Shown here: in pieces, positions 1 through 64,000 of the stretch | How the letters are laid out: the number at the start of each line of letters is the position of its first letter | Position numbering within the stretch: the first letter of the stretch is position 1 | Sequence record: OR885871 | Reading direction: 5' to 3' (one strand) | Length of the DNA: 64,000 bases | Source: Escherichia phage vB_EcoM_JN03 | Position numbers and translations under genes: made by a program | The notes under the pieces: model-generated | What the model was told of the DNA's origin: nothing | The model's database searches: none | What the model saw: the letters and a program-made list of their open reading frames with translations, nothing else

Positions 1-1655
1 CGGTCACCAATGATTACGCCTTTCATGATGTGAATCTAAAAGGCCAGCAAGCGCAGTTGGAACAGATCAATAATTCCAATGCGATGATCCAGCAACAATC
101 TGCGGATATTCTTGTCCAAGAGAAGGAACGTCTGAATAGCCTGAATTCAGATATCGGCGCAGTGCAGGAACAACTGACAGAGTCCCGTGCTCAAGACTCT
201 AAATTGGAATCAGAATTATCAGATGTTCGAAATAGACTGAATGCCGAAATGAAAGGGGATATCGATGCCATCAATGAAGAGTATGCGGCCAAAATCCAAG
301 CGGTTCAGGATGAGGCTGATACCAAGGCTGAAGACTATGAGCGTATCGAGGTGTCTGATGGCGAACGTTCATTACAAGAAATTCGGGAGAGAATGGCGGT
401 AGTCGCGGAACGTAAAAATGATCTGGTCAGCCAACGGAATGCTAACCTGGATGAACTGAACAAAGCATTAGCGCGGCGTCAGCAGGGTGAGAACTTCCGT
501 ATCAAATTCGTAACAGAAATGGAAGGACATGAATCTGCCATCAAACGTTTCCACGATATGGGCACTTGCCCTACGTGTACGCAATTAGTGTCGGACGATA
601 CCAAATCACGCATTGAAAGTCAATATTATCCACAAATCAGTGAACTGACTGACAAGATTCTTCAGGTTGATACAGCCCTAGAAGAAGTGAATTCCCTGAT
701 TGAGAATTACAATGTCAGAGATTCAGAATTATCTTCTCAGATTTCGGTTATTGACAAAGAACTGGATGCTTTGCGCAATGAAATCCGAGAAGCGGAATCA
801 GCGATCGCTACATTAAAACGCGACATCCAAGGATTCTATGATGTCGCTGCTGTTGAGAAAACATCTTTACAGCGGGAACAACAGTCCAAAATTAACGACG
901 TCCTCAAGGCCGTAGACACCCGTTACGAAGATATCACGACGTCAATCCGTCAAGCGCGTGAGCAGCTCTCTAAGAGTATCAACGACACGGCTGATAAACT
1001 CACCAGCCTGAAATCACGCCGTGCCCCTCTGGAGGCATCCATTGCCGATTTAGAGCGTAAATTGGCGGTTAAGCCGACACCAACTGACGCCCTGGAAGGA
1101 GAGATCGCTCGCATCACGGCATTAATGGAAGATCTGAATGCGCGGCGCGTAGAGTTGGATGAGAAATTGCAAGACCTGAACCATCTTCTGTTCTTCCTAA
1201 AAGATGATCAGACCAAGGCTCGAATTATCAGCCTGTATTTGCCTTTCCTCAATAGTAAAATAAACGAGTATCTTGAAGCACTCAATATGTTCTTGGATAT
1301 TGCTGTTGATGATACATTTGAAATCACCATGAGCGCTGCAGGTCGTAAAGGGCAAAGCATCTTCTCGTTATCTACTGGTCAGCGTAGTCGCCTGAACCTG
1401 GCTGTGACATTAGCTTTACGAGATGTTGCAAACCTCAAGGCGTCGGTGCAATGTAACCTGTTTGTGCTAGATGAAATCCTTGAGAACATGAGCGAGCGCG
1501 GCGTACAAGAATCGGTTGAGATGCTGAAGCATAAATTTGGCGGGAACAATCTGTTCGTTATCAGTCAACGCGAGCAGGAATTCCAAGAGTATTTCCAACA
1601 CAACATCCGTTATGGTCTGCGTAATGGCATGACTGAAGTGATTAAGAAGGATTGA
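1..1655 (+). CDS. SbcC/Rad50-like recombination ATPase (T4 gp46-like), 5' end outside window
   Basis: Frame open to window start; long coiled coil; C-terminal signature LSTGQRSRL and Walker B LFVLDE. Confidence 0.6.
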   Translation, partial: VTNDYAFHDVNLKGQQAQLEQINNSNAMIQQQSADILVQEKERLNSLNSDIGAVQEQLTESRAQDSKLESELSDVRNRLNAEMKGDIDAINEEYAAKIQAVQDEADTKAEDYERIEVSDGERSLQEIRERMAVVAERKNDLVSQRNANLDELNKALARRQQGENFRIKFVTEMEGHESAIKRFHDMGTCPTCTQLVSDDTKSRIESQYYPQISELTDKILQVDTALEEVNSLIENYNVRDSELSSQISVIDKELDALRNEIREAESAIATLKRDIQGFYDVAAVEKTSLQREQQSKINDVLKAVDTRYEDITTSIRQAREQLSKSINDTADKLTSLKSRRAPLEASIADLERKLAVKPTPTDALEGEIARITALMEDLNARRVELDEKLQDLNHLLFFLKDDQTKARIISLYLPFLNSKINEYLEALNMFLDIAVDDTFEITMSAAGRKGQSIFSLSTGQRSRLNLAVTLALRDVANLKASVQCNLFVLDEILENMSERGVQESVEMLKHKFGGNNLFVISQREQEFQEYFQHNIRYGLRNGMTEVIKKD

Positions 1656-1657
1656 AC

Positions 1658-1831
1658 ATGAACTGGGATCATCTGTGGTTGGCTATCAGTGTCTTTATGT
1701 TCTTTGATGCGTTGTTGGGAACGTACGAGATGAGTAGGGAGTCCAGAGTCGGGGTGATGGTTTGTTGTTCCCTTATCGGCGTGGTATCCCTTTATTTCGC
1801 TATTGGGTTTGCCGCAGAGATCTTCAAATGA
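1658..1831 (+). CDS. small membrane protein (57 aa, below ORF-track cutoff)
   Basis: ATG 3 nt after upstream stop, RBS AAGAAGGA; two hydrophobic segments; stop overlaps next ATG (ATGA). Confidence 0.4.
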   Translation: MNWDHLWLAISVFMFFDALLGTYEMSRESRVGVMVCCSLIGVVSLYFAIGFAAEIFK

Positions 1832-2157
1832 AAGTTGTCCACTTCAAGAAGGAACCATACGACGTCTACATTGGCCGTCCTGGCAAATGGGGAAACCCGT
1901 TCGAGGTCAAAGACCACGGGCGGGGAAACTGTATTGAGTTGTTTGAAGACGACTTGTATGTGCGCCTGATTGAAGGGGATATCACCGAAGATGAACTCCT
2001 TGAATTAGATGGAAAGACCTTGGGATGCTGGTGTAAGCCGCGCCCATGTCATGGAGATGTTTATGTCAAAGTGATCGGTCGTATTAAACTATTCCGTAAG
2101 TTGGGTAAATCTTTTACTGAATATTTGAGACAAACATATGTCAGAAGAGAAAGATGA
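1828..2157 (+). CDS. DUF4326-like protein
   Basis: YDVYIGRPGKWGNPF and LGCWCKPRPCHGDV motifs; start moved to ATG 1828 coupled to upstream stop. Confidence 0.45.
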   Translation: MKVVHFKKEPYDVYIGRPGKWGNPFEVKDHGRGNCIELFEDDLYVRLIEGDITEDELLELDGKTLGCWCKPRPCHGDVYVKVIGRIKLFRKLGKSFTEYLRQTYVRRER

Positions 2158-2422
2158 AATTCAGATTGCTTGTGATATCGCTGTCGAGTTATGGAATCAG
2201 CGAAACAAACATTATCAGGTGACGTTGACCCCAAAGCGTTATCTAGAGCAAGGTGGCTTAATAGTCGTTGATGCCGTGTTAGGTTTCAACAAATATACTG
2301 ACATGCAAATCTTGGACGGGGATTTCACTATTGCTTCCAATACAGCTTGGGATGATCCTATGGAATTTGTCTACGGTTGGTTGGAATGCATAGAGGAATC
2401 ATACCATCTGATCTACGAATAA
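2138..2422 (+). CDS. hypothetical protein
   Basis: ATG-initiated ORF followed by hairpin terminator. Confidence 0.4.
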   Translation: MSEEKDEIQIACDIAVELWNQRNKHYQVTLTPKRYLEQGGLIVVDAVLGFNKYTDMQILDGDFTIASNTAWDDPMEFVYGWLECIEESYHLIYE

Positions 2423-2427
2423 GGTGA

Positions 2428-2460
2428 AGGGCACTAAATATCACGTGCCCTTTATCTTTT
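2428..2460 (+). terminator. rho-independent terminator
   Basis: Stem AGGGCAC/GTGCCCT followed by TTTATCTTTT. Confidence 0.55.
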
Positions 2461-2519
2461 AACCCTGTCAGGAGGCTCCAGCGAGCTGCAAGTCGACAAA
2501 CCACATAAGGAACGCCATC

Positions 2520-3134
2520 ATGACGATGACAACGTTGAAGGCCATGGCCTTGTCCGTGACCTTTACCATTGCCAGCGGGAATGTGCACGCTTCCCAAAAT
2601 ACAAGTCAATGTGTTTATGATTTCTCTGAGCAACAACTTAATACGCTGGCAACTGCCTATCACATAGGCAAGACGCAAGACCTTGGTTATACTCTGGCCG
2701 CCATATCTTGGCGAGAGAGCCGCGCTGGTGAAGATGTAGTGTCAATGCGATACGGTCTCAAGGCGGCCAACATGGGAGCCTTTCAGAACAAGGTGAAGAC
2801 AGTTGGTGATCGCGAGGGTTGTAAGAATCGCAAGTGCTATGCCAATGTCGCCATCAAGTTGTTGACCGACCAAGAATATGCCGCGCAAGCCGCCCTCGAT
2901 GAGATGCAGTTCTGGCTGACCTATCACAAGCAGAATGTACGCAAGTCTCTTTCCTCTTACAATGCTGGCTTCGCCCGTAATCCCGCATCGAACGCCTATG
3001 CCGCCGACGTCGTGAAGAAAGCTAAATATCTTCAGAAATGTGTGTCCTTCAAAGGGCGTTCCATCTCTGAGGTGGATCCTCAGGTGATCGCCATGAACAA
3101 GCGCACGATAGAGAAACTGAAGAGGACAAGATAA
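2520..3134 (+). CDS. secreted lytic transglycosylase-like protein (SLT domain)
   Basis: N-terminal signal-peptide-like segment; WRESRAG, GAFQ and SYNAG resemble SLT motifs ES / GLMQ / AYNAG. Confidence 0.45.
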   Translation: MTMTTLKAMALSVTFTIASGNVHASQNTSQCVYDFSEQQLNTLATAYHIGKTQDLGYTLAAISWRESRAGEDVVSMRYGLKAANMGAFQNKVKTVGDREGCKNRKCYANVAIKLLTDQEYAAQAALDEMQFWLTYHKQNVRKSLSSYNAGFARNPASNAYAADVVKKAKYLQKCVSFKGRSISEVDPQVIAMNKRTIEKLKRTR

Positions 3135-3772
3135 TGAACATCACTCCATCCCAGACCGGATATGAACATATCTTGGTCTTCATTGCCCTACAGGGTGCGA
3201 AGGAAGGCATCATCGTATCCGAGTATTCAGGTACGGTTCGCCTTGCTGACTACGTCGCGCCGGAGGCATTCATTAAGAAGTGCATTGATGCATGGTGCCT
3301 CTATGCCCTCGGCACGTATCCTGCTCCTCCTGATGGCGAGCTGTTGTTTACCGTACCGACTCCGGCTGCTGGCGATACAGACGCGATCTTTGCCGATATG
3401 CTGGCCAAGGGGTATCTGGTGTATGACATAACTCACGATGTCTATTCCTTCACCTCCCTGAACACTGTGTTTGGGTTCACCATAACCTCTGAAGCCAACA
3501 TCCCTGACTGGGGTATCTTGGCCTGGGGTGTTGACGGCCTGGGCGCAACCTACGCAACGTCTGATGTTGGTCCTGTTCTGATTGATGAGGGTGTAACCAT
3601 GGAGCAGTACCTTGCTCAGTTCCCCCAACACAACATCACGGGTAGCGATATCATTTTGGTCCAGCCTGGCGCTGTTGCCCTCCCCCGCCTCGTGGACGGA
3701 TGGAAGCCTCAGCTGAAGGACATCATTGCAGGGATCAGGTCCCATATTCCTGTGGTGAACCCAACACCGTAA
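3134..3772 (+). CDS. hypothetical protein
   Basis: TAATG coupling to upstream gene; no recognisable motif. Confidence 0.45.
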   Translation: MNITPSQTGYEHILVFIALQGAKEGIIVSEYSGTVRLADYVAPEAFIKKCIDAWCLYALGTYPAPPDGELLFTVPTPAAGDTDAIFADMLAKGYLVYDITHDVYSFTSLNTVFGFTITSEANIPDWGILAWGVDGLGATYATSDVGPVLIDEGVTMEQYLAQFPQHNITGSDIILVQPGAVALPRLVDGWKPQLKDIIAGIRSHIPVVNPTP

Positions 3773-3786
3773 AATAATTCAATAAA

Positions 3787-3806
3787 AGGGGCTTTCGCCC
3801 CTTTAC
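3787..3806 (+). terminator. rho-independent terminator
   Basis: GGGGC-TTTC-GCCCC hairpin then T-run. Confidence 0.55.
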
Positions 3807-3878
3807 TTCTTCAATATCCTTCCCTATACTTCATTCCATAAGCAGTACGACACCAACTTGAAACGAAGGAACTATATT

Positions 3879-4238
3879 ATGGCTATCACCACAAAAACTG
3901 AATTGAACGCGATCCTGAAAGAAGCTGGCTTCGGTAGTATCAAACGCCAGGGCAAGGTTTTACGCGATGGCGGTAAAATCGTAAAGGGTATCATGTTGGG
4001 AAGTACTGGCCCGTTGAGCATCAGCTCCCCTCAGTATGACAATCTTCGTAAACTGGCGCGTGAACTTCTCCAAGAAGACCTCCATATCACGACGCAAGAA
4101 ACCAATTATGTGGTTTTGGAATGCAACAAATTCATCGTCAGCCTTTACATCTGCAGCACCCGCTCATATCCGGTGTCTGAAGGTTATGACCCAATGTATC
4201 TGACCCATTATGCTCAGGTTACTGTCAAAGTAAAATAA
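3879..4238 (+). CDS. hypothetical protein (N-terminus MAITTKTEL)
   Basis: RBS AAGGA 9 nt upstream of ATG 3879; ORF-track start 3858 is TTG. Confidence 0.5.
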   Translation: MAITTKTELNAILKEAGFGSIKRQGKVLRDGGKIVKGIMLGSTGPLSISSPQYDNLRKLARELLQEDLHITTQETNYVVLECNKFIVSLYICSTRSYPVSEGYDPMYLTHYAQVTVKVK

Positions 4239-4322
4239 TCAAATTCAACGGGGGGCTTCGGCTCCTCTTTTGTTTTCGCTAATTAAGGAAAACCGCACCG
4301 ATTTATTATCAGGAGAATTACA

Positions 4323-6710
4323 ATGGCCATCCCATCTTTCTTGAACTTTCTTGAAGAGTCTAAACAATTAGACGAAGCGTTTAACTCATCCCCGTATGAA
4401 TTGACATTCGGCAAGAAGAACGCTGGTGACATTTTCTTCACATTTGTTGATGAAGACGAAAAAGAATTCCGTATTCAATTCTATACCCCACAAGGTCTAG
4501 GCAAGAATGTTCGCCAAGTCTTTATCGGTCAGAAGCGTGGTTCCACATATCCCGATGCCATCGGTCGTTTCAAGAATCCAATGCGTGTTATCGCATCCAT
4601 GATTGAAGCAACAAAGCAATTCATGGCGACGCCTTTGGGGAAAACCATTGACGGCTTTGCAATTAACTTCTCCAAGAAAGCATTGGAGCGTGGTGTTACC
4701 CTCCTGCCGAAGATTATCCGTCAGTCCGGCCTGAAGCAAAAGCTCAATGTCATGGACCTGACGTATACCCCTATCCCTGATCGTGCATTCGTATGGGTTG
4801 TGCGTAAAGGCAAGGATCCTGCTCAGGTATTCGATGGTCCGAAAATGAAAGGTGTCACATGGGATGATCCGGACAAAGTCGGTGACGTCCCGGTTCAGAA
4901 CAATACTCCGGATGTGGGAGTTGTGGCTGGTTCTTCTGAAATCGAAGTCAACCGCGATGACAACGGTTGGAAACTCACCAAAGCTAGTCGTACTCAGCCT
5001 ATGCTGGTCTGGTCTGGTAAAGAACGTGGGCGGACTATTACCGCCAATATCGCACCTCACGCGGATATACCTGGGGTGTATGCTGGTAGTATCATGAACG
5101 AGAAACGGATCCGCGCTCAATCTCCAGACGCTATTGTACGCCAACTGGGATTACCGCAGATCCCTGTGAATATTCTGAATGATTTCACCAAGCAGTCGTC
5201 CATCTTCTGGAAAGAGATGACGGGGGATTCTGGAAAAATAGACATGCAGAATTTGCCAAAAACAGGATCTGTGGATGACTTACGAAATCAGGGTTATATT
5301 GCTCGCCTTCTGGGGATTGTAGACACATATGCTCCACAACAGGTCGGTATGTATGCAGGTGAAAAACTAACACGAATCGGCGCGGGCAAATATCGTACTT
5401 CGGGTGGTCTGGACATTCAGGTTTATTTCTGGGGAATTGTCAACGGAAAACTTTCTGTAGAAGTAGTATCAGATTTGTCTGGTCATGACCAACTTATGCT
5501 GGAAGGAGATGTGAAAAACGCCGCTTATGAAATAGTGGGCGCAATCTCCCGTGCAGCCGATTCTCAATTTGCTGGAGAAGTAGAATGCCGTGTGGTTCCG
5601 ATCAATGGTGCCCCATATCCGATTCAAAAAATTTCCCGTTCTCAGGGATATTCTTACGTTGATTGTGGTTCTTTCACATTGAAGATCGCTGACGCTCTGC
5701 TGAATCGGTTTACCTTGGGCAAGGCGGTCAAACTTGATCTGATGAAAGAGTTTCCTCGTACAACATTCAAAGTCCGCTATGATTGGCGTGGAAAAGATAC
5801 TCTGTTGGTTCAATCTTCCGACGAGCGTACTATCTTTGGTGAAATCAACACCAATTCCAGTGAAAATGCAGTGATCACTGCAAACATCAAAGTGCCAAGC
5901 AATGCTAAATTTTTTGGTGAAACCGTTCATGGCTTCTCTGTAGCGTGGGATTTCCAGTTCCCTGCTGGTAGCAAGTTGCAAGCCGCAAGATTCGTTACCA
6001 ACGTAACTTACGATTTTGATCGAAACAAAGCCAACATCACCACCATGTTGGCTGAAAATGGTCGAAATGTAGTAGACAGCAATGGATATGATATTTCGTT
6101 GTCTGTCAAATCAGTGCAAGATGCATTGGATGAGATTTCTCGACGCCTGAAAGACGCGGCTTCGCAACTGAGCCACCTCAGTTCATCAAACTATAACCCT
6201 AACAATCTATTCCTGAATGACATCACTGTCAGTAAATTTGGCGCAATTATGTTCCAAGACAAAGATTTGGCACAGTCCAGGAACCGCACGGCAGTCATTG
6301 ATGCTCTGGCTCGGGCTAAAGATCAGGCTGCTGGAGGTAAGAATGCAGGTGATCTGGCCACCTATGCCGAATCCATTCGTGACAGCGCTCCTAATGGACG
6401 AGATCTGGATTGGCAGGTATACACAGCCAGTAATGGTACAGTTCTGAATGTTGCTTGGGATATCACTTTCCGTCGCAATACGACCGAAGGAGCATATCGT
6501 GAATTCAAGGATCAGATCAACCGTGCCAACCAATACCTGCAAACGGTATACAACGACGCGAAATCTAAAGGCTATAATCCTACCGTGCCAAATCTCATGA
6601 CTCTTGAACGCGCTCGCCAATCCGACGAATGGGCTATGAGTAATGGCGATAGTGCATACAGTGAATATGAACAATCGCTGGGCGGTAATCTTCAGATTAG
6701 TCTGAAATAA
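4323..6710 (+). CDS. large hypothetical protein (795 aa)
   Basis: Long ORF with RBS AGGAGA; no catalytic motif recognised. Confidence 0.55.
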   Translation: MAIPSFLNFLEESKQLDEAFNSSPYELTFGKKNAGDIFFTFVDEDEKEFRIQFYTPQGLGKNVRQVFIGQKRGSTYPDAIGRFKNPMRVIASMIEATKQFMATPLGKTIDGFAINFSKKALERGVTLLPKIIRQSGLKQKLNVMDLTYTPIPDRAFVWVVRKGKDPAQVFDGPKMKGVTWDDPDKVGDVPVQNNTPDVGVVAGSSEIEVNRDDNGWKLTKASRTQPMLVWSGKERGRTITANIAPHADIPGVYAGSIMNEKRIRAQSPDAIVRQLGLPQIPVNILNDFTKQSSIFWKEMTGDSGKIDMQNLPKTGSVDDLRNQGYIARLLGIVDTYAPQQVGMYAGEKLTRIGAGKYRTSGGLDIQVYFWGIVNGKLSVEVVSDLSGHDQLMLEGDVKNAAYEIVGAISRAADSQFAGEVECRVVPINGAPYPIQKISRSQGYSYVDCGSFTLKIADALLNRFTLGKAVKLDLMKEFPRTTFKVRYDWRGKDTLLVQSSDERTIFGEINTNSSENAVITANIKVPSNAKFFGETVHGFSVAWDFQFPAGSKLQAARFVTNVTYDFDRNKANITTMLAENGRNVVDSNGYDISLSVKSVQDALDEISRRLKDAASQLSHLSSSNYNPNNLFLNDITVSKFGAIMFQDKDLAQSRNRTAVIDALARAKDQAAGGKNAGDLATYAESIRDSAPNGRDLDWQVYTASNGTVLNVAWDITFRRNTTEGAYREFKDQINRANQYLQTVYNDAKSKGYNPTVPNLMTLERARQSDEWAMSNGDSAYSEYEQSLGGNLQISLK

Positions 6711-6761
6711 GTCATAGCCCCTTCGGGGGCTAAATACATCAAAATCCTTAGGAGATCCACG

Positions 6762-7307
6762 ATGAAACCGTTTATCGAATATTTTAAAGAACAAGCTCAA
6801 CAACCGCAAACACATGGCGGCATACAAGGCAAAAGTGTAACCATCACCAAACAGGCCGACGGAACCCAATGGTGTACTGGTGCCACCGTAACCCAGATCA
6901 CTCCAGATAATCAGGCCGACATCTATAATCTGGAATTGACTAATGGCAACACCATCAAAGTGAAGCTAACTCCAGACCAGACCCACGGCATTACCCAAGG
7001 CCAAGAAGTCGTTGCCGTCCATGATGGGTTTGAATTCTTCTTCGGCAAGTCGGCTGACAAAGGTCAGGTTACTGAAACGGAAGGCTGGCGTTTCGTCGGT
7101 GACCGTGGCGCTCATATTCTGATGTATGACGCAAAAGTTGGCGGTGCCTCCACTATCCTTCGCAGTCCAACAGATCGAACCAAATTTGTTGGTGGTCTCA
7201 TCAACGGCAGAAAAATTTTGGGTAATTCCCCAGAAGAACTGGCGGCAAAATTAGGTCTTCCAAAAATTCCTGATAATTTATTAAAATCATTTTTTGGTAA
7301 AAAGTGA
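6762..7307 (+). CDS. hypothetical protein, C-terminal motif shared with upstream 795-aa protein
   Basis: RBS GGAGA; C-terminus SPEELAAKLGLPKIPDNLLKSF. Confidence 0.5.
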   Translation: MKPFIEYFKEQAQQPQTHGGIQGKSVTITKQADGTQWCTGATVTQITPDNQADIYNLELTNGNTIKVKLTPDQTHGITQGQEVVAVHDGFEFFFGKSADKGQVTETEGWRFVGDRGAHILMYDAKVGGASTILRSPTDRTKFVGGLINGRKILGNSPEELAAKLGLPKIPDNLLKSFFGKK

Positions 7308-7321
7308 TTACAAAATACAAT

Positions 7322-7349
7322 CCCCCTAAATACAGGGGGATTTTCTTTT
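7322..7349 (+). terminator. rho-independent terminator
   Basis: CCCCCT-loop-AGGGGG then ATTTTCTTTT. Confidence 0.6.
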
Positions 7350-7362
7350 AGGGGTAAATATC

Positions 7363-7716
7363 ATGGTCAATGCGAGTATATTCATCAACCGTGGACTGCT
7401 TGCTATAGCCCACTCTCATGCCCTCCACTTCGTTACAACGTCCTATGCCAAGCACAAGGCGCTCGGGGAGTTCTACGGGGAACTGGAGGACTTGCTGGAC
7501 ACCTTTACGGAAGCGTATATTGGTGCGGGAGGTATATACATTCCAGGATTCGAGAACATCAAATTGTACAATCCTGAACCGATATCGTATATCAACAGCG
7601 TGGTCATCGACGTTAATGGGATCTACAATCAGTGTGATAGTCATCTTCAAAATACGCTTGACGAAATCAAGACTCTGTGCTATCAAACGATTTACAAACT
7701 GAAGCAATTGTCTTAA
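7363..7716 (+). CDS. hypothetical protein
   Basis: ATG ORF after terminator; preferred over antisense ORF 7348-7707. Confidence 0.4.
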   Translation: MVNASIFINRGLLAIAHSHALHFVTTSYAKHKALGEFYGELEDLLDTFTEAYIGAGGIYIPGFENIKLYNPEPISYINSVVIDVNGIYNQCDSHLQNTLDEIKTLCYQTIYKLKQLS

Positions 7717-7779
7717 CTCAATAGAACATCCTTCAGGTTATAATTTTGCCCATTCGTCATCAATAGGATACAGATAACA

Positions 7780-8397
7780 ATGGGCAAAATATTCATACCT
7801 TCGCATTCAGAAGGTTGTCAAATCGCTGCAAAATTTCTACACAAACAAATGAATTGTGGTGCTGTGTTCGTAGAACCAAATTCATTCGATAATCGTGAAT
7901 CCCCTGACGCCATCGGGTTCAGACCTGGGGGTTGTTCTATATTAATGGAAGTTAAAGTCTCCCGCGCCGACTTCCTGACAGACAAAAAGAAACCTCATCG
8001 CATGAATCCTTCCATAGGCATGGGAGCATATCGTTTCTATGTTTGCCCAGCAGATGTTATTAAAATTGAAGACCTCCCTCCCAAATGGGGTTTGTTGTAC
8101 TTCACCCCTAGAAAATCTTTGAAGCCCGTTCACGTTCCGAATATGCAATATTCCTCTTTGTCTTCACCGGAACATTATGCATCATATTTGTCTAAATCTT
8201 TGGGCAAAAGAAGACATACAGATATCCCTCCTTATCTATTAGGGTACAAACAGATGCTGGAAGAATTCGCCCACTTTGAACGCAATCAGGTTGCGGAACA
8301 AAATATTCTGTATGGGGCTTGGCGACAGCTTTGCATAGCTCAAAGTCGCGGGGTGGATTATAATGTGACAGAAGTGTTCCAGAGGCCAAATATCTAA
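7780..8397 (+). CDS. PD-(D/E)xK-type nuclease-like protein
   Basis: Motif PDAIGF...ILMEVK (PD-x12-EVK); stop overlaps primase start. Confidence 0.4.
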   Translation: MGKIFIPSHSEGCQIAAKFLHKQMNCGAVFVEPNSFDNRESPDAIGFRPGGCSILMEVKVSRADFLTDKKKPHRMNPSIGMGAYRFYVCPADVIKIEDLPPKWGLLYFTPRKSLKPVHVPNMQYSSLSSPEHYASYLSKSLGKRRHTDIPPYLLGYKQMLEEFAHFERNQVAEQNILYGAWRQLCIAQSRGVDYNVTEVFQRPNI

Positions 8398-9461
8398 TGA
8401 AATTCTTGGACGAACAATACATCAATTTTCTCGCCCCCCGACTTGATAAATTCAGTTGGGAACGTGTTGGCGCTGTCGCCAAATTTCGTTGCCCATTATG
8501 TGGGGATTCTAAGAAGAGTGCCAACAAGCGTCGTGGTCACTTCTTTTATGATCGTGATGACGATGTGTTTCGTTTCAAGTGCCACAACTGTAATGAAATG
8601 AGCGGTTGGGCGTTTGAATTCTGGTTGAAGAAGTTTGACGAGCGTCTGTATAATGAATACAACCTTGAAAAATTCAGGATCATGGGGGATACCAGTTCCC
8701 GCCCGTTACAAAAACTCAAACCACTACAGCGCCTGACCCAGACAGCACGTATCGGTTCTCAGGTCGCCAAACGGGATGAAGAGCACCTTGGGAATATGAT
8801 ACGCCTTGATCTTCTTGACCGTGATCATATCGCCCGTCGTTATGTTGAAGGCAGGGGTATGCCGGAGAGCACGTTATCTTTGTTGTATTACAGCAGGAAT
8901 TTTCGTCAAGATCTTCTGAGTTTCGAAACGGATGTTGAGAAGCAGAAGAAGATACCCGAAGATGAGCGGCTGGTAATCCCATTCTGGACCCAAGACGGGC
9001 GCATGAAGATAGTTCAGGGGCGCGCATTCGGCGATAACCTTCCTGATGGGGTATTACGGTATGCCACTGTCAAGCCTAAGAACGAAGATACTAAGATCTA
9101 CGGGGAAGAGCGCATCATTTGGAACAAAACAAAGTTGGTAGTAGAAGGTCCAATTGATAGCTTGTTTCTACCCAATTGTCTTGCGACTGCCGATGCCGAC
9201 TTATTAAGTGCTAAGGGAGACATCTATATCCCCGATAACCAATACAGGAACAAACAAGTTTGTGACGGTATACAGAAGATGATAGACAGCGGAGTCAAAG
9301 TCGTTCTGTTTCCACCGGAAATACCGTGGAAGGATATCAATGATATGGTTCACCCCGATAAGGGAAATATCCCGATACGTGATCTGCTTCAGATCATAGC
9401 CAAGAACGTATATCAGGGACTGTCGGCGTCCTTACGATTTTCTGACTTGAGGAAGATATGA
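8397..9461 (+). CDS. DNA primase (T4 gp61-like)
   Basis: Zinc ribbon CPLCGDS...CHNCN and Toprim-like VVEGPIDSLF. Confidence 0.7.
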   Translation: MKFLDEQYINFLAPRLDKFSWERVGAVAKFRCPLCGDSKKSANKRRGHFFYDRDDDVFRFKCHNCNEMSGWAFEFWLKKFDERLYNEYNLEKFRIMGDTSSRPLQKLKPLQRLTQTARIGSQVAKRDEEHLGNMIRLDLLDRDHIARRYVEGRGMPESTLSLLYYSRNFRQDLLSFETDVEKQKKIPEDERLVIPFWTQDGRMKIVQGRAFGDNLPDGVLRYATVKPKNEDTKIYGEERIIWNKTKLVVEGPIDSLFLPNCLATADADLLSAKGDIYIPDNQYRNKQVCDGIQKMIDSGVKVVLFPPEIPWKDINDMVHPDKGNIPIRDLLQIIAKNVYQGLSASLRFSDLRKI

Positions 9462-9667
9462 TGGATTTGAAAGAACTGAATAGTATGGACGATGAAGAGA
9501 TTCTTCGCGGGTATATGCAAGCCCGTGAAGGATATGTCCTATCTGGCTTAGAATCTAAGAGTTTCATCCATGGTTGGAGGAATGGAATGGTGGACTTCGG
9601 CGGTTGTCCTATCACTGAAGAACAAATGGATTTGGCTCGCCAGTATTTGAAAAAGAAGCCGACCTAA
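9458..9667 (+). CDS. hypothetical protein
   Basis: ATGA-coupled to primase. Confidence 0.4.
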   Translation: MMDLKELNSMDDEEILRGYMQAREGYVLSGLESKSFIHGWRNGMVDFGGCPITEEQMDLARQYLKKKPT

Positions 9668-9695
9668 AACTTTTTAACTCAAAAACCTTCTCTCT

Positions 9696-9720
9696 AGGCC
9701 TCATTCTACGAGGCCTTTTA
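9696..9720 (+). terminator. rho-independent terminator
   Basis: AGGCCTC-loop-GAGGCCT then TTTTA. Confidence 0.6.
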
Positions 9721-9866
9721 AAATACTTCAAAAATAATTTAAAAATTTATTGAAAAAGACTTTACTCTTCAATAATCATGCACTATTATAGTTCACATAG
9801 GGCGGTACACAACACCCCGCCGAATGAAAAGTGAAACGACCCAACTACATTATGAGGAATTACATC

Positions 9867-10355
9867 ATGGCTACTACCAAAACTCTGATCACCAACGGCA
9901 CCATCTCTTTTGAACTGAACACCGAAGTTGCAAAAGTTGAAATGTTCCGCATCGCTCAGGCAGCTGGCTTCACTGGTGGCAAAACTTCCTTCATGAATCT
10001 GCTGAACGGCAAAGTGAAAGCGACCAACGGCTTCACCCTGGTAGAGCAGGTTGTCGTAGACAAAGCCGTGGTTGCCAAGACTGCTGACAAGGTTGGCATG
10101 CTGAAAGACCTGGGCCATGACATCCACGTTGTCGAAGCGAACACCGAAACTTACGGCACCATCGTAGTCGGTAAAGGTCGCATTCAGCTGAACCCGCTGA
10201 ACAACGGAACCTTCTCCGTGATGGTATTCCCGAAAAAGGGTTATGACAACAGCGATATCGTGAAAGCCGCTGGCGGTGAAGCGAAATCCCAGTATGTCAA
10301 AATGGGTAAACTGAGCGCCGACGCAGTAGAAACTCTGGTGAACAAACTGGCTTAA
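9867..10355 (+). CDS. hypothetical protein (N-terminus MATTKTL), likely abundant
   Basis: RBS GAGGA 7 nt upstream of ATG 9867; preceded by partial duplicate of its initiation region; ORF-track start 9831 is GTG. Confidence 0.5.
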   Translation: MATTKTLITNGTISFELNTEVAKVEMFRIAQAAGFTGGKTSFMNLLNGKVKATNGFTLVEQVVVDKAVVAKTADKVGMLKDLGHDIHVVEANTETYGTIVVGKGRIQLNPLNNGTFSVMVFPKKGYDNSDIVKAAGGEAKSQYVKMGKLSADAVETLVNKLA

Positions 10356-10361
10356 CCGCAA

Positions 10362-10385
10362 GGGGGAAACCTCCCCCTTTCAAAG
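10362..10385 (+). terminator. rho-independent terminator
   Basis: GGGGGA-AACC-TCCCCC then T-run. Confidence 0.6.
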
Positions 10386-10405
10386 TTTTGGTAGGAGAAT
10401 GAGAC

Positions 10406-10594
10406 ATGAGTAGAGCAATTATCCAAGCCTCTCCTGGCGCTCTATGGGTTGCCGACCGAATTCCCAACGCGCACTTTCCTCAGTTCCAAGAGGAACTGGA
10501 ACAAGCGATGTTGAAAATATTTGAAAAATATGGGTATGATTCCGAAGTTAGGACTTCCTTCAAAGAAATCATGCCTATCGTCGTAGTCAGATAA
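10406..10594 (+). CDS. hypothetical protein
   Basis: RBS AGGAG upstream of ATG. Confidence 0.35.
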   Translation: MSRAIIQASPGALWVADRIPNAHFPQFQEELEQAMLKIFEKYGYDSEVRTSFKEIMPIVVVR

Positions 10595-10663
10595 TCGACA
10601 CTAAATCCTCAAGTTCGACTTTCACTTTAAATACCTTCGCATACATTGCGGAGGTATTTTCTT

Positions 10664-11458
10664 ATGGCCATTCTAAAACTTGGCAACCGAGGTTCTGAAG
10701 TCAAAGCACTTCAACAAAGCCTCAACAAAATCGGTTTCTCCCTTACAGCCGATGGCATATTTGGTAAGGCAACAGAGAATGCTGTCAAATCCGTTCAGGC
10801 AGGTGCTGGATTGGTTATTGATGGTATTGCTGGGCCAAAGACCTTCTATGCTATCCGCAACGCTGGAGACGCTCATCAGGAACATCTGACCGAAGCGGAC
10901 TTGGTTGACGCAGCACGTGAACTTGGTGTTGAGCTGGCCAGTATGAAAGCTGTGAATCAGGTAGAATCCCGTGGCACAGGTTTTACCAAAACTGGCAAGA
11001 TCAAAACTCTGTTTGAGCGCCACATCATGTACAAAAAGGTGACGGCCAAATTCGGGCAAGCAAGAGCCAATGCTCTGTACCAACTCTACCCAACATTGGT
11101 TAACCCCAATTCTGGCGGGTATATCGGCGGAGACGCGGAGTTGGAACGCCTTCAGGGTGCAATCGCCCTTGACGAGGACTGCGCTTACGAGAGTGCTTCC
11201 TACGGCCTATTCCAGATCATGGGGTTCAACTGCCAAATCTGTGGCTATTCAAATGCCAAAGAGATGTTCACTGATTTCCTGACTGGTGAACGCGCTCATC
11301 TTCTGGCATTTGTGAAATTCATCAAAGCTGACGCCAATATGTGGAAAGCCCTGAAGAATAAGAATTGGGCCGAGTTTGCTCGTCGGTACAATGGTCCGGC
11401 ATATGCGAAAAACCAGTATGATACTAAACTGGCGGCAGCATACAAGAGTTTCTGCTAA
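10664..11458 (+). CDS. endolysin: peptidoglycan-binding domain plus muramidase-like (DUF3380-type) domain
   Basis: N-terminal LKLGNRGSEVKALQ...DGIFG...TENAVKSVQ; C-terminal ESRGTGF / YGLFQIMG; RBS GGAGG before ATG 10664. Confidence 0.7.
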   Translation: MAILKLGNRGSEVKALQQSLNKIGFSLTADGIFGKATENAVKSVQAGAGLVIDGIAGPKTFYAIRNAGDAHQEHLTEADLVDAARELGVELASMKAVNQVESRGTGFTKTGKIKTLFERHIMYKKVTAKFGQARANALYQLYPTLVNPNSGGYIGGDAELERLQGAIALDEDCAYESASYGLFQIMGFNCQICGYSNAKEMFTDFLTGERAHLLAFVKFIKADANMWKALKNKNWAEFARRYNGPAYAKNQYDTKLAAAYKSFC

Positions 11459-11463
11459 TTCTC

Positions 11464-11490
11464 AAGGCCGGAAACGGCCTTTTTCTTTAT
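11464..11490 (+). terminator. rho-independent terminator
   Basis: AAGGCCG-GAAA-CGGCCTT then TTTTCTTT. Confidence 0.65.
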
Positions 11491-11565
11491 CTGATATACA
11501 GGTATGCTGGGCGTGTCGCTTAATTAAAGGTGTCGACAACCCCTGTAGATATAGGAAGGTTCAAC

Positions 11566-12405
11566 ATGCAATCTGCGTCTAAAGTTGTATCCATGAAGCC
11601 AGCGAAGACAAAATCTGCTCGTAAGAAAGACACCATCCAGAAGGAAGAAGACTGGATGAAGTTTTCCAAAGGCGATTTCAAAATTGCTCCGTTCAATGGC
11701 CTCTCAGAAAATCAGAACCTCGCATATCAATCCGCACTCAATGAACATCTCACTATCGCTATCGGTCCGGCAGGTACAGGCAAATCCTATTGTGGTGCAT
11801 CTGCTGCAGCAAAACATCTGATTGACAAAACCATCAACAAGATTATCATCACGCGTTCTCCCCTTCCAACTGGCACCACAGCAGGGTTCCGGCCTGGTGA
11901 CACATATGAAAAGCTGATGCCTTATTTGATGCCGCTCATACAGACATTCAAAAAGGTTCTCAAAACAGATACGGGTTCCGACGGTTTCTTCAACTATCTG
12001 TGGGAGAAACGCATCATAGAAATTCAAGACCTTGAAACTGTAAAGGGGATGACTTTCGATGATTGTTTCCTGATTATCGAAGAAGCGCAGGAATGCGATA
12101 TGGAGCAGCTGAAAAACTTGTTGACTCGTGCTTCAGATTCTTCGTACATCTTCGTGAATGGAGATATCAAACAGTCTAACAAGCGATTGCGTGATAGTGC
12201 GTTACAGACGTATGTAGATTCCTTTAAAGACTTCAACAATAAGCTGGAAACAGGTTCCTTGCAAATTGACGGTGTAGAAATCGGAGATGAATATCCAGAG
12301 TGGGTTCAACCATTCAGCATCATCGAATTCGATAAGTCTGATCGTAATGGTCGCGGCAACTTCACCCGCCTGATGTTAGAAATTAACGACCTGTACAACA
12401 TTTAA
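11566..12405 (+). CDS. phoH: PhoH-like ATPase
   Basis: Walker A GPAGTGKSY; RBS AGGAAGG before ATG 11566. Confidence 0.7.
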   Translation: MQSASKVVSMKPAKTKSARKKDTIQKEEDWMKFSKGDFKIAPFNGLSENQNLAYQSALNEHLTIAIGPAGTGKSYCGASAAAKHLIDKTINKIIITRSPLPTGTTAGFRPGDTYEKLMPYLMPLIQTFKKVLKTDTGSDGFFNYLWEKRIIEIQDLETVKGMTFDDCFLIIEEAQECDMEQLKNLLTRASDSSYIFVNGDIKQSNKRLRDSALQTYVDSFKDFNNKLETGSLQIDGVEIGDEYPEWVQPFSIIEFDKSDRNGRGNFTRLMLEINDLYNI

Positions 12406-12487
12406 GTAACTCACCAACTTCCCCGCCGCCTTCAATCCACGAGGGCGGCGTATAATAAAACCTGCGTAAACAAACCCGAGGAACACC

Positions 12488-14764
12488 ATGATTAACGTTA
12501 TTAAACGTGACGGATCTTCTGTCCCCTTTGATATTGAAAGACCCCACACTGTTCTGGAACGCGCATGCGACGGATTGACGGGCGTCTCAATGTCAGAAGT
12601 GATTGCTGCATCGAAGATTCAGTTCACCGACAACATGAGAACAGATCGCATTCAGGATATCATTATCCAAGCTGCGGCCACCTTAATTTCTGTTGATAAA
12701 CCCAATTATCAATATGTTGCTGCCCGCCTGAAGTCGTATGACCTGCGAAAGGTTGTCTATGGTCAATACAAGCCACCTCATTTGCTGGATATCTTTGCAA
12801 AGAACACCAAGCTGGGTGTTTATGACCGCGAATTCCTCGAACTTTACTCTAAAGAAGAATTCGAAGAACTTAACACAGTCATCAACCACAAACGCGACAA
12901 GAATTTCACTTGGGCAGCAATGGGCCAGCTGACTCAAAAATATCTTTTGCGTGATCGTTCTTCTGACAGCAAAGTGTATTATGAAACCCCTCAAGTCATG
13001 TACATGGCAATCGCTATGGCATTATTCTCAGCGTGGGATAAAGAAAGCAGACTGACAATGGTGAAGAAGTTCTATGAATACGCCAGTACAGGCAAATTCA
13101 GTCTTCCAACACCTATTATGTCCGGCGTCCGCACCCCGACCCGACAGTTCAGCTCTTGTGTATTGATCAAAACTGGTGATACATTGGACTCAATTAATGC
13201 CACTGCGAAAAGCATCGTGGATTATGTTTCCAAACGTGCTGGCATCGGATTCGATGTTGGGGCAATTCGTGGCATCGGTAGCCCTATCCGTAAAGGGGAA
13301 ATGGTCCATACAGGTCTGGTTCCATTCATCAAGTATTTGACTGGTGCCCTGAAGTCTTGCTCTCAAGGCGGTATCCGTGGTGGATCGGCAACATGCTATG
13401 TTCCCATCTGGCATTATCAATTTGATGATGTCGTTGTTCTCAAAAACAACCGTGGATTGGAAGAGAACCGTGAACGCCGTATCGACTATGGGATTCAGAT
13501 TAACCGCGTCATGTTCGAGCGCCTGGTGAACAAACAGCCTCTATACCTGTTTGATCCAAAAGACAACCGCGAAATGTATGAAGCATTTTTCGCAGACGTC
13601 AATAAATTCCGCGAAATGTACGACAATATGATCAAGGCCGCCGACGCCGGATTATGTCGTTCCAAAAAGCTGCAAGCTGAAGAAGTGTTCCAAATGCTAC
13701 TAGACCAGCGTTCTGACACTGGACGGATCTACATCGCATTCGTTGATCACATGAACGAGTATAGTCCGTTCAATTTGGACACGATTTATAGCTCTAATCT
13801 GTGTTTAGAAATCGCGCTTCCGACTCGTGAGTTCCAACAGTATGATGATGAAGATGGTCGCATTGCCCTGTGTACACTCGCATCATTTAACCTGACGGCA
13901 TTTGAAGATCCAACAGAAATGGAAGATGTTGCTTTCGTTCTGGTTTCAGCTTTGGATATGTTGTTGGAATATCAGGACTATCCAGCTCGCCAAGCCCGTT
14001 TGGCCGTAGAAGAATATCGTCCTCTGGGTATCGGTATCGTCAACGTCGCACATTTCCTGGCCAAGAATTTCACGGGTTATGGATCGCCTATCGGATTAGA
14101 ACTTCTAGACAAGTGGATGGCGCATCTTCATTTCTACTTGGTCAAAGCGTCCAACCGTCTGGCCATGCGTTTCGGATCTTGTAAGAAATCAACTATCCAT
14201 GATTCCGGATTTGTAACAGCCGACCTTCAGCCTCTCCCGCTGGACATCCTACCCAATGGCAAAAAGCCTGTTGGGCAAGCCTATGGTCTTGACTGGGAAG
14301 GTCTTAAGCAGAACCTATCCGAGTATGGGATCCGTAACGCCACGTTGTTAGCCGTAGCACCAACTGAAAGCTCCTCTCAGGTGCTGAACGCAACGAACGG
14401 TATAGAGCCACCAAAAGGTCTCATCAGCATCAAAGGCAGCAAGGACGGCGTCTATAAACAGATCGTTCCGGATGTAGAAGCCCTTGGTCCTCTATATGAC
14501 CTGAAATGGAATCTGGATTGTATTGAATACCTGAAGACGGCTGCGGTCATACAACGTTGGGTAGATCAATCTATCAGTACCAACACATGGTATGACCCAG
14601 AGAAATATCCAGAAGGCAAGATCCCGCGCTCTCTTATGATGCAGGATATTCTGTCTTTCTACATGTGGGGTGGTAAAACTCTGTATTACAACACCAACAA
14701 AGACTCCAAGGAAGATGAAGAGTTGAAACAAGTTGAAGAAATTTGTGATACCTGTGTTGTTTGA
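12488..14764 (+). CDS. nrdA: ribonucleotide reductase large subunit (class I)
   Basis: 758 aa; active-site NLCLEIALP; directly upstream of small subunit. Confidence 0.85.
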   Translation: MINVIKRDGSSVPFDIERPHTVLERACDGLTGVSMSEVIAASKIQFTDNMRTDRIQDIIIQAAATLISVDKPNYQYVAARLKSYDLRKVVYGQYKPPHLLDIFAKNTKLGVYDREFLELYSKEEFEELNTVINHKRDKNFTWAAMGQLTQKYLLRDRSSDSKVYYETPQVMYMAIAMALFSAWDKESRLTMVKKFYEYASTGKFSLPTPIMSGVRTPTRQFSSCVLIKTGDTLDSINATAKSIVDYVSKRAGIGFDVGAIRGIGSPIRKGEMVHTGLVPFIKYLTGALKSCSQGGIRGGSATCYVPIWHYQFDDVVVLKNNRGLEENRERRIDYGIQINRVMFERLVNKQPLYLFDPKDNREMYEAFFADVNKFREMYDNMIKAADAGLCRSKKLQAEEVFQMLLDQRSDTGRIYIAFVDHMNEYSPFNLDTIYSSNLCLEIALPTREFQQYDDEDGRIALCTLASFNLTAFEDPTEMEDVAFVLVSALDMLLEYQDYPARQARLAVEEYRPLGIGIVNVAHFLAKNFTGYGSPIGLELLDKWMAHLHFYLVKASNRLAMRFGSCKKSTIHDSGFVTADLQPLPLDILPNGKKPVGQAYGLDWEGLKQNLSEYGIRNATLLAVAPTESSSQVLNATNGIEPPKGLISIKGSKDGVYKQIVPDVEALGPLYDLKWNLDCIEYLKTAAVIQRWVDQSISTNTWYDPEKYPEGKIPRSLMMQDILSFYMWGGKTLYYNTNKDSKEDEELKQVEEICDTCVV

Positions 14765-14834
14765 TTAGGTCTATACAACACAAACGTTTAATATCAGGGG
14801 TGATTCGTCACCCCTTATTCATCAGGAAAGAAAC

Positions 14835-15938
14835 ATGAACGAACAAAAGAAATTTTCAGTATTTGACCCATCTTCAGATAATACAGGTTTGCCGTTCTTT
14901 GGCGACCCTGTGAGCATTCAGCGCTATGACAAAGTCGCATGGCCTTTTGTACAGAAATGGTATGAAAAAGGTCTTAGTCAATTCTGGCGTCCGGAAGAAG
15001 TAGACGTGACCAAAGACAAAGCCGACTTCGCCACCCTGACTGAAGCCGAGAAGCACATCTACTTCTCCAACCTGAAACGTCAGGTCATGTTGGACTCTAT
15101 TCAGGGTGCCGCCCCCGACGAGGCGTTTAAGGTGTGGACTTCAACGCCTGAAATACAGTTCGCTGTACAGGAATGGTGTCGACAGGAATCTATTCACTCC
15201 CTGTCGTACACGCACATCCTGCGCAATACGGTGAACGACCCTGGTATCGTGTTTGACCACCTCTTGGACGTTGCCGAAATCGTAGACTGTGCCAAGCAGA
15301 TCAGCACCTACTACGACGACATGATCACGTACAGCGGCATGCGTATGGCTGGACGCGCGTTCACCCGTGAAGACATCATGAACGCCAAGCGTGCATTCTG
15401 GCGTGCTCTGTTTGCTGCTAACTCCCTCGAAGGCGTCCGTTTCTATGTTTCATTTGCGTGTTCTTGGGCTTTCATGCAATTCCTCAACAAAATGGAAGGC
15501 AACGCTAAAATCATTCGTCAGATTGCTCGTGATGAGCAAGATCACCTCATCCTGACCCAGACTTTCCTGAACCGTCTGCCACTGATGGACCCTGATTTTG
15601 CCATTATTAGAGAAGAACTGCGCGGCGAAATGACCCAGATGTATGTCGACGTTGTCAACCAAGAAAAAGAATGGGCGAATTATCTGTTCAAAGACGGCTC
15701 AATGCTGGGACTGAATGCCAATATCCTTCATCAAATGGTGGACTGGTTGGCAACACACCGTATGGGAGCCATTGGCCACCCATATCCAGGACAAGCCCGT
15801 AAAGACAATCCGGTGCCATGGATAAATGAGTGGCTAGATAATAAAACAATGCAATATGCATTACAGGAAGCGGAAGCCCCTGATTATCTGACTGGTGTCC
15901 TTACTGGATCAGTCTCCGACGGTCTGAAATTTGCCTAA
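14835..15938 (+). CDS. nrdB: ribonucleotide reductase small subunit
   Basis: 367 aa; di-iron ligand-type QESIHS motif; adjacent to nrdA. Confidence 0.8.
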   Translation: MNEQKKFSVFDPSSDNTGLPFFGDPVSIQRYDKVAWPFVQKWYEKGLSQFWRPEEVDVTKDKADFATLTEAEKHIYFSNLKRQVMLDSIQGAAPDEAFKVWTSTPEIQFAVQEWCRQESIHSLSYTHILRNTVNDPGIVFDHLLDVAEIVDCAKQISTYYDDMITYSGMRMAGRAFTREDIMNAKRAFWRALFAANSLEGVRFYVSFACSWAFMQFLNKMEGNAKIIRQIARDEQDHLILTQTFLNRLPLMDPDFAIIREELRGEMTQMYVDVVNQEKEWANYLFKDGSMLGLNANILHQMVDWLATHRMGAIGHPYPGQARKDNPVPWINEWLDNKTMQYALQEAEAPDYLTGVLTGSVSDGLKFA

Positions 15939-15947
15939 AGGTGAGAA

Positions 15948-16172
15948 ATGATTACGATTTATTCCAAACAAGGTTGTGCGCAATGTTTACAAGCTGAAAA
16001 CATCTGTCGCATTCGCGGTATTGAACACCAAATTCTGAAGCTAGACAAAGACTACAAGCTGGAAGAATTACAGAAAATCACTGGTAAGCAACGCATGTCT
16101 ATGCCCGTGATTGTTCTGGCTGACCAAACCGTGACCGACGTTACTGGACTCGCCGCAAGTTTGAAACGCTGA
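15948..16172 (+). CDS. glutaredoxin/NrdH-like redoxin
   Basis: 74 aa with CAQC redox motif immediately after nrdB. Confidence 0.6.
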   Translation: MITIYSKQGCAQCLQAENICRIRGIEHQILKLDKDYKLEELQKITGKQRMSMPVIVLADQTVTDVTGLAASLKR

Positions 16173-16179
16173 TCTTTCA

Positions 16180-16207
16180 AAGCCCCTAACCCAGGGGCTT
16201 TACTTTT
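16180..16207 (+). terminator. rho-independent terminator
   Basis: AAGCCCCT-loop-AGGGGCTT then T-rich. Confidence 0.55.
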
Positions 16208-16274
16208 CAAAAACCTGGTTTATAGTATTCTAGGTCACGGCAACAACGCCACATTTGACCAGAAGGACTATATC

Positions 16275-16661
16275 ATGTATCTGAACACACCAGCCGTATT
16301 AGAAGCCACCATCTCTTTCCCTATCCAAGGCCTGGCGAAGTCCAGAGCGTTCCTTAAACAAGTCCCCTTTGCGTTTAACGTCCACGGGGAGAGATACCCG
16401 CGCTCTATCCTGCGTGCCCTGCGTGATGCCCTGCGTAACGGGGCGGCGCTGACCAAGGAAGAGTTGCGATCTAAAGAAGTGCACATGATCGACCCGGAAC
16501 TGTTATCTGAAGAACCAGAACTGTACCAAGATTTCCAAAACGACGCCCGTAAAGCTCAGCTGATGTACGAGAACGACCAGCTGATGTTCAAGAAGGGCGA
16601 TGACGCTCTGTACGTGGTAGACAAGGGCACAAACCTGCCTCTGGTACTCTTCATCAAGTAA
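16275..16661 (+). CDS. hypothetical protein
   Basis: ATG ORF followed by terminator. Confidence 0.4.
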   Translation: MYLNTPAVLEATISFPIQGLAKSRAFLKQVPFAFNVHGERYPRSILRALRDALRNGAALTKEELRSKEVHMIDPELLSEEPELYQDFQNDARKAQLMYENDQLMFKKGDDALYVVDKGTNLPLVLFIK

Positions 16662-16668
16662 CCCGACC

Positions 16669-16695
16669 AGCCCCTCATCGAGGGGCTTTACTTCT
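16669..16695 (+). terminator. rho-independent terminator
   Basis: AGCCCCTC-ATCG-GAGGGGCT then T-rich. Confidence 0.55.
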
Positions 16696-16765
16696 ATAAA
16701 TCCTGCGCTTATACTTCCCAGTAATTCATTGGCCAACGCCACAAATTGAAAGCGGGTACTACATC

Positions 16766-17008
16766 ATGACCAACTCTGAAATATATCATGCTTCTATGCA
16801 TTATCACGACCTACGCGCCCGTCCAGGACACGCCAAACAAAAAGCATTCTGGGTGGCAGAACTCAGATTACGCCGTGCTGTCGTTAACCACCAAATAATC
16901 ATGAACCGAAGCAATGAAAAATCTCCTCTGTTAGCCGATTCTTATCTTGAACTCCGTACAGCTTATGAACAAGCCTCGGAGCACGTAATAGGGGCACAAA
17001 ATGTCTAA
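16766..17008 (+). CDS. hypothetical protein
   Basis: Small ORF in tightly coupled run. Confidence 0.35.
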   Translation: MTNSEIYHASMHYHDLRARPGHAKQKAFWVAELRLRRAVVNHQIIMNRSNEKSPLLADSYLELRTAYEQASEHVIGAQNV

Positions 17009-17462
17009 CAAATTACTGACCAACCCTCGTCACAACTTCGGTTACATCCAATTGCCTGAAGTGATCGATACGTTATTCCCAGAAGACAAGGAAGAAGTTT
17101 GTTGGGCACCAGCGACTCTTATTGAACGCGAAATTTTCAAATCTGAAGTAGACGTGATGTTCCGCATCGGTTCATCCGGAGACCTCCATTATTTGGGGAA
17201 AGTGACCGAGTTAAAGACCTGCCATGCTCAAAGATTTTTGCGCATTGACACCACTCAATGTGAAGACTTTTCATTCAGCATTCTGCGTGAATATGTTCAG
17301 GTCAACCGTCCTGTGTATCAACACCGTCCTTATTTGACGTCGATGCATATAGACAATTATATTTCTGACATTCATTTACGTGCATCAACTATCCATGAAG
17401 AAGATTCTGGTGTCGCGGTTGATACAGTACTCAACATGATTGTGATTACGTTGGTGCCATGA
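17001..17462 (+). CDS. hypothetical protein
   Basis: Overlaps upstream stop. Confidence 0.35.
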   Translation: MSNKLLTNPRHNFGYIQLPEVIDTLFPEDKEEVCWAPATLIEREIFKSEVDVMFRIGSSGDLHYLGKVTELKTCHAQRFLRIDTTQCEDFSFSILREYVQVNRPVYQHRPYLTSMHIDNYISDIHLRASTIHEEDSGVAVDTVLNMIVITLVP

Positions 17463-17463
17463 T

Positions 17464-17802
17464 ATGTATAAATTCCCGATATTAGAGACGGTGTATTCCG
17501 TCAATAACAAAGAAGAACCTTTATTTGAAAATTTAGATATCCTGTTAAAGGAAAGCGCACATATTCCTCTTGTCCTCAAAGGGAAAGAAATAGGGTACAG
17601 CCATGACTGTCAAATAATGCGTTCTGAAGGCAGTGATGTCCTGCGCATTCGTTTAACATTTGTGTTGACGGGGAGACTAGATGGTATGGTGGTTAACCTA
17701 AAGCCAACCACCATAGTCCATAGAATAGGTGGGAAATTACTGTACCGTTTACTGACGCATTTTGAAATAATTACCAACCGCTCCAATACCAACGCACCTT
17801 AA
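17464..17802 (+). CDS. hypothetical protein
   Basis: Start 1 nt after upstream stop. Confidence 0.35.
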   Translation: MYKFPILETVYSVNNKEEPLFENLDILLKESAHIPLVLKGKEIGYSHDCQIMRSEGSDVLRIRLTFVLTGRLDGMVVNLKPTTIVHRIGGKLLYRLLTHFEIITNRSNTNAP

Positions 17803-18183
17803 TCAGTTTGTGCGTTTTAACCATATGGTGTCTGTTATCGGCTCTGGGTTGTTGACCACATAGAACGTGATGGTTACGCCCAGAGAATGATAATCGTCCG
17901 ACAATGATACATCAACAGATTGCAATTCAGCTCTTGGCTCAAAAAGAGCAATGGCATCTTCAACTTTGTTCTTCACGTCGACCTGTATCGTGGGATTTGT
18001 GTTTTCTCCCAGCATGGTATACAACCCCGCCCCAATACTCGGATACGTCGGCCAATCACCTACCGTCGCCATCACTATATTACGCACAGATTGTAGTACA
18101 GCATAAATGCCTGTTTTCTTAGTGACATCTTTGGTGACCGGATGCATGCCAAACTTCAGGTCAATGTCCTTGTACTCTTTCAT
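17803..18183 (-). CDS. baseplate wedge protein (gp25/GPW-like), tentative
   Basis: About 126 aa, adjacent to hub protein; RBS AGGGG before ATG 18183. Confidence 0.4.
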   Translation of the reverse strand: MKEYKDIDLKFGMHPVTKDVTKKTGIYAVLQSVRNIVMATVGDWPTYPSIGAGLYTMLGENTNPTIQVDVKNKVEDAIALFEPRAELQSVDVSLSDDYHSLGVTITFYVVNNPEPITDTIWLKRTN

Positions 18184-18247
18184 GTTAAACCCCTTTGGAT
18201 ATTGCCTCTCCAGCACGAGAGGGCATTATCTGCCCTCACCAGTGTAA

Positions 18248-19873
18248 TCATGCGCCTTTACCACCAAAATTGCCGCCGTTATCCTCTAACTCCGGTTTTA
18301 TATCAATTGGACCTGGGCCTGTAGTTGTTACAGGAGTTGCCCCCGCACGTGAGGCGGCGCGGCCAGCGCCTTCAGCATATTTGATGTTGCCTTCAATAGT
18401 CTGCGCAACCGATAATTTATCGCAAATTATTTCAGTTGCCAGTATCTTAGGAACCTTCAAAGTGTTAGACACTTCAAACATTTCACAGATGAGACGCAAC
18501 ACGTTCTGTGCCTGTATCTCAGCCAATTGGGAAAATTTCATCAACGCCGTGCCAGCGACCACATTGGAGTAGTTAGAAGAGTGCAAGTGGTAAACTTCTC
18601 CTGTCTTACGCTGTACTTCAGTCCCGCCGATAGTCAGGTTATGATCGCGCCCCACATAATAACGTTTGTCAAACATCGTCAGATCATAATGATCTTTGAC
18701 TGATTTATTGACCACGTCCCCGTCAGGAAGCATCTGCTTATAAGACCCCGAGGAGTGCATCCAATGGAGACGTTCCCCGCCTGGAGTGTCATCGACCTCC
18801 ATAATATGCCCAGCTCGAGAAGCCATAACATTGTTGTATGGATAACGAGACCCTCCAGCCGAAGGAACCGATACCTCTCCTGTGTTGTCAATATCCTGAA
18901 CACGACCAGAAGGAGGCGGTGTTTCTTGGACTTTCGGGGTACGATCTGGAATAGGTTCAGACCATTTACCGTTTTGTTGTGCCGGAGCTGCTGAAGCTGT
19001 AGTTTCTGGACCTGGCCAACGATAACCCAACACGGATGAGCGGCTAAAACGGCTCACCTTCACCGAATCGGATTGGTTTCCCCCGATACACCAAACGTAG
19101 TTGGCGTCAAATTTCTGAACGAATGCAACGTGACCGAATGTCGGGTTGTTCCCGCGCCGGAACACTACAACAGCGCCGTAACGTGGTTCTGACAGAGGAG
19201 ATCCCCATTGTAGATATGAGCGAGCCAAAGCAGAACGTGTTGATGTATATCCGGCCTGTATCAGAACCCATCCAACAAACGACGCACACCAACTAACTTC
19301 ATCTTCTGAAGCCCCCAGGGAAGTTGTCTTATGATATTCCAATATCCTTGGGTTGTTATTGAACTTACCAGAATATTCTTTGACGCCCAATTCCCCACGA
19401 GCCACGGTCATCCACTTCTCAGGATCATATCCGCCTACTGGTGGTTGTGGATCCGGTTGCGGTTCATCCTCAATCTTAACAGGAACATTCTCGACGGCAT
19501 TATACTTCTGCCTTTCTATAGATTGAACGACCTGACCCAGCGCCAATGGGTTTGTATCTGACCCATCTGTTGGTGTTGCTGCTGGCCATACCCATGCAAT
19601 ACGGATGTTCTGATATGCTTCATCCAAAGCAAACCCCATGACGTCAGAGCCGACAGTGATACCCGTCGGAGACCAGCCTAAACCTGCCGAGGAGGCGTTA
19701 GATGCTGGCATAAGCATTTTACCCCAAGGCAATAATTCTGTAGGCAGGAGAGTGGTATCCTCCGTGTGTACCCCATAGATGCGTACTGCGACGCGCCCGT
19801 TTTGATCGGGATCATTCACGTCTTCAACGCGCCCGTAAAACCAACGCAAGTTGTCTAACATATTGAAACCCAT
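18248..19873 (-). CDS. baseplate hub/central spike protein with CHAP peptidoglycan hydrolase domain (gp5-like)
   Basis: N-terminal gp5-like OB-fold region; central CHAP-type Cys (WCASFVGW) and His (GHVAFV). Confidence 0.55.
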   Translation of the reverse strand: MGFNMLDNLRWFYGRVEDVNDPDQNGRVAVRIYGVHTEDTTLLPTELLPWGKMLMPASNASSAGLGWSPTGITVGSDVMGFALDEAYQNIRIAWVWPAATPTDGSDTNPLALGQVVQSIERQKYNAVENVPVKIEDEPQPDPQPPVGGYDPEKWMTVARGELGVKEYSGKFNNNPRILEYHKTTSLGASEDEVSWCASFVGWVLIQAGYTSTRSALARSYLQWGSPLSEPRYGAVVVFRRGNNPTFGHVAFVQKFDANYVWCIGGNQSDSVKVSRFSRSSVLGYRWPGPETTASAAPAQQNGKWSEPIPDRTPKVQETPPPSGRVQDIDNTGEVSVPSAGGSRYPYNNVMASRAGHIMEVDDTPGGERLHWMHSSGSYKQMLPDGDVVNKSVKDHYDLTMFDKRYYVGRDHNLTIGGTEVQRKTGEVYHLHSSNYSNVVAGTALMKFSQLAEIQAQNVLRLICEMFEVSNTLKVPKILATEIICDKLSVAQTIEGNIKYAEGAGRAASRAGATPVTTTGPGPIDIKPELEDNGGNFGGKGA

Positions 19874-20204
19874 TAGTCAATTAGAATCATGTGATATTTA
19901 TGGCGGGGATTTGAAATCTGTCGAATAATATATTATAGGAAGCTCTGCTTCCGTTCAACCTTTATTCTTTTCGTTCCTACTCGCTGAAGCTCGTAACACC
20001 GCCTTGACAGGCAGTCCCATTCCAATGCCATGGAGGCATAAAGGCGAGGAAAATACTGTACACCTCAGAACATGCGTAGAAAAGGATTATTTTTGCTTCA
20101 AAACAAATTCAAACCCCAATTGCACAACACTTACTTCAGCAACAACGGTGTTATAGCAATTTAAGGTTAAACGTTCCTGTCTTAACCTATAAAACAGGTA
20201 AGCA

Positions 20205-20232
20205 AAGAAAACCCCACATTACGTGGGGTTGG
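20205..20232 (-). terminator. rho-independent terminator
   Basis: CCCCAC/GTGGGG hairpin followed on minus strand by TTTTCTTT. Confidence 0.5.
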
Positions 20233-20379
20233 AAGATTTCTTAGACAATCTAATTTTCAGTGTCTCGGTAAGCAAATCAAGATGCCACGGCATCGATTCA
20301 CTAATTTCAAATATGCTATAGCCGTGTGCCTTTAATTCGTCACACATCACAAAATAGGAGAGTAAATCAATTTCAAAAA

Positions 20380-21183
20380 TTAAATGAAAATCTCAGTGAC
20401 ACTGTTAAATTTGACTTCGTGTTCTTTCCCACACGAAGGGCATTTAATTTTTGTCGCGTAACGAATACGCGGAATCTTTTTAAAGAAATCATTCGAAATG
20501 TCCTGAACAATCTCAGATTCAATATTGTCCCCAACCCATTTGACAAATTCATCCTTAATGCGTTGGCGTTCTTTAGCAACTTCTGGATCGATACCAGGTT
20601 CAGCCGGATTTTCCACTTTCCAAACCTGACCATCGTCGTCATACAGGCAATCGATAAAGGTGGCAATCATTTGTTCAACAGAGGATGCTTCATTAAGCAC
20701 TGAGGCATCCGAGAAGGACGGCTGGCGCATCTTTATATGATAACCACCTGGTAGATCAAACGTCTCCCTGAAGCCTTCTGGAGACACGCATTTTACCTGA
20801 TTGAGCGGGATCGGTAACACAAGCTCTTGACCACAATCTTTAACACCAGAAACTGGTTCTTCACCTTCATTTGTGTCGGCTTGAACTTTATTGTTACATT
20901 TGTAACGTATCTTCATGACCTCGCCGATAGATATACAGCGCATCTTTAAAAATACTTCTTCAGTAACACCGATTGGCAGTTTACTAAAGGGAACGCCAGC
21001 ATCAACACAACTGTCAAATAGTTGCTCCAATGTTGCCACGCGCTCACTCATAGGAGTGTTCGGATCAGCAACCTGAAGTAACATGGTCTGTTGCCCTGCT
21101 GTAAAGGCGCGGTATTTGATCACAGTCGGCCAGAAATCACTTTTATGTGTTCTCTCAGTTTTGGGCAATGATGGTAAATTCAT
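20380..21183 (-). CDS. zinc-ribbon protein, probable late/structural gene
   Basis: C-terminal KCPSCGKEH; RBS GGAGA; TATAAATA box upstream. Confidence 0.4.
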   Translation of the reverse strand: MNLPSLPKTERTHKSDFWPTVIKYRAFTAGQQTMLLQVADPNTPMSERVATLEQLFDSCVDAGVPFSKLPIGVTEEVFLKMRCISIGEVMKIRYKCNNKVQADTNEGEEPVSGVKDCGQELVLPIPLNQVKCVSPEGFRETFDLPGGYHIKMRQPSFSDASVLNEASSVEQMIATFIDCLYDDDGQVWKVENPAEPGIDPEVAKERQRIKDEFVKWVGDNIESEIVQDISNDFFKKIPRIRYATKIKCPSCGKEHEVKFNSVTEIFI

Positions 21184-21212
21184 AATGTATCTCCACGGTA
21201 TATTGTAATTGT

Positions 21213-21220
21213 ATTTATAA
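21213..21220 (-). promoter_or_regulatory. T4-type late promoter-like box TATAAATA
   Basis: Exact TATAAATA on minus strand about 30 nt upstream of ATG at 21183. Confidence 0.4.
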
Positions 21221-21232
21221 CGAGGACTGAAA

Positions 21233-21757
21233 ATGCACGCGTTCTGTTTCAGTAAAGTGGGGGAGCAACTCGCAATTAATTATCCGGATGCAAACACGGA
21301 CTTTTTTGTATTACTCACAGATTTTGCAAATAAATTGGGGATAAAGAATGTCGCCATGACCGTGTCCGATATGAAATTCGGGTGGCTGGGAGTTAAAGAT
21401 TTATTGAATTATGGATTCAATGTGATTATCGTTGATCCAACGTACAGCCCAATTGAAGAGGATGATGTTATTCCGGTTTGGGTGCAACGAGATATTAACA
21501 CCCTGGACAAACACTATCCGGATTGTATCATCATCGGTGAATTAATACCGTATTTTCATAAACGTCGTCGTCTTGAAACAATTAAAAGTTATTTTCAAGA
21601 TAATGATTGTGGATATAAAATGGTTGTCCTTACGAGCGGTTGGGTTGTGAAGAATACCACAGGCAATGCCGACCGAATTACTTCTCGTCTTTATGAATAT
21701 GTTAAAGAACGGGATTATGAACTGGAGAACAATAATGCCAAACGTAGAACGCGCTGA
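21233..21757 (+). CDS. hypothetical protein
   Basis: ATG ORF; no motif. Confidence 0.4.
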   Translation: MHAFCFSKVGEQLAINYPDANTDFFVLLTDFANKLGIKNVAMTVSDMKFGWLGVKDLLNYGFNVIIVDPTYSPIEEDDVIPVWVQRDINTLDKHYPDCIIIGELIPYFHKRRRLETIKSYFQDNDCGYKMVVLTSGWVVKNTTGNADRITSRLYEYVKERDYELENNNAKRRTR

Positions 21758-22220
21758 TATTCAGCAGGTACAAGACGTCATCCTTCAACGCCTTCGCGCT
21801 GTGATCACAAATGAAAGGGGAGAAATTGCGCCAGGGTTTGAAGGCGCATTCGACGGTTTCGTTGCTGATGATCAGGGGAACCCCGTTGTACAAACGATCG
21901 CTGGCATGATTATGCTGAATAGCGAATTTATGGCTGATGGTAAAATCCATTATTCACCCAATCTCAGTGTTGACGGAGAATCTTTGGCTTCCGAAGTGGT
22001 TGATTTAACGGTTGCCGTTGGTGAGTTGGGTTATGTTTTGATGGTTTGCACCGCGCATTATGTGGACGCCAACGGCCATGTGTCATATGGTGATGAGGCG
22101 CGAGGGGTCAAACGTCATGTGGACACTTCTGCATTACTGCAACAGATACGTCAGATGCAAGAAGAAATGGACTCCAAACCTCGCCTGATTTTACCGGAAA
22201 GCAAAATCGTCACCAGATAA
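21735..22220 (+). CDS. hypothetical protein
   Basis: Start moved to in-frame ATG 21735; ORF-track start is upstream. Confidence 0.4.
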   Translation: MPNVERADIQQVQDVILQRLRAVITNERGEIAPGFEGAFDGFVADDQGNPVVQTIAGMIMLNSEFMADGKIHYSPNLSVDGESLASEVVDLTVAVGELGYVLMVCTAHYVDANGHVSYGDEARGVKRHVDTSALLQQIRQMQEEMDSKPRLILPESKIVTR

Positions 22221-22269
22221 TCCGGTCTAAATACCCATAACACAATGAAACTTCGTTATGGGTATTTTT

Positions 22270-22869
22270 ATGAAATTTTGCGGAATCGACTATTCTTACG
22301 GCTGTCCAGCCATGTGCTTCTGGGACGACAAAGATCCTCTGGATTTTGATCATCTTCATTTCTATGCACACCATACCGTTGAGAAGCACTGTCGTCAAGT
22401 GCGACACAATATTCTTATTTTACGTCAACCCAAATATGAATCCCCCGAAGAACGGTTTTATAACATTTCCAAATGGGCTGAAGCCGTACTTCTTACGGAG
22501 AAGCCGGATTTCATCACCCTAGAAGGCTATGCTATGGGGAATTCAAAAAACTCCAATAACATATGCCAAACCGCCGAGAACACATCTCTATTGAAACAAG
22601 CGATGCGCCGGAACAATATGGAATTTCAGATTGTTACCCCGTCTTTTGTTAAGAAACATTTTTGTGGTAAAGGAAATGCCGACAAATTGGTCATGATAGA
22701 TCACTTTGAGAAGCTGTTCAACGTTAAGATGCGCGGTATAATGGACATGTTGGACGTGAAGGATCCAAAGCCAATCGATGACCTCGTGGATTCGTTCGCA
22801 AATATGGTTTCTGGTCCTTACTTCATAGAAAATTATCCTGATTTCAATAGAGGTGTAAGAAATGATTAA
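22270..22869 (+). CDS. hypothetical protein
   Basis: Starts MKFCGIDYS; ATG 22258 lies in a hairpin arm, so ATG 22270 preferred. Confidence 0.35.
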   Translation: MKFCGIDYSYGCPAMCFWDDKDPLDFDHLHFYAHHTVEKHCRQVRHNILILRQPKYESPEERFYNISKWAEAVLLTEKPDFITLEGYAMGNSKNSNNICQTAENTSLLKQAMRRNNMEFQIVTPSFVKKHFCGKGNADKLVMIDHFEKLFNVKMRGIMDMLDVKDPKPIDDLVDSFANMVSGPYFIENYPDFNRGVRND

Positions 22870-23158
22870 CTACTGGCTGCTGGCAGATATACTGCTTTTC
22901 GCCTTGCTGTTGATGACGGCGTTTGTTTGGATTAAGGGATTCTTGACATTCCTTCATTCATTAAGTGCCATGGTATCTTTCTATGCGGTTTCGCCACATA
23001 GTGACGTCAATGTAAGAGCTGCAAATCAATCTGATATGTTGGCCGAATATGTTTTGCTGCGTGACAAAGCAATCAGGATTGTCCTGTTTTCTACGCTGGT
23101 GGGAGCAGTTATTATATTTCTACGACACGTATTGGAGGCGATTCATGCCGTTTTATGA
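22862..23158 (+). CDS. small membrane protein (two predicted TM segments)
   Basis: Hydrophobic segments LLADILLFALLLMTAFVWI and IVLFSTLVGAVIIFL. Confidence 0.4.
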   Translation: MINYWLLADILLFALLLMTAFVWIKGFLTFLHSLSAMVSFYAVSPHSDVNVRAANQSDMLAEYVLLRDKAIRIVLFSTLVGAVIIFLRHVLEAIHAVL

Positions 23159-23390
23159 TTATGCCTGTACAGGTTGTGGAAATTCGTTTAGTGCTCGAAA
23201 ATCTTGTGCTGAACGTCATACACCTGAATTAGAGCCATGTTCTGAATGTGGCGGTGAAATAAAAATGATTATTGGAGCACCAAAGATCGTATCTGGTGTT
23301 CGTGGTCCTCAGTCCGCGCCTGATGGCTTCAAAGACGTTTTGCGTCATATTAAGAAGCAATCAGGGAAGGGGAATACAATCGATGTCTGA
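23145..23390 (+). CDS. FmdB-type zinc-ribbon protein
   Basis: MPFYDYACTGCGN...CSECGG; RBS GGAGG before ATG 23145. Confidence 0.45.
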   Translation: MPFYDYACTGCGNSFSARKSCAERHTPELEPCSECGGEIKMIIGAPKIVSGVRGPQSAPDGFKDVLRHIKKQSGKGNTIDV

Positions 23391-23625
23391 TCAACAAATA
23401 GCACAAGTGCTCACACCAGATTCTTTTTCCGAATTGGTGTTGATGAGAGCAAGCCAACGCAAGGAATCAATCCTTGAAACGATGGCCAGTGTTTGTGAAG
23501 AGTATGACATCGAAGAAGCAAAGGTCAAAAAATTGATCACGCCTCCTCTTCTGTCAAGGCTAACAGCTGAATGTTCTGATGCTCGGTTGTTGAAGGGTGA
23601 ATTGAAATCTAAAAAACTCATTTAA
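23383..23625 (+). CDS. hypothetical protein
   Basis: ATG overlapping upstream stop. Confidence 0.35.
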   Translation: MSDQQIAQVLTPDSFSELVLMRASQRKESILETMASVCEEYDIEEAKVKKLITPPLLSRLTAECSDARLLKGELKSKKLI

Positions 23626-23634
23626 GGTTGTAAC

Positions 23635-23874
23635 ATGAGCAAAGAGCAAATCTATAAAATGTTGAAGGCGCAAGAGTATCTGCCAGGTTCTATCCGCTGG
23701 CGGCACGGTAGCCTCAATGAACATGCTGATGATATGGATCGTGTACGTTACACGACGCCGGAAGGTAAATCCTATGTCATCGAATACCATACATTCTTGG
23801 AAGGACACAAAACCTTCTCAGATGTGTACGACATTATTGAAATAGACCCAGCAAAACAAATGATTGCGGGTTAA
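23635..23874 (+). CDS. hypothetical protein
   Basis: Small ATG ORF. Confidence 0.35.
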   Translation: MSKEQIYKMLKAQEYLPGSIRWRHGSLNEHADDMDRVRYTTPEGKSYVIEYHTFLEGHKTFSDVYDIIEIDPAKQMIAG

Positions 23875-23898
23875 CTCAATAGCAAAACGCAGTATAAT
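23871..23898 (+). promoter_or_regulatory. sigma70-like promoter (TTAACT-16 nt-TATAAT)
   Basis: Hexamers with 16-nt spacer upstream of the SSB gene. Confidence 0.35.
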
Positions 23899-23970
23899 TA
23901 CACCGTCGGAATAATTGACAAATACATTTACAGAATAGCCCGAAGGGGCGGATTATAGAGGAATATTAAA

Positions 23971-25002
23971 ATGGGTAATTTATTTGATCGTCTTAAACAA
24001 TCTCGTGGCCAACAAGCCGAAGCTATGCAACAGCGACTCGCTCAGCAAGGCCAGCGTGTTGGTGGCGGTCGTGACCCGCGCATCTGGAAGTGGACCTGGA
24101 ATGACAAGGGTACTTCTGAAAACATCATTCGTTTCCTGCCGATCCCTTTGGTGGACATGAAGGCTCAAGAAGAAGGCACCATCCCTGAAGATGCTGTGTT
24201 AACTCCGTGTGCCATGATCATGAAACACGCATTCCAGGGCGCTGGTGGTTGGTATATCGAAAACTCTCCTCAGACTTTCGGTAACGATGATCCTGTTCGT
24301 GACCATGACCGTCCTCTGTGGGCACAACAGAAAGAAACGAATGATGAAAAGCTGAAAACAGTTCTCAAAAAACGTCTGCCGGACACCAAATACTACGCCA
24401 ACATCCTGGTGATCAAAGATGGTAACAATCCGGAAAACAACGGCAAGGTCTTCTTGCTTGAGTTCGGTAATGCCGTCAAGAAAATCCTGGATTCGGCTCA
24501 GAATCCTAAGTTCTCAACTGACCCTAAATTCGACCCGTTCGATATGTGGGAAGGCGCGAACCTGATTCTGAACCTCTTTGGTGAAGAGAAAGAGTTCGGA
24601 AACTGGAAAGGTCTGGTGGCTAACTTCACCAATGTGAAGTGGGATACTCCGGCACCTTTGGGGACAGACGAATACATTGAAGAGATCTGGGAAAAAGAAC
24701 ACAGTCTGTTTGAGTTCTTTAATCCGGCCAACTTCAAATCGTACGAAGATCTGGAAAAACGTTTGCGCAAAGTTCTGGCCATCCCTGACAATCAGCCTCT
24801 GGTTGAAGGTGGTGCTTCTACTATGGCACATGCGCCTACCCAGTCTCAGGAACCACAGCGCCCAACAGCGCAGGAAAGTCTGAACCAACAACAATCTCAG
24901 CCTTCTAATGCACAGCAATCTGTTCCAGCCAATAATGGTGGTGCCGATGCGAAACAGACGGCTACCATTGATGAGTTCGAGCAGTTCCTGAAGCAAGACT
25001 AA
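23971..25002 (+). CDS. single-stranded DNA-binding protein (T4 gp32-like)
   Basis: N-terminal region with IRFLP motif; acidic Q/S-rich C-terminal tail. Confidence 0.65.
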   Translation: MGNLFDRLKQSRGQQAEAMQQRLAQQGQRVGGGRDPRIWKWTWNDKGTSENIIRFLPIPLVDMKAQEEGTIPEDAVLTPCAMIMKHAFQGAGGWYIENSPQTFGNDDPVRDHDRPLWAQQKETNDEKLKTVLKKRLPDTKYYANILVIKDGNNPENNGKVFLLEFGNAVKKILDSAQNPKFSTDPKFDPFDMWEGANLILNLFGEEKEFGNWKGLVANFTNVKWDTPAPLGTDEYIEEIWEKEHSLFEFFNPANFKSYEDLEKRLRKVLAIPDNQPLVEGGASTMAHAPTQSQEPQRPTAQESLNQQQSQPSNAQQSVPANNGGADAKQTATIDEFEQFLKQD

Positions 25003-25011
25003 TTTCGCTAA

Positions 25012-25031
25012 AGCCCCTTCGGGGGCTTTTT
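25012..25031 (+). terminator. rho-independent terminator, probably bidirectional
   Basis: AGCCCC-TTCG-GGGGCT then TTTTT; sits between convergent genes. Confidence 0.6.
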
Positions 25032-26166
25032 AGTTTTTGACAACATCCTGTAACAATCCGAGTAAACTACTCTTCTCAGACGCCGTCAGGTTATCATTGC
25101 CTAAGATATCCCTCTGGATGCCGATAGAGATCCTTTCGAAATCAGCCAAGCTGATACCAGCCAGATTGTTTACAAGCTGATCGAGTTGCTTATAAGCCAG
25201 CAGGGCTTCACCTGTGAAGTTTCCTTCTTTGATCTTTTTATACAGCTGTCCGGCTTTTGACGCAGCGGTTTCCCAGTCTCCGGAAGCAAGAGCATCAGTA
25301 ATACCCAAAGGAAGAAAATCGCTGGCGAGGCTGCGCGTTTCATATTCAGTCTCCGATAATACTTTGTTATAAGAAAAGGAAATGTTGTACTGATTAAATT
25401 GATCGGCGGCGCTTTTATCCAGATCTATAGAACTGAAGTTGATGGGGTGAGCCTCAGTCACATAAACGCGATGAACAACCTGATCTTCTGTATCCATTTG
25501 CTCTATACAAATATCGGTCACGAAGTCTTCATAATAACCCATCTTGGTTGTGTATGGGTCGAATATCAGATTCTTCCATTTGTCCATGACCGACTTTTCA
25601 TAATAATCGTTGGCGAGGAGGAACGACAACTCCAGATCAATGTTCGTCTTGTTGTTCGGCATTTTAATGTGGTTGCCGTTGTTGGTCATGGGAGTAGTGT
25701 CAATCCCTGTACCAGGTAAAGATGCGACCATACACATCATTTGCAGGGAACGAGATGTTTGGTTTGTCCCTCCAAAGAATGCGTTTACAATACGGGCGCT
25801 TTGTTTGAATAAATCGCCGAATGAAGATGAAGGATATGCGTTCCCATCATTTGCTAGTGTTGCATTGGAATCAAATATTCCAGGCGGCAATGGAATTGTA
25901 ACACGAAATCTGTTCTTGCGGGAAATACCCCGTTGAAGCAGTTGCGTTAGAAAATTGCGATAGTCTTCCACGATGAGGACTCCATTTAAATAATATATCT
26001 GTTGATATTTATAAGGAGTTGACAAATGGCTAAGAACGCTATGGGTGAAGAAGACCCGTTGTTGCTTCCCGCCGAGATGGACGCCCCAGAACTGGTCAAG
26101 CGTTACATCCGCAAATATCGTCAACATTTTGGGCCGGAAGCGAAGCGTAATATCCGTCGTTCTCAT
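25030..26166 (-). CDS. hypothetical protein (start uncertain)
   Basis: Long minus ORF converging on the SSB terminator; in-frame GTG at 25971 with GGAG upstream is an alternative start. Confidence 0.4.
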   Translation of the reverse strand: MRTTDITLRFRPKMLTIFADVTLDQFWGVHLGGKQQRVFFTHSVLSHLSTPYKYQQIYYLNGVLIVEDYRNFLTQLLQRGISRKNRFRVTIPLPPGIFDSNATLANDGNAYPSSSFGDLFKQSARIVNAFFGGTNQTSRSLQMMCMVASLPGTGIDTTPMTNNGNHIKMPNNKTNIDLELSFLLANDYYEKSVMDKWKNLIFDPYTTKMGYYEDFVTDICIEQMDTEDQVVHRVYVTEAHPINFSSIDLDKSAADQFNQYNISFSYNKVLSETEYETRSLASDFLPLGITDALASGDWETAASKAGQLYKKIKEGNFTGEALLAYKQLDQLVNNLAGISLADFERISIGIQRDILGNDNLTASEKSSLLGLLQDVVKN

Positions 26167-26730
26167 GTGTGGTTTATGGAGCGCGTATCGAAAGATGCGA
26201 ACTTATCTCCGAATCACATGATGAAAGCATTCGCTGAAAATAAACGTCCTGTTCAGGGTGTGCGTTATATTGTTGGTCGCATGTATTATTTCAAATATGA
26301 TGCGCTGACTAAAGATGAACTCCCGTATTGGGATATGTATCCTCTGGTGTTCTTCTTCAATTTTGTGAAGGGGGATGGGGTGAAATTCGGTGAACGTGGT
26401 GTAACCTATCTTTATGGCCTAAACCTCCATTATTTACCGCCTAAACTCAGATTGTTGGTATTTGAAGATCTCATTAAATTGAGAAATGAACGGGCATATC
26501 GTTCTAAAACACGTTTGAGACTTACCTGGGATGCGCTAAAGCGGTTTGCGAATCACCCTTTGTACAATCATTGTGTGAAATTATACCGTGCAGATCAATT
26601 TCGTTCACAACTTTATGAAATTGAACCGCAATATTGGGAGGTCGTTTTGTTTATGCGTACTGCTCGATTCCAGAAACAGAGTCAGATGTCTGTTTGGAAG
26701 GACGCACGTCGTAAACACAAAAATGGTTAG
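26026..26730 (+). CDS. hypothetical protein
   Basis: RBS AAGGAG 9 nt upstream of ATG. Confidence 0.45.
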   Translation: MAKNAMGEEDPLLLPAEMDAPELVKRYIRKYRQHFGPEAKRNIRRSHVWFMERVSKDANLSPNHMMKAFAENKRPVQGVRYIVGRMYYFKYDALTKDELPYWDMYPLVFFFNFVKGDGVKFGERGVTYLYGLNLHYLPPKLRLLVFEDLIKLRNERAYRSKTRLRLTWDALKRFANHPLYNHCVKLYRADQFRSQLYEIEPQYWEVVLFMRTARFQKQSQMSVWKDARRKHKNG

Positions 26731-26791
26731 TTCTAAAAGCCGTTCTACGTGATAATTCGCGAACGGCTTTCTATAAACATGAGGTTATGAT

Positions 26792-27538
26792 ATGTCACAG
26801 CTACATCGTATTTTTGGTATTGAATTCAGTTCTAATTGCGTTCGCTATGATCGCACCCATAAAGATTCGGGTGGTAAAACCGGATATGAACTCGGTAGCC
26901 AGTTGGGATATTCCAAGGAACAATTGTTTAATCAGCACAGGCTGAATGAAACGGATCTTCTTAAGGTTATGGGTATTGAACTTGATTCCGAAGCCAGCTT
27001 GGATCTGGGCGACGAAATTCGTTTTGGCAAACCAGAAGCATTGGAATTCATTGAAGACTTCGTTTCTGGTTATACCCAGGCCGCTACGAACCGCCGCGCT
27101 GCTAATGATGCAGTGGGTAAATTCTACTTTGCGGCGAAATATCTTGCCGACAAACGTATACAGATGGAAGCGGAATTCAGTAAAGAAAATCTGAAAGCGG
27201 TTTTCGGCGAAGAAGGCGATTTCCGTTTAATGCCAGAATCTGGCACTGATTCAGCTCGTGATTTCTTTGAAAAACCATTTGTGGTCAAAGGCTGTAAAAT
27301 TCTTACCGACGAAGACCACGCTTTCGCAATCCATACTGAAGTCGTTTACAATGAAGAGAATTGCCTTGTTATTTCCAGATTGTTCAACAGTCTGTCATAT
27401 ACAGCGTATTCTTTGATTGAACGTTGTATGGAAGAAGAGCATCGTCAGGTAGTGGTGAACAAAATTCGCTTACATGTTGAGCAGAATTTTAACGGGTTTG
27501 GTTGTGAATCCGGCGAAATTCCTAATTTCTATCTGTAG
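26792..27538 (+). CDS. hypothetical protein
   Basis: ATG ORF with RBS. Confidence 0.45.
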   Translation: MSQLHRIFGIEFSSNCVRYDRTHKDSGGKTGYELGSQLGYSKEQLFNQHRLNETDLLKVMGIELDSEASLDLGDEIRFGKPEALEFIEDFVSGYTQAATNRRAANDAVGKFYFAAKYLADKRIQMEAEFSKENLKAVFGEEGDFRLMPESGTDSARDFFEKPFVVKGCKILTDEDHAFAIHTEVVYNEENCLVISRLFNSLSYTAYSLIERCMEEEHRQVVVNKIRLHVEQNFNGFGCESGEIPNFYL

Positions 27539-27555
27539 CACAAGCAGGGGGCTGT

Positions 27556-27843
27556 ATGAAGAAATATGTTCGCCTGAACACGGTACTGGAATCTGTAATC
27601 GAATATTTCATAATGCAGCACCTGAGAGCAGAAAATGATCATGTGAGCGATGCTTTGACTTATGACCACCGGATAGTGGTTCATTCCGTCGAAATAGTGG
27701 ACGACGAATTGTTGATTGCTAACATAGAACATGCTCTCTGGGATGAAGTGTTAGATCAGTATGTTCAACCGAAGTTCACACAGATCGAGTTGTCTGCCAT
27801 GTGGCCACCTGAAACAGTTTTCAATATTGATATACAAAGTTAA
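27556..27843 (+). CDS. hypothetical protein
   Basis: ATG ORF. Confidence 0.4.
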   Translation: MKKYVRLNTVLESVIEYFIMQHLRAENDHVSDALTYDHRIVVHSVEIVDDELLIANIEHALWDEVLDQYVQPKFTQIELSAMWPPETVFNIDIQS

Positions 27844-28016
27844 TATTCACGCCAGTCCGCGCTGATACAGCGTTCCGTTGTCTAACACAGAAGTGTTAAC
27901 CAACTTTTCAATAAAAAGTGGTTTACATCTTCTAAAAAGGCAGTATATTAATGTTCCAGACGCACAGTTGAACATTAGACTGCCAAAGAAGGTTACTACA
28001 CAAAAGGGTTTTTATT

Positions 28017-28976
28017 ATGTCCTATATTCTTCATATCGAGTCCGGCCTGAAATTTGAAATTGATGGTAAAACCGCTGCTGATCTTCAAGCAGAAATCAAA
28101 GGTGCAGACCTTATCATTGGCAATGTAACATTACGCCGTATGATGGAAGGCGTCCTCCAGTCAGCCAACGGCTTTGAACTCATTGAAGGTCTGAGCCAGG
28201 AAGAGAAAGAAGAAACTCTCGAAGCTCTTGACCGCGCTGAAGCCGAAAAAGTTAAACCGACCGAAGATGCGGGGGTTAAACAGGGCGACGGTGAATCAAA
28301 TCCGGTGATTGACGCCGAAGAAACGGTTGGGCAACCTGTCGGTGATCAAAATTCCCAGACCGTCGAAGACGGTTCTCTTGAAGTCAACAAAGACGGTTCC
28401 ATTTCCCTGGTAGTTGAAGGCGAAGAAGTTCTTGACGAAGAAGCGCAAGCCCGTGCTGAAGAAGTTCGCCGTCGCATGCTGGGCACAACCGTTGCTGAAG
28501 CAATCGCCGACGTTGAAAATCCGAAGGATGATCAGGCTTTAGCGAACGCGAAGGCGGTTCTGGCCAAGAAATCTTCTGAAATGCGCCCTGCATCTTCTAC
28601 CGAAGAACGCAAGCGTCGTCATAACAAGCGTGAAGAAATGGTTGAAGCGGCTCGCGCATCCAATTATGGTCCTATCCTGGCTGCGGTTGAATCGGGGGTT
28701 GTGCCTGGGGTTTATTTGAGCTATGTGAATCCGGATATGCGCTGGTTCCAGTTCCCTGTTACCGAATTGGCAGATGAAGCCAATCCACACGCCCGCACCA
28801 ATACTTATGTTGATCTGGCGCCGATCGTTTCCGGCGGCTGGGGGTTCAGTCTGTATGTGAATGGTAAATCATTCACCAAACGCCAGAAAATCAAAGAAAC
28901 TGATGCCGAATCTCTGGTGAAAGCAATCAATGAATGGTTACCACAGGCGTTGGCCGAAGCGAAAGCTGCTGCGTAA
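28017..28976 (+). CDS. acidic hypothetical protein
   Basis: 319 aa, D/E-rich; followed by terminator. Confidence 0.45.
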   Translation: MSYILHIESGLKFEIDGKTAADLQAEIKGADLIIGNVTLRRMMEGVLQSANGFELIEGLSQEEKEETLEALDRAEAEKVKPTEDAGVKQGDGESNPVIDAEETVGQPVGDQNSQTVEDGSLEVNKDGSISLVVEGEEVLDEEAQARAEEVRRRMLGTTVAEAIADVENPKDDQALANAKAVLAKKSSEMRPASSTEERKRRHNKREEMVEAARASNYGPILAAVESGVVPGVYLSYVNPDMRWFQFPVTELADEANPHARTNTYVDLAPIVSGGWGFSLYVNGKSFTKRQKIKETDAESLVKAINEWLPQALAEAKAAA

Positions 28977-29004
28977 TTTAATTCAGAAGCGTTCAATAGA
29001 TAAA

Positions 29005-29037
29005 GGGGCTGCTATAATAGCAGCTCCTTTTGTTTAT
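29005..29037 (+). terminator. rho-independent terminator
   Basis: GCTGCT-ATAAT-AGCAGC hairpin then TTTTGTTT. Confidence 0.5.
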
Positions 29038-29048
29038 TGGAGCATGTC

Positions 29049-29711
29049 ATGTCTTATTCGCTCAAAGGGCTGTTGAAGCGCCCTGTGCATTTGTTTGTCA
29101 AACCACCTGCTGTAGAAGGGGAATATTCGGCACGAGGAGAGTTGTATTACATTAAAGGCTCCAATGGTAGTGGTAAGTCTACTGTGCCTTCTTATTTGGC
29201 GGAGAATGATCCTCAGGCGTATGTCGTAACCCATAACAGTAAGATCATGCTCACGGTTTGTCCATCTTACAATATTGTCTGTGTCGGTAAATATGACAAG
29301 TCTAAGTCCAAAGGGGTTGATTCTCTGAAGGATACTGAGCAGATGTTGTTCGCGTTGTCTATTGCTGACCAACCAGAATACCTGAAATATGATGTGATTT
29401 TTGAAGGCATCATTCCGTCTACATTATTGAGTTCTTGGATTCCCCGCCTGACACGCCCACCACGTGAATTGGTCGTCCTCTTTATGGATACCCCTCTTGA
29501 AACCTGTATTGCCCGTGTTAAATCGCGTAACGGTGGCGCAGACTTCAATGAAAGTCTGGTGGTCGAGAAGTGGGAGAGAGTTCATGATCACCGTCAACGG
29601 CATAAAGGCTTGTTCCCTACCGTTCCCGCAGGTATGATGAAGTCCGATGGCCTGACTGTAGAGCAGGCTGTTTTTGCGTTTCTCAATCGTGATTTTGGGA
29701 GTATTGATTGA
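29049..29711 (+). CDS. P-loop kinase-like protein
   Basis: Walker A GSNGSGKST and Walker B-like VIFEG; RBS GGAG before ATG 29049; stop overlaps next start. Confidence 0.5.
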   Translation: MSYSLKGLLKRPVHLFVKPPAVEGEYSARGELYYIKGSNGSGKSTVPSYLAENDPQAYVVTHNSKIMLTVCPSYNIVCVGKYDKSKSKGVDSLKDTEQMLFALSIADQPEYLKYDVIFEGIIPSTLLSSWIPRLTRPPRELVVLFMDTPLETCIARVKSRNGGADFNESLVVEKWERVHDHRQRHKGLFPTVPAGMMKSDGLTVEQAVFAFLNRDFGSID

Positions 29712-30751
29712 TGGAAATTTTTGCTCTAAATAATAATGACATGCTTAAGAAAGCTGTGTTGGCTATCCGTGAACACGGGATTGAGTCAGATCCTGGCAAC
29801 GCAGAGATTAACACTGACGGCACTCGTTTTATTGATGGCGTGACGATTACGGTGGCTGACCCTCGAGATCGTTGGTTATCTGTTGAAGGTCGTAATTCAT
29901 CTGCGCTTGCTGCGATTGGTGAAACATTCTGGGTTCTGTCAGGCCGCAATGACATCCGTTTCCTTTCCCGAGTCCTCCCTCGTGCGGTCAACTTCTCGGA
30001 TGATGGCGTAACGTGGCGTGGTGCTTACGGACCACGTCTGTACAACTATGGCCAGCTGGATAGTGTCATCAACCGTTTGCGCAATAACCCCAACACCCGT
30101 CAGGCGTATCTCACCATCTATGATCCAGCTCTGGACTCAGATGAAAGTTTGGCCGCGCATAGTGAAACAGGAGAAGCCAAGACTAAAGACATGATCTGTA
30201 ATCTGGCTTTATTGTTCAGTATAACAGAAGGGCGGTTGAACATCACGGTCATCAATCGAAGTCAGGATGTCCTCTGGGGTATGAGTTCAATCAACTTCAT
30301 TGAATTCTCCATTTTGCAGGAAGTATTGGCGAAGGTGCTGAACGTGGAAGTCGGGAATTATAAACTGTTCTCGAATAACCTTCACTATTATAACAACGAA
30401 GTCAGTCGGAAGCAACTCGGGAACATAACCAACAAGACCCGAACTTCTATTGGTATGTACAATTCTTTGTTGGAATTCTCTTCGGAAAAGGTGAAATGTC
30501 AAGAAAACATCCAAAATCTGTTCCTCGGTGTACTTCATCGCTGTGACATTGGCAGTGAATTTGGTAAAATCAGAGAGCATTTGAAGGAATATAACGCAGA
30601 TACAGGTTTGATGATGGATATGTCATATTGTCTGTGGTGTCGCCTTAATGATACTAAAATTGATAAACGTCGGATTGCTGATGATGGTCTTCGTAATGCG
30701 TTGTTGCAATCACCCGTTGACCGTAAACACATGTGGGGGTATGGGGAATGA
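29711..30751 (+). CDS. thymidylate synthase-family enzyme, divergent (possible pyrimidine hydroxymethylase)
   Basis: ThyA-like blocks GAYGPRLYNYGQ, NPNTRQAYLTIYDP, candidate nucleophile DMICNLALLF, RSQDVLWG. Confidence 0.6.
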   Translation: MEIFALNNNDMLKKAVLAIREHGIESDPGNAEINTDGTRFIDGVTITVADPRDRWLSVEGRNSSALAAIGETFWVLSGRNDIRFLSRVLPRAVNFSDDGVTWRGAYGPRLYNYGQLDSVINRLRNNPNTRQAYLTIYDPALDSDESLAAHSETGEAKTKDMICNLALLFSITEGRLNITVINRSQDVLWGMSSINFIEFSILQEVLAKVLNVEVGNYKLFSNNLHYYNNEVSRKQLGNITNKTRTSIGMYNSLLEFSSEKVKCQENIQNLFLGVLHRCDIGSEFGKIREHLKEYNADTGLMMDMSYCLWCRLNDTKIDKRRIADDGLRNALLQSPVDRKHMWGYGE

Positions 30752-31317
30752 AATACCCTAATCTAGAATTTTTTACGGGGCGCAAGCGCTCCGGCAAGGA
30801 CTTCTGTTTGGAGTCCCTCATCAGCTTTCACCATTTACAGGGTGATATGGACATCCAGCGCTTATCTTTCTCAGACGAGTTGCGTCGGGTGGCTCATTAC
30901 ATCTATCCTTGGTTGCCAGAGGAAGTAGAGGACGACATCAAGGACTTGCCATATGTTCACCCAGATAACCCCAAGGGATTAACCCCAAGGCAGATCTGGC
31001 TTCATCTCGGCAGCGATACGGGCTTGCGTTACGTACAACCAGACCTGTTTCTGTCATTCTTTAAACGATATCAACTTCCTTTGGTGGAACAGAACCCACA
31101 CGTTCATTATATCGTGAGTGATTTGCGCACCCCTCAGGAATATGAATGGGCGCTGAGCACTAAATGTCCCATCACCCGCATTTCAAAGGCGGATCGCGGT
31201 GGTATCATAGAGGATGACATTGAGGCTTTCATTGATAAGATGGAAGTTGATTATGAATTTGTCAATCCGTTTGAAGGTTGGCAACCGTTCGTCAAATTTT
31301 ATAGGGATCGGAAATGA
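30748..31317 (+). CDS. deoxynucleoside monophosphate kinase (T4 gp1-like)
   Basis: P-loop GRKRSGKD at N-terminus; ATGA-coupled to upstream gene. Confidence 0.55.
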   Translation: MKYPNLEFFTGRKRSGKDFCLESLISFHHLQGDMDIQRLSFSDELRRVAHYIYPWLPEEVEDDIKDLPYVHPDNPKGLTPRQIWLHLGSDTGLRYVQPDLFLSFFKRYQLPLVEQNPHVHYIVSDLRTPQEYEWALSTKCPITRISKADRGGIIEDDIEAFIDKMEVDYEFVNPFEGWQPFVKFYRDRK

Positions 31318-31859
31318 TCACAGCAGAGCATATTAAAAGTCTGCTCGAACTTCAAAAGGCCACCAACGTGGCCTATTTTGGGGAAGAGTGGAAGAAGCGC
31401 TGGACCGAAGTGGCGATAGCAAACTCCATCTATCGTGAGTGGGCAGAGTTTCTAGACGAAACAACCATAGACTGGAAGATCTATGGGGGTGGTAAGCATT
31501 GGCGACAAGTGGATGCCATATACGAGTTGGTGGACGTTGTTCACTTCATGCTCTGTGCTGTCCTGCAGGAGGAAGACAAACCACACGATATTCCAGAAAT
31601 GGTGAGATTCGTTCAGGCGCAGCCAATTCAAACCCCTCACGACCTCAGGAAAGTGACTGAACTGTTCACGTATTTCATGTCACACCCTCTTCGGAATGTT
31701 TTGGCTACCTTCTTGGCAGCGGCTTGCGGATATTTGGGGCTGGATGCTGAGACCTACATGCTGGCCCACAAGCGCAAGAACGATCGCAATCGTCTACGTG
31801 CTGCTGGCGGTGCGAACTATGATAAGTCCGCGGAAACCCCTTTGACTCTGGAGTTCTAA
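31314..31859 (+). CDS. all-alpha NTP pyrophosphatase, dimeric dUTPase/dCTPase family (T4 gp56-like)
   Basis: EWAEFLDET...DAIYELVDVVHFM and C-terminal K-x2-N-x2-R-type region; ATGA-coupled. Confidence 0.45.
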   Translation: MITAEHIKSLLELQKATNVAYFGEEWKKRWTEVAIANSIYREWAEFLDETTIDWKIYGGGKHWRQVDAIYELVDVVHFMLCAVLQEEDKPHDIPEMVRFVQAQPIQTPHDLRKVTELFTYFMSHPLRNVLATFLAAACGYLGLDAETYMLAHKRKNDRNRLRAAGGANYDKSAETPLTLEF

Positions 31860-32389
31860 TGTTTACAGTCGTCGTATCATATTACGCGGAACACGCCCCG
31901 CAAATGGCACAGAACTTTGCTGAGTTTATTAAACCTGGCAGACATGTCGTTATCGCGACCAAATTCAACAAAGAACCAGATGGTGCGGCTACTGTAACGC
32001 AACATATTACAACACCAGAGCCGGAAACACTTTTTAAACGCATTGAAGATTTTGCTTTTGGCGGGGAAGAAATTCCAGAGTCATTACAGCATATCTATTT
32101 TGAAGATGCGATATATTATGTTCATGCTATTCCAAAGGATGTTACAACTGAACAAATGATGTATATCCTGAATATCGCATTGAATGTTTCTTGTGTCAAC
32201 AGGGCACAGCACAATCGTCTGCGTAATATGTATTTAACAGAACGCGGGGGTTCCGAAATTAACGATGAAAAACTCCCGTCAATAATGGCGATTCATGAAG
32301 CAATCAATATATTGTCCAAGAAAGTCTTGGGCACCGATTTATTAATTACGATCAACAAGCAAGAGGAAACGAAATGGCCGATTCATTGA
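31859..32389 (+). CDS. hypothetical protein
   Basis: TAATG-coupled ORF. Confidence 0.4.
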   Translation: MFTVVVSYYAEHAPQMAQNFAEFIKPGRHVVIATKFNKEPDGAATVTQHITTPEPETLFKRIEDFAFGGEEIPESLQHIYFEDAIYYVHAIPKDVTTEQMMYILNIALNVSCVNRAQHNRLRNMYLTERGGSEINDEKLPSIMAIHEAINILSKKVLGTDLLITINKQEETKWPIH

Positions 32390-33459
32390 TGGCTCGCATG
32401 CTCAAGACAGCAAAGAAACTGGACCCGAATGCCGAAGTGCTGTCAAAGACCGATGCGCTGAAGCCTGACATTATTTGCAGTACGGGTATTCCTATTCTGA
32501 ATTTGGCCTGGTCCGGTCGTATTGATGGTGGTCTGATATCAGGCATCAAACAGTTGGTGGGGGATTCTCGTACATTCAAAACCATGTTTGGGCTGGTGGA
32601 TGTTAAGGCTTACATGGATAAGTTTCCTGATGCAATTTGTATCTTCGCGGATTCAGAAGGCGGTGCGAATGAAAACTACTGGACATCTATGGGTATTGAC
32701 ATGGACCGTGTCTTGTATCTGCCGATTGAAAACGTTGAAAAGACGAAGATCAAGCTGACACAGCTTCTGAACGATGCACAGAAAGGTGACAAGATCATCG
32801 TATTCATTGACTCAATCAGCCAGTTGCCGTCTACCAAAGAAGTTGATGATGCCATCGCGGGCAAAGACACGCAAGATATGACCCGCGCTCGCGCTCTCAA
32901 TAGTTTTTGGCGTGTTATCACCCCGTTGGTCACTGAAAAGAAATTCGTTTTGGTATGGATCAACTCGTACTATGATGAAATCGGGAACCAATACGCCGAG
33001 CCGAACATCAAAGGCGGTAAACAGGGGTTCCTGTCTTCTAACCAATTGTGGTTCATCACGCGTTCTCAAGTTAAAGAAGACAAAGACCTTTTGGGATGGC
33101 AGTTTACAGTCAACATTATGAAAGGCCGCTTTGTCCGTGAAAAAGCCAAGTTCCCTGTCACTGTGTTGTATGAAGGCGGTATTGACCGTTGGTCCGGTAT
33201 GTTAGAAATTGCGCGCATGCTGGGGTATGTGGATTTGGTGAGTGGTTCTTGGTATCAACGCACTGCCAAAGGCGGGTTTGATCCAGAAAAAGAAAAGAAA
33301 TATCGTAAGGCAGAGCTGGGGGATGACTTCTGGTATCCGCTGCTGGAAAACCCAGACTTTGTTGACGATGTGAACAACATGTTCGGTATCTCTCAGAGTT
33401 CGGTTATGCCTGCAGATATGCTGGAGCGCCTCGATAATGTCATCAAAACAACCGAGTAA
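32374..33459 (+). CDS. uvsX: recombinase UvsX (RecA-like)
   Basis: RecA-fold layout with Walker A GDSRTFKT; RBS AGAGGAAA. Confidence 0.8.
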   Translation: MADSLMARMLKTAKKLDPNAEVLSKTDALKPDIICSTGIPILNLAWSGRIDGGLISGIKQLVGDSRTFKTMFGLVDVKAYMDKFPDAICIFADSEGGANENYWTSMGIDMDRVLYLPIENVEKTKIKLTQLLNDAQKGDKIIVFIDSISQLPSTKEVDDAIAGKDTQDMTRARALNSFWRVITPLVTEKKFVLVWINSYYDEIGNQYAEPNIKGGKQGFLSSNQLWFITRSQVKEDKDLLGWQFTVNIMKGRFVREKAKFPVTVLYEGGIDRWSGMLEIARMLGYVDLVSGSWYQRTAKGGFDPEKEKKYRKAELGDDFWYPLLENPDFVDDVNNMFGISQSSVMPADMLERLDNVIKTTE

Positions 33460-33766
33460 TATTGCAGGGGGAGGAGACTCCCCCGTTAATTACAAAATCA
33501 TCGACCCTGGTTCTGATCAGTTAGCAATAATCGAAATAACGGAAGGCAAATTCCGTGGCGTTCAATTTCGTATAGGGAAAGTGGGTGTCCATTTAGATAA
33601 TGGAGAGCCTCGGTTATCCTTTACAACAGATATATTGAAGAAACCATGGCGTTTGTTATTTGTTAATTTGAAAGAAAATGACTTGTTCACTGTGGTGTCT
33701 GGGGATATCTTAGTTGATCTGATACAGCAAAATGCTCAGGATTACAACAAAATTTTGGTGGGGTAG
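33437..33766 (+). CDS. hypothetical protein
   Basis: Small ORF between uvsX and helicase. Confidence 0.35.
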   Translation: MSSKQPSNIAGGGDSPVNYKIIDPGSDQLAIIEITEGKFRGVQFRIGKVGVHLDNGEPRLSFTTDILKKPWRLLFVNLKENDLFTVVSGDILVDLIQQNAQDYNKILVG

Positions 33767-33772
33767 TTGCCA

Positions 33773-35197
33773 ATGTTACTCGAATCTGTCGTGCTTTCCC
33801 AATTAATCTATAACGAAGAATATCAAAGAAAGATCCAGCCGTATTTGAAAGCCGATTATTTCGATAACGAAGGCGAGAAAATTATATTCGGTCTCATTGA
33901 CCATTACACTTGCGAATATAATGCTCGTCCTTCGGTTGAAGCGTTGTCTATTATGCTGGAAAAGACTTCGCTCAACGAACACGTATTTGAACAAGCTATT
34001 TCTGCTCTTGAGAATATCAATGACAACACATTCCATCAGGAATGGCTTGTAAAAGAAACAGAAAGTTGGGCGCGGCAGAAAGCTGTTCATAATGCGATCA
34101 AACACGCCGTCAACATCTATGGTGATGAGAAACGTAAAGATGAGATGAACACGATTCCAACTCTCCTACAAGAGGCGTTGGCGATAAGTTTTGATTCTTA
34201 TCTTGGCCATATCTATTGGGAAATGGCTGAACAACAATACGACCACATGAACTCTAATGAAGCGAAGATTCCTTTCGCTGTAGAGATATTCAACAAAGCG
34301 ACTCGTGGTGGTGTTGGTAAGAAAACGCTGAACATCGTGACGGGTGCAATTAATGCGGGTAAGACAACAACTCTGATTGATTTGGCTGCTGGTTACTCCG
34401 AGCAAGGGTTGAACGTATTCGTATTCACCCTAGAAGTGGCTGAGAACGTCTGGCGTCACCGCCTTGATGCCCGTATGATGCGCAGGGACTTCGAGTCCTT
34501 AGAGAAGCTCTCACGACATGAATATGTCGCCACGATACAAAAGTTGCGAACTCGTCAAGACGGTTCCATGAAGGGTGATATTGTTATCAAGGAATATCCT
34601 TCAGGCGCTGGGCATACAGGACTATATCGCCGCGATATCCTTGATTATGCGACATCCACGGGAATTACGCCGGACGTCATTATTATAGACTACTTGGGTG
34701 AATCAGCGTCTTCTCGCCTTCCTGCCCATTTAATGCAGAACACCAACGTGTATTATACGTCGGTGGCGCGTGAATTCCGTGCGCTTGGATTTGAATTTGA
34801 TTGCCCTGTATGGACAGGTATGCAATTTAACCGTGAAAAACAATCGGCGACTGATGGTGATATTAGCGACCTGGCAGATGCTATCGGTATTCCGAAGGTT
34901 GCAGACTTCATCATGGCGTTCTATGCCCCTGATGAACTGGCGGCTGTTAAGAAAGCCCGAGCGTCTATCTTGAAAAACCGTTATGCCAATAAACAGAAAC
35001 TCAAATCGTTCTTGTTCGGTATGGATCAAGATAAACAGATATTGTTTGACTTGGATTGGAATGAAGTCAAGCGAGACCTGACAGAAGAGGAAGCCCGTTA
35101 TGTTGAGAATGTTCATATCAAACATGACTTAAACAAAACAGGCGACGTAAATGATGTCAAGAAAGCCGAGACCGTGAATAATTGGAATTTCGGTTAA
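33773..35197 (+). CDS. replicative DnaB-like helicase (T4 gp41-like)
   Basis: Walker A GAINAGKTT; ORF-track start 33767 is TTG. Confidence 0.75.
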   Translation: MLLESVVLSQLIYNEEYQRKIQPYLKADYFDNEGEKIIFGLIDHYTCEYNARPSVEALSIMLEKTSLNEHVFEQAISALENINDNTFHQEWLVKETESWARQKAVHNAIKHAVNIYGDEKRKDEMNTIPTLLQEALAISFDSYLGHIYWEMAEQQYDHMNSNEAKIPFAVEIFNKATRGGVGKKTLNIVTGAINAGKTTTLIDLAAGYSEQGLNVFVFTLEVAENVWRHRLDARMMRRDFESLEKLSRHEYVATIQKLRTRQDGSMKGDIVIKEYPSGAGHTGLYRRDILDYATSTGITPDVIIIDYLGESASSRLPAHLMQNTNVYYTSVAREFRALGFEFDCPVWTGMQFNREKQSATDGDISDLADAIGIPKVADFIMAFYAPDELAAVKKARASILKNRYANKQKLKSFLFGMDQDKQILFDLDWNEVKRDLTEEEARYVENVHIKHDLNKTGDVNDVKKAETVNNWNFG

Positions 35198-35198
35198 C

Positions 35199-35226
35199 TT
35201 CAATAATGGTGATCATAGGGTATAAT
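35199..35226 (+). promoter_or_regulatory. sigma70-like promoter (TTCAAT-16 nt-TATAAT)
   Basis: Hexamers with 16-nt spacer, about 35 nt upstream of ATG 35261. Confidence 0.4.
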
Positions 35227-35260
35227 CTCTATGATCTGAATATTAACCCAGGAGCACATC

Positions 35261-35593
35261 ATGTCGGATGTTGCATTTATAGCTGACCTGATTCGGGCGG
35301 CACAACAGGTGTGCCAGTCTGGAGAAACCAGTCTCAAACTCACTACAGAGCAGACTCTAGAATTTTATAAGAATCGTCGGCATTGGGGTAAGAATGTCAA
35401 GATACATTGCGAACCAGGTGAATTGGTTCAGCTTGATCTTCCGTCTTTTCCATTGCCAGTACAGACCAACACTCAGGAATATTACAATGTTGAAGGCGTT
35501 GATATTATTCCTAAGTTTGGTTTTCACAGTATCGTTTATTTCTTCCTGCGCCGTTTGGGAACTAGTATCGGTCCACTCGGTTCTCGTCATTAA
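35261..35593 (+). CDS. hypothetical protein
   Basis: RBS AGGAG before ATG. Confidence 0.35.
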   Translation: MSDVAFIADLIRAAQQVCQSGETSLKLTTEQTLEFYKNRRHWGKNVKIHCEPGELVQLDLPSFPLPVQTNTQEYYNVEGVDIIPKFGFHSIVYFFLRRLGTSIGPLGSRH

Positions 35594-35605
35594 TGAGGAT
35601 ATATT

Positions 35606-35908
35606 ATGTCAGTTGAACAAATTGGTTTTTATCAACTCCCTTCTGATCCAAAACTGCGTCAAAAGATGATGCAGACTTTAGAAAATTGTCGTGCCGCCCA
35701 GATCCGTATCAAGTCTGAACAGACCTTTGTTACCGAAGCCCTGGCTGAATTGGCAAAAGAAACAGGCATCAAAGCCGTTGATCTGCGCAAAGTCGTTACC
35801 GATCGCGCTGGTGGAACTTATACCAAGACCATCGAGACTAGCGCCAAATACCAGGATCTTTATGAGTCACTGTATCCTAACGCCGCACCTGATCGCACTG
35901 CTGAATAA
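35606..35908 (+). CDS. hypothetical protein
   Basis: RBS GAGGA before ATG. Confidence 0.4.
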   Translation: MSVEQIGFYQLPSDPKLRQKMMQTLENCRAAQIRIKSEQTFVTEALAELAKETGIKAVDLRKVVTDRAGGTYTKTIETSAKYQDLYESLYPNAAPDRTAE

Positions 35909-35918
35909 TATCGGTAAA

Positions 35919-35945
35919 AGCCCAACATTTGTTGGGCTTTAATTC
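35919..35945 (+). terminator. rho-independent terminator
   Basis: AGCCCAAC-ATTT-GTTGGGCT then T-rich. Confidence 0.55.
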
Positions 35946-36025
35946 AATAAAACTTTACTTCAATAAAACTTGCGGCTATCATTTATCCTACATTGAAAAG
36001 TTTCACTACATCATGAGAGGCAAAA

Positions 36026-37219
36026 ATGAAAGCCAAGACCTTCAGCATCCCAATTGATAATATTGGTCGTGTCAAGGAACGTCTTGCCAAACTTGAAAGA
36101 ACGGCAAACCGCCTGAAACTCGAGTTCCCTCTTGTTGAGTTCAGTGAACCATACAAAACACAACATCGCGATTCTATCACTGGCGAAAAATTTTTTCGTT
36201 GGTGGCAAGATTGTACTCTAACTGGTGAAGGCATCGACCGCCCCGTTTCCTACGGCGGGTGGAGCATTATTGGACAATTCAATCACCAATATCCAAAAGT
36301 CATCTTGAATAAATTAGCAGATGACATCCACCCAAATTTCGTTCAAAGATTCGAAGCCGAAAACGTGTCTTGGTGTGAGCATTGTAATAAATCTGTGCGT
36401 CGTCATAACACATATGTTGTTCGTAACGAACAATCTGGCGCACAGATGCTCGTGGGTAGCAGCTGCATGCATCATTATGTTCCGCATCAGAAATCGCTTG
36501 ATGCAGTTATGTCTTATTACATGTCTATTCACGAAATGTTTACTCCCGATGAAGATGACCCAGAAGGGATTTATCGGGTTAATGAACCAGATTATGTTGA
36601 CACAGAAGGATATTTGCGTAAATGCTTTCAGGTTTTGCTGTCCGGCCTGAGCATTAAAAGTGATGATTTTGGTCGAGTTCTTGGTCATATCTCTAGCGGC
36701 ACTCGTCCGGAGAAAGGTTCTGACATTGATATATTCTATAACAAGGCTGTTAAAGCCCGTGAAGATGCTCAATCAGAGATGTATCATATGATGCTTTTCA
36801 TCGCATCGTTGTCTGAAAATAACGATTTCAACGTCCGGCTGAAACGTATGTGCGAACCTGGTTATCACCTTGTTAAAGACTCAACAACAGTTCGTTGGGG
36901 AGCAGCAAAGTATTATGATTATATCCACACCCCCCGCCAAACGCGCACTGTATCAAATTGGGTTGGTGAAGTTGGTGAAATGTTAGAAGCACAGGTCAAA
37001 TTTGAAGCAAGGATTTTCCTGTATTCATCTGATTATGGTGACACGTATCTGTATACTTTCAAAACCAAGGAAGGCAATACCATTACATGGAAGACTTCCT
37101 ATATGGAAACCGAGTTTTTAGAAGGCGATATGATCATTCGAGGTCGTGTCAAAGAATTGACCGAATTCAAAGGTATTAAACAAACTCAGATTACAAGGGC
37201 AAAACTGAGGAAATTATGA
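36026..37219 (+). CDS. hypothetical protein with Cys/His cluster
   Basis: 397 aa; WCEHCNKS...GSSCMHHY. Confidence 0.45.
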   Translation: MKAKTFSIPIDNIGRVKERLAKLERTANRLKLEFPLVEFSEPYKTQHRDSITGEKFFRWWQDCTLTGEGIDRPVSYGGWSIIGQFNHQYPKVILNKLADDIHPNFVQRFEAENVSWCEHCNKSVRRHNTYVVRNEQSGAQMLVGSSCMHHYVPHQKSLDAVMSYYMSIHEMFTPDEDDPEGIYRVNEPDYVDTEGYLRKCFQVLLSGLSIKSDDFGRVLGHISSGTRPEKGSDIDIFYNKAVKAREDAQSEMYHMMLFIASLSENNDFNVRLKRMCEPGYHLVKDSTTVRWGAAKYYDYIHTPRQTRTVSNWVGEVGEMLEAQVKFEARIFLYSSDYGDTYLYTFKTKEGNTITWKTSYMETEFLEGDMIIRGRVKELTEFKGIKQTQITRAKLRKL

Positions 37220-37332
37220 TTCTTTTACAATTTGTTTTGAAAGCATTTGCATTCGGTCTTATCGCATGCGGAGTGATCACAGCTATGCTGTTAATCATAG
37301 CCCTGATCATCCCATTTAAGAGGAAACGTTAA
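37216..37332 (+). CDS. small hydrophobic peptide (38 aa, below ORF-track cutoff)
   Basis: MILLQFVLKAFAFGLIACGVITAMLLIIALIIPFKRKR; ATGA-coupled upstream, stop 1 nt before next ATG. Confidence 0.35.
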   Translation: MILLQFVLKAFAFGLIACGVITAMLLIIALIIPFKRKR

Positions 37333-37532
37333 TGAAACGGGAAATCTTGGATGTTTACTACCCTGGATCTTGTTGTCCAGGCCATGACAAGTACCCAGCG
37401 GACACATACAAAAATCGCCGCTCTAAATCAAAACGTTCAGACGGTATTAAAAAGGAGCATCGACATGTCCGCCGTGTCAAGCGCCAAAATCTGAAATCTG
37501 ATTTGCTCTTCATTACCAAGGAGGATTTCTAA
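37332..37532 (+). CDS. hypothetical basic protein
   Basis: Small ORF, Lys/Arg-rich. Confidence 0.35.
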   Translation: MKREILDVYYPGSCCPGHDKYPADTYKNRRSKSKRSDGIKKEHRHVRRVKRQNLKSDLLFITKEDF

Positions 37533-37744
37533 TGGAATGTTCATGCGGAGGGCAAGGCACAAGTGCATACTTGCCATTTAACACCGTGAAGGAAGCCGAA
37601 GAAGCCGGATATGCCGTGGATAAGGCTCCCTGTGTAATTGCCACCAAGGATTGTCCGTGCTGTAAGAGGCACTCTCAGGACGTGCATTACTCACCAAACG
37701 CACGTTCAGATAAAGTCAATCTTCTTTCACTGATGAGTAAATGA
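37532..37744 (+). CDS. Cys-rich small protein
   Basis: RBS AGGAGGA; CSCGG...CPCC. Confidence 0.35.
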   Translation: MECSCGGQGTSAYLPFNTVKEAEEAGYAVDKAPCVIATKDCPCCKRHSQDVHYSPNARSDKVNLLSLMSK

Positions 37745-37745
37745 C

Positions 37746-38093
37746 ATGCGCAAATATTTTAACTGGTTGTTGGGGAAACCCCTAAGCGTCGAAATCCGTT
37801 GTCTTATTGATGCCATCGACGCTGATGACGTTGAATGGAATGGTGAACGCTTTGTCGGTATCGATACTGTCATCTATAACGGCGTAAGGGTATGTGCATA
37901 TACAGTCAATAGCAGCGCAGGGTATAGAGTCGATATCGGTTTTTGTTTCGATTGTCTGCCATACCATGAGGCCAAGGCCGTGTATAAAGCGCTCACCCGA
38001 CATCACAGGCGTCGGATTAATCGTGAAGCAATTCAGGTCGATACATATGACCGTGAAAAAGTCCGCAAAGCTCTTGGCTATCACAACAAATAA
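37746..38093 (+). CDS. hypothetical protein
   Basis: ATG ORF. Confidence 0.35.
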   Translation: MRKYFNWLLGKPLSVEIRCLIDAIDADDVEWNGERFVGIDTVIYNGVRVCAYTVNSSAGYRVDIGFCFDCLPYHEAKAVYKALTRHHRRRINREAIQVDTYDREKVRKALGYHNK

Positions 38094-38147
38094 TTCAATA
38101 AACGTTTACCCATATAATACATGGGAATTAAACAGAAGGAATAAACA

Positions 38148-38489
38148 ATGCCCACACTCGTAGAAACATTATTCCCAGGTTGTACGCTTGGGCGCGGCGG
38201 CTCTGAGGCCAATGGGTTAGCGATTGATGTTGAGCCTAAAAACTGCACCATCATCGACAAGTTTCACGACAATCATTATGCTCTGAATGATCGTCGCGAT
38301 CATTATTTGGTTTCTGTGGGAGAATCTTTGGTTCACCTTCGAATCTGTTCTGCTTTACCAGGATATGGGTATGACGCATTTGCTTATATCCATGATGTTT
38401 CCAACGGTGAGATGGGGAAAGAATCCCTGATTGAAAAATTCAAGAGTTGGAAGGAATCCTTCACCTCTGTCACACCACCTAAGAAATAA
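38148..38489 (+). CDS. hypothetical protein
   Basis: ATG ORF. Confidence 0.35.
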   Translation: MPTLVETLFPGCTLGRGGSEANGLAIDVEPKNCTIIDKFHDNHYALNDRRDHYLVSVGESLVHLRICSALPGYGYDAFAYIHDVSNGEMGKESLIEKFKSWKESFTSVTPPKK

Positions 38490-38504
38490 TTGAGGAATAT
38501 ATTA

Positions 38505-39113
38505 ATGTCACTGAAAACCTTTTTAAACCGCCTGTTCAGCACTGTCGAGGCCAATTTAACTGCAGGTTTGGATAAACTCACAGATACTGAGAAGCGTTTG
38601 AATCTGGCTGCACGGAAACTATCTGATGAAATCCGGCGTTTAGAAGAAGCCCGTGTAACCAATGTCCACCATGGCGTTAAGATGAAGAAGACCGCTGATG
38701 AAAATCTGGCTGAAGCCATCAAGCGAGAAACCATTTTGAAAGATGCGATCGCTCGTGGAGTAACTCCTACCCGCGCCGAAGCTTTAATCATACTCCACCG
38801 CCGTCGTATTGGTGAAGCCTTGCTGGATAAAGTCAAAGAGATCGAATCTGGCAGCGTGAAATTGAATTCGGCAATTGTTGAATTAGGTGACAAACTGGAC
38901 GCTGTTAAGTCTAATCTCGAATTGGTCCGAATTCAGAAAGAATCAAATGATCTTGGGTTAACTTTACCGGAAGACATCGATTACGCGGCTGGAATGATTA
39001 ATGTCGACGTTGATGCTATCCTTCGGGAAGCCGAAATCGCAGATTCCAATTATTCTACCAATAGCCCTTCAGCAACAGAAGCGGACAATTATCTGGCAAG
39101 TTTATCAAAATAA
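38505..39113 (+). CDS. PspA/IM30-like coiled-coil protein, tentative
   Basis: N-terminus FLNRLFSTVEANLTAGLDKL resembles PspA FSRFADIVNANINALLEKA; all-helical about 200 aa. Confidence 0.4.
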   Translation: MSLKTFLNRLFSTVEANLTAGLDKLTDTEKRLNLAARKLSDEIRRLEEARVTNVHHGVKMKKTADENLAEAIKRETILKDAIARGVTPTRAEALIILHRRRIGEALLDKVKEIESGSVKLNSAIVELGDKLDAVKSNLELVRIQKESNDLGLTLPEDIDYAAGMINVDVDAILREAEIADSNYSTNSPSATEADNYLASLSK

Positions 39114-39150
39114 TATAGAAGGGGCATATGCCCCTTCATTTGGGGGATTT

Positions 39151-39723
39151 ATGGTCATTATTGACTCAACAGATATTTTGATTGCTGTTCTTAGTATGGT
39201 TGGGGTCTGTATTCTCGTTATGGGAATCAAAAAATCTTTGGGAAAACGGGTTGTTGAGGCCGTCTCCTCAGATTTACAACCAGAAAATACCACGAAAAAT
39301 GTTAAAGACATAAAACTTATTCTGAGTAGTCGTGTGTCCAAAAGTTTGGTTCCTAGCATAGAGGATTTCAACTTAGACCACAAAGACCCAGACACTACTC
39401 CTGAAGAATATTTTCAATATTTCATGGGAGGTTTGGGTTGGCCGTTCATAGAATCGTGTGTATCAAAATCAAATTGTTTCTATTTGAAAATAGCATGTAA
39501 AGATGGATATCAGGCTGTATGGTTTTGGAATTACAACGACACTTGCGATAAACAATTTTTGATATATCTTCACAGGTTGTTTAAAGAGTATATGAACAAC
39601 GGAAATGCCCCTATTCACAAGGCAGAAACTGTAGAATCTATCGTGGATCGTGCTCGAACTCGTAATGGAACGAAACCAGATTATCTTTCCAAGTATGGAT
39701 TTGTTTGGAAGGAAGACATATGA
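39151..39723 (+). CDS. membrane-anchored protein
   Basis: N-terminal TM ILIAVLSMVGVCILVMGI; RBS GGGGGA; preceded by hairpin. Confidence 0.4.
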   Translation: MVIIDSTDILIAVLSMVGVCILVMGIKKSLGKRVVEAVSSDLQPENTTKNVKDIKLILSSRVSKSLVPSIEDFNLDHKDPDTTPEEYFQYFMGGLGWPFIESCVSKSNCFYLKIACKDGYQAVWFWNYNDTCDKQFLIYLHRLFKEYMNNGNAPIHKAETVESIVDRARTRNGTKPDYLSKYGFVWKEDI

Positions 39724-39887
39724 AAGATATTTCATTTTATATTTGGTCTGCAATATTATTTTTCGGGATCTTGATTATTCTTTTTCAACCGTTTTGGGCC
39801 GAATGGATCAATAATAGAAGAATGCGCAAATATGGAGTGGATGTTCTTCAGATTGTAGATAAGGCCAGAAAAAGACGCAGCAAATAA
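39720..39887 (+). CDS. small membrane protein
   Basis: ATGA-coupled; TM segment FYIWSAILFFGILIILF. Confidence 0.35.
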   Translation: MKDISFYIWSAILFFGILIILFQPFWAEWINNRRMRKYGVDVLQIVDKARKRRSK

Positions 39888-39940
39888 ATCTATTGAAGTC
39901 TCTAGGGTTATAATAGCATGACGAATAACCCTGGAGACAC

Positions 39941-41368
39941 ATGATGCTTCCTCTTTTAGAAATAATTCAAAATCTTCGCGATACCAAAGGCACCAACGCC
40001 AAGAAAGCTGTGCTGACCGAGGCGTTTAGAAACAATCCAGAATTGGTTGATTTCCTTCAATATGTCTACGACCCAATGCGTTCTTATTACCGCACTCAAT
40101 TCAATCTAAACGCATTCCCTCGCATGCTCTCGCGCGGCGTTGTTGGTAGCTGGGATCAGGTTTATGACGTTCTCGATATGATGGCCGAACGCAAGATCGG
40201 TGGGATGAAGGCAGATCAAGAACTGGCGAAGGCTGCAACCAACATCCATCCGGATTACCATACCCTGATACAAATTATACTCGACAGAGACATCAAAGCG
40301 GGAATTGCCGAAAAAGGTATAAACGCAGCATTCAACGCAGCAGGTGGTACAGGGCGTCTGATTAATATCCTTCCATATCACCGTTATGATAACATGACGA
40401 TTGACTTGCTGAAGAAGATGGACTTCAAGCGCGGCGTCTTCAGCCAGCTGAAGTCAGATGGCATGTTCGCCAACATCATCTGTCGTTATGGAAGAGACCC
40501 AGAGATTCGTTCTCGTTCCGGTTCTCTTATTGCGGGTGGTTCCGTTGATAACCTGTCATTGGTTTTCAAAGACCTGATCTACGATGCGGGGATCGGTGAA
40601 AGCGTCTTCCATGGTGAACTGCTCGTCATTGATCTGAAAACGTATACAGTGTTGCCTCGGGCTATCGGCAATGGTAAGCTCAACAGTGTCATCCAAACGG
40701 GTGAACCTCTGGAAGATCGTTACAAGGTGATCTACCGAGTGTGGGATGTTGTGCCGTATGATAATTGGTTCAATGCTCAGCGTGTGGACACCCCATATGA
40801 TCGCCGTTTTGATATCATACAACAGTTGTTCGAAGGGGATGACGGCCTGGTTCAGGTTCAAGAAACCCGTGTTGTTCATTCATTTGAAGAAGCTGTCGAA
40901 CACTTCAAAGATGCTTTGGCTCGTCGGGAAGAAGGCACGATTTGTAAGGCTGCAGATATGCCTTGGGAAGATGGAACATCATCTGAAGGGTTAAAGCTGA
41001 AAATGGAAGTAGAATGTGACCTTGAAATCGTTGGCTTCAATGAGGCCGATAAGAAAGGGAAGCACGCCAAGACATTTGGATCTCTCCTCTGCAAGACCTC
41101 TGATGGCCTCTTAGTTGTTGGCGTATCGGGGATCTCAGATGAGTTGAGACTACGAATGTGGGAAAACCAAGAGGACTTCATTGGTAAGATTGCCGCCGTG
41201 CTCTCTAATGGCGTACAGGATAAAACCGATGACGCCATGAAGTCTCTATTCCTTCCACGTCTCGTTGAAGTACGCACAGACAAGAAAGTCGCTAATACAC
41301 TGGCTGAAGTCTATGCTATCCAGAAAGCATATATCGAAAATATTTTGGTGTTGTTGGAAGCGGCATGA
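39941..41368 (+). CDS. ATP-dependent DNA ligase
   Basis: Adenylation motif LKSDGMF (KxDG); 475 aa. Confidence 0.8.
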   Translation: MMLPLLEIIQNLRDTKGTNAKKAVLTEAFRNNPELVDFLQYVYDPMRSYYRTQFNLNAFPRMLSRGVVGSWDQVYDVLDMMAERKIGGMKADQELAKAATNIHPDYHTLIQIILDRDIKAGIAEKGINAAFNAAGGTGRLINILPYHRYDNMTIDLLKKMDFKRGVFSQLKSDGMFANIICRYGRDPEIRSRSGSLIAGGSVDNLSLVFKDLIYDAGIGESVFHGELLVIDLKTYTVLPRAIGNGKLNSVIQTGEPLEDRYKVIYRVWDVVPYDNWFNAQRVDTPYDRRFDIIQQLFEGDDGLVQVQETRVVHSFEEAVEHFKDALARREEGTICKAADMPWEDGTSSEGLKLKMEVECDLEIVGFNEADKKGKHAKTFGSLLCKTSDGLLVVGVSGISDELRLRMWENQEDFIGKIAAVLSNGVQDKTDDAMKSLFLPRLVEVRTDKKVANTLAEVYAIQKAYIENILVLLEAA

Positions 41369-41445
41369 AAATTGGGGTTCTTCGGAACCCCATTCAATAA
41401 AGACAGTAGCAGTATAATTCCAAGAAATCATTACCAGGTGTTATT

Positions 41446-41709
41446 ATGAAACTTATTGATAAGAAACCAAGGAAAGACAATGATTCTCTTAATCTCATAA
41501 ACATTATGAGGGAATTGGGAGTTTCTGAATTACAGATGATGAAGATGATGAATTGTTCTGATGTCGTTTATAATTGGACCAACGGCTATCGTCTCATACC
41601 AAAATCTTTTCGGCGTTTTATTCTGGCGTTGGTTTTTATTCACCGACAAGGGAAGACAGAAGAGTTTCAACGTTTCGTTCGCACAGAGGAGAGATCACGT
41701 GGTTGGTAA
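41446..41709 (+). CDS. hypothetical protein
   Basis: ATG ORF. Confidence 0.35.
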   Translation: MKLIDKKPRKDNDSLNLINIMRELGVSELQMMKMMNCSDVVYNWTNGYRLIPKSFRRFILALVFIHRQGKTEEFQRFVRTEERSRGW

Positions 41710-41852
41710 AAATCCGCCGTCATATACCAAGATTGGAATTGCTTTTCGAAACGCCATTCTCTTTATAAAGGAGAAAGGATTGCTGTCTGAGTACTACCAG
41801 TTTTGTTCAGAACGCCGCCGACTTCAAAGACAGAAAAGCAAGGAGAAACTCC

Positions 41853-42515
41853 ATGATAACTGAGTGGGAGAAAATGCAATATGAAAGGGCATTCAACGTT
41901 TATTGCATCTATATGGCGATCAAATTGCATTTCACCACAAAAGACTTTGATTATGGCCTGTATGGACCGATGAACAATTACAAGTTTGAAACGTTCTATT
42001 CTAAACAGGGCGTGGCCAAACAATTTGCTAAACTTGCTCGTCGGTTCGAATCGTCCCAAGGTGAAGTGGTGGAAAATTATATTATTGCCAACTTTGTTAA
42101 ATCACCAAAGACGTGGGTGACAACATTACTTACAAGGCAGGCCCAAGAAAATTATAATGAATATCGCCGCCTGTATGACAACTTCTCATATAATTTTCTT
42201 GAACATTTTGAGAGATATATGATCCCTGAGATAAAAGAAAGAGGCGTGAATTTTATCCAATATATCAAAGGAAATGGTAATGGGCATCCACCTTTACTGA
42301 CAGATATTATTGTTAAACGCTATCCAATTTGGTTTCTCGTTGGATTGAATAAAGTAGTGGGTTTCATCCATTTATATGATACAATACTCAAGGATGACAT
42401 CTATTGGAACTCTGAGTCTTTTTTATTAAAGAAAACCAATTCAGTTGTTCCTGATGAAAACACAGAATACACAAAAGGAAAACTCCGTGAGCTAATCCTT
42501 GCCCACGGAATTTAA
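41853..42515 (+). CDS. hypothetical protein, possibly helicase loader (gp59-like)
   Basis: Size and sequence style only. Confidence 0.3.
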   Translation: MITEWEKMQYERAFNVYCIYMAIKLHFTTKDFDYGLYGPMNNYKFETFYSKQGVAKQFAKLARRFESSQGEVVENYIIANFVKSPKTWVTTLLTRQAQENYNEYRRLYDNFSYNFLEHFERYMIPEIKERGVNFIQYIKGNGNGHPPLLTDIIVKRYPIWFLVGLNKVVGFIHLYDTILKDDIYWNSESFLLKKTNSVVPDENTEYTKGKLRELILAHGI

Positions 42516-44456
42516 TTACCAATCCCAGAGAATGCGCCCTGTATCAGTACGGTTGGACGGCTCCAACTGTGAACTATTGAAGTTGTTCGTCGTACTGACT
42601 TTCTTCGAGTTGTCCACATTTTGTTGTACTGGAACCACAACACTGGCTGGCGGGTTAGCATAGGCGGATTTAACTTCTTCGATGTTATTGGCTGCTCTTC
42701 CTTGAACCGGATAAGCCCCGCCCAGAGTACCTCCCCCAATCCCTGCGTATGCGTCTTTCAATTGTGAAGTTCTATCCGTAACGTTGACAGCGTCTGAGGA
42801 CACCCCAGAAGGCATCGGAGTTAACGTGCTGATATTGGCATTGGGTTGTGCTGGTGATTGACTGCTTGGCGGCGTAGACGCATTCTCGGGAGCCTTATCG
42901 TCTTGGCTGATTAGCATAGACTGTCTTGCTTCCGCCATTTTGTTCCTGGCTGCTTCACCACCCAGAGCATCAGGTATGATACTCACGAATTTATCCACGA
43001 TATCAAACATGGCATTGGTTATGGCATTCAACATATTAAAGAATGGTTTCTTCACGTTTTCCGCAAATCCTTTCTTCATATCTTCAACGACTTTATTTGC
43101 AGCCGCCATGCCATCATCAATCAATCCTGATATTCCGCCCGTTACCCAATCAACCAATTTTATCAATTGGCCTTGTAGGTTGTCTGCAAGTTTACCAGGG
43201 ATTTCAGTCAGCGCTGTCCCTTTACCGATCCCAGCAAACAGATCGTTGGATACCCAATCAACGATAGAATTGAGCCAGCGCACTGGTGCTTCGGTCATCT
43301 TCAATACTTGTTCACGGAACGCCTTTCCAAATCCTGCGTTATCCCAACCAAATATTTCAGCCACCCAATCAGCCAGATCTCCGAAACTGCCAACAAGTTC
43401 TGTTATGCCCGCCTGAACTCTGTCTACTATTGAAACTTGGGCTTTGCCAAGGATTTCTTTAGCATTAAAGAAACCTTTACCGAATTCAAATACAGATGTT
43501 ATTAACGCCAGAGGTCCAACTCGAAGCATCTTGGTTGCTGCTTTCAGAGGCGCAAGCAACCCGCCGATCCCAGCACCAAACCCCATGAATAATTTAATGA
43601 AGCCACCAACAAGTTTTAATGGGGACATCAGGAGTTTTAACGCACCCAGTCCAAGGAGTGCCCCCAGCGCCGCGCCTAACCCAGAAGATTGACCATCTTG
43701 TTTAGGCTCAGACGGAGGGATAGAACCAGCCTCTGGGTTGTTCTTGTTTTCCTTACCTTCTTCGCCACGACGGAATTTCTCTTCTTCTCTATATTTTTGA
43801 TCACTTTCATAGATACGTGTCAGAGTATCATTAAGATCTTCGTTCATGTATCCCAATTTGTCATCAATGCTGTCGAGGCGGGTAACAGTTTCGTTACTGG
43901 CATCTTTATTGAAATCCAGCGTGTCCTTATGCGTTTGAAGCATTATGTCAGTCAGGTTTACGATCTCCCCTCCGACCAACGCCAGCTTATCCTTTAATCC
44001 ATCAAGGCGTTCAAGACTATCTTCGTTGGCCGCGCCCAATTGATCTGATATCATGTCAAGATATTCAACTGACATGTCGTCAACCGGACCATTCGCCGCT
44101 TCGCCAAATTTTTCTATTTTGGTTGCGATTCGCATCAGTTCTTCATTTCCGTCCTTGGAAAGACTGACGGTGTCTTTCATCCAAGTGCTGTAATCCCTTG
44201 TGAAAATAGGACTGACGCGGACAAACCCACCAACAATATCATTCACCGATGGGAATTTAATTGGCGGGACTTTCTGCTCCTGATTAGACGCCTGGCGTGT
44301 CTTCAGAGATTGCAGTTGTTTGTTGACATCTGCGAGCTGTTTATTCGTCTCGGATTGGGCGCGCAATTGCTTGCGCTCCATCATTTCTTTTTTGATTTTA
44401 TCCAAAACCTTGACGATGTCTTGCTGCCCTGGTGTCGGTTGATTGTTATCTGCCAT
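42516..44456 (-). CDS. tail tape-measure/ruler-like protein (gp29-like)
   Basis: N-terminal coiled coil, central Gly/Ala-rich hydrophobic stretch LGAALGALLGLGALKLL. Confidence 0.45.
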   Translation of the reverse strand: MADNNQPTPGQQDIVKVLDKIKKEMMERKQLRAQSETNKQLADVNKQLQSLKTRQASNQEQKVPPIKFPSVNDIVGGFVRVSPIFTRDYSTWMKDTVSLSKDGNEELMRIATKIEKFGEAANGPVDDMSVEYLDMISDQLGAANEDSLERLDGLKDKLALVGGEIVNLTDIMLQTHKDTLDFNKDASNETVTRLDSIDDKLGYMNEDLNDTLTRIYESDQKYREEEKFRRGEEGKENKNNPEAGSIPPSEPKQDGQSSGLGAALGALLGLGALKLLMSPLKLVGGFIKLFMGFGAGIGGLLAPLKAATKMLRVGPLALITSVFEFGKGFFNAKEILGKAQVSIVDRVQAGITELVGSFGDLADWVAEIFGWDNAGFGKAFREQVLKMTEAPVRWLNSIVDWVSNDLFAGIGKGTALTEIPGKLADNLQGQLIKLVDWVTGGISGLIDDGMAAANKVVEDMKKGFAENVKKPFFNMLNAITNAMFDIVDKFVSIIPDALGGEAARNKMAEARQSMLISQDDKAPENASTPPSSQSPAQPNANISTLTPMPSGVSSDAVNVTDRTSQLKDAYAGIGGGTLGGAYPVQGRAANNIEEVKSAYANPPASVVVPVQQNVDNSKKVSTTNNFNSSQLEPSNRTDTGRILWDW

Positions 44457-44466
44457 TTGTCACCTC

Positions 44467-45855
44467 TCAGACCTTCTGGGCTTGTCCTTTCTCTATTGGC
44501 GTCGGAGTTGGTGTAGAAGCCACAGTTTGACCAGTCTGAGGCGGTAAGACCTTCTGGATCATACTATCTTTGGCAATCTCGGCGACGCATTGATAATCAT
44601 TTGTCAGGCGTGAAATCTTATGGCGTATCTTTGTGACGATATAATGGCCTGTTGATAACTTACTTAACTCGGCAATGTTTTCATTAGATTTCGGGCGGTT
44701 CGACAAATCTTCAATATAATAAACCTGCCCAACATTCAGACGGTTATCCCCCACGACCAGCAAACGCATAACCGTTGACGCGAGGCTGAATTCTATAACG
44801 CGTCGTGCGTAATCTATTTGTTCGGCACCATCCGGTTGCGCTTCAATGTACCTAACGTTCTCGCGGTCGAATTGATCAGAGAACAAAGGGAAAGGATCAA
44901 GGTGAGCAGTGCTGTCAAACCATTCTGAATAAATGCGTTGGGTCGCTGTCGTGGATTTTGTACTAAAGTCATACACGCGCTCGTTCACTGCCAAGATATC
45001 CCGATAATTCGCCATGTATTGATCACGCGCCAGTTTCTTTTCAGCCTTGATTATAGTCCGCATGAAACGTTCTGAGTTGAAATTGTTATCCTGCATCAAC
45101 GGCGCGTCTTGAGGGTCTCGGAAGAATTTCTTTTCAATAGAAGCCTCTTGCTTCTCTTCAGCAGTCATAGACTGGTTGCCCTGGTTGAACAACGTCGTCA
45201 TGCTTTTGAAGTGATAACCCGTAAAGTCTTCATAGAAAACGAATGGCATGAATAATTCGTCATATGCACGGCTGGCCATATAATCTATGGAGCGGAGTAC
45301 AGGCCAAAGAGGGGTAGCGAACCTTTCTTGTATCCCATATGAAGGATCTATGTCTTCAAATTTGGTGCGTGAATTCAGTTGCTCAAAGATCTTAGCTGCC
45401 ATCTCAGAATAAGAACCGCTTAATCCAAGAGATTTACGCAACATGCTATCTCGATACGCGTCTGTTGTCACCAAGTGTAACCAGAATGCCTTTTTCGAAG
45501 AAGAGTTCGATTCATCAGCAACTCTCCCTACCCGACTGACTCGCAATGAAAGCGTAGTGTAATCAGAAGCTGCAGGCGATTTGAACGATACCACTACTTC
45601 CTCACCTCCGAGGATTGGCATTGTATCCAATATATCCCAGCCTTCTTTGATCAGAATATTAGCTGTCAACGACGGTGATGCATTCCCTTCCAGACCAAGA
45701 TCCTGATATACGTTGAATTCTTGAAACAACGATGAAAGGTCATAAGGCTTGGGAGTACCGCCTTCAGGCGTGTGTGGTAATATCGCCATATATTTCAAAT
45801 CAAATGTTGTGGACGGAGTTAAAATTCCGTCCTGGGATTCTTTATTTTCGATCAT
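44467..45855 (-). CDS. baseplate/tail structural protein (unassigned)
   Basis: In coupled minus-strand structural block. Confidence 0.3.
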   Translation of the reverse strand: MIENKESQDGILTPSTTFDLKYMAILPHTPEGGTPKPYDLSSLFQEFNVYQDLGLEGNASPSLTANILIKEGWDILDTMPILGGEEVVVSFKSPAASDYTTLSLRVSRVGRVADESNSSSKKAFWLHLVTTDAYRDSMLRKSLGLSGSYSEMAAKIFEQLNSRTKFEDIDPSYGIQERFATPLWPVLRSIDYMASRAYDELFMPFVFYEDFTGYHFKSMTTLFNQGNQSMTAEEKQEASIEKKFFRDPQDAPLMQDNNFNSERFMRTIIKAEKKLARDQYMANYRDILAVNERVYDFSTKSTTATQRIYSEWFDSTAHLDPFPLFSDQFDRENVRYIEAQPDGAEQIDYARRVIEFSLASTVMRLLVVGDNRLNVGQVYYIEDLSNRPKSNENIAELSKLSTGHYIVTKIRHKISRLTNDYQCVAEIAKDSMIQKVLPPQTGQTVASTPTPTPIEKGQAQKV

Positions 45856-46409
45856 TTGGTCAGCTCCTGTTCTAGCTGATTAACAAAGGAAGAAACATAA
45901 TCTGGGTCTAGAACCTGAATATTCCGTTTGGCTTCGTTTTTGTTTATAGCATCATCATGATATGTAATACCTGTCAGACCATAGTTGGCGATAATCGTGG
46001 AATCATCCATAGAACCAAGGCCATATGCTAAACGTATTGCTCTAGGATCTGTTTCATGACCGAATTCGTCAACGTAGTATTTCACATCCCACATTCCGTC
46101 AAGGCCGTATCGAGCCGTCAGTTCTTCAATGATACGGCGCTCCGGTTTCGGCCAGTCCTCTACGATGTCCATGATACCATTGATAAGACATGGGATCCAA
46201 AACAGCTCGAAGGAACCGTAGACGCGTTCGGCAAAAGACCTTGGGGTTTCCCCATCAAAAACAGTATACGGCAGGAGAAGCCCTTCTATGTCCCTAATTT
46301 TCTTAACAACCATAACCCGTCGTGTTAAGTTCTGCAACAGGACTTGGTCATCCTCTTTGACACCAATTAGTTGATGCCACACGAGTGGAAATTTCTCAAA
46401 ATATTTCAT
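45852..46409 (-). CDS. baseplate/tail structural protein (unassigned)
   Basis: ATGA-coupled in structural block. Confidence 0.3.
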   Translation of the reverse strand: MKYFEKFPLVWHQLIGVKEDDQVLLQNLTRRVMVVKKIRDIEGLLLPYTVFDGETPRSFAERVYGSFELFWIPCLINGIMDIVEDWPKPERRIIEELTARYGLDGMWDVKYYVDEFGHETDPRAIRLAYGLGSMDDSTIIANYGLTGITYHDDAINKNEAKRNIQVLDPDYVSSFVNQLEQELTK

Positions 46410-46421
46410 GGCATCTTCTCC

Positions 46422-47390
46422 TTAAAAGCTGTCGCCTTCGGTATCAAAGCGGCCTTTGTGCAACGGTTCTAGTTCTATAAACGTCATGTCGATTTGTGTC
46501 GACACGATGCTGTCATCTTTGTGTACAGCATATGAAGAGTCAGGCGTCTCGTTGACAAACATATTTGATAGGACGCAAGTCGATATCCGATGCAACCATT
46601 TGTTGCGTTCTCCCTGGACCATGAACGTGATATCAAACGTGGATGGATGAAGATAGAATGCGCTGGAATTCTTGTTGTATTTGTATTCTGGATACATGTG
46701 CATCTTGAATAAACGGATAATCTCCCGCACCATTTTCGCCTCTTTTTGCGATCTTGGAGTGAATTTGAATGTGAACGGGATTTCTCGGTTGCGCACCCCT
46801 TGGAAAATCATTTCCACATACGGGTTGGTCATCGTACCTGTAAACAATTCTAATGTATCATGAGCATTAATTGTCGGCAAGAAAGGAATTGCTTCCGAAG
46901 CAGATTGAATGGCCTTTGTTGCCGCAAATCTCCCCATTTCTTTCCCAACATTCAAAGCATCCCCAAGTTTGAATTGACTCATATCTTGGGCGGCGCGTGA
47001 TAAGAATTGGGCACCCATACCTGCTAATCCCAACTCGGAGCCGTTCCAACCAACGCCATAGTTGGTTGTAATGGATTCGGGCATACACAACACAATTGAC
47101 TCGTTAGAGCGGACATGACGCGCCCAAGCATATTTGCTAATAGACCCCGATTTAGAACCATAAACCACAGGAGTCTTACCCAATGGATTTTGTATCGGAT
47201 TTTCGACGGTTTGGGTTGTGGTGTCCCCATATGAAGAACCAGATATTCGGTTGATGTTGAATAGAACATAATGGCCCAGGGTTTTACCCCCTGTTATGTC
47301 TAATGGATAGACCAATTGCTTCTGAGACTTGGCCAAGCCTTTTGTGTTCAGAACTTTGATCTTATCGATGGTCGACTTGAAATTCGCCAT
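46422..47390 (-). CDS. tail tube/baseplate-tube junction-like protein
   Basis: Position and size only. Confidence 0.3.
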   Translation of the reverse strand: MANFKSTIDKIKVLNTKGLAKSQKQLVYPLDITGGKTLGHYVLFNINRISGSSYGDTTTQTVENPIQNPLGKTPVVYGSKSGSISKYAWARHVRSNESIVLCMPESITTNYGVGWNGSELGLAGMGAQFLSRAAQDMSQFKLGDALNVGKEMGRFAATKAIQSASEAIPFLPTINAHDTLELFTGTMTNPYVEMIFQGVRNREIPFTFKFTPRSQKEAKMVREIIRLFKMHMYPEYKYNKNSSAFYLHPSTFDITFMVQGERNKWLHRISTCVLSNMFVNETPDSSYAVHKDDSIVSTQIDMTFIELEPLHKGRFDTEGDSF

Positions 47391-47443
47391 GGTCTGAAGC
47401 CCTTTAATTAGAATAGAGTGATGACACTATTTAGGACTAGAAT

Positions 47444-48064
47444 ATGGCTATGTATTTGCAGGGGAAGTATGTTCCCGTAAATCCCAAGAAATATAAAGGC
47501 GACGTGAACAAAATAGTATTTCGTTCTTCGCTAGAACTTGTCGCCTTTAAATTTTGTGATATGAATCCTGCTATCGTCTATTGGTCTTCAGAAGAAACTG
47601 TAATCCCTTACATATCTCCGGTTGATGGCCGCGCCCATCGTTATTTCATGGATTTGAAGGTTTGGACTCGTCGGCAGGATTCCGATGAATTACAAATTAC
47701 TCTTATTGAAATAAAACCCAAAGACCAGATTAAAGAACCTCGCAAAACTAAAACGATGAAGGAATCAACATTCAATAATTCAATGCGCACTTGGTTGGTA
47801 AATCAGGCAAAGTGGACAGCAACTAAAGAACATTGTGCAAAGGTGGGTTGGAAATTCATTATCTGGACAGAAGAACATTTGGTGCCAGGTGAAGACCCAG
47901 AAGTTAAAAAACAATTTGCTCTTCGTTCTAAGAAAAAGCGCGAAGTCGAAATGGAAGATCGACGCCGCGCTCAAAGGATTAATGCGTTGAAAGAGCAAAT
48001 GAAGAAGGAAACTGCTAATAAACAACCAACGCAATCGGAAGATGATGGTTTGTTATTACCCTGA
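47444..48064 (+). CDS. head completion protein (gp4-like)
   Basis: N-terminal GKYVPVNPKKYKGDVNKIVFRSSLE...IPYISP pattern. Confidence 0.45.
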   Translation: MAMYLQGKYVPVNPKKYKGDVNKIVFRSSLELVAFKFCDMNPAIVYWSSEETVIPYISPVDGRAHRYFMDLKVWTRRQDSDELQITLIEIKPKDQIKEPRKTKTMKESTFNNSMRTWLVNQAKWTATKEHCAKVGWKFIIWTEEHLVPGEDPEVKKQFALRSKKKREVEMEDRRRAQRINALKEQMKKETANKQPTQSEDDGLLLP

Positions 48065-48274
48065 TTTCCTTGGATGTCTAGGGGCAAAGCAAGTTTGTTT
48101 GTCCCTGCATATCATCCACCCATCAGCACGGGCTTGTCTAGCACAGTCTCCCCAAGATTCACCAGCATAAGACTTCATCCCACATCTGGGGTGATGTTCT
48201 TGCCAAGCCCAATTACAAGATTTGCATTCAACACACTCACAATACAAATCGACGGTGTATCCTGCAGTAATCAT
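48056..48274 (-). CDS. Cys-rich small protein
   Basis: CECVECKSC plus further Cys/His. Confidence 0.35.
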   Translation of the reverse strand: MITAGYTVDLYCECVECKSCNWAWQEHHPRCGMKSYAGESWGDCARQARADGWMICRDKQTCFAPRHPRKSG

Positions 48275-48682
48275 TTAGTCACCCAGATGATCATAAATTT
48301 TTTGACGGAATTCGTTCCCTTTAGCACAACCTGTAGCCAACAGGCGAGTACCGCCCGTACCAATAACACTGATGGTCGAAAACTTCAGGATACGGCCTGT
48401 AATAGACTGGTCCACCTTAATGGTTTCTACTTTACCAAGACGGAGTTCATCAGCATCACGACGAATAAATCCCCGTTTGACAATAACACGCTTGTTGGTG
48501 ACTGCGAATTCAGTTGTCAATACATTTAAAATTGTTGGTATCAGAAATAACAAGCTGAATCCAAATGTTGGGATAATCGTTAAAATAACCAGAACATAAA
48601 TCCAAAAACCGCTCCACCAAGTCGGGCGGGTGAAAGCGATGACATGTTCATTTTCACCGAGCATGCGGTCTACATAACGCAT
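48275..48682 (-). CDS. membrane protein with bacterial PH-like domain, tentative
   Basis: Two TM segments then TEFAVTNKRVIVKRG-type region. Confidence 0.3.
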   Translation of the reverse strand: MRYVDRMLGENEHVIAFTRPTWWSGFWIYVLVILTIIPTFGFSLLFLIPTILNVLTTEFAVTNKRVIVKRGFIRRDADELRLGKVETIKVDQSITGRILKFSTISVIGTGGTRLLATGCAKGNEFRQKIYDHLGD

Positions 48683-48683
48683 T

Positions 48684-49205
48684 TTAATTCCTTACTTTGT
48701 CTGGGTTGGATAAGATTTGTTCGTATCCGACTTCGCCTTGATCGTCGAAAACATGCTGAAGAATCGCCATATCGTCTACCATCCGATAAACTTCAATTCC
48801 AGCGTTCATCAATTTTTTGATTCCATCCATGATACGATATGGCTCTTGATAATATACTTTATCGATCTTGCCGTTGTCGATGATCTTCTGAGTGCAATCA
48901 GGGCATGGGCTATGTGTCACAAACATAACCAACCCTGTGAAATCATCTGCATTTTCGGGGATACGCATTAGAGCATTTTCCTCCGCATGAATGACACACG
49001 GGTTTGTAACAATTTGCCCGTGTTGTTCCATCTCACAAACATTCGGCATGCCAGGAGGCGTTCCGTTCCATCCGATAGCCACAGGCTGATCAGTTTCAGG
49101 GTTTACGATAACACAACCGACTTGCAGACGCCGTGCATAACTGGTTACACCATATGCTGCAGCTGATCGCATATGGGCGAACATCATACGTGGTTTGATA
49201 GCCAT
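48684..49205 (-). CDS. dCMP deaminase
   Basis: Zinc motifs HAEENA and PCPDC. Confidence 0.75.
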   Translation of the reverse strand: MAIKPRMMFAHMRSAAAYGVTSYARRLQVGCVIVNPETDQPVAIGWNGTPPGMPNVCEMEQHGQIVTNPCVIHAEENALMRIPENADDFTGLVMFVTHSPCPDCTQKIIDNGKIDKVYYQEPYRIMDGIKKLMNAGIEVYRMVDDMAILQHVFDDQGEVGYEQILSNPDKVRN

Positions 49206-49522
49206 TATTTTATCAGAGCCTTTTCAAGTAAAAAGATCATGTCATCCTGGTCGGCGCGGCCAAAGATCTGACCGAGGGACACCATGGAATGAACCTCTTT
49301 GACAATCAGGTCTTTGCCTGTTACACCGCTGTTGTCCAATTCGAGAATTGTAGACATGCGCTCAACCATATGAGGTGGATGATTGATATAACGTTGAAGA
49401 TACTTTTCACGCAACGCAATTTTTTCGATAAGATCTGACATTTCTGCATTCTCTTCTGAATACAGACGTTCTTTAGATTTCAGTTCTTCGAGGCGTTCGT
49501 ACATTTCTTTTAATGAAATCAT
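49205..49522 (-). CDS. hypothetical protein
   Basis: RBS GGGAGAGA before ATG 49522. Confidence 0.35.
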   Translation of the reverse strand: MISLKEMYERLEELKSKERLYSEENAEMSDLIEKIALREKYLQRYINHPPHMVERMSTILELDNSGVTGKDLIVKEVHSMVSLGQIFGRADQDDMIFLLEKALIK

Positions 49523-49543
49523 GTTTGTCTCTCCCAATAAATT

Positions 49544-49566
49544 AAGGGGAAGTATACCTTCCCCTT
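49544..49566 (-). terminator. rho-independent terminator
   Basis: AAGGGGAAGG-loop-CTTCCCCTT then T-rich on minus strand. Confidence 0.5.
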
Positions 49567-49585
49567 TCTTCAATAACCTAAAATA

Positions 49586-49936
49586 TTATTCAGTACATGC
49601 TTTACCGAGGTCTGTAAGCCTATAGAATGTTACTTCAGACTTCGGCCAATGCTTATACTCTTCAGAGTTGTCATGAACCATTGTAAACGCAGGTTCTATC
49701 AGACCTTTAGACAACAAGGATTGACCTGAACGCGTATCCCATGGATCACCCTTTACAGAACGAAACCCGCCAGATATCGGTGGCGCATGAAAAGTCCAAA
49801 CCGTTTTCCCTTTATCGTTCGTCCAAGATTTGGGATTGAAATACCAATGACAAAGGCGTCTGGCTTCACCTTTTTCAAAATTCAACATTCCTAAAAGGAC
49901 GCAGAGTTGATGTCCTGTGATGCGTGGCTTTTTCAT
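49586..49936 (-). CDS. hypothetical protein
   Basis: ATG 49936 overlaps upstream stop (ATGA). Confidence 0.35.
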   Translation of the reverse strand: MKKPRITGHQLCVLLGMLNFEKGEARRLCHWYFNPKSWTNDKGKTVWTFHAPPISGGFRSVKGDPWDTRSGQSLLSKGLIEPAFTMVHDNSEEYKHWPKSEVTFYRLTDLGKACTE

Positions 49937-50265
49937 AAGATCCCCAAGTCGGTAAGGTAACGATAAAACAAGATTATAGACAGAAATCCAATTAACACCC
50001 AAGACGACAGGATGGGCTTGCAATTTAGCGTAGTCTTTCCATTGGGTATGTTGGGACTTCCAGTAATAACAACCGAATCCGTTTTAGCTCTCAGCGTCAT
50101 GACAGAACCCATGAGGATGATTGGGCGCACATAATGCCCTTCATGATTGCGCTTCACGATACATGGTGAAGAAAATCGCAGAAACGGATCACCGCTTTTA
50201 TAACCAAATAACTCGACCTTTTGTATTTCTTCGGGTACTTTCTGACCAGGAAAGAATATTCTCAT
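49933..50265 (-). CDS. hypothetical protein
   Basis: ATGA-coupled to metallophosphatase gene. Confidence 0.35.
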
Positions 50266-50822
50266 AACACAATTCCTAAATTTGTGTATAATAACTCAGC
50301 CAGGGTTACAGGACGCTTGAATTGTTCCCAACTGCAGTTCAGGTATTCGCGCTCTTCGCGAATATTGTCGTGAAGATGACCATGGATATTATACGCCCAA
50401 CGGTCTAATTGATAAGGAACATGTGTTGTCAACACACGGCCAACAGGCGTGTCACGTTCATACATAGCGCCGAAGGAGCTAATCCAGCCGTCCAGATACA
50501 GAGACAACAACATCTTAAAGCTGTCATGGTTGCCTTGTGCCACCTTGATGATAAAGTTCGGACGCCAGTCATCGGGAACGGGGCGTCGCTTAAACTCATC
50601 AATGTTTCGCTTGGCACCCTCCCGCATCAGGCGAATGAACCCTTCAGCCCCGATGAAGCATATATCACCAGCCAGTTCAAGAACGTCCCGAGACTTCAAC
50701 CCCTGAAAGATACTGTCAATGACCGCAGCGTCATGGGCTTCCTGTGTATCAAATCCACGCGGTTTAAAGACCTTCTTATGCCCAAGATGAGTGTCACCAA
50801 GGTGCTTTACAATTCCCGCCAT
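50262..50822 (-). CDS. calcineurin-like metallophosphoesterase
   Basis: GDTHLG, GNHD and GHLH motifs; RBS GAGGAA before ATG 50822. Confidence 0.55.
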
Positions 50823-51163
50823 TATGGTTTCCTCAGCCATTCTAAAATCGGCACGTCCACAAACCCTTTATGCCAACGATGCGGTTTGTGACCTCTATTA
50901 TGTTCGAGCAAACACGTGTCTGGTGGGACACTGAAGTGGATGCCTTCGATGTCGTAGTAATGTCCGTCAATCAGAGTATACACATGACCTTCGATCTGAC
51001 TGTAATGGATCTCTGCTTGAGGATACACATGCTTCAGAACCAGAGCAACCTGATAGCACTTTCCGTTCTTCCCAACATACTCAACATCCACCTGTTGTGG
51101 GAAGACGTCTTTGATAAGATTTATCAATCTCGTGATGTCATTTACAACAACCGAACATTTCAT
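50822..51163 (-). CDS. hypothetical protein
   Basis: Coupled ORF, His-rich. Confidence 0.35.
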
Positions 51164-51165
51164 CT

Positions 51166-51828
51166 CTATGATAACTCATGGCGATGTCGAACACACGCAG
51201 GGCAATCACAATTCTTTTTCAAAATTGGCAATTCACACCATGTCATTAAGTCATGTATTGGGGACATGTGATGATAGAACCAAGATTTCTTGAGACTAAT
51301 CAATGGATATAAAATTTCAATAGGTCTTTCCCCGTCTCTGGTCATCATGTTGTACCCTTCAATGACTTTATTAAAGGCGGGTATCCAGTGTATTGCGTCA
51401 TCGCCGTTAACATATGCCAAGATATACGTGGAAGGCAAGCCGCTGCCTTTAAATTGCGTGTTTAATAACCATATCGGGGCTTGTGCTAAACAAGCGCGAA
51501 AACCACCGTTCGGGACGTTGATGCTACTGATAGGTTCTTGATGATGTGTCCAACGATACATGAGAAGTGGGGCATTTTTATTAATCCAGTTGTGTATTTT
51601 ATTCCTCGCCCAATTTTCGCGCTTAGATTTAAATTTATTATTTTCGAGGTGGCAATACACAGTATGAACTGAATATCCTTTCGATAACAACCAAATCAAC
51701 ATGTATGTGCTATCCACCCCACCAGACCAGAACAACGTCACTTCTTGATTATTCTGCGGCAATGGAGCATCCCCTTGAAGAACACGGTATACAAAATCAC
51801 AATCAGATACTGAGACAACAATTTCCAT
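51166..51828 (-). CDS. PP-loop ATPase, QueC-like
   Basis: PP-loop SGGVDST; C-terminal Cys cluster C-x9-CDCPAC. Confidence 0.4.
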   Translation of the reverse strand: MEIVVSVSDCDFVYRVLQGDAPLPQNNQEVTLFWSGGVDSTYMLIWLLSKGYSVHTVYCHLENNKFKSKRENWARNKIHNWINKNAPLLMYRWTHHQEPISSINVPNGGFRACLAQAPIWLLNTQFKGSGLPSTYILAYVNGDDAIHWIPAFNKVIEGYNMMTRDGERPIEILYPLISLKKSWFYHHMSPIHDLMTWCELPILKKNCDCPACVRHRHELS

Positions 51829-52124
51829 TAAAATATTCCTCTTAAAGAATCATTTATCCTGCGCAATTCGTTTTCCACTTTTATCTTCATATTTTTATCG
51901 TCGTTCACGAAAATCATTTTATCTAAATCTTCGCCATTAATCTTTGTATAAAAATAAATGTCATGCTCAAAGAAAATCGTTTTTCCAACAGAACGCATGG
52001 CAAAGAACGTTGCAATAGTTCTTGGTAAAGGTTTGAATTTAATGGCATTGAAACGCAAAGCCTGATAGAGAGGTTTTAATGTTCCTAAGCGAATACAATG
52101 CTGGATAATTTCTTGCTCTTTCAT
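51828..52124 (-). CDS. hypothetical protein
   Basis: TAATG-coupled. Confidence 0.35.
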   Translation of the reverse strand: MKEQEIIQHCIRLGTLKPLYQALRFNAIKFKPLPRTIATFFAMRSVGKTIFFEHDIYFYTKINGEDLDKMIFVNDDKNMKIKVENELRRINDSLRGIF

Positions 52125-52180
52125 TTGTTGTGCGCCATAAAGATATGATGGTACAATGATAATACATTATACAAATAGAA

Positions 52181-52198
52181 AAGCCCCTTTCGGGGCTT
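52181..52198 (-). terminator. rho-independent terminator
   Basis: AAGCCCC-TTT-CGGGGCTT then TTTTCTATTT on minus strand. Confidence 0.5.
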
Positions 52199-52487
52199 AT
52201 TTGTCTTCAGATTCGTACAAACGCCAATTGCCGATGCTAAACCATTCCCCCACATTATTTGAATATCTGGTTGTTCGGACTCCTCCGACTTCATACGCCC
52301 ATTTGAAGAATTTCCATTTGGACGATAAAGAAGGACATTCGCTTCCGGATTTCAAAGAACACGCTGTGAGCCAACGCGTAATACTGAGAGCCTGAAAAAT
52401 CGGATGGATAAATGAAGAATACAATATCCAAAGCGTTATGGCAACAAAAACAATGGTCGTGATCACCCCGACAATTTGAAAGAACAT
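52197..52487 (-). CDS. small membrane protein
   Basis: RBS GGAGG 7 nt before ATG; N-terminal TM. Confidence 0.35.
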   Translation of the reverse strand: MFFQIVGVITTIVFVAITLWILYSSFIHPIFQALSITRWLTACSLKSGSECPSLSSKWKFFKWAYEVGGVRTTRYSNNVGEWFSIGNWRLYESEDK

Positions 52488-52563
52488 TTAAGAACCTCCA
52501 AAATATTGAACACAGACTATGAAGAAAACTATGATTGTAAACAACCATGAAACAAGGAAAGAT

Positions 52564-53196
52564 TCATCCTTCCACCTTCAGCCCCATCAGGTCTTCCATG
52601 GTTTTCTGAATGCGTAGCCAGTCAAGCGCCGCATCATAACGAGGGTCATGATAGATCATACCTTCCAGTTCCCACGCCTTGATACCAGCATATCGATCCT
52701 GCTGCCCAATACCCTTCAGCCAGCTTACGATGTCAAATGTGTGGTGATAGTCCCAAGGTTCGTTGGAATCTTGCTTACACGTCACCTCAATGATGTGCTG
52801 AGCCTTGCGTAGGTCAAACAGATTCCTATCACACCAGTCAACCGATCGCGGGTCGATCCCAAGGCGATGGCATCCCTTGCGAATTTCATCGGCCAATTTG
52901 AAAATAGAAATATCCTTGTCGGTCGGATATAGACTGATAGCTCGGGCGGCGTCGCACGGGTTGCGTTTACCTGTACCCAGCCACCATTCCACAGTGCCCT
53001 GGTCTTTCACACGGCCAAGTTCAATCTGTTCTTTGACATTCAGTTTGATAAATGTCGTGCGCTCTACAACAAGCTGCTGAAGAGTATAACGCTTGGTCAG
53101 GTCGGCGATAGTCTGTGCCCAAGACAACATGACAGCATCATCCCAACGACCGAGAGTTTCGCTATCAGCGACGGCCAAGAAATTAGATTTATACAT
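52564..53196 (-). CDS. DnaQ/DEDD-type 3'-5' exonuclease-like protein
   Basis: AVADSETLG (DxE-type) and YHHTFD (H-x4-D-type). Confidence 0.4.
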   Translation of the reverse strand: MYKSNFLAVADSETLGRWDDAVMLSWAQTIADLTKRYTLQQLVVERTTFIKLNVKEQIELGRVKDQGTVEWWLGTGKRNPCDAARAISLYPTDKDISIFKLADEIRKGCHRLGIDPRSVDWCDRNLFDLRKAQHIIEVTCKQDSNEPWDYHHTFDIVSWLKGIGQQDRYAGIKAWELEGMIYHDPRYDAALDWLRIQKTMEDLMGLKVEG

Positions 53197-53533
53197 CAGT
53201 TTCCCCTGCTTTCTCTAAAAGGAGTTTCAAAGGATATGTCCCACAAGCGGTGGCATACTCGACTTTGAAATATGAATTATCGTTCATGGCGAAATTGCGA
53301 TGTGGGAAATATTCCCCGTCATCCAACCCGCCTAATCCCCCGCCGACGCGATATTGTTTTAACTCGACTTCGCCGCCATAACGGAGTTGGGCATATAGGC
53401 CGATAGGAGCGCGAACATAATGCTCCAGCCATACCCAATTTCCATCGTGTAAACGTGTAGGGATAAATGCAAAACGCACCTTGGGATGAAGAACGGCTTT
53501 GGCGAGCATCTCTTCTGTTATTTCACGCTTCAT
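53189..53533 (-). CDS. hypothetical protein
   Basis: Coupled ORF. Confidence 0.35.
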   Translation of the reverse strand: MKREITEEMLAKAVLHPKVRFAFIPTRLHDGNWVWLEHYVRAPIGLYAQLRYGGEVELKQYRVGGGLGGLDDGEYFPHRNFAMNDNSYFKVEYATACGTYPLKLLLEKAGETDV

Positions 53534-54150
53534 CCAATACCTTCCTCTTCGATGATATCTTCTTCACTAGCGACGACAGAGATTCCGTGGTCTACCATCT
53601 GGGAAAGTTCTTGTAAATCTTGTTCAAACCCGTCACCCTGTCGGATATAAAAGACGGGTACGACACGACGCCTGGTATCTTCGAAGATAGTCTCCGCGAT
53701 TTTATTAATCTGACTCACCACGTGAAACAGTTTTAATCCACCGATGCCACAGCCGATGGCGGGTAAACCAACATAGACTGTTTCGTCAGTTTTTGCCTCA
53801 ATGATATCGTGAACTTGTTCAAACATAATCTGAACTGAACTGATAATGGAAGGCATGCGTGCGTTAGGACCAGGGTAGAACTGAGTATACAAATTGAATC
53901 CCCAGACACCAGTGTCATGATCAAACGCATAGGACATGTTCCCCAAACGTTGTTCCGGACCACGTTCATCTAATTGGTCGGCTCGGTAAATTTCTGGGAA
54001 ATCTAATCGAACATGGTTGGCGATACCTGCGCCCATCACAGACCAACAATTTGCGCCATGAGCGAAAGCATTGATGAGATTAAAACTCGTAGCGGCTTTC
54101 AGTAAATCGCCGTTTGTGATAACATATGTGGTCATGCGTAACGTCTCCAT
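53530..54150 (-). CDS. macro-domain (ADP-ribose binding/hydrolase)-like protein
   Basis: INAFAHGANCWSVMGAGIA and GLPAIGCGIGGL resemble macro NAAN...GGGV and P-x-I-G-x-G motifs. Confidence 0.4.
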   Translation of the reverse strand: METLRMTTYVITNGDLLKAATSFNLINAFAHGANCWSVMGAGIANHVRLDFPEIYRADQLDERGPEQRLGNMSYAFDHDTGVWGFNLYTQFYPGPNARMPSIISSVQIMFEQVHDIIEAKTDETVYVGLPAIGCGIGGLKLFHVVSQINKIAETIFEDTRRRVVPVFYIRQGDGFEQDLQELSQMVDHGISVVASEEDIIEEEGIG

Positions 54151-54368
54151 TGTATAATTTCGTTGTTGACACAGCTAACCTGGATGATACACATATTCTG
54201 GCGATGGTCAGTGAGTGTCATAATAAAACTGTCTGTCTGTGCCATAACACAATTGACAGATATTCCTCGCATTATCAAACGAACACAGATTTCTTGATAT
54301 AATCGTTTCATGTATCCTGAAACTGAAGCGGACTCATACACGCGTTCAAATTCATATAACTCGTTCAT
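54132..54368 (-). CDS. hypothetical protein
   Basis: Small coupled ORF. Confidence 0.3.
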   Translation of the reverse strand: MNELYEFERVYESASVSGYMKRLYQEICVRLIMRGISVNCVMAQTDSFIMTLTDHRQNMCIIQVSCVNNEIIQWRRYA

Positions 54369-54589
54369 TTATTCAGACCATCAATAGCGTGTTCAGAAAT
54401 ATATTCAACGAATTGGTTATCAGCTGCCATCTTTAAAAGTTCAAATAATTCCGTTCCAACGGTACTCCCAAACATCCCTTCCAATACACTCTGAACATCT
54501 TCATCTATTTCTTCGATGACGAGTCCATACGATTTCAGGCGGCGTGAAATAGCACGGAACTGGGCAATATCACCAATTTCATTTGCCAT
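54365..54589 (-). CDS. hypothetical protein
   Basis: Small coupled ORF. Confidence 0.3.
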   Translation of the reverse strand: MANEIGDIAQFRAISRRLKSYGLVIEEIDEDVQSVLEGMFGSTVGTELFELLKMAADNQFVEYISEHAIDGLNK

Positions 54590-54638
54590 GTTATTTGTCT
54601 CATTATGGGGTTAGGCGGCAATTATACCGCCAATTTAT

Positions 54639-55052
54639 TCAATAGAGGTCTTCGGAAAAGAGTTCTTTGAAAGGAGTGTTCTTCAAACGGACCTGATTAG
54701 TTTGTCCGGCTTCACGAGCGACCACAGCGGCCTCTTCACGGGACATCCATTGCCCATAGTTATCAATAAACCCTTGTTCACGAGTGTGGGTGGTTTCGAT
54801 AATACCTGCTTCCTTCAATCGTTTGAGTTGCGTGTTCATCAATTTGTCGTGATGTCGGGCGCTTACAACGATCACATCACCATATTTGTTGGCAGCAGCC
54901 ACAACACGCCGATCAAACTTGGTTGGGTCAGGTATATCACGAGTATACAATGCGATGTGAGTGTCGTCCACGTCCCCTTTCACCTCAGAATATAACCGAC
55001 ACCCATTAGGAGATCCAGTAGGTAAAGAACGAAAATATCCAAGTAATTTCAT
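54639..55052 (-). CDS. hypothetical protein
   Basis: 137-aa ORF. Confidence 0.35.
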   Translation of the reverse strand: MKLLGYFRSLPTGSPNGCRLYSEVKGDVDDTHIALYTRDIPDPTKFDRRVVAAANKYGDVIVVSARHHDKLMNTQLKRLKEAGIIETTHTREQGFIDNYGQWMSREEAAVVAREAGQTNQVRLKNTPFKELFSEDLY

Positions 55053-55055
55053 AAT

Positions 55056-55415
55056 CTAATCTATCCATATTTCAGGTTCGGGGATATCAACCATCTCCAC
55101 CGTTTGATTCTTTAATTCGTGGAAACAGTCACCAAGGAATTGTAATTTACCATCAGTCAAGAACAAATGACAACGACTCGCCGGATCAGAATGATTCACC
55201 AACAGACTAGGAGTGAAAGTCGGTGATTCGAGATCGTGATTCCATTGCCATATTGGGCCAGGCATTTGCCCTGAAATGCGATAAGGATGAAGCATATTAC
55301 ATCCAGGACAATGAAAATATATGGAACCACCCATTGATAATAATTTTGGAGTCAATAATTTTGACATATCACGCCTCCACTTCTTCATCAGGATTGTATG
55401 GGCGTAATTCTCCAA
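55056..55415 (-). CDS. zinc-binding hypothetical protein
   Basis: CPGC...H...C..H pattern. Confidence 0.35.
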   Translation of the reverse strand: MENYAHTILMKKWRRDMSKLLTPKLLSMGGSIYFHCPGCNMLHPYRISGQMPGPIWQWNHDLESPTFTPSLLVNHSDPASRCHLFLTDGKLQFLGDCFHELKNQTVEMVDIPEPEIWID

Positions 55416-55647
55416 TTAACTTAGGGAATAATGCGAATCCAAATAAATTAAATGAACGCATGGTGCCAACCATACCCACTTCATCCGATTCGGTTACATC
55501 AGAAAGAGCGCAAAGAGGTATCCATAAATCTTGTTGACCTTCATGATTGACAAAAGCAACTTCCTCTTTAATAAAACGAGGGCATAAGATATCGAACAAC
55601 CAATAGAAGAAAGCCGGCAATGAGAGACTGCGGAAATATACAAACAT
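55369..55647 (-). CDS. small membrane protein
   Basis: RBS GAGGAG before ATG 55647; hydrophobic N-terminus. Confidence 0.3.
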   Translation of the reverse strand: MFVYFRSLSLPAFFYWLFDILCPRFIKEEVAFVNHEGQQDLWIPLCALSDVTESDEVGMVGTMRSFNLFGFALFPKLIGELRPYNPDEEVEA

Positions 55648-55689
55648 GGTGAACTCCTCGCTTGTTTGGAGGGAATTCACCCTCCAGAT

Positions 55690-57030
55690 TTATAGGCCCA
55701 ATGCCTTTTCAAGATCATCTAAATCTTCAATATAAAGATCGATGTCTTGCTTATTATTTAATTCTTCTCGTTGAACTTCTAAATTCTTTATCTGGTTCAA
55801 CAAACGTTCACGGGCATCTAGTGTAATTGATGATAAAGACATCTTGAATAAATCATCGAGATCGCCATCAAAATCAGGATAGTCTGTCTGGAATAACGCT
55901 TTCAGTTCCGTGAGGCTCCGGCGCATATCTGTAACGACAGCCCACCCAATGAATATGGCACGATTGTTCAAACGGTGTATTTTGTCGGTCAATTCCTTGA
56001 TAAGATACTGACGTCTATCTTCATAGCGACTCAGGCGATAATTGAAAAATGGAAGCAACATGTCTTTCCAACCATCGTAACGGTGAATAACACCATCTTC
56101 ATCCCAAGCTGTCCACACGGGCTTATTAGCTGAGTAGAGGCGGAACATTTGTTCAACCTGTTCGTCATTCAACTTAGACAATTCACCCCGCTTGAATACA
56201 ACAGTGATATCCCAACCATCTTCGGTCGTATCGTTGGCGTACTCAGTGAGGACTCCCGCCTTGTACAGGGGCAACAGCACTTTGGTCTCATAGGTTTTAG
56301 AGAACCAACCAATAGGAACCTCGGTGATGTTCAAAGTGGTTGCATTAACGCGGGTGAACAATCCACGACTGTATGCTCTTCCTTCCTCAGTATAGCCTGT
56401 CTCTCCTTTGAAACCATTCCAGTACGGTTTTAAGTCCTTCGGGTCTTCGCCACGGAGAAGTGCTCTCAGGGCACTGAGCACGGACTTAACGCAGTGACAT
56501 GGGGTGTCGGTGGCATAACCCGAGCCGATACCATTTATACCATTCACGAGAAACATGGGCAGGATGGGTAAAAAGAATTTCGGCTCCAGTTTCTCTTCCC
56601 CAAGATAATTGTATTCCAATATCCCATCGTCCTCCTTTCGGAAGATTTTACGGATAACTTCAGACACTGCCACTGAAATATAACGAGCGGAAGACGCTTC
56701 GCGCCCCATGATTGAACCAAACTGTCCGTCGCGGTCAAAGTATGGGATGTTATTCGTACCTGGGAACCCCTGAGCCATGTTCACGATCGTACCGCTCATG
56801 TTCTCACCACCGGATTTGTAATTCGTGCGAGCGGCGGCGTACATGCCAAGGCGGTCAACAATCTCCTCCTTGTTGTATTCAAGAGCAGCGAAGAGGATCT
56901 TGCGCTGACTTGGCTTCAGGCTGTCAATCAGCTGAGGGATTTGACGGATGCTGTTAACCACGGAAAACTCTTTATGATCCCCGTTGATAAATTCTGTTAC
57001 GGTAATACTTTTAGCAACCATCTTATTCAT
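55690..57030 (-). CDS. DNA topoisomerase II cleavage subunit (gp52/GyrA-like)
   Basis: Active-site region ASSARYISVA; start near 57030 or 57021. Confidence 0.7.
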   Translation of the reverse strand: MNKMVAKSITVTEFINGDHKEFSVVNSIRQIPQLIDSLKPSQRKILFAALEYNKEEIVDRLGMYAAARTNYKSGGENMSGTIVNMAQGFPGTNNIPYFDRDGQFGSIMGREASSARYISVAVSEVIRKIFRKEDDGILEYNYLGEEKLEPKFFLPILPMFLVNGINGIGSGYATDTPCHCVKSVLSALRALLRGEDPKDLKPYWNGFKGETGYTEEGRAYSRGLFTRVNATTLNITEVPIGWFSKTYETKVLLPLYKAGVLTEYANDTTEDGWDITVVFKRGELSKLNDEQVEQMFRLYSANKPVWTAWDEDGVIHRYDGWKDMLLPFFNYRLSRYEDRRQYLIKELTDKIHRLNNRAIFIGWAVVTDMRRSLTELKALFQTDYPDFDGDLDDLFKMSLSSITLDARERLLNQIKNLEVQREELNNKQDIDLYIEDLDDLEKALGL

Positions 57031-58936
57031 CCTCGGTTTCAAATAGGCAAACATCGCTAAACCAGGTTTTGCGGTAATCAGCAGCCTCATCACCGAAACC
57101 ATTCTTCAGTGACTGCTTGTATCCATCGTCCAGCGTGACCGTCGTAGTATACGCATCCAGGTTGTTTAGAATACGCTTGAAGTCTTCAGTGCTGTTACCG
57201 CCAAGACCTTTCAGATATTTCTTCTTCGTTATCTTCTTGGCGTCAGGTGTCTTCAGGAACTCCTCATATTCGGCATTGTTCATGAATTCATGCATTATAT
57301 TACCACACCACACGCGCATGTATGGAGTACGAAGGAGCTTCAGCCTACCCTGACGAACGTATTCAGGCCAGAACGTACAATACAGAGTTATTAACAACCC
57401 ACGGATGTGAATGCCGTCGTCATCCGCGTCTGTTGCCACGACGGTCTGTGGATAGCGACTGATATCAAGCGGCTGGCCTGGCACAGCACCGCCGTGAATG
57501 GTGCATAAATTCTTGAATTCTTCGTTCGCCATCACCTTTGAGCGCGGGGCGTTCAGGCAGTTGATGAACTTACCACGAAGCGGGAACAAACCAATTTTCT
57601 TGGTATCACGAGCGTTCAGGATAGGGTTGGATGCGCTATCACCTTCTGTCAGTAGCAGAGAACACCCACTGCGGTCGCCTCTGGCGGTCGCCGGATAATA
57701 CTTCTCAATCTCACGATAATCCCGTTTGCTGATATCCTTCTTCGCCTTTTCAAATTCGGCATCTTCTTGTTCATTGCGTAATGAAGCCAGTTCTTTACTC
57801 AGCCCTGCTGTCACGAACTCAAGCGCCTTGCGAATCAGTTTATCGCTGGGCTTGTAGGACGTACCAAACTGGCTCACAGGAGTCGTCATGCGCTCCTTGG
57901 TCTGGCTGTCAAAGCGAGGGTTGTTGATGTCGGCGGCGATGAACAATGACATGTGGTTCTTGATCATCGCTGGCTTCAGTTCGGTCTTGAACTTCTTAAC
58001 CAGCTGAGGGCGTATCGCCGCCACGATCTGGTCAGCAACATAATCAACGTGAGGTCCACCGATGTGCGTGGCGATTGAGTTCACGTATGATGCATGCATG
58101 AACGCACCAGATGAGGGAGTGATAGCAACAGACCAATCATCCGTTTCATCAACAGCCGAGCCAGCGTAGAAGTAATCAACGAAATGACCAAATCGATCAA
58201 TGCGGATTTGCTTGCCGTTGAGAACAACCTTCAGGCGCGGGTTGCATGCCGCCACTTCGAATGCACGACGGTAAATCATGAGCAGGTTGTTCTGGTCAAG
58301 CCCCTTAACACCCAGGCGCGCATAATCAGGGATCCAGGCAATAGTGGTGCCGAACTCTTTCGGTGTATTGCCGATGACCGGATTGGACTTCTTGCTCATG
58401 TTGTCTTCAAACAGCTGAGTATAAGACTTCTTGCCGTCACTGGTAGCAACGCGGAACCACTTTGAGAACACGTTGACGAGCGAAGCCCCTTCACCGTTCT
58501 GGCCGCCGGACTTCTGGTTGTTGTACTCCTCGTCCTCATCGTTGAAGTTGCTGCCCGCATAGAGCGAGCCAAACAACATCTCAGGGAGCCACTCATTGGT
58601 GACGCCATGCTTGACCACAGGGATACCCCCGTTGTCGGAAACGATGATTTGACCGTTCATAGGGGAGACCGTGACGGTGATTTCCGTCAAGCCTTTACCC
58701 TCAGGGGTCTTGCTGTGGTCAACACAGTTGGTGATGATTTCATCAAACTGTTTGATCAGCGCAGGGGAGTACTCAAAGTTGTCACGGAAGATGACTTTGT
58801 CTTTGGTTGGGTCATACACCCACACCGTCCCCACAGACGAACGGATACTGCCCAGATGACGCTCTGGGCGAAGTAGGATATGCTCTATGTGAGTGAGCTT
58901 TTTGTATTTGCGTTCAATATCAATTTTGTTGGACAT
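57023..58936 (-). CDS. DNA topoisomerase II ATPase/Toprim subunit (gp39+gp60 equivalent, single ORF)
   Basis: GyrB-like N-terminus, Toprim LLTEGDSA; 637 aa uninterrupted. Confidence 0.8.
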   Translation of the reverse strand: MSNKIDIERKYKKLTHIEHILLRPERHLGSIRSSVGTVWVYDPTKDKVIFRDNFEYSPALIKQFDEIITNCVDHSKTPEGKGLTEITVTVSPMNGQIIVSDNGGIPVVKHGVTNEWLPEMLFGSLYAGSNFNDEDEEYNNQKSGGQNGEGASLVNVFSKWFRVATSDGKKSYTQLFEDNMSKKSNPVIGNTPKEFGTTIAWIPDYARLGVKGLDQNNLLMIYRRAFEVAACNPRLKVVLNGKQIRIDRFGHFVDYFYAGSAVDETDDWSVAITPSSGAFMHASYVNSIATHIGGPHVDYVADQIVAAIRPQLVKKFKTELKPAMIKNHMSLFIAADINNPRFDSQTKERMTTPVSQFGTSYKPSDKLIRKALEFVTAGLSKELASLRNEQEDAEFEKAKKDISKRDYREIEKYYPATARGDRSGCSLLLTEGDSASNPILNARDTKKIGLFPLRGKFINCLNAPRSKVMANEEFKNLCTIHGGAVPGQPLDISRYPQTVVATDADDDGIHIRGLLITLYCTFWPEYVRQGRLKLLRTPYMRVWCGNIMHEFMNNAEYEEFLKTPDAKKITKKKYLKGLGGNSTEDFKRILNNLDAYTTTVTLDDGYKQSLKNGFGDEAADYRKTWFSDVCLFETEDE

Positions 58937-58985
58937 CGGCCTATCCCGTCAATGGTAAACACACAAGATTATGTATGGGGTTGGC

Positions 58986-59564
58986 TTATAGACCAAATTT
59001 ACCACGCCACTTTTCAACTTTGTGTTCTATGGCATGTTCTACTTTAACGATCGTGTTGATATGGTTTTGATTATACCCACACGCCAATTTGGCAGTATTG
59101 CGTATCAGATTTGAAACCAGGTCCACCATATTATCTTCTGAACGTTGAGGTTGGTTCAGTAAACGAGTGATGCGGCCTTTGTAATGATTAACCATCGCAA
59201 GATATTTGTCTATAGTTTCAACACCACTACAGAACCAATAATCTTCCAACGTATGTTGGCTGAGATCAGTTGTGTGATTGGCCGTAGCCAAAGCAAACAC
59301 CATGGAGTCAAAGATTTCTTCTTTGGTCATAGACCCATGTTGTTGAACTTGTTGATAATCCACAACATATAATAGATCCAGAGCCGAGATGATAACGTCC
59401 GCCACTTCACCGTTCAGGGGTTCGGATGCAGCGATTCCATAAAGCACATCTGATAGTTCACAAGACTCTTCCACGAGTTTGCAATATACAAACACAGGAG
59501 AACGATTAGGATCGCGCTGGCTGAGTTCATATGATGTGTTGAAGATAGTTTTTAGAAAATTCAT
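58986..59564 (-). CDS. MazG-like all-alpha nucleotide pyrophosphohydrolase, tentative
   Basis: LVEESCELSD...EVADVIISALD resembles EExxE...ExxD metal-binding pattern. Confidence 0.3.
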   Translation of the reverse strand: MNFLKTIFNTSYELSQRDPNRSPVFVYCKLVEESCELSDVLYGIAASEPLNGEVADVIISALDLLYVVDYQQVQQHGSMTKEEIFDSMVFALATANHTTDLSQHTLEDYWFCSGVETIDKYLAMVNHYKGRITRLLNQPQRSEDNMVDLVSNLIRNTAKLACGYNQNHINTIVKVEHAIEHKVEKWRGKFGL

Positions 59565-60061
59565 TTCAAATATCCTTCTAGACGGAAGCGGTTAATATGC
59601 TGTATGATAAAATCCATAGAGTTTTGAAAACTGTATTTCCCCTGATGTTCATAAGCGTGAATCAGGGGAAGACGGCTGTGGGCCAATTGGAATCTCAACT
59701 TGGATGGCATTGTCAGCAATTTTTGACTCGTCGCTGCGATAATGTCTCGTTTAAATTTGGGATCATCAGGGGACAATACAACGATGCGTGACTTGGCCAG
59801 GGTTTGTCCAAATTGCTTGGCGTCGTTCCCGTAAAGACTACGCAAGTCGTCGTGGCGATATTTTAGCCAATACCAGTAGCCTTCTAACGAATTGAAATTA
59901 CCATCAACAGTATCCATGGGATGGTATGCAAAATGGGAAAGGAATCTGCCTAGTTCTGTGCGGCTTCGACTGTATATGTTGTAATGGGTCTTGCCTTCAC
60001 TATCCGGCGTCATACGTTCTTTTGGAACATTGAGTAATGGGAGCATGATATAGGGTCTCAA
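59561..60061 (-). CDS. NADAR (YbiA-like) domain protein
   Basis: GRFLSHFAYHPMDTVDGNFNSLEGYWYWLKY matches YbiA-type G-F-SNF...DG...SEHYFQA-KF pattern; C-terminal LIHAYEH. Confidence 0.5.
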   Translation of the reverse strand: MRPYIMLPLLNVPKERMTPDSEGKTHYNIYSRSRTELGRFLSHFAYHPMDTVDGNFNSLEGYWYWLKYRHDDLRSLYGNDAKQFGQTLAKSRIVVLSPDDPKFKRDIIAATSQKLLTMPSKLRFQLAHSRLPLIHAYEHQGKYSFQNSMDFIIQHINRFRLEGYLK

Positions 60062-60085
60062 ATCAAAATTGCTGTGTGTGTTAAA

Positions 60086-60277
60086 TCAGATCTTTTTGTA
60101 CGCTTTCAAAGCACTAATAACCGAGACGCCGCCAAATAGAACTAACAATATGAATCGTTCCATCCTGAAATCAGGAAGGGAAAGCAGTCCCACAAGGCTG
60201 TCTAAAGCAATCATGAACGTTACTCCAGTCAGCATGCCCAACTTAAAGGAGTTGGAACCTCTCTTGCAACGTAACAT
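60086..60277 (-). CDS. small membrane protein
   Basis: 63 aa, hydrophobic; same strand as neighbours. Confidence 0.3.
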   Translation of the reverse strand: MLRCKRGSNSFKLGMLTGVTFMIALDSLVGLLSLPDFRMERFILLVLFGGVSVISALKAYKKI

Positions 60278-60323
60278 AAATCACCTCCGATTCAAATGGG
60301 GAGTTCTCTCCCCACACAGATAT

Positions 60324-60833
60324 CTAGCCCAGAAACACTACTAAAGTCAAATTTGTGAGACTGGTCCGAGCATCCTGCAACATTTCACGGGCAGCGGCTA
60401 AACGTTTTACATCATGTAGAGTGTCAGAGAACACGATTATGTTAGCCTTATCGATCCTGGTCCCCATGAAATGGGTGATTGTCGTCGTGCTCTCTTTCTT
60501 GTCGACATCAGGGATAAGTAATTCTTCGCCCGTCTGAGGGTTGCGGGAAGGATAGAAGAATGCATCACGTTCACGAGAAGTATGGAAGACGCCAAACACA
60601 TATGCGTCGTTTTCGACCTGAAACTTTTTAGAAAGTAGTTTCTTCAGAGCGGCTGTATGTCCGGTCTGGCGGAGCATTCTGTAGTAGAGCATGTTGCCGG
60701 AGCAAATAGGGTCTATCACTCCCCTAATTTGACGTTCCTTTTGTATCTCATACGCATCTGCCACAAGCTGCTGGATCATATCGACATGGGCATTCATGGA
60801 GATTTCTATTTTACGTTTGATCATAGATTGCAT
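60324..60833 (-). CDS. hypothetical protein
   Basis: 169-aa ORF. Confidence 0.35.
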   Translation of the reverse strand: MQSMIKRKIEISMNAHVDMIQQLVADAYEIQKERQIRGVIDPICSGNMLYYRMLRQTGHTAALKKLLSKKFQVENDAYVFGVFHTSRERDAFFYPSRNPQTGEELLIPDVDKKESTTTITHFMGTRIDKANIIVFSDTLHDVKRLAAAREMLQDARTSLTNLTLVVFLG

Positions 60834-60903
60834 TTGGTATATCCTCAGTTAGGTTCCGCTCATGGGGAACGGGTCCATTATACACCCAATGCTGGAAATG
60901 AAA

Positions 60904-60919
60904 AAGAGGCCGAAGCCTC
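60904..60919 (-). terminator. rho-independent terminator
   Basis: AGAGGC-TTCG-GCCTCT then TTTTTCATTT on minus strand. Confidence 0.5.
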
Positions 60920-60920
60920 T

Positions 60921-61142
60921 TTAATCGTCGTATTGGCCTGTCCTGAAATTCCATTTTCGCGCCTTGGATAAATCCAAATCTTTGAAAATGTTGCCAAAGA
61001 TCTTTTTAAAATCAGACTCTTCTTCAAGATCTTTTGGTTTTTTGACAGGCTCCTTGACCATACCGCCTTCGGGTTTCCCCACATCGGCGGTCGTGGTTGC
61101 CGGAGCAGAAGAGTCTTCAAGGAAATCCTGGAAGCTCTTCAT
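60921..61142 (-). CDS. hypothetical protein
   Basis: Small ORF downstream of Ig-like gene. Confidence 0.3.
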   Translation of the reverse strand: MKSFQDFLEDSSAPATTTADVGKPEGGMVKEPVKKPKDLEEESDFKKIFGNIFKDLDLSKARKWNFRTGQYDD

Positions 61143-61145
61143 AAA

Positions 61146-61967
61146 TTACACCACAGCCATTTCACAACGAGTAGACGTGACAGAATGGCCATCTGCATCA
61201 GAAACCACACACCAATATTCGCCTTCATTTGCGGCTTCAACTGCTGTGATAACCAGGTTAGCAGTGGCGGCGGTGGCATTAGTGCCAGCATCGATAACTG
61301 ACCCCGCACCCCCAGGAGTATCAGAGAAATGCCACACATAAGTGTATGGAGTTGTACCGCCCGCAGCAACAACACTAAAGGTTCCGTCTTGTCCAGAAGT
61401 CACGTCTTTGGTGGCAGGTAAATCAGTCGACAGCGATAGAGCGCCTGCAACTGTAATAACCGTAGAATCTGTGTGATTCCCTTCAACCGTGACACCATAA
61501 ACCGTTACAGTTCCTGAAGCCAGCAATTTGAATTTACCACCACCGACATGTACAGCTTTCGTAATATCACCAGAATACCAATTAACGCCTTGATATGTGG
61601 CATTGGCAGGGGATACCTTCGCTAGCAATTCAACAAATTGTCCGATCTCTCCGCTGGCTGTAGCTGGAGTAATCACAAGTCCGGTGGTTAAAATAGCATT
61701 CGGATCGTGGATTTCATAAGATACTTGAAAGCCGATAGGCTTGGTGGGATCCACTTTGGTGACACCGTCCGCTTGTAAATTGCTCTTGGTGAGCAGAGCG
61801 TCAAGACCTTTACATTCGGTCAGGATCTCATCAGGATCTTGGTTGAGGCTGGTCTTTTGCCAACCCTTTGCAACACCCGTCACGACATGATTGCGTTCGG
61901 TTTCGGGTTTGTTGCGGACAACTTCCGGTGCGACTAATACTGTGATTGTTGGCATGGTTTCCTCCAC
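61146..61967 (-). CDS. Ig-like domain protein (possible Hoc-like capsid decoration)
   Basis: Ig signatures YTYVWHF and GEYWCVVSD. Confidence 0.4.
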   Translation of the reverse strand: MEETMPTITVLVAPEVVRNKPETERNHVVTGVAKGWQKTSLNQDPDEILTECKGLDALLTKSNLQADGVTKVDPTKPIGFQVSYEIHDPNAILTTGLVITPATASGEIGQFVELLAKVSPANATYQGVNWYSGDITKAVHVGGGKFKLLASGTVTVYGVTVEGNHTDSTVITVAGALSLSTDLPATKDVTSGQDGTFSVVAAGGTTPYTYVWHFSDTPGGAGSVIDAGTNATAATANLVITAVEAANEGEYWCVVSDADGHSVTSTRCEMAVV

Positions 61968-62326
61968 TCATCCAAATCGTTGTTCAGAGCCATCATCAGC
62001 TCATTATCTGGTTCGTATGAACCGGAACATAAATCATCTCGCCAAACTCCTAACGTCAACAGCGCTGCTTTAAGACGAGGATGTTGGTTCTTATCCGTTT
62101 TCAACACCAACATTCGGCACACGGCTTCGGTTTCAAAGGTATTGAAAAGAATAATCAATTGATTGATAAGTACTCGAGGACTTTTCCCTGGCACAAATCT
62201 TTTCAATGATTGATTAATTAGCGAAATTCGCTGAATGTCTACCATCAAATCATCTCTTGAGACACCAGGGGTGATATAATGTCTTAGAGCGTACTCCATC
62301 AAATTGCTTTCGTCAACGATAGCCAT
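61934..62326 (-). CDS. hypothetical protein
   Basis: 130-aa ORF. Confidence 0.3.
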   Translation of the reverse strand: MAIVDESNLMEYALRHYITPGVSRDDLMVDIQRISLINQSLKRFVPGKSPRVLINQLIILFNTFETEAVCRMLVLKTDKNQHPRLKAALLTLGVWRDDLCSGSYEPDNELMMALNNDLDEWRKPCQQSQY

Positions 62327-62358
62327 ATTGAATTATAATCAGCAGTTATACACTGGGA

Positions 62359-62772
62359 TTATTTAATCTGCAGTTTTTCAGCCAATTGCGAGATTATTTC
62401 ATTACGGTCAGTCGCGTCGATACCCAGGGGTTCCGCAAGTGTTTTAAGATCATTGATATCGAGCAAAAGAAGAACTTCAACTGTAATATCGGTTGATACC
62501 ACAGTACCTGGTTTCATCGGCTTACCGAATTTATCTAACCCATAACGGCGCAAAGTTCCGGCAAGTCCGGTGAGTTCCTCTAGAAGCTCCTTAGAGCCGT
62601 CTTTATATTCACACACCCAACCGTAGTCACCAGCGTAGACAATACCGCCGTCGCCGCCCTGAGGCACGTTATCCACCACGCGTTGCAGATAACTGGGAAG
62701 TTTATTTTCTTCCTGTGTAGTGATTTCTTGAATGGTTTGAGTGTTTTCAATTTTCTTTTGTGTCTTCGCCAT
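62359..62772 (-). CDS. hypothetical protein
   Basis: RBS AGGAGAA 6 nt before ATG 62772. Confidence 0.35.
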   Translation of the reverse strand: MAKTQKKIENTQTIQEITTQEENKLPSYLQRVVDNVPQGGDGGIVYAGDYGWVCEYKDGSKELLEELTGLAGTLRRYGLDKFGKPMKPGTVVSTDITVEVLLLLDINDLKTLAEPLGIDATDRNEIISQLAEKLQIK

Positions 62773-63046
62773 GATCAGTTCTCCTATAGACTGTAATATA
62801 TTTACCACAACAATTGCAGCAATAAACATGCATGGAATATCCGTCGTCGTTAAAGTCACAGCCGCCACAACGACAAAATAATTTCACGAACTGGTCGCCT
62901 ATGACTTCTCTCGGAGGAAAATTCCTGAACGAGTATTCCTTGAGTTCTCCATCAAATTGGAATGAATCAACAAGGAACTTTGTTTTTCGGCGCAGTGATC
63001 CAAATGCCTGTTGCTCATACACGAAGTAAACATCTCTGGTTTCCAT
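62747..63046 (-). CDS. zinc-finger hypothetical protein
   Basis: CRCGGC...CCNCCGK. Confidence 0.35.
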   Translation of the reverse strand: METRDVYFVYEQQAFGSLRRKTKFLVDSFQFDGELKEYSFRNFPPREVIGDQFVKLFCRCGGCDFNDDGYSMHVYCCNCCGKYITVYRRTDHGEDTKEN

Positions 63047-63099
63047 ATCGACCTCAAAGAAAAGGAGGCCGAAGCCCCCTCTTTTATGTCAGTTCGCGG

Positions 63100-63969
63100 T
63101 TACTTGTATAGACCTTCAACATCAATGGATTTATGTTGGCGGTTGTATTCCGTGGTGTAATCGTCTAATACCAGATATTCACAGCAGCGGATTTTACTGG
63201 AGCCATAATCATCAGTGATAGACACGATATCTTTCGGGTTCAGTTTGCAACGGACAACGCGTTGTCCCAGGCTACCAAAACATTGTTTCAGATAAGCCAG
63301 AGAACAAACGTGAAGACCGTAAGAGCACAGATCTTTGTTGTTATCGTTCACGAATGAGCGAGCCATCCGAACAATGGTGCCAGGAGCATTACTAACTTTT
63401 CCTGTGCGCTTGTCCATGTAGTTACCGCGAACGGATTTATACAGGATGATATCACCGTCTTCATGAATTTCGATATCCGAATATGCCATGAATTCATAGA
63501 TTCGACCGGACTGAACCAGCGCGGCGCTCGGGTTTTGGAACATTTTGTCCAGGAAACGACCCAAGCGTTCCAAGTTCGGATAATCGCCTTTTAATGCCAA
63601 AGCCAAAATGCGTTTGGCAACGGAAGTTCCGGTGATATCATAGCCACCCCAGCGAACACGATTGTCTGAAAGGTCAACCATGCCTGTGGTGAATTGTTTG
63701 ATGGCTTCACGCGGTTTCATCAGAGTGTACGCTGTTTTGACGTCACGATTTTTAATCGCTTCAACAATACGGTCATACGCCTGGTGGCTCGTTGTGATCG
63801 TTTCCGGTTTACCATCAACCACGATCACGATACTTTCCGGCAAAATCATGATCTGGTGTTCGTTCAGGAACACAGACAGATCTTTTTCATTAAATGAATT
63901 CTGAGTTTGCTTGTCGCCTGTTTCTCCAACAACTGCAACAGTCTTGACCACGAATAATACGGATGACAA
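63100..63969 (-). CDS. hypothetical protein, possibly rIIB-like; 5' end may lie beyond window
   Basis: Frame stays open to window end; rIIB resemblance is from memory only. Confidence 0.3.
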   Translation of the reverse strand: MSSVLFVVKTVAVVGETGDKQTQNSFNEKDLSVFLNEHQIMILPESIVIVVDGKPETITTSHQAYDRIVEAIKNRDVKTAYTLMKPREAIKQFTTGMVDLSDNRVRWGGYDITGTSVAKRILALALKGDYPNLERLGRFLDKMFQNPSAALVQSGRIYEFMAYSDIEIHEDGDIILYKSVRGNYMDKRTGKVSNAPGTIVRMARSFVNDNNKDLCSYGLHVCSLAYLKQCFGSLGQRVVRCKLNPKDIVSITDDYGSSKIRCCEYLVLDDYTTEYNRQHKSIDVEGLYK

Positions 63970-64000
63970 TGCCAGACGAAGTGTACGGCCTAAAATTACA

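Follow-up and report, generated by a model that had tools for sequence, protein, structure and literature searches.

A small hydrophobic-protein gene and a DUF4326 gene in overlap at the tail of the gp47-gp46 unit of a Kuttervirus

Gene order downstream of gp46

The window, by which we mean the whole stretch of 64,000 nucleotides analysed from Escherichia phage vB_EcoM_JN03 (record OR885871), is Vi1-like Kuttervirus DNA (Ackermannviridae). Its positions 1400-2500 are 100% identical to Salmonella phage SPTD1, and outside this identical stretch the two are otherwise not colinear. The features of the locus are as follows.

1..1655, + strand: 3' part of the gene for a gp46 / SbcC (Rad50)-like recombination endonuclease subunit (phrog_77, E=1.2e-88; gp46 label in SPTD1)
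1644..1651, + strand: Shine-Dalgarno sequence AAGAAGGA within the last gp46 codons (direct reading; AGGA core 6 nt 5' of ATG 1658)
1658..1831, + strand: gene for a small hydrophobic protein, 57 aa, lineage-specific accessory (ORF, dN/dS, hydropathy, AlphaFold2, SPTD1 annotation)
1828..1831, + strand: ATGA in which the small-ORF stop overlaps the DUF4326 start, a translational-coupling junction (direct reading)
1828..2157, + strand: DUF4326 / T4 NrdA.1-family protein, 109 aa, with core 1-90 and C-terminal helix 96-108 (Pfam PF14216, phrog_464)
2138..2422, + strand: phrog_4165 protein, 94 aa (phrog_4165, E=3.2e-52), overlapping the DUF4326 3' end by 20 nt
2421..2458, + strand: strong RNA hairpin followed by U residues (MFE -20.4 kcal/mol, z=-6.7)

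The order of gp46, the 57-aa hairpin protein, DUF4326, the phrog_4165 protein and the terminator-like hairpin is that of the tail of a gp47-gp46 (Mre11/Rad50-like) unit. The gp46-like gene, which also gave weak Pfam matches to the SbcC Walker B and SMC_N models, stops at 1653-1655, and the ATG of the small ORF at 1658 comes 2 nt later behind an AAGGA Shine-Dalgarno; the strong ribosome-binding site that the initial annotation placed here is thus found, at 1644-1651, and it is embedded in the gp46 3' end. This signal is kept in all relatives, and in phages without an inserted ORF (L026) an equivalent AAGGAG at the same gp46 3'-end site serves DUF4326 directly. A mechanical ORF listing extends the small ORF to TTG 1652, giving 59 aa.

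At its other end, the TGA of the small ORF (1829-1831) overlaps the ATG at 1828 of the 109-aa ORF that ends at 2157, just as had been described. Every variant of the locus that has both an upstream ORF and an intact DUF4326 retains this 4-nt overlap, as ATGA or, in ViI, as GTGA, and in most variants the Shine-Dalgarno in the 25 nt upstream of DUF4326 is weak or absent. The physical coupling claimed for the pair therefore stands, the stop/start overlap and the weak independent ribosome-binding site both being read from the sequence. With little Shine-Dalgarno of its own, DUF4326 would be translated mainly by termination-reinitiation from whichever ORF sits upstream, and the pairing with the small ORF would therefore be a consequence of the insertion site and not a two-component machine. 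ATGA-coupled overlapping genes of phage operons share the 4-nt stop/start overlap and the weak downstream Shine-Dalgarno; unlike in them, the upstream partner is interchangeable here while the junction is preserved.

The mechanical listing starts the DUF4326 frame at TTG 1762, giving 131 aa, and the merged frame reported in the initial annotation starts at this position too. We rejected this frame because DUF4326 homologues start at MKVVH and because no in-frame start lies 5' of the MKVVH-equivalent codon in SilasIsHot, ViI, phage 38 or Maynard. From these comparisons we judge the true start to be ATG 1828; initiation at 1762, which the initial annotation had set against its own reading, is not where homologues and locus variants point.

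Downstream, the phrog_4165 gene is a steady neighbour of DUF4326 in Ackermannviridae, and in three further loci (L029-L031) a homologue of it lies upstream of DUF4326 (33% identity, E=7e-16). The hairpin at 2421-2458 is probably the end of the gp47-gp46 transcription unit; a simple terminator scan missed it because its loop is 10 nt, and the SPTD1 annotation places a Kuttervirus late promoter just 3' of the ORF stop. Virion proteomics of Vi01-like phages (PMC10892097) contains nothing on these non-structural genes.

The DUF4326 protein and its predicted activity

The assignment to DUF4326 passed a profile search: Pfam PF14216 matched at E=3.2e-24 with a score of 85.8 bits (cutoff 25), residues 3-79 covering positions 3-80 of the 82-position profile, and PHROGs returned phrog_464 at E=2.4e-46. 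Both motifs on which the initial annotation had relied, GKWGNPF and CWCKPRPCHGD, are present in the 109-aa ORF, as are all the residues invariant in a 53-sequence alignment (D12, R17, G22, N23, C67, C69, P71, C74, H75 and G76), and the gene is under purifying selection (dN/dS 0.045). The AlphaFold2 model (pLDDT 94.9) found 34 matches at E<=1e-3 in BFVD, nearly all of the named ones being DUF4326 (best TMq 0.91, rmsd 0.8), and the names include fusions of DUF4326 with DUF2493 and NADAR. In its full-length profile match, its 41% identity to T4 NrdA.1, its invariant motifs GRPxxWGNPF and LGCWCxPxxCHGD and its predicted fold (which a Serratia phage member matches at TM 0.91), the protein agrees with T4 NrdA.1 and the PF14216/phrog_464 family; unlike the rest of that family, the Ackermannviridae members add the C-terminal helix 96-108 and adjoin gp46 instead of nrdA. 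It is otherwise a plain NrdA.1-family member.

The family comprises 24,237 representative clusters (50% identity) and is found in 2,180 phage records, T4 NrdA.1 included; it occurs in about 4% of phage genome records. Its relatives sit among replication, recombination and nucleotide genes: at 58 unrelated phage loci the neighbours included 5'-3' exonuclease (three times), YqaJ, SMC/AAA_23 and PolA (twice each), as well as NrdD/NrdG and dUTPase, while NADAR occurred once among the 82 flanking genes. Fusions join DUF4326 to SLOG/YAcAr (L043, P0189, P0175), Macro (P0246) and RNase H (P0252) domains. At the family level, DUF4326 is thus found fused or adjacent to the Macro, NADAR or SLOG domains of the viral NAD+/ADP-ribose network (Iyer, Burroughs, Aravind 2021/2022). 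The initial annotation had flagged the gene for the presence of macro and NADAR genes elsewhere in the window, and here it did not hold: Pfam scans of 74 window proteins found no Macro (PF01661), NADAR (PF08719) or SLOG family, and PHROGs found none among the neighbouring genes or in ten more mid-sized proteins that lack annotation. With no such partner found in the window, an ADP-ribose role is drawn here solely by analogy with the family.

The statement that DUF4326 has no established function is right as far as experiments go, but it omits published predictions, which place DUF4326 in the rhodanese-phosphatase superfamily as an enzymatic domain for terminal ribose phosphates in ADPr derivatives (PMC9503650) and have it bridge NAD+ systems with DNA modification and replication (PMC7824862). 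The only second family to recur in our own searches was PF22751 (DUF488-N3a), with weak sub-threshold matches in 14 of the 53 DUF4326 members (best E=0.0056). A RapZ-C/DUF488/DUF4326 clade was reportedly defined by Burroughs and Aravind in 2023. In the AlphaFold2 model a strand (64-67) ends at C67 and is followed by the loop WCKPRPC and a helix from residue 75; this order of strand ending in a cysteine, loop and helix N-terminus would be in keeping with the rhodanese-phosphatase superfamily, as would the weak DUF488-N3a matches and the genomic contexts tied to NAD+/ADPr and nucleic acids. There are also differences. DUF4326 has three cysteines and a histidine instead of one cysteine, and in the 53-sequence alignment no arginine is conserved in the loop after C67, whereas cysteine phosphatases have one in their CX5R motif. 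No solved member, RapZ included, gave a significant structural or profile match: Foldseek against the PDB returned nothing significant (best E=5.1; RapZ 8b0j_A at rank 15, TMq 0.30), the family profile and phmmer found 0 matches among PDB sequences, and hhalign against the single E. coli RapZ C-domain sequence gave a probability of 0.1%, aligning only TLGCW to AIGCT. Without a solved homologue, the PDB offers no anchor for the mechanism.

We propose that DUF4326 may belong to the DUF488/RapZ-C branch of the rhodanese-phosphatase superfamily and act as a small phosphoesterase-type enzyme that depends on cysteine. The putative active site would be built from the strand 64-67 ending in C67, the loop WCKPxxC and the helix starting at H75-G-D, to which the N-terminal GRPxxWGNPF loop would contribute D12, R17 and N23. 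Such an enzyme would probably remove or transfer phosphate on a ribose or nucleotide moiety, either in an ADP-ribose-derived metabolite or at a nucleic-acid end, and would aid phage DNA and nucleotide metabolism, or counter-defence, as an accessory that the phage can do without.

C67, C69, C74 and H75 could equally be zinc ligands, and from this follows a different reading, in which DUF4326 is a non-enzymatic small zinc-binding protein (C67, C69 and C74 with H75 or H5) that binds DNA or RNA, or else a partner, for instance the gp46/gp47 nuclease. The invariant C-x-C-x4-C-H cluster in a loop free of conserved arginine would suit it, as would the lack of structural similarity to any solved enzyme and the weak match of one member to a treble-clef zinc finger model. 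The constant place of the gene right after gp46 throughout Ackermannviridae also speaks for it, yet gp46 is not its neighbour in T4 and most other phages. Furthermore, the remaining invariant residues (D12, R17, N23 and D77) lie in loops and resemble an active site, the fusion partners SLOG, Macro and RNase H are ligand-binding or enzymatic domains, and the weak similarity that recurs is to an 'active DUF488-N3' model. We therefore regard a purely zinc-binding role as rather unlikely and keep the phosphoesterase-type enzyme as the preferred reading.

A swap site between gp46 and DUF4326

What lies between gp46 and DUF4326 changes from relative to relative, which makes this slot a swap site: it may hold one of several unrelated small hydrophobic ORFs, a DUF7175 protein of 102 aa, the two together, or no gene at all. 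The window type occurs in 39 records and the SilasIsHot type, which is 28% identical to it (pairwise E=0.002), in 38; the Maynard type (9 records) has no similarity to either. The DUF7175 type is found in 138 records, the soluble basic protein occupying the slot in ViI-type phages and standing in tandem with the 57-aa ORF in Agtrevirus, and in Taipeivirus and Limestonevirus the slot is empty, with DUF4326 directly 3' of gp46. Altogether, the slot is filled by four kinds of two-segment hydrophobic ORF, 53-57 aa long, with little or no sequence relation to one another. Three of them overlap the start of an intact DUF4326 by 4 nt, and the fourth, in Klebsiella phage May, begins with the first codons of DUF4326 and replaces its 5' part. 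DUF4326 is also truncated in aagejoakim-type phages and in LIMEstone1, and PhaxI, like aagejoakim, counts as a natural DUF4326-less phage; judging from these sequences it appears dispensable in Ackermannviridae.

The initial annotation, by setting the two genes side by side, implied that they work together. On this reading the hairpin protein and DUF4326 are functional partners, the former tethering or regulating the latter at the inner membrane, with different hairpins taken up for the same task from lineage to lineage. That four two-segment ORFs of like size have arrived exactly at this slot speaks for it; so do P0244, on an unrelated phage contig, in which DUF7220 with its two hydrophobic segments is fused in frame to DUF4326, and L053, in which a 57-aa hydrophobic ORF overlaps the DUF4326 stop. 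The small ORF itself has no similarity to DUF7220. Against partnership, the slot holds a soluble protein in ViI-type phages or stands empty in close relatives, the hydrophobic ORF of Klebsiella phage May destroyed DUF4326 instead of partnering it, and the best 150 family representatives are mostly free-standing proteins of about 100 aa. Small membrane ORFs are, moreover, common fillers of phage early regions. A small hydrophobic neighbour of DUF4326 was seen at only 1-3 of the 58 unrelated phage loci, so that the coupling is translational and not an obligate partnership. Position rather than function seems to link the small ORF to DUF4326, and the case for pairing made by the initial annotation is correspondingly weak; we consider a functional partnership improbable.

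The repeated arrival of membrane ORFs at the junction, together with the DUF7220-DUF4326 fusion, nevertheless leaves room for a real membrane link. There is a slim chance that DUF4326 works at the inner membrane and that the junction for this reason captures two-helix membrane proteins again and again, with the hairpins as interchangeable anchors or regulators. Were this true, the hairpins would place a phosphate-processing enzyme by a membrane-associated target, e.g., a defence effector in the membrane, or a signal that is a nucleotide or derives from ADP-ribose, and an arms race with host defences would explain why the hairpins turn over so fast.

The small hydrophobic protein and the meaning of the locus

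That the small ORF is a gene was correctly recognized at the outset, but it was 'unlisted' only in the ORF track then at hand: GenBank annotates it as ORF119 of SPTD1 (WID61865.1) and gp66 of Det7. The two transmembrane segments first proposed fared unequally. Residues about 31-53 are clearly of transmembrane grade (Kyte-Doolittle 19-residue mean 2.39), while residues 6-22, with D17 inside, are marginal (1.42 over 19 residues, 1.85 over 17). AlphaFold2 folds the 57-aa protein as a two-helix hairpin (H3-28 and H31-56, pLDDT 79.6), and from this model we predict that it sits in the inner membrane as a helical hairpin. The small ORF matched no family in Pfam, PHROGs or NCBIfam, and PADLOC and NCBIfam searches over all genes of the cluster gave no meaningful match, the sole one being the chance-level PDC-M48A (E=0.008) on the hydrophobic ORF.

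Small phage-encoded inner-membrane proteins from early regions include T4 Imm, Sp and the like. The small protein is similar to these, and to the Maynard ORF labelled 'holin', in size (53-57 aa), in its two hydrophobic helices, in its place among early/middle genes and in its patchy occurrence in close relatives, but it has no sequence similarity to any described family. It may be an independently acting early/middle membrane protein of the kind used in host-membrane takeover or superinfection exclusion.

Related records carry the labels 'putative membrane protein' for the SilasIsHot-type ORF and 'holin' for the slot occupant in Maynard, Marshall, EP75 and MK-13. If the second label were right, the small ORF could be a holin- or antiholin-type lysis protein; its small size and two hydrophobic helices would agree, at least one transmembrane segment being present as in holins, and a gene for a secreted SLT-like protein lies about 700 nt downstream (2520-3134). 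However, two genes and the strong hairpin separate the small ORF from that SLT-like gene, the muramidase-type gene of the window is located elsewhere, and the small ORF does not lie in a late lysis cassette beside an endolysin, but in the gp47-gp46 recombination operon upstream of annotated late promoters. The window-, SilasIsHot- and Maynard-type ORFs matched no holin family in Pfam, PHROGs or NCBIfam, the only hit being a chance-level one to Pox_A14 (E=0.007), and many close relatives either lack the gene or have one for a soluble protein in its place, which would be odd for an essential lysis function. A holin is therefore very unlikely.

Only 4 clusters carry the window-type small ORF, and in the RA148 and Phi_10 records it is frameshifted. 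Compared with its Agtrevirus orthologues it has a dN/dS of 0.075, with dS about 0.95-1.03 and 18.8 synonymous against 9.2 non-synonymous changes, and its protein is 100% identical in 33 records, although in those of them that were listed as DNA matches the surrounding DNA differs by 3-4%. These substitution patterns indicate a genuine coding gene under purifying selection, and together with the strong, correctly spaced Shine-Dalgarno, the homologues that have no counterpart of the 22-codon extension and the four slot variants with no in-frame upstream start, they make it scarcely credible that the small ORF stands open by chance and that DUF4326 is a 131-aa protein made from TTG 1762, despite the mechanical listing and the two frameshifted records that would suit such a view.

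Taken as a whole, our account comprises an accessory-gene operon tail, a swap slot, a positional pairing, DUF4326 as a phosphoesterase-type enzyme and an independent membrane protein, and we give it an even chance of being correct. The genes themselves are ordinary, already annotated accessory genes, and the function of DUF4326 is only predicted. The labels 'holin', 'NrdA-like ribonucleotide reductase', 'thyroid adenoma-associated protein' and 'RegB' in related records proved unsupported, and these, like the wrong 131-aa frame from TTG 1762, should be taken as a warning for annotation. While the locus adds little beyond the existing predictions for DUF4326, it shows a gene that in Ackermannviridae is dispensable yet fixed after gp46 and beside phrog_4165, and a junction that is a hot spot for small membrane genes. 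DUF4326/NrdA.1 is among the most widespread uncharacterised phage domains, and any experimental handle on it would be useful.

The small membrane ORF and its DUF4326 neighbor

The initial annotation was correct in its observation, and both ORFs that it singled out are real. The features concerned are as follows.

1653-1655: TGA stop of the gp46/SbcC-like gene (phrog_77, E=1.2e-88)
1658-1831, + strand: small ORF of 57 codons, ATG 1658 to TGA 1829-1831, predicted membrane hairpin
1828-2157, + strand: DUF4326 gene of 109 codons, ATG 1828
2138-2422: third ORF, 94 aa, phrog_4165, overlapping the end of the DUF4326 frame by 20 nt
2421-2458: hairpin followed by U residues, 3' of the third ORF (folding, -20.4 kcal/mol, z=-6.7)

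The small ORF does follow the gp46-like stop, with AAGAAGGA at 1644-1651 ahead of its ATG, and its TGA overlaps the DUF4326 ATG (ATGA) as proposed. It is a real gene. Its Agtrevirus orthologues in ChubbyThor and P46FS4, which belong to another subfamily, differ from it by 18.8-19.8 synonymous and 9.2-10.2 non-synonymous changes (dS 0.95-1.03, dN 0.07-0.08, dN/dS 0.075), the adjoining DUF4326 gene giving a dN/dS of 0.045 in the same comparison. Furthermore, the protein is 100% identical across 33 records, and in those of them that appear among the locus matches the flanking DNA is 3-4% divergent. Of the two transmembrane segments assigned to it, residues 31-53 are clearly transmembrane-grade by hydropathy and residues 6-22 are borderline, and the AlphaFold2 model (pLDDT 79.6) contains two helices, 3-28 and 31-56. 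Scans of Pfam, PHROG and NCBIfam returned no match for the protein and PADLOC none that was meaningful; among 5.8 billion proteins clustered at 90% identity it accounts for only four clusters. The ORF had been called unlisted, which did not hold: public records label it hypothetical protein, the 100%-identical copies inspected being SPTD1 ORF119 and Det7 gp66. Since the feature is already annotated, and its partner comes from a family that is known and has been discussed in computational work, it is not new.

Frameshifts occur in the small ORF of Phi_10 (compensated; L012:1501-1677, L-numbers denoting the viral loci compared) and RA148 (uncompensated; L013:1470-1660), and represent either sequencing errors or recent decay. 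The GenBank label of the ChubbyThor orthologue gp136 (L010:1501-1674), 'putative thyroid adenoma-associated protein', is unsupported.

As the ORF track had shown, the mechanical call opens the DUF4326 frame at TTG 1762, yielding 131 aa. We rejected this start: 52 homologues begin from MKVVH in the alignment, and SilasIsHot, ViI, phage 38 and Maynard have no in-frame start 5' of the DUF4326 (A/G)TG back to the nearest stop. The extension is therefore a mechanical ORF-calling artefact. If an ORF precedes DUF4326 in the slot, the two always share 4 nt at the DUF4326 start (GTGA in ViI, ATGA otherwise), and a Shine-Dalgarno is then mostly missing from the 25 nt 5' of that start, a weakness that would be consistent with reinitiation-type coupling.

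Over 1400-2500 the window matches Salmonella phage SPTD1 (OP991882.2; Ackermannviridae, Cvivirinae, Kuttervirus) at 100% identity, and Det7, maane, SS3 and many further Vi1-like phages at 95-97%; 269 phage records match this segment, and colinearity between SPTD1 and the window is not kept everywhere. SPTD1 is annotated in the order gp47, gp46, ORF119 (174 nt), ORF120 (330 nt), ORF121 (285 nt), Kuttervirus late promoter and ORF122, the promoter lying immediately 3' of the stop of the third-ORF equivalent. Because a strong hairpin and a late promoter thus follow the third ORF, the three small genes close the gp47-gp46 unit; the hairpin, which escaped a simple terminator scan because of its 10-nt loop, is likely its terminator. 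Two records with about 96% identical Kuttervirus DNA over the locus, MN871475.1 (Pseudomonas phage Pa-sanjiao) and OR844944.1 (Enterococcus phage Efm 3-10), bear host labels that look doubtful, through contamination or mislabelling.

Several other genes of the window were observed in passing. The 204-aa protein at 2520-3134, with a signal-peptide-like N-terminus, weakly matches Pfam SLT (lytic transglycosylase, E=3.7e-4), and its 'RegB endoribonuclease' label in several related records looks like a propagated misannotation. A thymidine-hypermodification cluster, known biology typical of ViI-like phages, occupies 29049-29711, 29711-30751, 31314-31859 and 31859-32389; its members are a 5-hmdU DNA kinase (Pfam E=2.4e-113), an ORF lying where SPTD1 has its annotated dU hydroxymethyltransferase, a dUTPase_2-like protein and a phage ACT-like domain protein. 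Both a TnsA-like endonuclease N-terminal domain protein (47444-48064, E=6.3e-17) and a PspA/IM30-like protein (38505-39113, 33.7 bits, just below the Pfam cutoff of 33.9) are hypothetical in SPTD1.

The DUF4326 family

Profile searching upheld the DUF4326 assignment (Pfam, 85.8 bits with the cutoff at 25, E=3.2e-24; phrog_464, E=2.4e-46). The family spans 24,237 representative clusters at E<=1e-3 (10,494 at E<=1e-10) and occurs in 2,180 phage records, T4 included, whose homologue NrdA.1 (41% identity, Pfam E=5.5e-22) is the reason for the labels 'NrdA.1' and, by corruption, 'ribonucleotide reductase NrdA-like'. Residues D12, R17, G22, N23, L60, L65, G66, C67, C69, P71, C74, H75 and G76 are invariant, and H5, W21, P24, F25, R32, K63, W68 and D77 nearly so. 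In the AlphaFold2 model (pLDDT 94.9; short strands 2-5, 13-14 and 64-67; helices 27-30, 32-49, 54-58, 75-91 and 96-108), a strand ends at invariant C67, WCKPxxC forms a loop and H75-G-D caps a helix. The chemistry predicted is likely a cysteine-dependent handling of ribose- or nucleotide-linked phosphate.

Foldseek against BFVD recovered the family itself (best TM 0.91), with matches named DUF2493 (SLOG) and 'NADAR domain with protein tyrosine phosphatase'; against the PDB, Foldseek matched nothing (best E=5.1) and sequence and profile searches were empty. A RapZ-C/DUF488/DUF4326 clade was reportedly defined by Burroughs & Aravind in 2023, with DNA-end processing predicted for some members. 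Alignment of DUF4326 with the E. coli RapZ C-domain by hhalign gave a probability of 0.1%. In a lax Pfam scan, 14 of 53 aligned members weakly matched PF22751, 'Active DUF488-N3 subclade' (best E=0.0056), the only recurring family besides DUF4326, which lends modest, independent support to the published placement beside DUF488.

The initial annotation had also placed macro and NADAR genes elsewhere in the window. Neither was detected by Pfam on 74 proteins (mostly E<=0.001-0.01), nor by PHROGs in the neighboring genes and in a further ten proteins of 150-206 aa that lacked annotation; an ADP-ribose role of DUF4326 in this phage would therefore be suggested by family analogy only. In unrelated phages the neighbors are replication, recombination and nucleotide-metabolism genes: 5'-3' exonuclease three times, YqaJ, SMC_N/AAA_23 and PolA twice each, NrdD/NrdG, dUTPase and PhoH, and NADAR once. 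A Rhizobium phage has DUF4326 flanked by a Cas4-type exonuclease and dCMP deaminase, and in T4 the gene sits between nrdA.2 and nrdA. Among longer close relatives (P-numbers denoting proteins), we found fusions to SLOG/YAcAr (L043:3007-3837, P0189, P0175), Macro (P0246) and RNase H (P0252), the last with no mention found in the literature examined, as well as three tandem DUF4326 domains (P0125). These contexts agree with the literature, in which DUF4326 is a predicted enzymatic domain linking NAD+-utilising systems to DNA modification, replication and restriction-modification (Iyer et al. 2021, PMC7824862), is placed in the rhodanese-phosphatase superfamily with ribose-borne terminal phosphates of ADPr derivatives as its predicted substrates (PMC9503650), and in amoeba viruses forms fusions with homologues of the anti-Avs protein ORF83 (2025 preprint).

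A mosaic slot between gp46 and DUF4326

Among relatives, the interval between gp46 and DUF4326 is mosaic, with these main occupants.

Window type: 57 aa, 39 records, the flagged ORF
SilasIsHot type: 54 aa, 38 records
Maynard type: 53 aa, 9 records, labelled 'holin'
DUF7175: 102 aa, 138 records, basic and non-hydrophobic, in ViI, phage 38, CBA120 and others

The SilasIsHot type, 28% identical to the window type end to end (pairwise E=0.002), is probably its diverged homologue; the Maynard type has no detectable similarity to either. In Agtrevirus phages DUF7175 and the 57-aa ORF stand in tandem. The slot is empty in Dickeya Limestonevirus (18-nt gap) and Klebsiella Taipeivirus (2-nt gap); in Taipeivirus an AAGGAG embedded in gp46 serves DUF4326. 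Klebsiella phage May has a fourth hydrophobic ORF (56 aa, two segments), unrelated to the others, whose first codons are the MKVV codons of DUF4326 itself and which has taken over the 5' part of that gene (L072:2828-3232). The two-hydrophobic-segment layout is common to all of the small hydrophobic slot proteins.

DUF4326 itself is dispensable in Ackermannviridae. Only codons 67-109 are left in aagejoakim-type phages (L007:2994-3113; PhaxI and STML-13-1 too), LIMEstone1 (L028:3019-3273) is without the N-terminal motif region, and in phage May the gene is disrupted. The place of DUF4326 behind gp46 is steady, as is its association with the phrog_4165 gene, which lies 3' of DUF4326 in the window and 5' of it in L029:2693-3010, L030:2721-3020 and L031:2724-3020 (33% identity, E=7e-16), and whose protein has no Pfam family.

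The membrane-ORF/DUF4326 pairing is not general: a small hydrophobic same-strand ORF adjoins DUF4326 in only 1-3 of 58 unrelated viral loci, namely a lipoprotein-like ORF (L036), a doubtful TTG ORF (L087) and a 57-aa ORF overlapping the DUF4326 stop (L053). The only membrane-domain fusion seen, P0244 (L099:4001-4576), joins DUF7220, with two hydrophobic segments, in frame to DUF4326 on a metagenomic phage contig that additionally codes for PolA, a 5'-3' exonuclease and a PD-(D/E)xK protein; it does not resemble the small ORF of the window. In view of this fusion a functional link is conceivable; that the junction has repeatedly captured unrelated membrane hairpins is, taken with the fusion, mildly intriguing. 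Our best reading is one of positional and translational coupling, in which small, fast-turning-over membrane genes would have been inserted ahead of a dispensable, NrdA.1-type, enzyme-like gene.

Follow-up and report, generated by a model that had tools for sequence, protein, structure and literature searches.

A marginal similarity of the bacteriophage T4 protein Vs.1 to the SLT domain was published in 2006, with reference to earlier PSI-BLAST results (PMC1524935), and this comparative-genomics note was all that our searches of the literature on vs.1 function returned. It is known that Vs.1 is made during T4 infection, with an early RNA and a middle protein (PMC9697503 supplement). The PHROGs database labels the corresponding family, phrog_600, as 'unknown function', NCBIfam has no model for T4 Vs.1 or for the protein described here, and a literature search on phage transglycosylases with signal peptides gave nothing directly relevant. 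Over 2000 sequenced phage genomes encode Vs.1-type proteins. A biological question is why large virulent myoviruses would export a holin-independent wall enzyme besides an endolysin and a tail lysin. In T7 gp16, the phiKZ gp144/gp181-type proteins and the tape-measure or internal-core SLT proteins, the SLT domain lies within large structural proteins which have no signal peptide and act at entry. Bacterial family 1 lytic transglycosylases (PF01464, CAZy GH23) include Slt70/Slt, MltC, MltD, MltE and MltF, and the specialised lytic transglycosylases of secretion systems include EtgA, of the enteropathogenic Escherichia coli (EPEC) type III secretion system, as well as IpgF, IagB, VirB1 and P19. 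Goose-type lysozyme and the GH23 chitinase of Ralstonia A-471 are hydrolases with extra acidic residues.

The protein described here (hereafter the SLT-like protein) is, by homology, the Ackermannviridae counterpart of T4 Vs.1. The two are homologous over the whole mature domain, have about 180-200 aa and a signal peptide at the N-terminus, as judged from sequence, and are encoded by autonomous genes unlinked to the endolysin gene in virulent myoviruses of Gram-negative hosts. They differ in that the SLT-like protein has four cysteines and T4 Vs.1 none, and in that the protein here has a basic C-terminal extension of 30 residues and its gene a late-promoter-like motif. Identity to EtgA is ~18%, and unlike for EtgA, no secretion-system partner is encoded near the SLT-like gene. 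Identity to the bacterial family 1 enzymes is 13-17%, and the superhelical, LysM and lipoprotein-anchor modules of these enzymes are missing. In contrast to the virion-borne SLT domains, the SLT-like protein is small and free-standing and has a predicted export signal. The protein, its family and its SLT similarity are already in the databases and the literature, 'SLT domain-containing protein' being used for orthologues in some records and in UniProt, and the idea is not new. The present analysis adds a firm fold-level confirmation, a correction of the RegB label and a proteomic discrepancy, and describes no new kind of system.

The sequence analysed (the window) is a 64,000-nt stretch of Escherichia phage vB_EcoM_JN03 (record OR885871). 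The matches of its first 8 kb are Kuttervirus (Ackermannviridae) genomes, the closest being that of Salmonella phage SPTD1 (97% identity, 97% of query). The SLT-like gene (2520-3134, plus strand) has an ATG start and encodes a 204-aa precursor of 22.7 kDa and pI 9.65, the ORF listing returning the same reading frame as had been given in a preliminary description of this DNA. A Shine-Dalgarno sequence, AAGGA (2507-2511, plus strand), lies 8 nt 5' of the ATG and is unchanged in five Ackermannviridae genomes. The surrounding gene order is common to SPTD1, Vi01, Sajous1, AG3 and LIMEstone1: the gp47 and gp46 recombination nuclease genes and three small ORFs precede the SLT-like gene, which is followed by a DUF7270 gene, a small ORF, the gene of a 795-aa protein, three further small genes and the primase gene. 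ORF122 of SPTD1 is 100% identical to the SLT-like protein. At E<=1e-40, 282 phage records contain the protein, and tblastn gave 2104 records at E<=1e-5. Compared to the Vi01 and Sajous1 orthologues, the dN/dS of the SLT-like gene was 0.05-0.065, with synonymous sites close to saturation. The ORF is a real gene under purifying selection and not a chance reading frame.

The 97-nt leader of the SLT-like gene is 95% identical in five genomes from three genera. It contains a terminator-like hairpin of 14 bp with a T-rich tail behind it (2421-2458, plus strand), which comes immediately after the stop codon of the preceding gene (2138-2422). The hairpin has a folding energy of -20.4 kcal/mol (z -6.2), none of 200 shuffled sequences folded as well, and it is nearly invariant in Vi01, Sajous1, AG3 and LIMEstone1; our terminator scan missed it because its loop is 10 nt. 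It is plausible that the hairpin and the T-rich tail act as the terminator of the upstream gene. The hairpin loop holds CTAAATA (2434-2440, plus strand), a motif like the Ackermannviridae late promoter, ~80 nt 5' of the start codon. The motif cited for Ackermannviridae is CTAAATAcCcc (PMC7283392), and the SPTD1 record has a 'Kuttervirus late gene promoter(4)' at this site, with coordinates 6 nt off the motif. CTAAATA is not enriched in the window (7 copies, 6.9 expected by chance), and six of the seven copies are situated 31-112 nt 5' of an ORF start on the same strand. A scan for sigma-70 promoters around the SLT-like gene gave no hits above those in shuffled sequence. The placement of the motifs and the SPTD1 annotation make late expression plausible, and transcription of the SLT-like gene probably starts at this late-type promoter, whose function we infer from the motif. 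T4 vs.1 is an early/middle gene, whereas the SLT-like gene has a late-promoter-like motif, and the timing of expression may thus differ between the lineages. With such a difference in expression class, the role of the protein may also differ in the two phages.

The relationship with T4 Vs.1 (NP_049725, UniProt P13311) was seen both in BLASTP (31% identity over 165 aa, E 3e-18) and in a match to PHROG 600 (E 1e-58), in which protein residues 7-179 aligned with profile positions 4-176 of 178. The WxES, GxFQ and SYNxG motifs and a conserved Tyr are aligned between the two proteins. When T4 RegB, Vs, RI and RI.-1 were compared directly with the SLT-like protein, no similarity was found. The relatives in the 2104 records are chiefly from T4-like, Felix O1-like and other large myoviruses of Gram-negative hosts, and the tblastn match in Acinetobacter phage Acj61 is a gene named vs.1. 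An exhaustive search of a protein library clustered at 50% identity gave 824 cluster representatives at E<=0.001, mostly 160-200 aa in size. Among the library members sampled, one was on a 210-kb phage-like contig and another was found amid Nitrospirota housekeeping genes, indicating that the Vs.1 family includes cellular members too. In nine family members of greater length (269-435 aa), a scan for fused informative domains found none.

According to the preliminary description the protein resembles family 1 lytic transglycosylases, and a profile search against SLT was suggested as a check. The outcome of this search was divided, as the score of the SLT-like protein itself with Pfam SLT PF01464 (E 3.7e-4, 20.5 bits) was 0.8 bit short of the gathering cutoff of 21.3, whereas 43 of 68 aligned relatives matched SLT at E<=0.01 (best E 4.8e-10); several relatives carry a precomputed PF01464 match. 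A profile built from the alignment of these 68 sequences matched EtgA in the PDB (E 2.6e-5), followed by goose-type lysozyme and MltD, while a search of PDB sequences with the single SLT-like sequence gave no match, and EtgA was reached with the family profile alone. The AlphaFold model of the SLT-like protein (pLDDT 91.2, pTM 0.83) has the lysozyme-like alpha+beta fold of the SLT catalytic domain, and Foldseek searches of the PDB and BFVD with this predicted model returned mostly GH23 enzymes and phage SLT proteins, and one vs.1 protein. The predicted mature protein (residues 25-204, 20.25 kDa; 2592-3131, plus strand), as drawn from the model, the fold searches and the alignment, would consist of a GH23/SLT catalytic domain at about residues 31-175 and of the basic extension at residues 176-204, which is present in Ackermannviridae-type relatives. 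The profile, the family-wide conservation and the predicted fold agree, and membership of the SLT-like protein in the SLT/GH23 lysozyme-like family is well supported by them, as is the resemblance first proposed. The preliminary description would have given up its proposal if neither an SLT match nor a signal peptide were seen; a family-level SLT match and, as described below, signal-peptide anatomy were both seen.

The ES, GAFQ and SYNAG motifs that had been pointed out earlier were found as described, and by sequence comparison all four motifs of family 1 lytic transglycosylases are present and conserved. In the family alignment (n=247 relatives) the predicted catalytic Glu66 of motif I (E66-S67; 2715-2720, plus strand), which is at the C-terminal end of the helix formed by residues 56-67, was found in 247/247 sequences and Ser67 in 238/247. 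When the family profile was aligned with PDB sequences, Glu66 fell on the ES of AWNES in EtgA and of SRES in goose-type lysozyme. Motif II, the equivalent of GLMQ, is G86-A-F-Q89 (2775-2786, plus strand); Gly86 is present in 239/247 relatives, position 88 is aromatic, and position 89 has Q in 107 relatives and H in 122. Motif III, the equivalent of AYNAG, is S146-Y-N-A-G150 (2955-2969, plus strand), with Tyr147 in all 247 relatives, Asn148 in 228 and Gly150 in 246. The conserved Tyr of motif IV is Tyr160 (2997-2999, plus strand; 246/247 relatives), which in the profile alignment corresponded to the Tyr in both EtgA and goose-type lysozyme. Gln39 is absent from only one sequence of the alignment.

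It is possible, though unlikely in our estimate, that the SLT fold of the protein does not serve lytic transglycosylation, the protein being instead a hydrolase similar to goose-type lysozyme or to chitinase, or a non-catalytic periplasmic protein which binds peptidoglycan or has a regulatory function, for example in superinfection or lysis-inhibition signalling. The top Foldseek match in the PDB was a GH23 chitinase, and goose-type lysozyme had scores equal to those of transglycosylases. The searchable literature shows no assay of any member of the Vs.1 family. The second acid of EtgA, D60, is two residues before the motif-II Gly, and an Asp is found at this position in 43/247 relatives. However, in the SLT-like protein the residue is Asn84 and in most relatives it is Ser, leaving a single catalytic acid as in transglycosylases, which makes a single-acid transglycosylase a better fit to the sequence than a lysozyme. 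That Glu66 is absolutely conserved likewise points to catalysis and not just to binding, and the presence of all four family 1 motifs also speaks for a lytic transglycosylase.

The N-terminus of the SLT-like protein, which had been noted to be like a signal peptide, is built like a cleavable Sec signal peptide, as judged from rule-based features (residues 1-24; 2520-2591, plus strand). Its sequence, MTMTTLK-AMALSVTFTIA-SGNVHA/SQ (the slash marks the predicted cleavage site), has a charge at K7 and an 11-residue hydrophobic core, A8-A18, followed by a c-region with Gly at -5, V22-H-A24 at -3/-1 and then S25. The features of a type I signal peptide, as assessed by rules only, are thus all there: charge in the n-region, a core within 7-15 residues, small residues at -3 and -1, and no lipobox. 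Neither a lipobox (L-x-x-C) nor a second hydrophobic segment was found in the protein. The core is short and moderately hydrophobic, with a maximum Kyte-Doolittle 9-residue mean of 1.87, and the AlphaFold pLDDT is 52-61 for residues 1-30 and >=92 in the remaining blocks. The predicted mature N-terminus, from Ser25, is SQNTSQCVYDFSEQQ. A hydrophobic segment at the N-terminus was found in 218/251 relatives, and the N-terminus of T4 Vs.1, MRKALLAGLLAISMMAHS/SEH, is a typical signal peptide. Of the four cysteines of the SLT-like protein, Cys31 and Cys174 occur together in 127/247 relatives, compared to ~86 expected if they were independent, a figure inflated by relatedness; their co-occurrence suggests a disulfide. 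The signal anatomy and its conservation, the basic mature domain and the Cys pair are taken as support for the predicted export.

We consider it likely that the SLT-like protein is a Sec-exported, signal-peptidase-processed periplasmic GH23 enzyme of ~20 kDa, which cuts glycan strands with Glu66 and has an accessory, holin-independent function in loosening the wall. The 204-aa precursor would be synthesised in the infected cell, probably from the late-type CTAAATA promoter, exported by Sec and cut by signal peptidase I after Ala24. Once in the periplasm, the basic mature domain would fold and probably form a Cys31-Cys174 disulfide, and the single catalytic acid, Glu66 of the ES motif, would cut MurNAc-beta-1,4-GlcNAc bonds of the host sacculus. 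The most likely chemistry is that of a lytic transglycosylase, with 1,6-anhydroMurNAc as the product. As its own signal sequence would bring the SLT-like protein to the wall, it would be independent of the holin that a cytoplasmic endolysin needs. During infection the enzyme would most probably serve to make the sacculus looser or to remodel it from outside, being accessory to lysis or to cell enlargement and not the main lysin.

The canonical endolysin of the phage is encoded at 10664-11458 (plus strand). As had been proposed, it combines a peptidoglycan-binding and a muramidase domain (PG_binding_1, E 2.9e-16; Muramidase PF11860, E 3.8e-58); it has no signal sequence, and no holin is evident beside its gene. 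The CHAP domain that had been ascribed to the baseplate hub was likewise found, in a gp5-like protein (18248-19873, minus strand) with Gp5_OB and CHAP matches (CHAP E 3.4e-10, 40.7 bits, cutoff 26). The SLT-like gene is distinct from both of these genes, in agreement with the preliminary description, and the three lie within 17.4 kb, inside the 20 kb that had been suggested for three wall-active domains. T4 has genes of the same three kinds, e, gp5 and vs.1, and three wall-active genes are the norm for such phages and not an oddity.

A proteome study of Sajous1 reported 31 spectra of gp211, under the name 'RegB', in CsCl-purified virions. Sajous1 gp211 is the syntenic orthologue of the SLT-like protein and 82% identical to it, and the spectra are at odds with a purely periplasmic protein unless it was co-purified. 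They would be explained if the SLT-like protein was a virion-associated muralytic protein, packaged in or attached to the particle along with proteins from the downstream late genes and aiding the tail in crossing the wall at entry, its hydrophobic N-terminus serving assembly and not export. The late-promoter-like motif is in line with this, and the gene heads a block whose products were found in virions in several studies, namely the DUF7270, 795-aa, 181-aa and 117-aa proteins. However, the syntenic orthologue in LIMEstone1, ORF086, is absent from the 39 virion proteins confirmed by MS in that phage, while the list includes the adjacent ORF085 (DUF7270) as well as ORFs 078, 080, 081 and 082. 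ORF086 has a 99%-identical copy in Limestonevirus phages such as PP35 and JA15. Similarly, in the Vi01 record the orthologue Vi01_097c is 'hypothetical', whereas Vi01_096c, Vi01_094c and Vi01_093c are each a 'phage associated protein'. Sajous1 lists gp211 and not gp212, the reverse of LIMEstone1 and Vi01, which makes a labelling slip or co-purifying wall or vesicle debris possible. The orthologue of the SLT-like protein is not mentioned in the proteome papers on phiD3 and PD10.3/PD23.1, and Vs.1 is not a known component of the T4 virion. The conserved anatomy of a cleavable signal and the co-varying Cys pair also suit a periplasmic protein. Taken together, we regard a function in the virion as improbable, and virion association as less likely than export combined with co-purification or a labelling slip.

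Further ideas start from the preferred reading of an exported periplasmic enzyme. Lysis inhibition has been reported for CBA120 (PMC3184105), and the SLT-like protein could be, instead of a redundant lysin, a dedicated periplasmic infection factor which is needed to enlarge or loosen the sacculus during prolonged, lysis-inhibited infections; or, released at lysis, it could be carried bound to phage particles. The unusually conserved leader hairpin might also gate its expression. We hold these ideas to be quite unlikely. If binding to particles after lysis were true, the Sajous1 spectra would be explained, and the virion would gain a second, non-covalently carried wall enzyme. If the idea on the leader were true, the hairpin with the late-promoter motif in its loop would be a regulatory element gating expression of the SLT-like gene.

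It is very unlikely that the SLT-like protein is a second endolysin of the SAR type, in which the weakly hydrophobic N-terminus would hold the enzyme, still inactive, at the inner membrane until depolarisation at lysis released and activated it. Like SAR domains, the core is moderately hydrophobic and has many Ala, Ser, Thr and Gly residues (7/13), a late promoter motif is located upstream and the canonical endolysin has no evident holin next to it. However, the uncharged core of 11-13 residues is too short to span a membrane, compared to the uncleaved, weakly hydrophobic transmembrane domain of ~18-20 residues in SAR proteins; the maximum Kyte-Doolittle 19-residue mean was 1.12, and the core is followed by a canonical V-H-A/S signal peptidase site. 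These features do not fit a SAR domain. Furthermore, T4 Vs.1 carries a normal signal peptide and is produced at early/middle times, well ahead of lysis, and a conventional endolysin is encoded by the phage in any case.

In many records, among them those of Maynard, Coodle, PP35, JA15, LIMEstone1 and Marshall, the orthologues are labelled 'RegB', 'endoribonuclease' or 'site-specific RNA endonuclease', and a RegB-type site-specific endoribonuclease, for which these database names are the sole support, is refuted as the identity of the SLT-like protein by BLASTP with T4 RegB (E 0.82 over 50 residues, compared to 3e-18 for Vs.1), by a Pfam scan in which the RegB family is absent at E<=10, with the PDB sequence search also empty, and by the lysozyme-like fold, a signal peptide being in addition incompatible with a cytoplasmic RNase. 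The T4 regB gene adjoins vs.1, which is the probable seed of the mislabelling. Correcting the annotation would be useful for the curation of phage-therapy genomes, as Kuttervirus phages find wide application against Salmonella and E. coli O157. A link to T4 rI.-1 through 'starvation-inducible transcriptional regulator' labels was also rejected, since these labels concern another ORF of the window, 7363-7716, with DUF5856.

The region comprising the 5' leader and the coding sequence of the SLT-like gene (2520-3134, plus strand) is, judged from sequence identities, a mosaic (2400-3134). Over the leader and the part coding for the signal peptide (2400-2600) the identity with phage Vi01 is 96-97 %, whereas the remainder of the gene (2600-3134) has only 68-78 % identity with Vi01, compared to 93-98 % with the Agtrevirus AG3. 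At the protein level, the gene product is 99 % identical to that of Limestonevirus phages. Given such contrasting identities, the gene body appears to have been swapped among genera of the Ackermannviridae by a crossover located within the conserved 5' portion.

Conservation is higher in the leader than in the gene which follows it. The leader contains a very stable hairpin (2421-2458, plus strand), conserved across genera, the loop of which carries the late-promoter motif CTAAATA (2434-2440), so that a promoter motif and a terminator-like structure overlap at this site. The hairpin with its CTAAATA motif may be a regulatory element.

The family of Vs.1-type SLT proteins, to which the product belongs, extends beyond phages. 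A branch of the family with a 224-aa protein is encoded on a Nitrospirota metagenome contig (L010, 1943-2617), where the neighbouring genes encode an MscS channel, an aminotransferase, an epimerase and an MFS transporter, i.e. an ordinary bacterial chromosomal context, and the family is thus not restricted to phages. In T4, vs.1 is adjoined by vs (4387-4734 of the T4 sequence L003), which is annotated as 'valyl-tRNA synthetase modifier'. The N-terminus of T4 Vs resembles a signal peptide (MTKILVLCIGLISFSASASA, followed by DTS) and the protein has several cysteines, features which, as read from the sequence, would be odd for a modifier of a cytoplasmic synthetase.

Products of the genes immediately 3' of the SLT-like gene (3134-8397) are present in purified virions of related phages, although no structural function is assigned to them. 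The proteins detected are the DUF7270 protein (212 aa) and proteins of 795, 181 and 117 aa. The 795-aa protein was fifth in abundance in the MS analysis of Sajous1, and its gene has been annotated as at least two ORFs in LIMEstone1 and AG3. The 117-aa DUF5856 protein is encoded at 7363-7716 and has the RefSeq name 'starvation-inducible transcriptional regulator', a label also borne by T4 rI.-1. Its orthologues LIMEstone1 ORF078 and Sajous1 gp217 are virion proteins by MS, and the label is probably wrong for the 7363-7716 product.

Directly upstream of the endolysin gene (10664-11458, plus strand), no membrane-protein ORF was evident as a holin or spanin candidate (9461-10664). The lysis-control genes of vB_EcoM_JN03 must be located elsewhere than in this interval; the CBA120 study likewise reports the lack of an identified holin (PMC3184105). 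Just 3' of the gp46-like gene, 1825-2157 encodes a DUF4326 protein (E 3.2e-24), the counterpart ORF of which in AG3 is annotated as similar to T4 NrdA.1.

Follow-up and report, generated by a model that had tools for sequence, protein, structure and literature searches.

Genes A (3879-4238) and B (9867-10355), both on the + strand of the 64,000-nucleotide stretch of Escherichia phage vB_EcoM_JN03 analysed here (the window), open with closely similar sequence, which raises the question of why two such genes should begin alike. The original prediction offered either a shared translational operator or a shared N-terminal targeting peptide. The window derives from a Kuttervirus (Ackermannviridae) and is 98% identical to Salmonella phage SPTD1. 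Gene A encodes a basic ORFan of 119 amino acids (phrog_13016), and gene B a basic protein of 162 amino acids with two alpha/beta domains (phrog_3764), which is conserved across the Ackermannviridae. It is likely that each gene is headed by one copy of a repeated, Ackermannviridae-specific regulatory cassette of about 100 nt. The likeness of the two starts is probably due to the common ancestry of this cassette, which selection for expression and recombination between copies would maintain, and there is good reason to think that the cassette is reused before many unrelated small early genes in the phage family, where it provides a recombination point for gene swapping. Each genome carries 10 or more copies, so the shared element is a promoter/leader cassette family and not an operator private to two genes.

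The common upstream sequence, ribosome-binding context and first codons that singled out this pair are present, and extend further than first described, reaching the promoter over about 100 nt. The start regions read GAAACGAAGGAACTATATTATGGCTATCACCACAAAAACT at 3860-3899 (gene A) and GAAACGACCCAACTACATTATG AGGAATTACATCATGGCTACTACCAAAACT at 9833-9884 (gene B), and the start codons at 3879 and 9867 are those given in GenBank for SPTD1 (ORF125 and ORF143), bering and CBA120. In an unbiased test, the 211 annotated starts of SPTD1 were compared in all 22,155 pairings. Over the initiation region (-45..+24) the A-B pair reaches a score of 20, against a mean of 8.0 (sd 1.9), and ranks 13; over the upstream region (-125..-20) it ranks 30. 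The pairs that outrank it belong mostly to the same cassette network (A-ORF030, ORF028-ORF295, ORF030-ORF295 and others), and the nearest relative of the gene A cassette is that of SPTD1 ORF030, not that of gene B. The A and B sequences align colinearly from the -35 element through the ATG. They are among the more diverged cassette pairs, with about 60% identity over the aligned cassette and with indels, and their mid-leader homology rests on alignment via intermediate family members. The remainder of the two proteins is unrelated, as had been proposed: BLASTP gives no alignment and the profile-profile probability is 1-2%.

From its 5' end, the cassette begins with a TTCAATAA box accompanied by an A/T-rich stretch and/or a G/C hairpin that could end the upstream transcript. 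There follows a putative host sigma-70-type, T4-early-like promoter, TTTACT-N17-TATACT, TATAAT or TATTAT, whose 17-nt spacer holds a second TTCAATAA box; the SPTD1 genome has 42 copies of this octamer, 29 of which fall in intergenic DNA (7.7% of the genome). The third part is a leader of about 50-80 nt, predicted to be unstructured, and the fourth is a stereotyped initiation region, (T)TGAAAnGnAGGAACTAYATC-ATG, or with Y as the base before the ATG when genes A and B are taken together. No significant structure is predicted in the A and B leaders, and comparison of these leaders with Rfam matched no family.

At gene A, the upstream TTCAATAA box is read at 3778-3785 and is followed by a G/C hairpin (3784-3804) with stems GGGGC (3788-3792) and GCCCC (3797-3801), with an A-tract on one side and a T-tract on the other. 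This hairpin probably terminates the upstream late gene, and its T-tract overlaps the gene A -35 element; the same order of hairpin then TTTACT recurs at cassettes C and D, described below. The predicted sigma-70-type promoter (3802-3830) consists of the -35 element TTTACT (3802-3807), a 17-nt spacer containing TTCAATAT and the -10 element TATACT (3825-3830). The leader (3831-3878), predicted to be unstructured, ends in the conserved initiation region TTGAAACGAAGGAACTATATT, with GAAGGA (3865-3870) as Shine-Dalgarno sequence, and an intrinsic terminator is predicted 3' of the gene (4250-4267). Among relatives the cassette retains 82-88% identity, against 54-58% for the coding sequence, and gene A is a variable allele in a hypervariable slot.

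Gene B has a predicted promoter at 9747-9789, with an A/T-rich upstream region, an inverted box TTATTGAA (9747-9754), the -35 element TTTACT (9761-9766), a TTCAATAA box (9768-9775) and the -10 element TATTAT (9784-9789), an arrangement kept in 20 related loci. A hairpin near the 5' end of the leader (9801-9821) pairs GGCGG (9801-9805) with CCGCC (9817-9821), and its loop differs among relatives. The cassette-type initiation motif follows as TGAAACGACCCAACTACATTATG (9832-9854); its ATG at 9852 is probably not used, because CCC stands in place of the Shine-Dalgarno sequence. The cassette's own Shine-Dalgarno sequence would thus have decayed, with a second one and an ATG 15 nt downstream apparently taking over: AGGA, the spacer ATTACATC and the start codon occupy 9855-9869. 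The partial tandem duplication suggested for this region is borne out to the extent that two 15-nt units agree at 10 of 15 bases, a likeness confined to Kuttervirus. A cassette ATG lacking a Shine-Dalgarno sequence, then AGG and the real ATG, recurs at 20 of 20 gene-B loci in relatives, even where the protein is only 54% identical, with the upstream ATG out of frame in loci L016-L021; the same layout is found at an unrelated cassette (36005-36028), and it is ancient. The gene B cassette is 86-88% identical among relatives, against 59% for third codon positions, and the leader is strongly conserved across genera. This conservation hints at a sequence-specific function beyond merely being unstructured, which the cassette reading leaves unexplained.

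With an nhmmer profile, the window yields six cassettes, which all lie on the + strand and each end at a start codon. Besides A and B these are cassette C (16184-16277) with ORF C (16275-16661, 128 amino acids), an insertion/deletion module missing from SPTD1, CBA120 and most relatives; cassette D (16672-16768) with ORF D (16766-17008, 80 amino acids, SPTD1 ORF153.6); a weaker copy (27913-28019) with an ORF of 319 amino acids, extending to 28976 (SPTD1 ORF175); and cassette E (35947-36015), which ends in ACTACATCATG without a Shine-Dalgarno sequence and is followed by AGAGGCAAAAATG and an ORF of 397 amino acids (36026-37219, SPTD1 ORF196), a layout that matches that of gene B. The profile finds at least four more in SPTD1, before ORF030, 295, 080.6 and 080.3, and the initiation region occurs by itself before ORF028, 296, 297, 081, 085 and 065. 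The promoter pattern has 11 matches in 157 kb where 3.4 are expected, and eight of these lie between genes in the right orientation, 49-78 nt ahead of a start; in the 64-kb window TTTACT(N)CTTCAATA is found only at 3802 and 9761. When one mismatch is allowed, ACTAYATYATG is matched at 16 of the 211 SPTD1 genes. The cassette-led proteins are mutually unrelated ORFans, for which searches of Pfam and PADLOC gave no match. A-type cassettes are present in 272 of 272 matching phage records of the Ackermannviridae set, mostly in 2-3 BLAST-detectable copies.

The cassettes are much better conserved than the genes they lead. Homologues of gene A occupy three loci, each time behind the same cassette: Menlow has one after its major capsid gene, maane and PC3 have one after the tail sheath gene, and the third locus is that of the window. 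Conversely, the gene-A slot holds three unrelated ORFs in different Kutterviruses, and CBA120 orf112 and bering_86, unrelated to gene A, fill it behind the same cassette. Two variants of the -10/leader segment are freely recombined with differing upstream contexts and alleles. The 488-bp module of cassette plus ORF C is present in about 15 of 191 records, and at this place CBA120 has one chimeric cassette whose crossover lies between -35 and -10. What is observed directly is the sequence homology, the number of copies, their association with ORFans and the breakpoints within the cassette, and these comparisons show what appears to be a recombination module at work. Any ORF placed behind a cassette would become an autonomously transcribed, efficiently translated and probably early gene; we infer the promoter activity, early timing, transcription start sites, terminator function and translation efficiency that this entails, as no transcription data for any member of the Ackermannviridae were found in the searchable literature. 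Because many near-identical copies exist within one genome and among co-infecting relatives, they could act as homology patches, through which the phage recombination machinery would insert, delete or replace small ORFans.

Of the two proposals made originally, the operator fares better. A shared regulatory element, comprising promoter, leader and ribosome-binding region, stands, and A and B are very probably co-regulated. That TGAAAnGnAGGAACTAYATCAUG is a sequence-specific translational operator or enhancer, by which a phage factor such as a RegA-type repressor controls an early-ORFan regulon including A and B, is unlikely, although it is compatible with the cassette explanation and would add to it. 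At least 16 genes have the motif across their AUG, some of them in operons and without their own promoter; its spacer is more stereotyped than a Shine-Dalgarno sequence by itself would demand; ACTACATNATG is retained at genes B and E though it no longer gives a Shine-Dalgarno sequence or start codon; and the gene-B leader is under purifying selection. As in T4, related sequences lie across the AUG of several early mRNAs, and the lineage encodes a RegA homologue (PF01818, E = 4e-35), which in SPTD1 adjoins gene 62. However, the orthologues of the classical T4 RegA targets (44, 45, 62, regA, 43 and 32) lack the motif, the leaders have neither significant structure nor an Rfam match, and cassette mobility with selection for efficient initiation already explains the conservation. 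T4 RegA sites are A/U-rich, and the cassette motif seems unlike them. It is very improbable that the A and B initiation regions were independently optimised for strong translation (AAGGA, a G-free A/T/C spacer, GCU/ACN second codons) with no common descent. Genome-wide the spacer consensus is T-A-T-A-T-C, with A/G then C favoured at +4/+5, MA is the commonest N-terminus (38 of 211 proteins), and initiation-region-only copies exist within operons (ORF297, ORF028), which may have arisen by convergence on a good ribosome-binding site and not by common descent. Yet the likeness runs colinearly through leader, -10, TTCAATAA spacer box and -35, recombination breakpoints fall inside the cassette, and the motif is missing from core replication and structural genes, although these too must be translated well.

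The peptide proposal, in which MAITTKT / MATTKT would direct targeting or processing much as the capsid-targeting sequence of T4 internal proteins does, is scarcely credible. M-A-(I)-T-T-K-T is common to both proteins, which alone among the 211 have TK[TS] in their first eight residues, and one metagenomic family-A member also begins MATTKT. Other family-A members, however, begin MTKTELN, MTKSEIN or MNKTQIN, and family-B members MKTIKT or MTKSIQ. The first eight codons rank 19 at the nucleotide level, whereas over residues 2-8 at the amino-acid level A-B is tied with 20 other pairs, and therefore the peptide match alone is unexceptional and falls in the tail of chance matches across the genome. 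Downstream there is no conserved (L/I)-x-E protease site. In AlphaFold models the matching residues of A run into a helix (residues 6-15), whereas those of B lie in a beta-strand (residues 2-9) within domain 1. Both genes have predicted early sigma-70-type promoters with no CTAAATA late promoter within 130 nt, and neither homologue is listed in the published LIMEstone virion proteome. Since MA is so common, the window allele of A carries a 9-nt insertion after its ATG, and TKT is helical in A and in a strand in B, the shared first amino acids are most likely coincidence.

With the cassette as the preferred reading, several T4 systems invite comparison. T4 early promoters, which have consensus ribosome-binding sites (Liebig & Rueger 1989, cited in PMC3184105; review PMC2988021), are likewise strong and built from an upstream A/T-rich element, -35 and -10, and capture host RNA polymerase right after infection; a gene-A homologue in a T4-like Proteus phage lies behind a GTTTAC-type promoter. 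The cassette promoters differ in having no evident TGn extended -10 element. ViI-like phages lack Alt, MotA and AsiA (PMC3184105), and the authors of the CBA120 genome paper reported that early promoters were not identifiable by informatics. The T4 internal protein loci (IPI-III) are also plastic, with unrelated small proteins sharing a conserved 5' gene end, but the conserved end of the T4 genes codes for a targeting peptide that is cleaved off, and their products are packaged, whereas in Kuttervirus the conserved part is non-coding and the peptide is unconserved in homologues.

The closest parallel is with the promoter-early stem-loops (PeSLs) of T4-type phages (Arbiol et al. 2010, PMC2839356; Comeau et al. 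2014, PMC4122927), whose authors suggested that PeSL-like motifs shuffle the T4 internal protein loci. The Kuttervirus cassette is found in the Ackermannviridae, a separate family that shares only T4 core genes, and its stem-loop lies directly 5' of the -35 (A, C, D) or in the leader (B) instead of between or over the -35/-10 boxes. It has TTTACT as its -35 with conserved TTCAATAA boxes, and an unusually stereotyped leader and initiation region. Promoter and terminator activity and mini-circles are described for PeSLs; in the Kuttervirus copies the promoters and terminators are predicted. Both nevertheless combine an A/T-rich stretch, a strong sigma-70-like promoter, a GGGG..CCCC stem-loop and a 3' Shine-Dalgarno sequence with start codon (PMC2839356, PMC4122927), and both occur in multiple copies per genome, preferentially before ORFans, with insertions, deletions and replacements between close relatives and crossovers within the element, between -35/-10 and Shine-Dalgarno. 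In these respects the Kuttervirus cassette matches the "mobile regulatory cassettes" of the T4-type phages.

The resemblance between the starts of genes A and B is confirmed, but it belongs to a larger and more ordinary phenomenon, namely a family of cassettes resembling the promoter-early stem-loops (PeSLs), the mobile regulatory cassettes of T4-type phages. The DNA is that of a Kuttervirus, a member of the Ackermannviridae, a distinct family that shares the T4 core genes. Positions 3000-11000 of the window match 272 phage records by megablast, all of them Ackermannviridae-like, the best being Salmonella phage SPTD1 (Kuttervirus, 98% identity). Gene A (3879-4238, 119 aa) corresponds to SPTD1 ORF125, and gene B (9867-10355, 162 aa) to SPTD1 ORF143, CBA120 orf104 and bering_93. 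Both encode hypothetical proteins, and the start codons originally assigned to them are those annotated in the GenBank records of the relatives. The two proteins are basic, with a pI of 9.1-9.3. The family of A is small, with 16 representative clusters found among 1.8 billion proteins by exhaustive phmmer; members also occur in T4-like Proteus phages (tblastn), and a search of IMG/VR with protein A gave no confirmed locus. The family of B encompasses 61 clusters, down to 47% identity, and is limited to Ackermannviridae-like phages. Comparison of the cassette-led ORFs, A and B included, with Pfam, PHROGs, PADLOC and PDB sequences returned unnamed PHROGs only, with nothing significant elsewhere. 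The remainders of the A and B proteins are indeed unrelated, as BLASTP gives no alignment and profile-profile comparison a probability of 1-2%. Remote homology was considered and rejected, the faint helix-Gly-Phe/Tyr-Gly match seen by hhalign at that same 1-2% joining residues 4-30 of A to residues 21-53 of B and not to the N-terminus of B.

The two sequence strings on which the original prediction was built are both found in the window as described, and patterns made from them match these two sites only. Such a test is circular, and an unbiased all-pairs test was therefore run, in which the SPTD1 genome was joined from its four annotated pieces and all 22,155 pairs of its 211 annotated starts were scored. 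The A-B pair scores 20 for the region from -45 to +24, against a mean of 8.0 (sd 1.9), which places it 13th, and it ranks 30th for the region from -125 to -20. For the first eight codons alone the pair is 19th at the nucleotide level, whereas at the amino-acid level its residues 2-8 tie with 20 other pairs. The ranks thus indicate that the non-coding similarity is real, while the match between the peptides, taken alone, lies within the chance tail of the proteome. The pattern TTTACT(N)CTTCAATA lies upstream of both genes and is found in the window at 3802 and 9761 only, and when the two upstream regions are multiply aligned with their counterparts in relatives, colinearity extends from the -35 box as far as the ATG. 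The shared initiation sequence is therefore borne out, and it reaches beyond what had been described.

In both genes this shared sequence includes a putative sigma-70-type promoter in intergenic DNA, recognized from its sequence, with the TTTACT of TTTACT(N)CTTCAATA as the -35 box and a spacer of 17 nt. The promoter of A is TTTACT-17-TATACT (3802-3830, with the -10 box at 3825-3830) and that of B is TTTACT-17-TATTAT (9761-9789, with the -10 box at 9784-9789). A GGGGC/GCCCC stem-loop at 3788-3801 abuts the -35 element of A. Equivalent hairpins abut cassettes C and D, and in gene B a GGCGG/CCGCC hairpin is located in the leader. An A/T-rich stretch is present at B, E, SPTD1 ORF030 and ORF295, and in the copies of cassette A from Menlow, maane and PC3; in the window, cassettes A, C and D have the hairpin in its place.

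Further copies were found through the 3' motif and the box CTTCAATA, and then through a profile of the cassette. The window holds six cassettes by profile, at 3779-3881 (A), 9746-9854 (B), 16184-16277 (C), 16672-16768 (D), 27913-28019 and 35947-36015 (E), all on the plus strand, and every profile-matched cassette ends exactly at an ATG. In the rest of SPTD1, full copies precede ORF030, ORF295, ORF080.6 and ORF080.3, and copies of the initiation region only precede ORF028, 296, 297, 081, 085 and 065; the SPTD1 genome has at least ten cassettes. The promoter pattern TTTAC[AT]-N16-18-TA[TAC][AT][ACT]T matches the 157-kb genome 11 times, where Markov-1 simulations predict 3.4, and 8 of the 11 fall in intergenic DNA, which makes up 7.7% of the genome, in the correct orientation and 49-78 nt upstream of a start. 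The motif ACTAYATYATG, with at most one mismatch, is found at the start of 16 of the 211 SPTD1 genes. Cassette A is most closely related to the one before ORF030, which lies outside the window; this accounts for the 2-3 copies of the 84-nt A cassette that BLAST detects in nearly all of the 272 genomes. BLASTP shows no relationship among the proteins behind the cassettes, and none of them matches Pfam or PADLOC. The cassette family is probably a PeSL-like promoter-leader-initiation module that turns small ORFans into autonomous, probably early, genes. Two records matched in these comparisons are probably mislabelled or contaminated: OR844944.1, "Enterococcus phage Efm 3-10" (38.5 kb), carries Kuttervirus sequence with 98-99% identity to the window, and MN871475.1, "Pseudomonas phage Pa-sanjiao", carries Kuttervirus sequence that matched the 84-nt A cassette at 84.5%.

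Gene B has a more elaborate start. The ATG of its cassette (9852) has CCC in the Shine-Dalgarno position and is followed by AGGAATTACATC-ATG. In all 20 of the related gene-B loci (L003-L022) AG(A)GG and the real ATG likewise come after a cassette ATG that has no Shine-Dalgarno sequence, the upstream ATG being out of frame in L016-L021, and the layout is repeated at cassette E as ACTACATCATG-AGAGGCAAAA-ATG. The double-ATG arrangement is consequently old and recurrent. The original prediction of a partial tandem duplication at gene B survives only in that the second unit resembles the first in Kuttervirus; the layout itself is ancient. Between Kuttervirus and the Taipeivirus-like loci, the gene-B leader (9790-9851) shows about 100% identity from the -10 box as far as GTGAAACG, whereas third codon positions of the gene are only 59% identical. 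The leader is under clear purifying selection. Near its 5' end, a hairpin at 9801-9821 has a stem that is constant and a loop that is variable among relatives, and this hairpin could serve in mRNA stabilisation or factor binding.

The cassettes also appear to act as recombination modules in the exchange of small genes. In the window and in SeSz-1, gene A lies between a DUF7270 gene and a gene for a 795-aa protein. Its homologue in Klebsiella phage Menlow follows the major capsid gene, and in maane and PC3 (L027 and L028, 604-1560) it is flanked by the tail sheath gene and a homing endonuclease gene. The same cassette precedes the gene at all of these loci, and endonuclease-driven co-conversion may help to move the module in maane and PC3. 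Conversely, in CBA120 and bering the slot of gene A holds two different proteins, unrelated to A, with the same cassette ahead, giving three unrelated ORFs in this slot across Kutterviruses. The -10/early-leader segment of cassette A exists as two variants, which combine with the upstream contexts and downstream alleles in every way; Salmonella phage 38, for instance, joins the gene-A allele of the window to the other variant. This phage 38 allele (L033, 286-645) lacks 1 nt after codon 9, and its record annotates a truncated downstream ORF only; the allele is a pseudogene unless the deletion is a sequencing error. Cassette C and its 128-aa ORFan form a module of 488 bp (16184-16671) that most Kuttervirus records lack, only about 15 of the 191 having it. 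Where this module sits in the window, CBA120 and SPTD1 have one chimeric cassette instead; in CBA120 the 5' part of this cassette matches C and the 3' part matches D, with the crossover between the -35 and -10 boxes. Identity is also much higher in the cassettes than in the genes behind them, at 82-88% against 54-58% in the coding sequence for A, and 86-88% against the 59% at third codon positions for B. From these comparisons, the cassette seems to mediate the shuffling of small ORFans, which leads to the hypervariable small-gene slots observed in Kuttervirus genome comparisons.

The likeness of the first residues of the two proteins (MAITTKT and MATTKT) had suggested a targeting peptide comparable to the capsid-targeting sequence of T4 internal proteins, an idea that is not supported. 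In T4 the peptide is conserved up to a protease site, but the N-termini vary among orthologues here, being MTKTELN, MTKSEIN, MNKTQIN, MKITKSQIN and others in family A, and MATTKT, MKTIKT, MTKSIQ and MTNSKT in family B. No conserved (L/I)-x-E prohead-protease site follows the shared peptide in either family: in place of the LKE that A has at residues 13-15, relatives show LKD, LNV or LKT, and B has no such site near its N-terminus. The T4 proteins are moreover expressed late and found in the virion, whereas A and B have early-type promoters. No cassette gene has the late-promoter motif of the genus, CTAAATA, in the 130 nt upstream of it, and homologues of A and B are missing from the LIMEstone virion proteome table, which includes the neighbours of both genes; as evidence against late expression and packaging this is indirect. 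In structural models, TKTELNAILKE of A runs into a helix (6-15), whereas in B the first beta-strand of domain 1 is made up of residues 2-9 (ATTKTLIT). The allele of A in the window has a 9-nt insertion, GCTATCACC, after the ATG, and MA is the commonest N-terminus in SPTD1 (38 of 211 proteins). Gene conversion between the two starts was rejected as the source of this insertion, the longest exact shared runs being only 7 nt and 6 nt. Coincidence is the best reading of the shared heptapeptide, and short shared N-terminal peptides beside repeated regulatory DNA can be by-products and not signals, which calls for caution in scans. Two matters of annotation were also noted. The minus-strand "Kuttervirus late gene promoter" heptamers in the SPTD1 record (OP991882.2) are offset by 7 nt, with CTAAATA immediately 5' of each feature. 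The gene at 2520-3134, called RegB in phage bering, has a borderline, below-cutoff Pfam match to SLT (lytic transglycosylase, E = 3.7e-4) and a late-promoter motif inside its SPTD1 copy, and the RegB label looks doubtful.

A shared translational operator, the other function originally proposed for the initiation region, has a low probability. As with the RegA operators of T4, a RegA-family repressor is encoded (PF01818, E = 4e-35; SPTD1 ORF059, L029 21975-22439, outside the window), and it adjoins the gene 62 homologue as in T4, but the initiation regions of the 45, 44, 62, regA, 43, 32 and 41 orthologues lack the motif. RNA folding of five leaders gave z-scores near 0, with no structured operator, and an Rfam search of the whole window gave no match. 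The idea is kept alive by the persistence of the motif within operons, and also at B and E despite the loss of its initiating function there, together with the selection on the gene-B leader. A candidate protein-binding box is provided by the octamer TTCAATAA, which occurs 42 times in either orientation in SPTD1, 29 of these in the intergenic 7.7%. It flanks the -35 box on both sides, typically preceding terminator hairpins directly and recurring directly after the -35, and lies in the window at 3778-3785, 9747-9754 and 9768-9775. That the cassette bears dedicated operators switching a co-ordinated regulon of early ORFans seems to us decidedly improbable. Were it so, a phage translational regulator, most obviously the RegA homologue, could have UGAAAnGnAGGAACUAYAUCAUG as its target in RNA, or the paired TTCAATAA boxes could be DNA sites for a shut-off factor on hypermodified-thymidine DNA, such as the TF1-like protein that SPTD1 encodes (ORF101).

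The PeSL-like cassette family offers a concrete candidate class of early promoter (TTTACT-N17-TAtAnT with TTCAATAA boxes) for the ViI-like phages and the Ackermannviridae, which are used in biocontrol and as reporter phages. Early promoters of the ViI-like phages were described as not identifiable by informatics in the CBA120 paper (PMC3184105), and the LIMEstone paper lists only five putative ones (PMC3296691). Promoters are not mentioned in a 2024 review of the family, and we found no Ackermannviridae promoter or transcriptome literature beyond these two genome papers. The cassettes also mark natural, tolerated insertion sites with a ready expression context for engineered payloads.

The PeSLs of T4-type phages consist of an A/T-rich stretch, a sigma-70-like promoter, a GGGG..CCCC stem-loop, and a Shine-Dalgarno sequence with ATG; they exist in many copies ahead of ORFans, with crossovers between the -10 box and the Shine-Dalgarno sequence (PMC2839356, PMC4122927). 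The present cassette resembles them in its predicted intergenic sigma-70-like promoter, with boxes 17 nt apart at A and B, and in its adjacent G-run/C-run stem-loop, although the position of the latter relative to the promoter is unlike that of most T4-type PeSLs. It likewise has at its 3' end the start codon and Shine-Dalgarno sequence of the gene that follows, is multicopy and located ahead of ORFans, and is associated with insertions, deletions and replacements between relatives that have breakpoints inside the cassette. It differs in its TTTACT and TTCAATAA signature and in a very stereotyped leader and initiation region. Its hosts are Ackermannviridae and not T4-type phages, and for this reason the cassette is classed as PeSL-like and not as a strict PeSL; the cassette-mediated shuffling of T4-type phages thus appears to be at work in a separate phage family too.

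Follow-up and report, generated by a model that had tools for sequence, protein, structure and literature searches.

The window analysed here, a 64,000-nt stretch of Escherichia phage vB_EcoM_JN03 (sequence record OR885871), comes from a Kuttervirus of the family Ackermannviridae. Near one end lie two adjacent genes that encode mosaic proteins of 795 and 181 residues, hereafter the big and small proteins (Table 1). The big protein is composed of a leader, an invariant N-domain, a disordered linker, a copy of a module that we call 'cassette A' and a set of variable α/β domains. The small protein consists of a leader, a conserved N-domain and a second copy of cassette A. All features were assigned to the strand shown.

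Table 1. Features of the cassette A locus (positions in the window; aa, residue numbers)
Feature	Position	Strand	Basis
Terminator-like hairpin upstream of the big-protein gene	4250..4267	+	
Big mosaic virion protein, 795 aa (CBA120 orf111, phrog_3867)	4323..6710	+	virion mass spectrometry of orthologue
Big-protein leader, aa 1–18, MAIPSFLNFLEESKQLDE	4323..4376	+	family conservation
Big-protein N-domain, aa 19–190, nearly invariant	4377..4892	+	invariant columns; fold match
Cassette A of the big protein, aa 212–300 (five strands, helix 268–275, LGLPQIP turn, helix 282–300)	4956..5222	+	sequence and model
Motif copy SPDAIVRQLGLPQIPVNILNDF, big protein aa 267–288	5121..5186	+	
GC-rich intergenic hairpin lacking a T-run on the + strand, with a TAAATA-like sequence after it	6715..6732	+	
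Small mosaic virion protein, 181 aa (CBA120 orf109, phrog_4048)	6762..7307	+	mass spectrometry of orthologue
T4 capsid targeting sequence-like leader MKPFIEYFKE, aa 1–10	6762..6791	+	leader pattern
Small-protein N-domain, aa 11–105, ending in the invariant linker ...GQVTE	6792..7076	+	
Cassette A of the small protein, aa 106–181, a discrete exchangeable segment	7077..7304	+	AlphaFold2 model; DNA breakpoints
Motif copy SPEELAAKLGLPKIPDNLLKSF, small protein aa 156–177	7227..7292	+	
Terminator-like hairpin downstream of the small-protein gene, also the downstream limit of the cassette swap	7319..7342	+	

A preliminary description of this DNA had reported a 22-residue motif common to the two proteins, read it as an interaction, processing or targeting module, and suggested pairwise alignment, profile search and structure prediction as checks. 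Both copies are present where it placed them, except that its start at 5116 is 5 nt too early, and the copy in the small protein ends four residues short of the C-terminus. The pattern LG[LIVM]P.[IVL]P occurs at just these two sites in a six-frame translation of the window. A BLASTP comparison of the big and small proteins returns 14 identities in 36 positions (E=8e-8), and their Smith–Waterman score of 87 compares with 36.3 ± 5.2 in 1000 shuffles (maximum 61; z=9.8). The similarity extends beyond 22 residues. It covers about 76, pairing residues 212–288 of the big protein with 102–178 of the small protein, and BLASTP without composition correction extends the match over about 77 residues. A hidden Markov model built from big-protein copies alone finds residues 102–178 of the small protein with 27–29 bits and E=5e-5, the latter computed for a nominal database of 10^6 sequences. 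At the level of structure, Foldseek aligns 87 columns between the big-protein model and the BFVD model of the 181-aa orthologue from phage bering. The concern that the match might be a low-complexity stretch of no conservation falls away, because homologues conserve the motif; the motif-bearing sequence is also not low in complexity.

In the predicted structures, the motif is the best-conserved portion of an autonomous folded α+β domain of about 76–90 residues, at the end of which it forms a helix, an L-P-x-x-P turn and a second helix. The AlphaFold2 model of the cassette by itself (pLDDT 86, pTM 0.76) has the order five strands, helix, L-P-x-x-P turn, helix. The same arrangement is found in the big-protein model, where strands 215–265 and the helices given in Table 1 have pLDDT values of 63–84 and the domain is flanked by low-confidence linkers at 181–213 and 301–306. 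Among 15 diverse copies, one Trp and both prolines of the L-P-x-x-P turn are invariant, and the Leu that precedes the prolines and one Gly are at least 90% conserved, giving the signature W ... G ... L-P-x-[IVP]-P-x3-L-x2-F. What the two proteins share is thus a common folded domain, and this part of the earlier reading stands; the 22 residues as a free-standing interaction, processing or targeting peptide do not, since the models place them inside a confidently folded unit.

Cassette A has no significant profile or fold match in Pfam, PHROGs or the PDB. A search of 1.84 billion representative proteins with the cassette profile gave, outside its own phage family, only weak matches to long repeat proteins, whose per-repeat scores are low and which we judge spurious. 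An origin by internal duplication of the first half of the big-protein N-domain, suggested by ...PDAI.R... in both, was rejected (hhalign, E=0.52). Two alternative cassettes found at this locus, B and C, are also treated as unrelated to A: B matches A only marginally (pairwise E=0.005, probability 7%), and no match was detected for C. As a domain family, cassette A is undescribed, and its signature is clear.

The family is confined to the Ackermannviridae lineage of Vi1/CBA120-like phages, with 0–3 copies per genome. Its three carriers map to a single locus. Besides the big protein and the small protein, which has the cassette at its C-terminus, Agtrevirus and Taipeivirus phages use another small gene as a third carrier. 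Big proteins hold 0–2 copies, in tandem in P0147 and P0149, and among their homologues the cassette may be absent, replaced or duplicated. It is accessory and missing from Vi01. In the small protein, cassette A, B or C follows an invariant ...VTE. Gene 181 of MK-13 is built from the leader MKGFQDFLTE, cassette A, ...LKTE and cassette C, and cassette C also stands alone behind a leader of its own, MKGFPDFLKE/A, in Sajous1 gp216 and LIMEstone ORF079 (here and below a slash marks a candidate cut or a cassette border). Cassette A of the small protein is 100% identical in 46 phage records, and the cassette is 97–100% identical across genomes whose adjoining N-domain is only 80% identical. The window phage and Sajous1 have about 86–91% DNA identity over the locus, with homology ending sharply at 7076 and restarting at 7316. 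Cassette A is exchanged between carriers and between phages.

The resemblance to a targeting signal lies in the N-terminal leader of these proteins, not in the motif. Internal head proteins of the T4 type have N-terminal propeptides of about 10–19 residues. The capsid targeting sequence of phage T4, the signal by which proteins are loaded into its capsid, is MKTYQEFIAE (PMC8442874); its positions 4 and 7 function in targeting, and 8 and 10 in processing (PMC9026906). The small-protein leader conforms to this pattern (aromatic residues at 4 and 7, hydrophobic at 8 and, as in T4 IPIII, Glu at 10). Leaders of homologues include MKTFLEFFTE, MKKFSEFLVE and MKGFQDFLTE, and MK-13 gene 182 begins with MKTFQDFLTEA. 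Applied strictly to the 5013 candidate starts of a whole Kuttervirus genome, the pattern selects two adjacent genes where 0.07 are expected; these belong to the small-protein gene family and its neighbour, and both have been detected by mass spectrometry. The big protein has a longer, related leader that ends in LDE-18/AFN and carries an F-x-x-F-L-x-E element and a conserved candidate protease site, [LIV]-x-E/AFN. This leader is kept in all family members, including paralogues in Vibrio phage YC and distant metagenomic homologues, and a helix is predicted at residues 6–19 with low confidence.

Processing sites likewise probably lie elsewhere than in the motif, the likely candidates being the x-T-E linkers at the cassette borders, which resemble sites of the T4 protease. 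T4 Alt is cut at ITE-6 and LTE-619 (PMC5694885). Candidate cleavage sites at the locus are FKE-10 and VTE-105 in the small protein, where VTE-105 is the sole [LIV]-x-E site, and LDE-18 in the big protein; VTE-105, LDE-18 and FLTE-10 are of the same kind as the Alt sites. The borders of cassette A in the big protein, EIE/V and WKE/M, do not fit the T4 L/I-x-E rule, and release of the cassette from this protein is therefore doubtful.

The big-protein N-domain is present in 355 phage records, with 2–3 paralogues per genome in Vibrio phages. Its predicted fold resembles the N-terminal region of Alt proteins of T4-like phages and other multi-domain phage proteins: against BFVD, Foldseek matches the big protein to Alt proteins with E=4.8e-4 to 4e-3 and probability 0.97–1.0 over about 200 columns, and we tentatively place the match in the N-terminal region from this alignment length. 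Homology at the sequence level was rejected, as aligning the family profile to residues 1–221 of T4 Alt with hhalign gave no match, which leaves the fold-level match. The 795-aa protein has no Pfam domain, and no ADP-ribosyltransferase catalytic domain was detected in it.

That the pair might be packaged in the virion, as the preliminary description had guessed, is supported by published mass spectrometry of CsCl-purified virions, in which orthologues of both proteins were detected. In Sajous1, 196 spectra came from gp214, which shares 91% identity with the 795-aa protein and was one of the five top-ranking proteins; the orthologue of the small protein, gp215, and gp216 gave 32 and 20 spectra (PMC10892097). 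In LIMEstone1, ORF080 and ORF081/082 were listed as 'confirmed structural', with 23 peptides for ORF081 (PMC3296691). The small-protein orthologues detected are of the B type, with the same leader and N-domain as the A type. The close relative Sajous1 encodes T4-type head machinery, namely a prohead protease (Peptidase_S77, 1.3e-27), a scaffold (T4_CASP, 9e-45) and a capsid protein (Gp23, 2e-122); the head genes seem to lie outside the window. We found no published localisation of these proteins in the literature; the paper on the headless S117 'tailocin' and a 2024 review of the Ackermannviridae contain no relevant proteomics and do not mention internal proteins.

These observations bear on several other explanations of the shared segment. 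A chance or compositional resemblance, for which only the shortness of the originally reported match could speak, is refuted by the BLASTP and shuffling statistics together with the profile and structural matches, and we give it practically no weight. The match could instead be a neutral remnant of local duplication or gene conversion with no function of its own, as the genes are adjacent and recombination is abundant at the locus. This is very unlikely: the two copies in the window are only about 26% identical overall and yet share core residues with 13 other diverse copies, which indicates purifying selection, the small-protein cassette is invariant across the 46 records, and the cassette is confidently folded in the models. 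The copies also have no similarity at the DNA level, because their protein identity is only 26–39%. A short linear motif that binds a partner common to both proteins, either as a PIP-box-like ligand of the sliding clamp (C-terminal DNLLKSFF) or as a DNA-binding helix-turn-helix (SPEELAAKLGLP), would suit the C-terminal position in the small protein, the location of the genes among replication genes and a likeness, on inspection, to Q-x-x-L-x-x-F-F and to a 'helix-turn'. Both versions are rejected and seem extremely improbable: a folded domain buries the motif, and what is invariant in it are the prolines, together with a distant Trp, rather than the PIP positions. The segment belongs to a domain whose block-mean pLDDT values of 88–96 drop only over the last few residues, and so is not the exposed, disordered terminal peptide with conserved Q/L/aromatic positions expected of a clamp ligand; its copy in the big protein lies away from the termini, with a second helix that runs on for 19 residues. 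The small protein lacks a following recognition helix, and both proteins are virion components.

Virion presence is also compatible with a place outside the head. On such a reading the two proteins would be external or tail-associated components (tail completion, fibre or decoration proteins), cassette A would have a structural or adhesive role and the likeness of the leaders to the T4 signal would be coincidental. The proteins are abundant in virions, the big protein appears as a 'tail completion' or 'tail fiber' protein in some GenBank records, and variable strings of domains are also found in decoration and receptor-binding proteins. However, the structural names stem from automated or low-confidence annotation, and neither the PDB nor BFVD yields a tail or fibre protein at a significant level in Foldseek (E<=0.001); the few tail-fibre entries in BFVD have E>=1.1e-3 with probabilities <=0.15. 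The two genes are surrounded by replication genes and are distant from the structural module. Their leader pattern, restricted to this locus, is not expected on statistical grounds, and the N-domain appears to share a fold with packaged Alt-type proteins. We consider a tail or external location unlikely.

Cassette A is probably one of several interchangeable cargo modules carried by head-internal virion proteins of the Ackermannviridae that resemble the internal proteins of T4. The leaders would attach the proteins to the scaffolding core and thereby bring about their enclosure in the prohead. A gp21-type protease would then cut off the leader, after FKE-10 (small protein) or LDE-18 (big protein). 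The protease would probably also cut x-T-E linkers such as VTE-105 and release cassette A as a basic fragment (76 aa, 8.2 kDa, pI 10.1) comparable to T4 IPI*. The cargo would then leave the capsid with the DNA and function at an early stage in the host, where an accessory role in counter-defence or host takeover is the most plausible.

This arrangement has much in common with the T4 internal proteins. Both involve a 10-residue N-terminal leader of the form M-K-x-aromatic-x-acidic-aromatic-hydrophobic-x-E, a T4-type core, scaffold and gp21-family protease (here in the genome of Sajous1), genes outside the head cluster and presence in the virion. T4 internal proteins are described as small and basic (PMC8442874), as is the cassette A cargo, and are non-essential and highly variable between related phages; the presence and copy number of cassette A and its replacement by B or C vary in the same way. 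In contrast to T4, the cargo here is modular: one and the same cassette is fused to three or more carriers, in some cases as a tandem pair or next to other cassettes, and the carriers contribute conserved N-domains of their own. Sequence similarity to T4 internal proteins does not go beyond the leader, and cleavage, head location and ejection are proposed here. T4 Alt, a packaged ADP-ribosyltransferase, is likewise a large protein that is loaded into the head via its N-terminal part and trimmed at I/L-T-E sites, and Foldseek aligns the big protein to its family in T4-like phages. The big protein differs in that an ADP-ribosyltransferase domain and profile similarity were not detected, and its C-terminal domains are unrelated. 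The paralogous ejection proteins of the giant phages phiKZ and SPN3US also form head protein families with shared targeting regions, and their propeptides are cut after Glu by a gp21-related protease; they are different proteins with the cleavage motif A/S/G-x-E and no detected homology to those described here. Within the Ackermannviridae, the receptor-binding modules of the tail spikes are similarly swapped as cassettes at conserved linkers, but the spikes are external, determine host range and are different proteins.

The locus could be a dedicated 'cargo locus' that holds small effector domains (A, B, C and further cassettes), arranged as mini-polyproteins after carrier domains and leaders of the T4 targeting type. 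Within the capsid, the x-T-E linkers would be cleaved by the prohead protease, so that whichever cassette recombines into whichever carrier would be packaged and injected automatically. Cassette A might then represent a novel family of counter-defence proteins that enter the host by injection, directed for instance at enzymes attacking the hypermodified (5-NeOmdU) DNA of this phage family, as T4 IPI* acts in relation to GmrSD. We regard this extended scheme as possible but tentative. If the cargo interpretation is correct, T4-style capsid targeting of injected proteins would reach a second large phage family of use in therapy and biocontrol, with a plug-and-play set of cargo domains in Kuttervirus, Agtrevirus, Taipeivirus and Limestonevirus. 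The cassettes would be candidate anti-defence effectors that could explain host-range differences beyond the tail spikes, the 10-residue leader would provide a ready tag for loading foreign proteins into these capsids, and the misleading 'tail' annotations of the big protein would be corrected.

The small-protein N-domain has a weak, sub-threshold similarity to TOBE domains. The LIMEstone1 annotation has a late promoter at the position that matches the intergenic hairpin.

The element common to the 795-residue (big) and 181-residue (small) proteins is a domain of ~76–90 residues, here called cassette A. Both 22-residue strings of the preliminary description are real, and the core LG[LIVM]P.[IVL]P has no further match in a six-frame translation of the window. 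The assignment as a domain rests on a similarity that reaches over ~77 residues and on several comparisons. A 36-residue BLASTP alignment contains 14 identities (E = 8e-8), the Smith–Waterman score is 87 against 36.3 ± 5.2 for 1000 shuffles (z = 9.8), and a profile built from big-protein copies only matches small-protein residues 102–178 at 27–29 bits. In Foldseek, the big-protein model aligns over 87 columns with BFVD's independent model of the 181-residue orthologue from phage bering. When 1.84 billion representative proteins were searched with a profile, convincing cassette A matches came from this phage lineage only.

In the AlphaFold2 model of the big protein, cassette A lies between low-confidence linkers (181–213 and 301–306) and contains five strands, a helix (268–275, SPDAIVRQ), an LGLPQIP turn and a second helix (282–300). 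Modelled by itself from a family alignment of 15 sequences, the small-protein cassette has the same topology (pLDDT 86, pTM 0.76). In 15 diverse copies, a first-strand Trp and both prolines of L-P-x-x-P are invariant, and conservation is at least 90% for one Gly and for the Leu preceding the first Pro. The modelled fold and this conservation pattern indicate that the motif is a structural hallmark of the domain. The proposed common module is thus borne out, but as a domain and not as a linear targeting or processing signal.

Coordinates of the features discussed (window positions unless a phage locus is named)
Feature	Position	Strand	Size or remark
Protein beside DUF7270 protein	2520–3134	+	204 aa
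DUF7270 protein	3134–3772	+	212 aa
ORF with MKRRNYIM or MKRPNYIM start	3858–4238	+
ORF with MKRRNYIM or MKRPNYIM start	9831–10355	+
Big protein	4323–6710	+	795 aa
Motif in big protein	5121–5186		aa 267–288
Small protein	6762–7307	+	181 aa
Small-protein N-domain, TOBE match	6792–7076	+	E = 0.01, 16.5 bits
Motif in small protein	7227–7292		aa 156–177
DUF5856 protein	7363–7716	+
Small protein with cassette A			181 aa; form in window
Small protein with cassette B			189 aa; commonest form
Small protein with cassette C			172 aa
Vibrio phage YC paralogue (L006)	4781–6874		[LI]-x-E/A site in leader
Vibrio phage YC paralogue (L006)	8989–10737		[LI]-x-E/A site in leader
Vibrio phage YC paralogue (L006)	12844–14742		[LI]-x-E/A site in leader
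LIMEstone1 ORF082 and ORF081 (L007)	3348–4944		frameshifted big gene
MK13_00182 (L008)	3969–4574	−	201 aa

Both carriers of the cassette are mosaic. In the small protein, a conserved N-domain (residues 1–105, always ending in x-[TSN]-E) precedes a cassette of which at least three unrelated types occur, A, B and C. The big protein consists of a nearly invariant N-domain (residues 1–190), a linker and a variable string of ~100-residue modules, which are inserted, deleted or swapped around residues 200–300 and 653–677 to give lengths of 689–979 residues. Homologues P0093 and P0096 are without cassette A, Vi01-type proteins have a different cassette in its place, and others contain both or two A copies. 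A third carrier gene in Agtrevirus and Taipeivirus phages encodes a copy that is 38–42% identical. Gene 181 of Shigella phage MK-13 joins MKGFQDFLTE, cassette A, ...NLKTE and cassette C, and cassette C also stands alone as a 79-residue protein with its own leader (Sajous1 gp216, LIMEstone1 ORF079). The three Vibrio phage YC paralogues share the big-protein N-domain and differ downstream. Ralstonia phage RSP15 gives two weak matches.

The exchange boundary is sharp in DNA. Collinearity of the window with Sajous1, a close relative, breaks off after nt 7076, where the Glu-105 codon ends, and resumes at the terminator (nt 7316); the cassette sequences in between are unrelated. In 46 phage records the small-protein cassette A is the same in every residue (100% identity), and in Serratia phage IME250 it is 97% identical beside an N-domain of only 80% identity. 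FrontPhageNews has cassette A in the small but not the big protein and Vi01 has it in neither, which shows that the cassette is accessory and that the two copies are independent of each other.

The suggestion that the pair is virion-packaged agrees with published proteomics. CsCl-purified Sajous1 virions yielded 196 spectra for gp214, among the five most represented proteins, 32 for the small-protein orthologue gp215, 20 for gp216 and 10 for the neighbouring DUF5856 protein gp217 (PMC10892097); gp214 is 91% identical to the big protein. In LIMEstone1, the products of the syntenic ORF078, 080, 081, 082 and 085 are all confirmed as structural (23 unique peptides from ORF081); the authors remarked on this cluster but reached no interpretation (PMC3296691). 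The entire 2.5–7.7 kb segment of the window seems to be an island of virion-protein genes amid replication genes. The DUF5856 protein directly downstream of the small gene is ferritin/Dps-like, is annotated as a 'starvation-inducible transcriptional regulator', has orthologues in purified virions (gp217, ORF078) and bears no CTS-like leader (CTS, capsid targeting sequence). The LIMEstone1 counterpart of the DUF7270 protein is ORF085, confirmed as structural. The N-terminus of the adjacent 204-residue protein resembles a signal peptide, and the protein is weakly similar to SLT transglycosylases; its Sajous1 orthologue gp211, labelled 'RegB endonuclease', gave 31 virion spectra. In LIMEstone1, ORF082 is out of frame at its end and the start of ORF081 lies within the N-domain; both are MS-confirmed, and the break is either an error in sequencing or a true division of the gene.

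The T4 CTS is MKTYQEFIAE (PMC8442874), in which positions 4 and 7 chiefly govern targeting and 8 and 10 processing (PMC9026906). The small protein starts with MKPFIEYFKE and homologues with MKTFLEFFTE, MKKFSEFLVE or MKGFQDFLTE. With its following residue the T4 sequence reads MKTYQEFIAEA; MK13_00182, the fourth gene of the MK-13 locus and on the opposite strand, starts with MKTFQDFLTEA, which is identical to it in 7 of 11 residues, the remaining four being conservative substitutions. MK13_00182 has unrelated cargo and probably belongs to the cargo set as well. A strict CTS pattern found 2 of 5013 candidate Sajous1 ORF starts (0.07 expected), the adjacent, MS-detected gp215 and gp216; gp214 is a further hit once the pattern is relaxed. 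Leaders in the big-protein family are longer; they share the F-x-x-F-[LI]-x-E element, and all retain [LIV]-x-E/AFN (slash, candidate protease site). The Sajous1 genome contains genes for a gp21-family protease (Peptidase_S77), a scaffold of the T4 type and a Gp23 capsid protein. In T4, Alt is cut at ITE-6 and LTE-619 (PMC5694885). The small protein has a single [LIV]-x-E site, VTE-105, which coincides exactly with the cassette junction, and cleavage at this candidate site would give a 76-residue product of pI 10.1.

Foldseek matches the big-protein model to Alt proteins of T4-like phages (E about 5e-4) and to other multi-domain phage proteins with toxin-like cargo. From the alignment length (~200 columns), we infer that these matches fall in the N-domain; sequence profiles give no support for this likeness. 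The CTS-like leaders, T4-type head machinery, Alt-like candidate cut sites such as VTE-105 at the junction and Alt fold matches make a T4 internal-protein-like mechanism the best reading for the carriers. The leader pattern, T4-type core and protease, virion presence, variability and small basic cargo all resemble the T4 internal-protein/Alt system. Unlike that system, the arrangement here is modular, with one cassette recombined among several carriers, sometimes in tandem, and protease-like sites at module joints. No description of such modular cargo was found in the literature searched, including a 2024 review of Ackermannviridae.

The region is 92–96% identical in DNA to Kuttervirus phages (Ackermannviridae) such as SJ3, SeSz-1 and CBA120, and the 795-residue protein is 100% identical to that of Escherichia phage vB_EcoM_JN03. 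The CBA120 counterparts, orf111 (big) and orf109 (small), are flanked by gp46/gp47-like recombination nuclease genes and a primase gene. Neither protein has a Pfam family; their PHROGs families are phrog_3867 (big) and phrog_4048 (small), both of unknown function. The weak, sub-threshold TOBE match in the small-protein N-domain recalls the low-confidence 'molybdate-binding' Phyre hit behind the 'ferrojan horse' idea of the Sajous1 authors. The SJ3 record (NC_024122/KJ174318) has an arbitrary linear start that splits the big gene, which is thus seen at two places, and its annotated 899-residue product has an additional ~100-residue module between the N-domain and cassette A. Two window ORFs have near-identical pseudo-N-termini (MKRRNYIM... 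and MKRPNYIM...), and Sajous1 gp213 starts with LKSRNYIM; this likeness suggests that an upstream sequence (ribosome-binding site or promoter) is repeated and that translation really begins at the next ATG.
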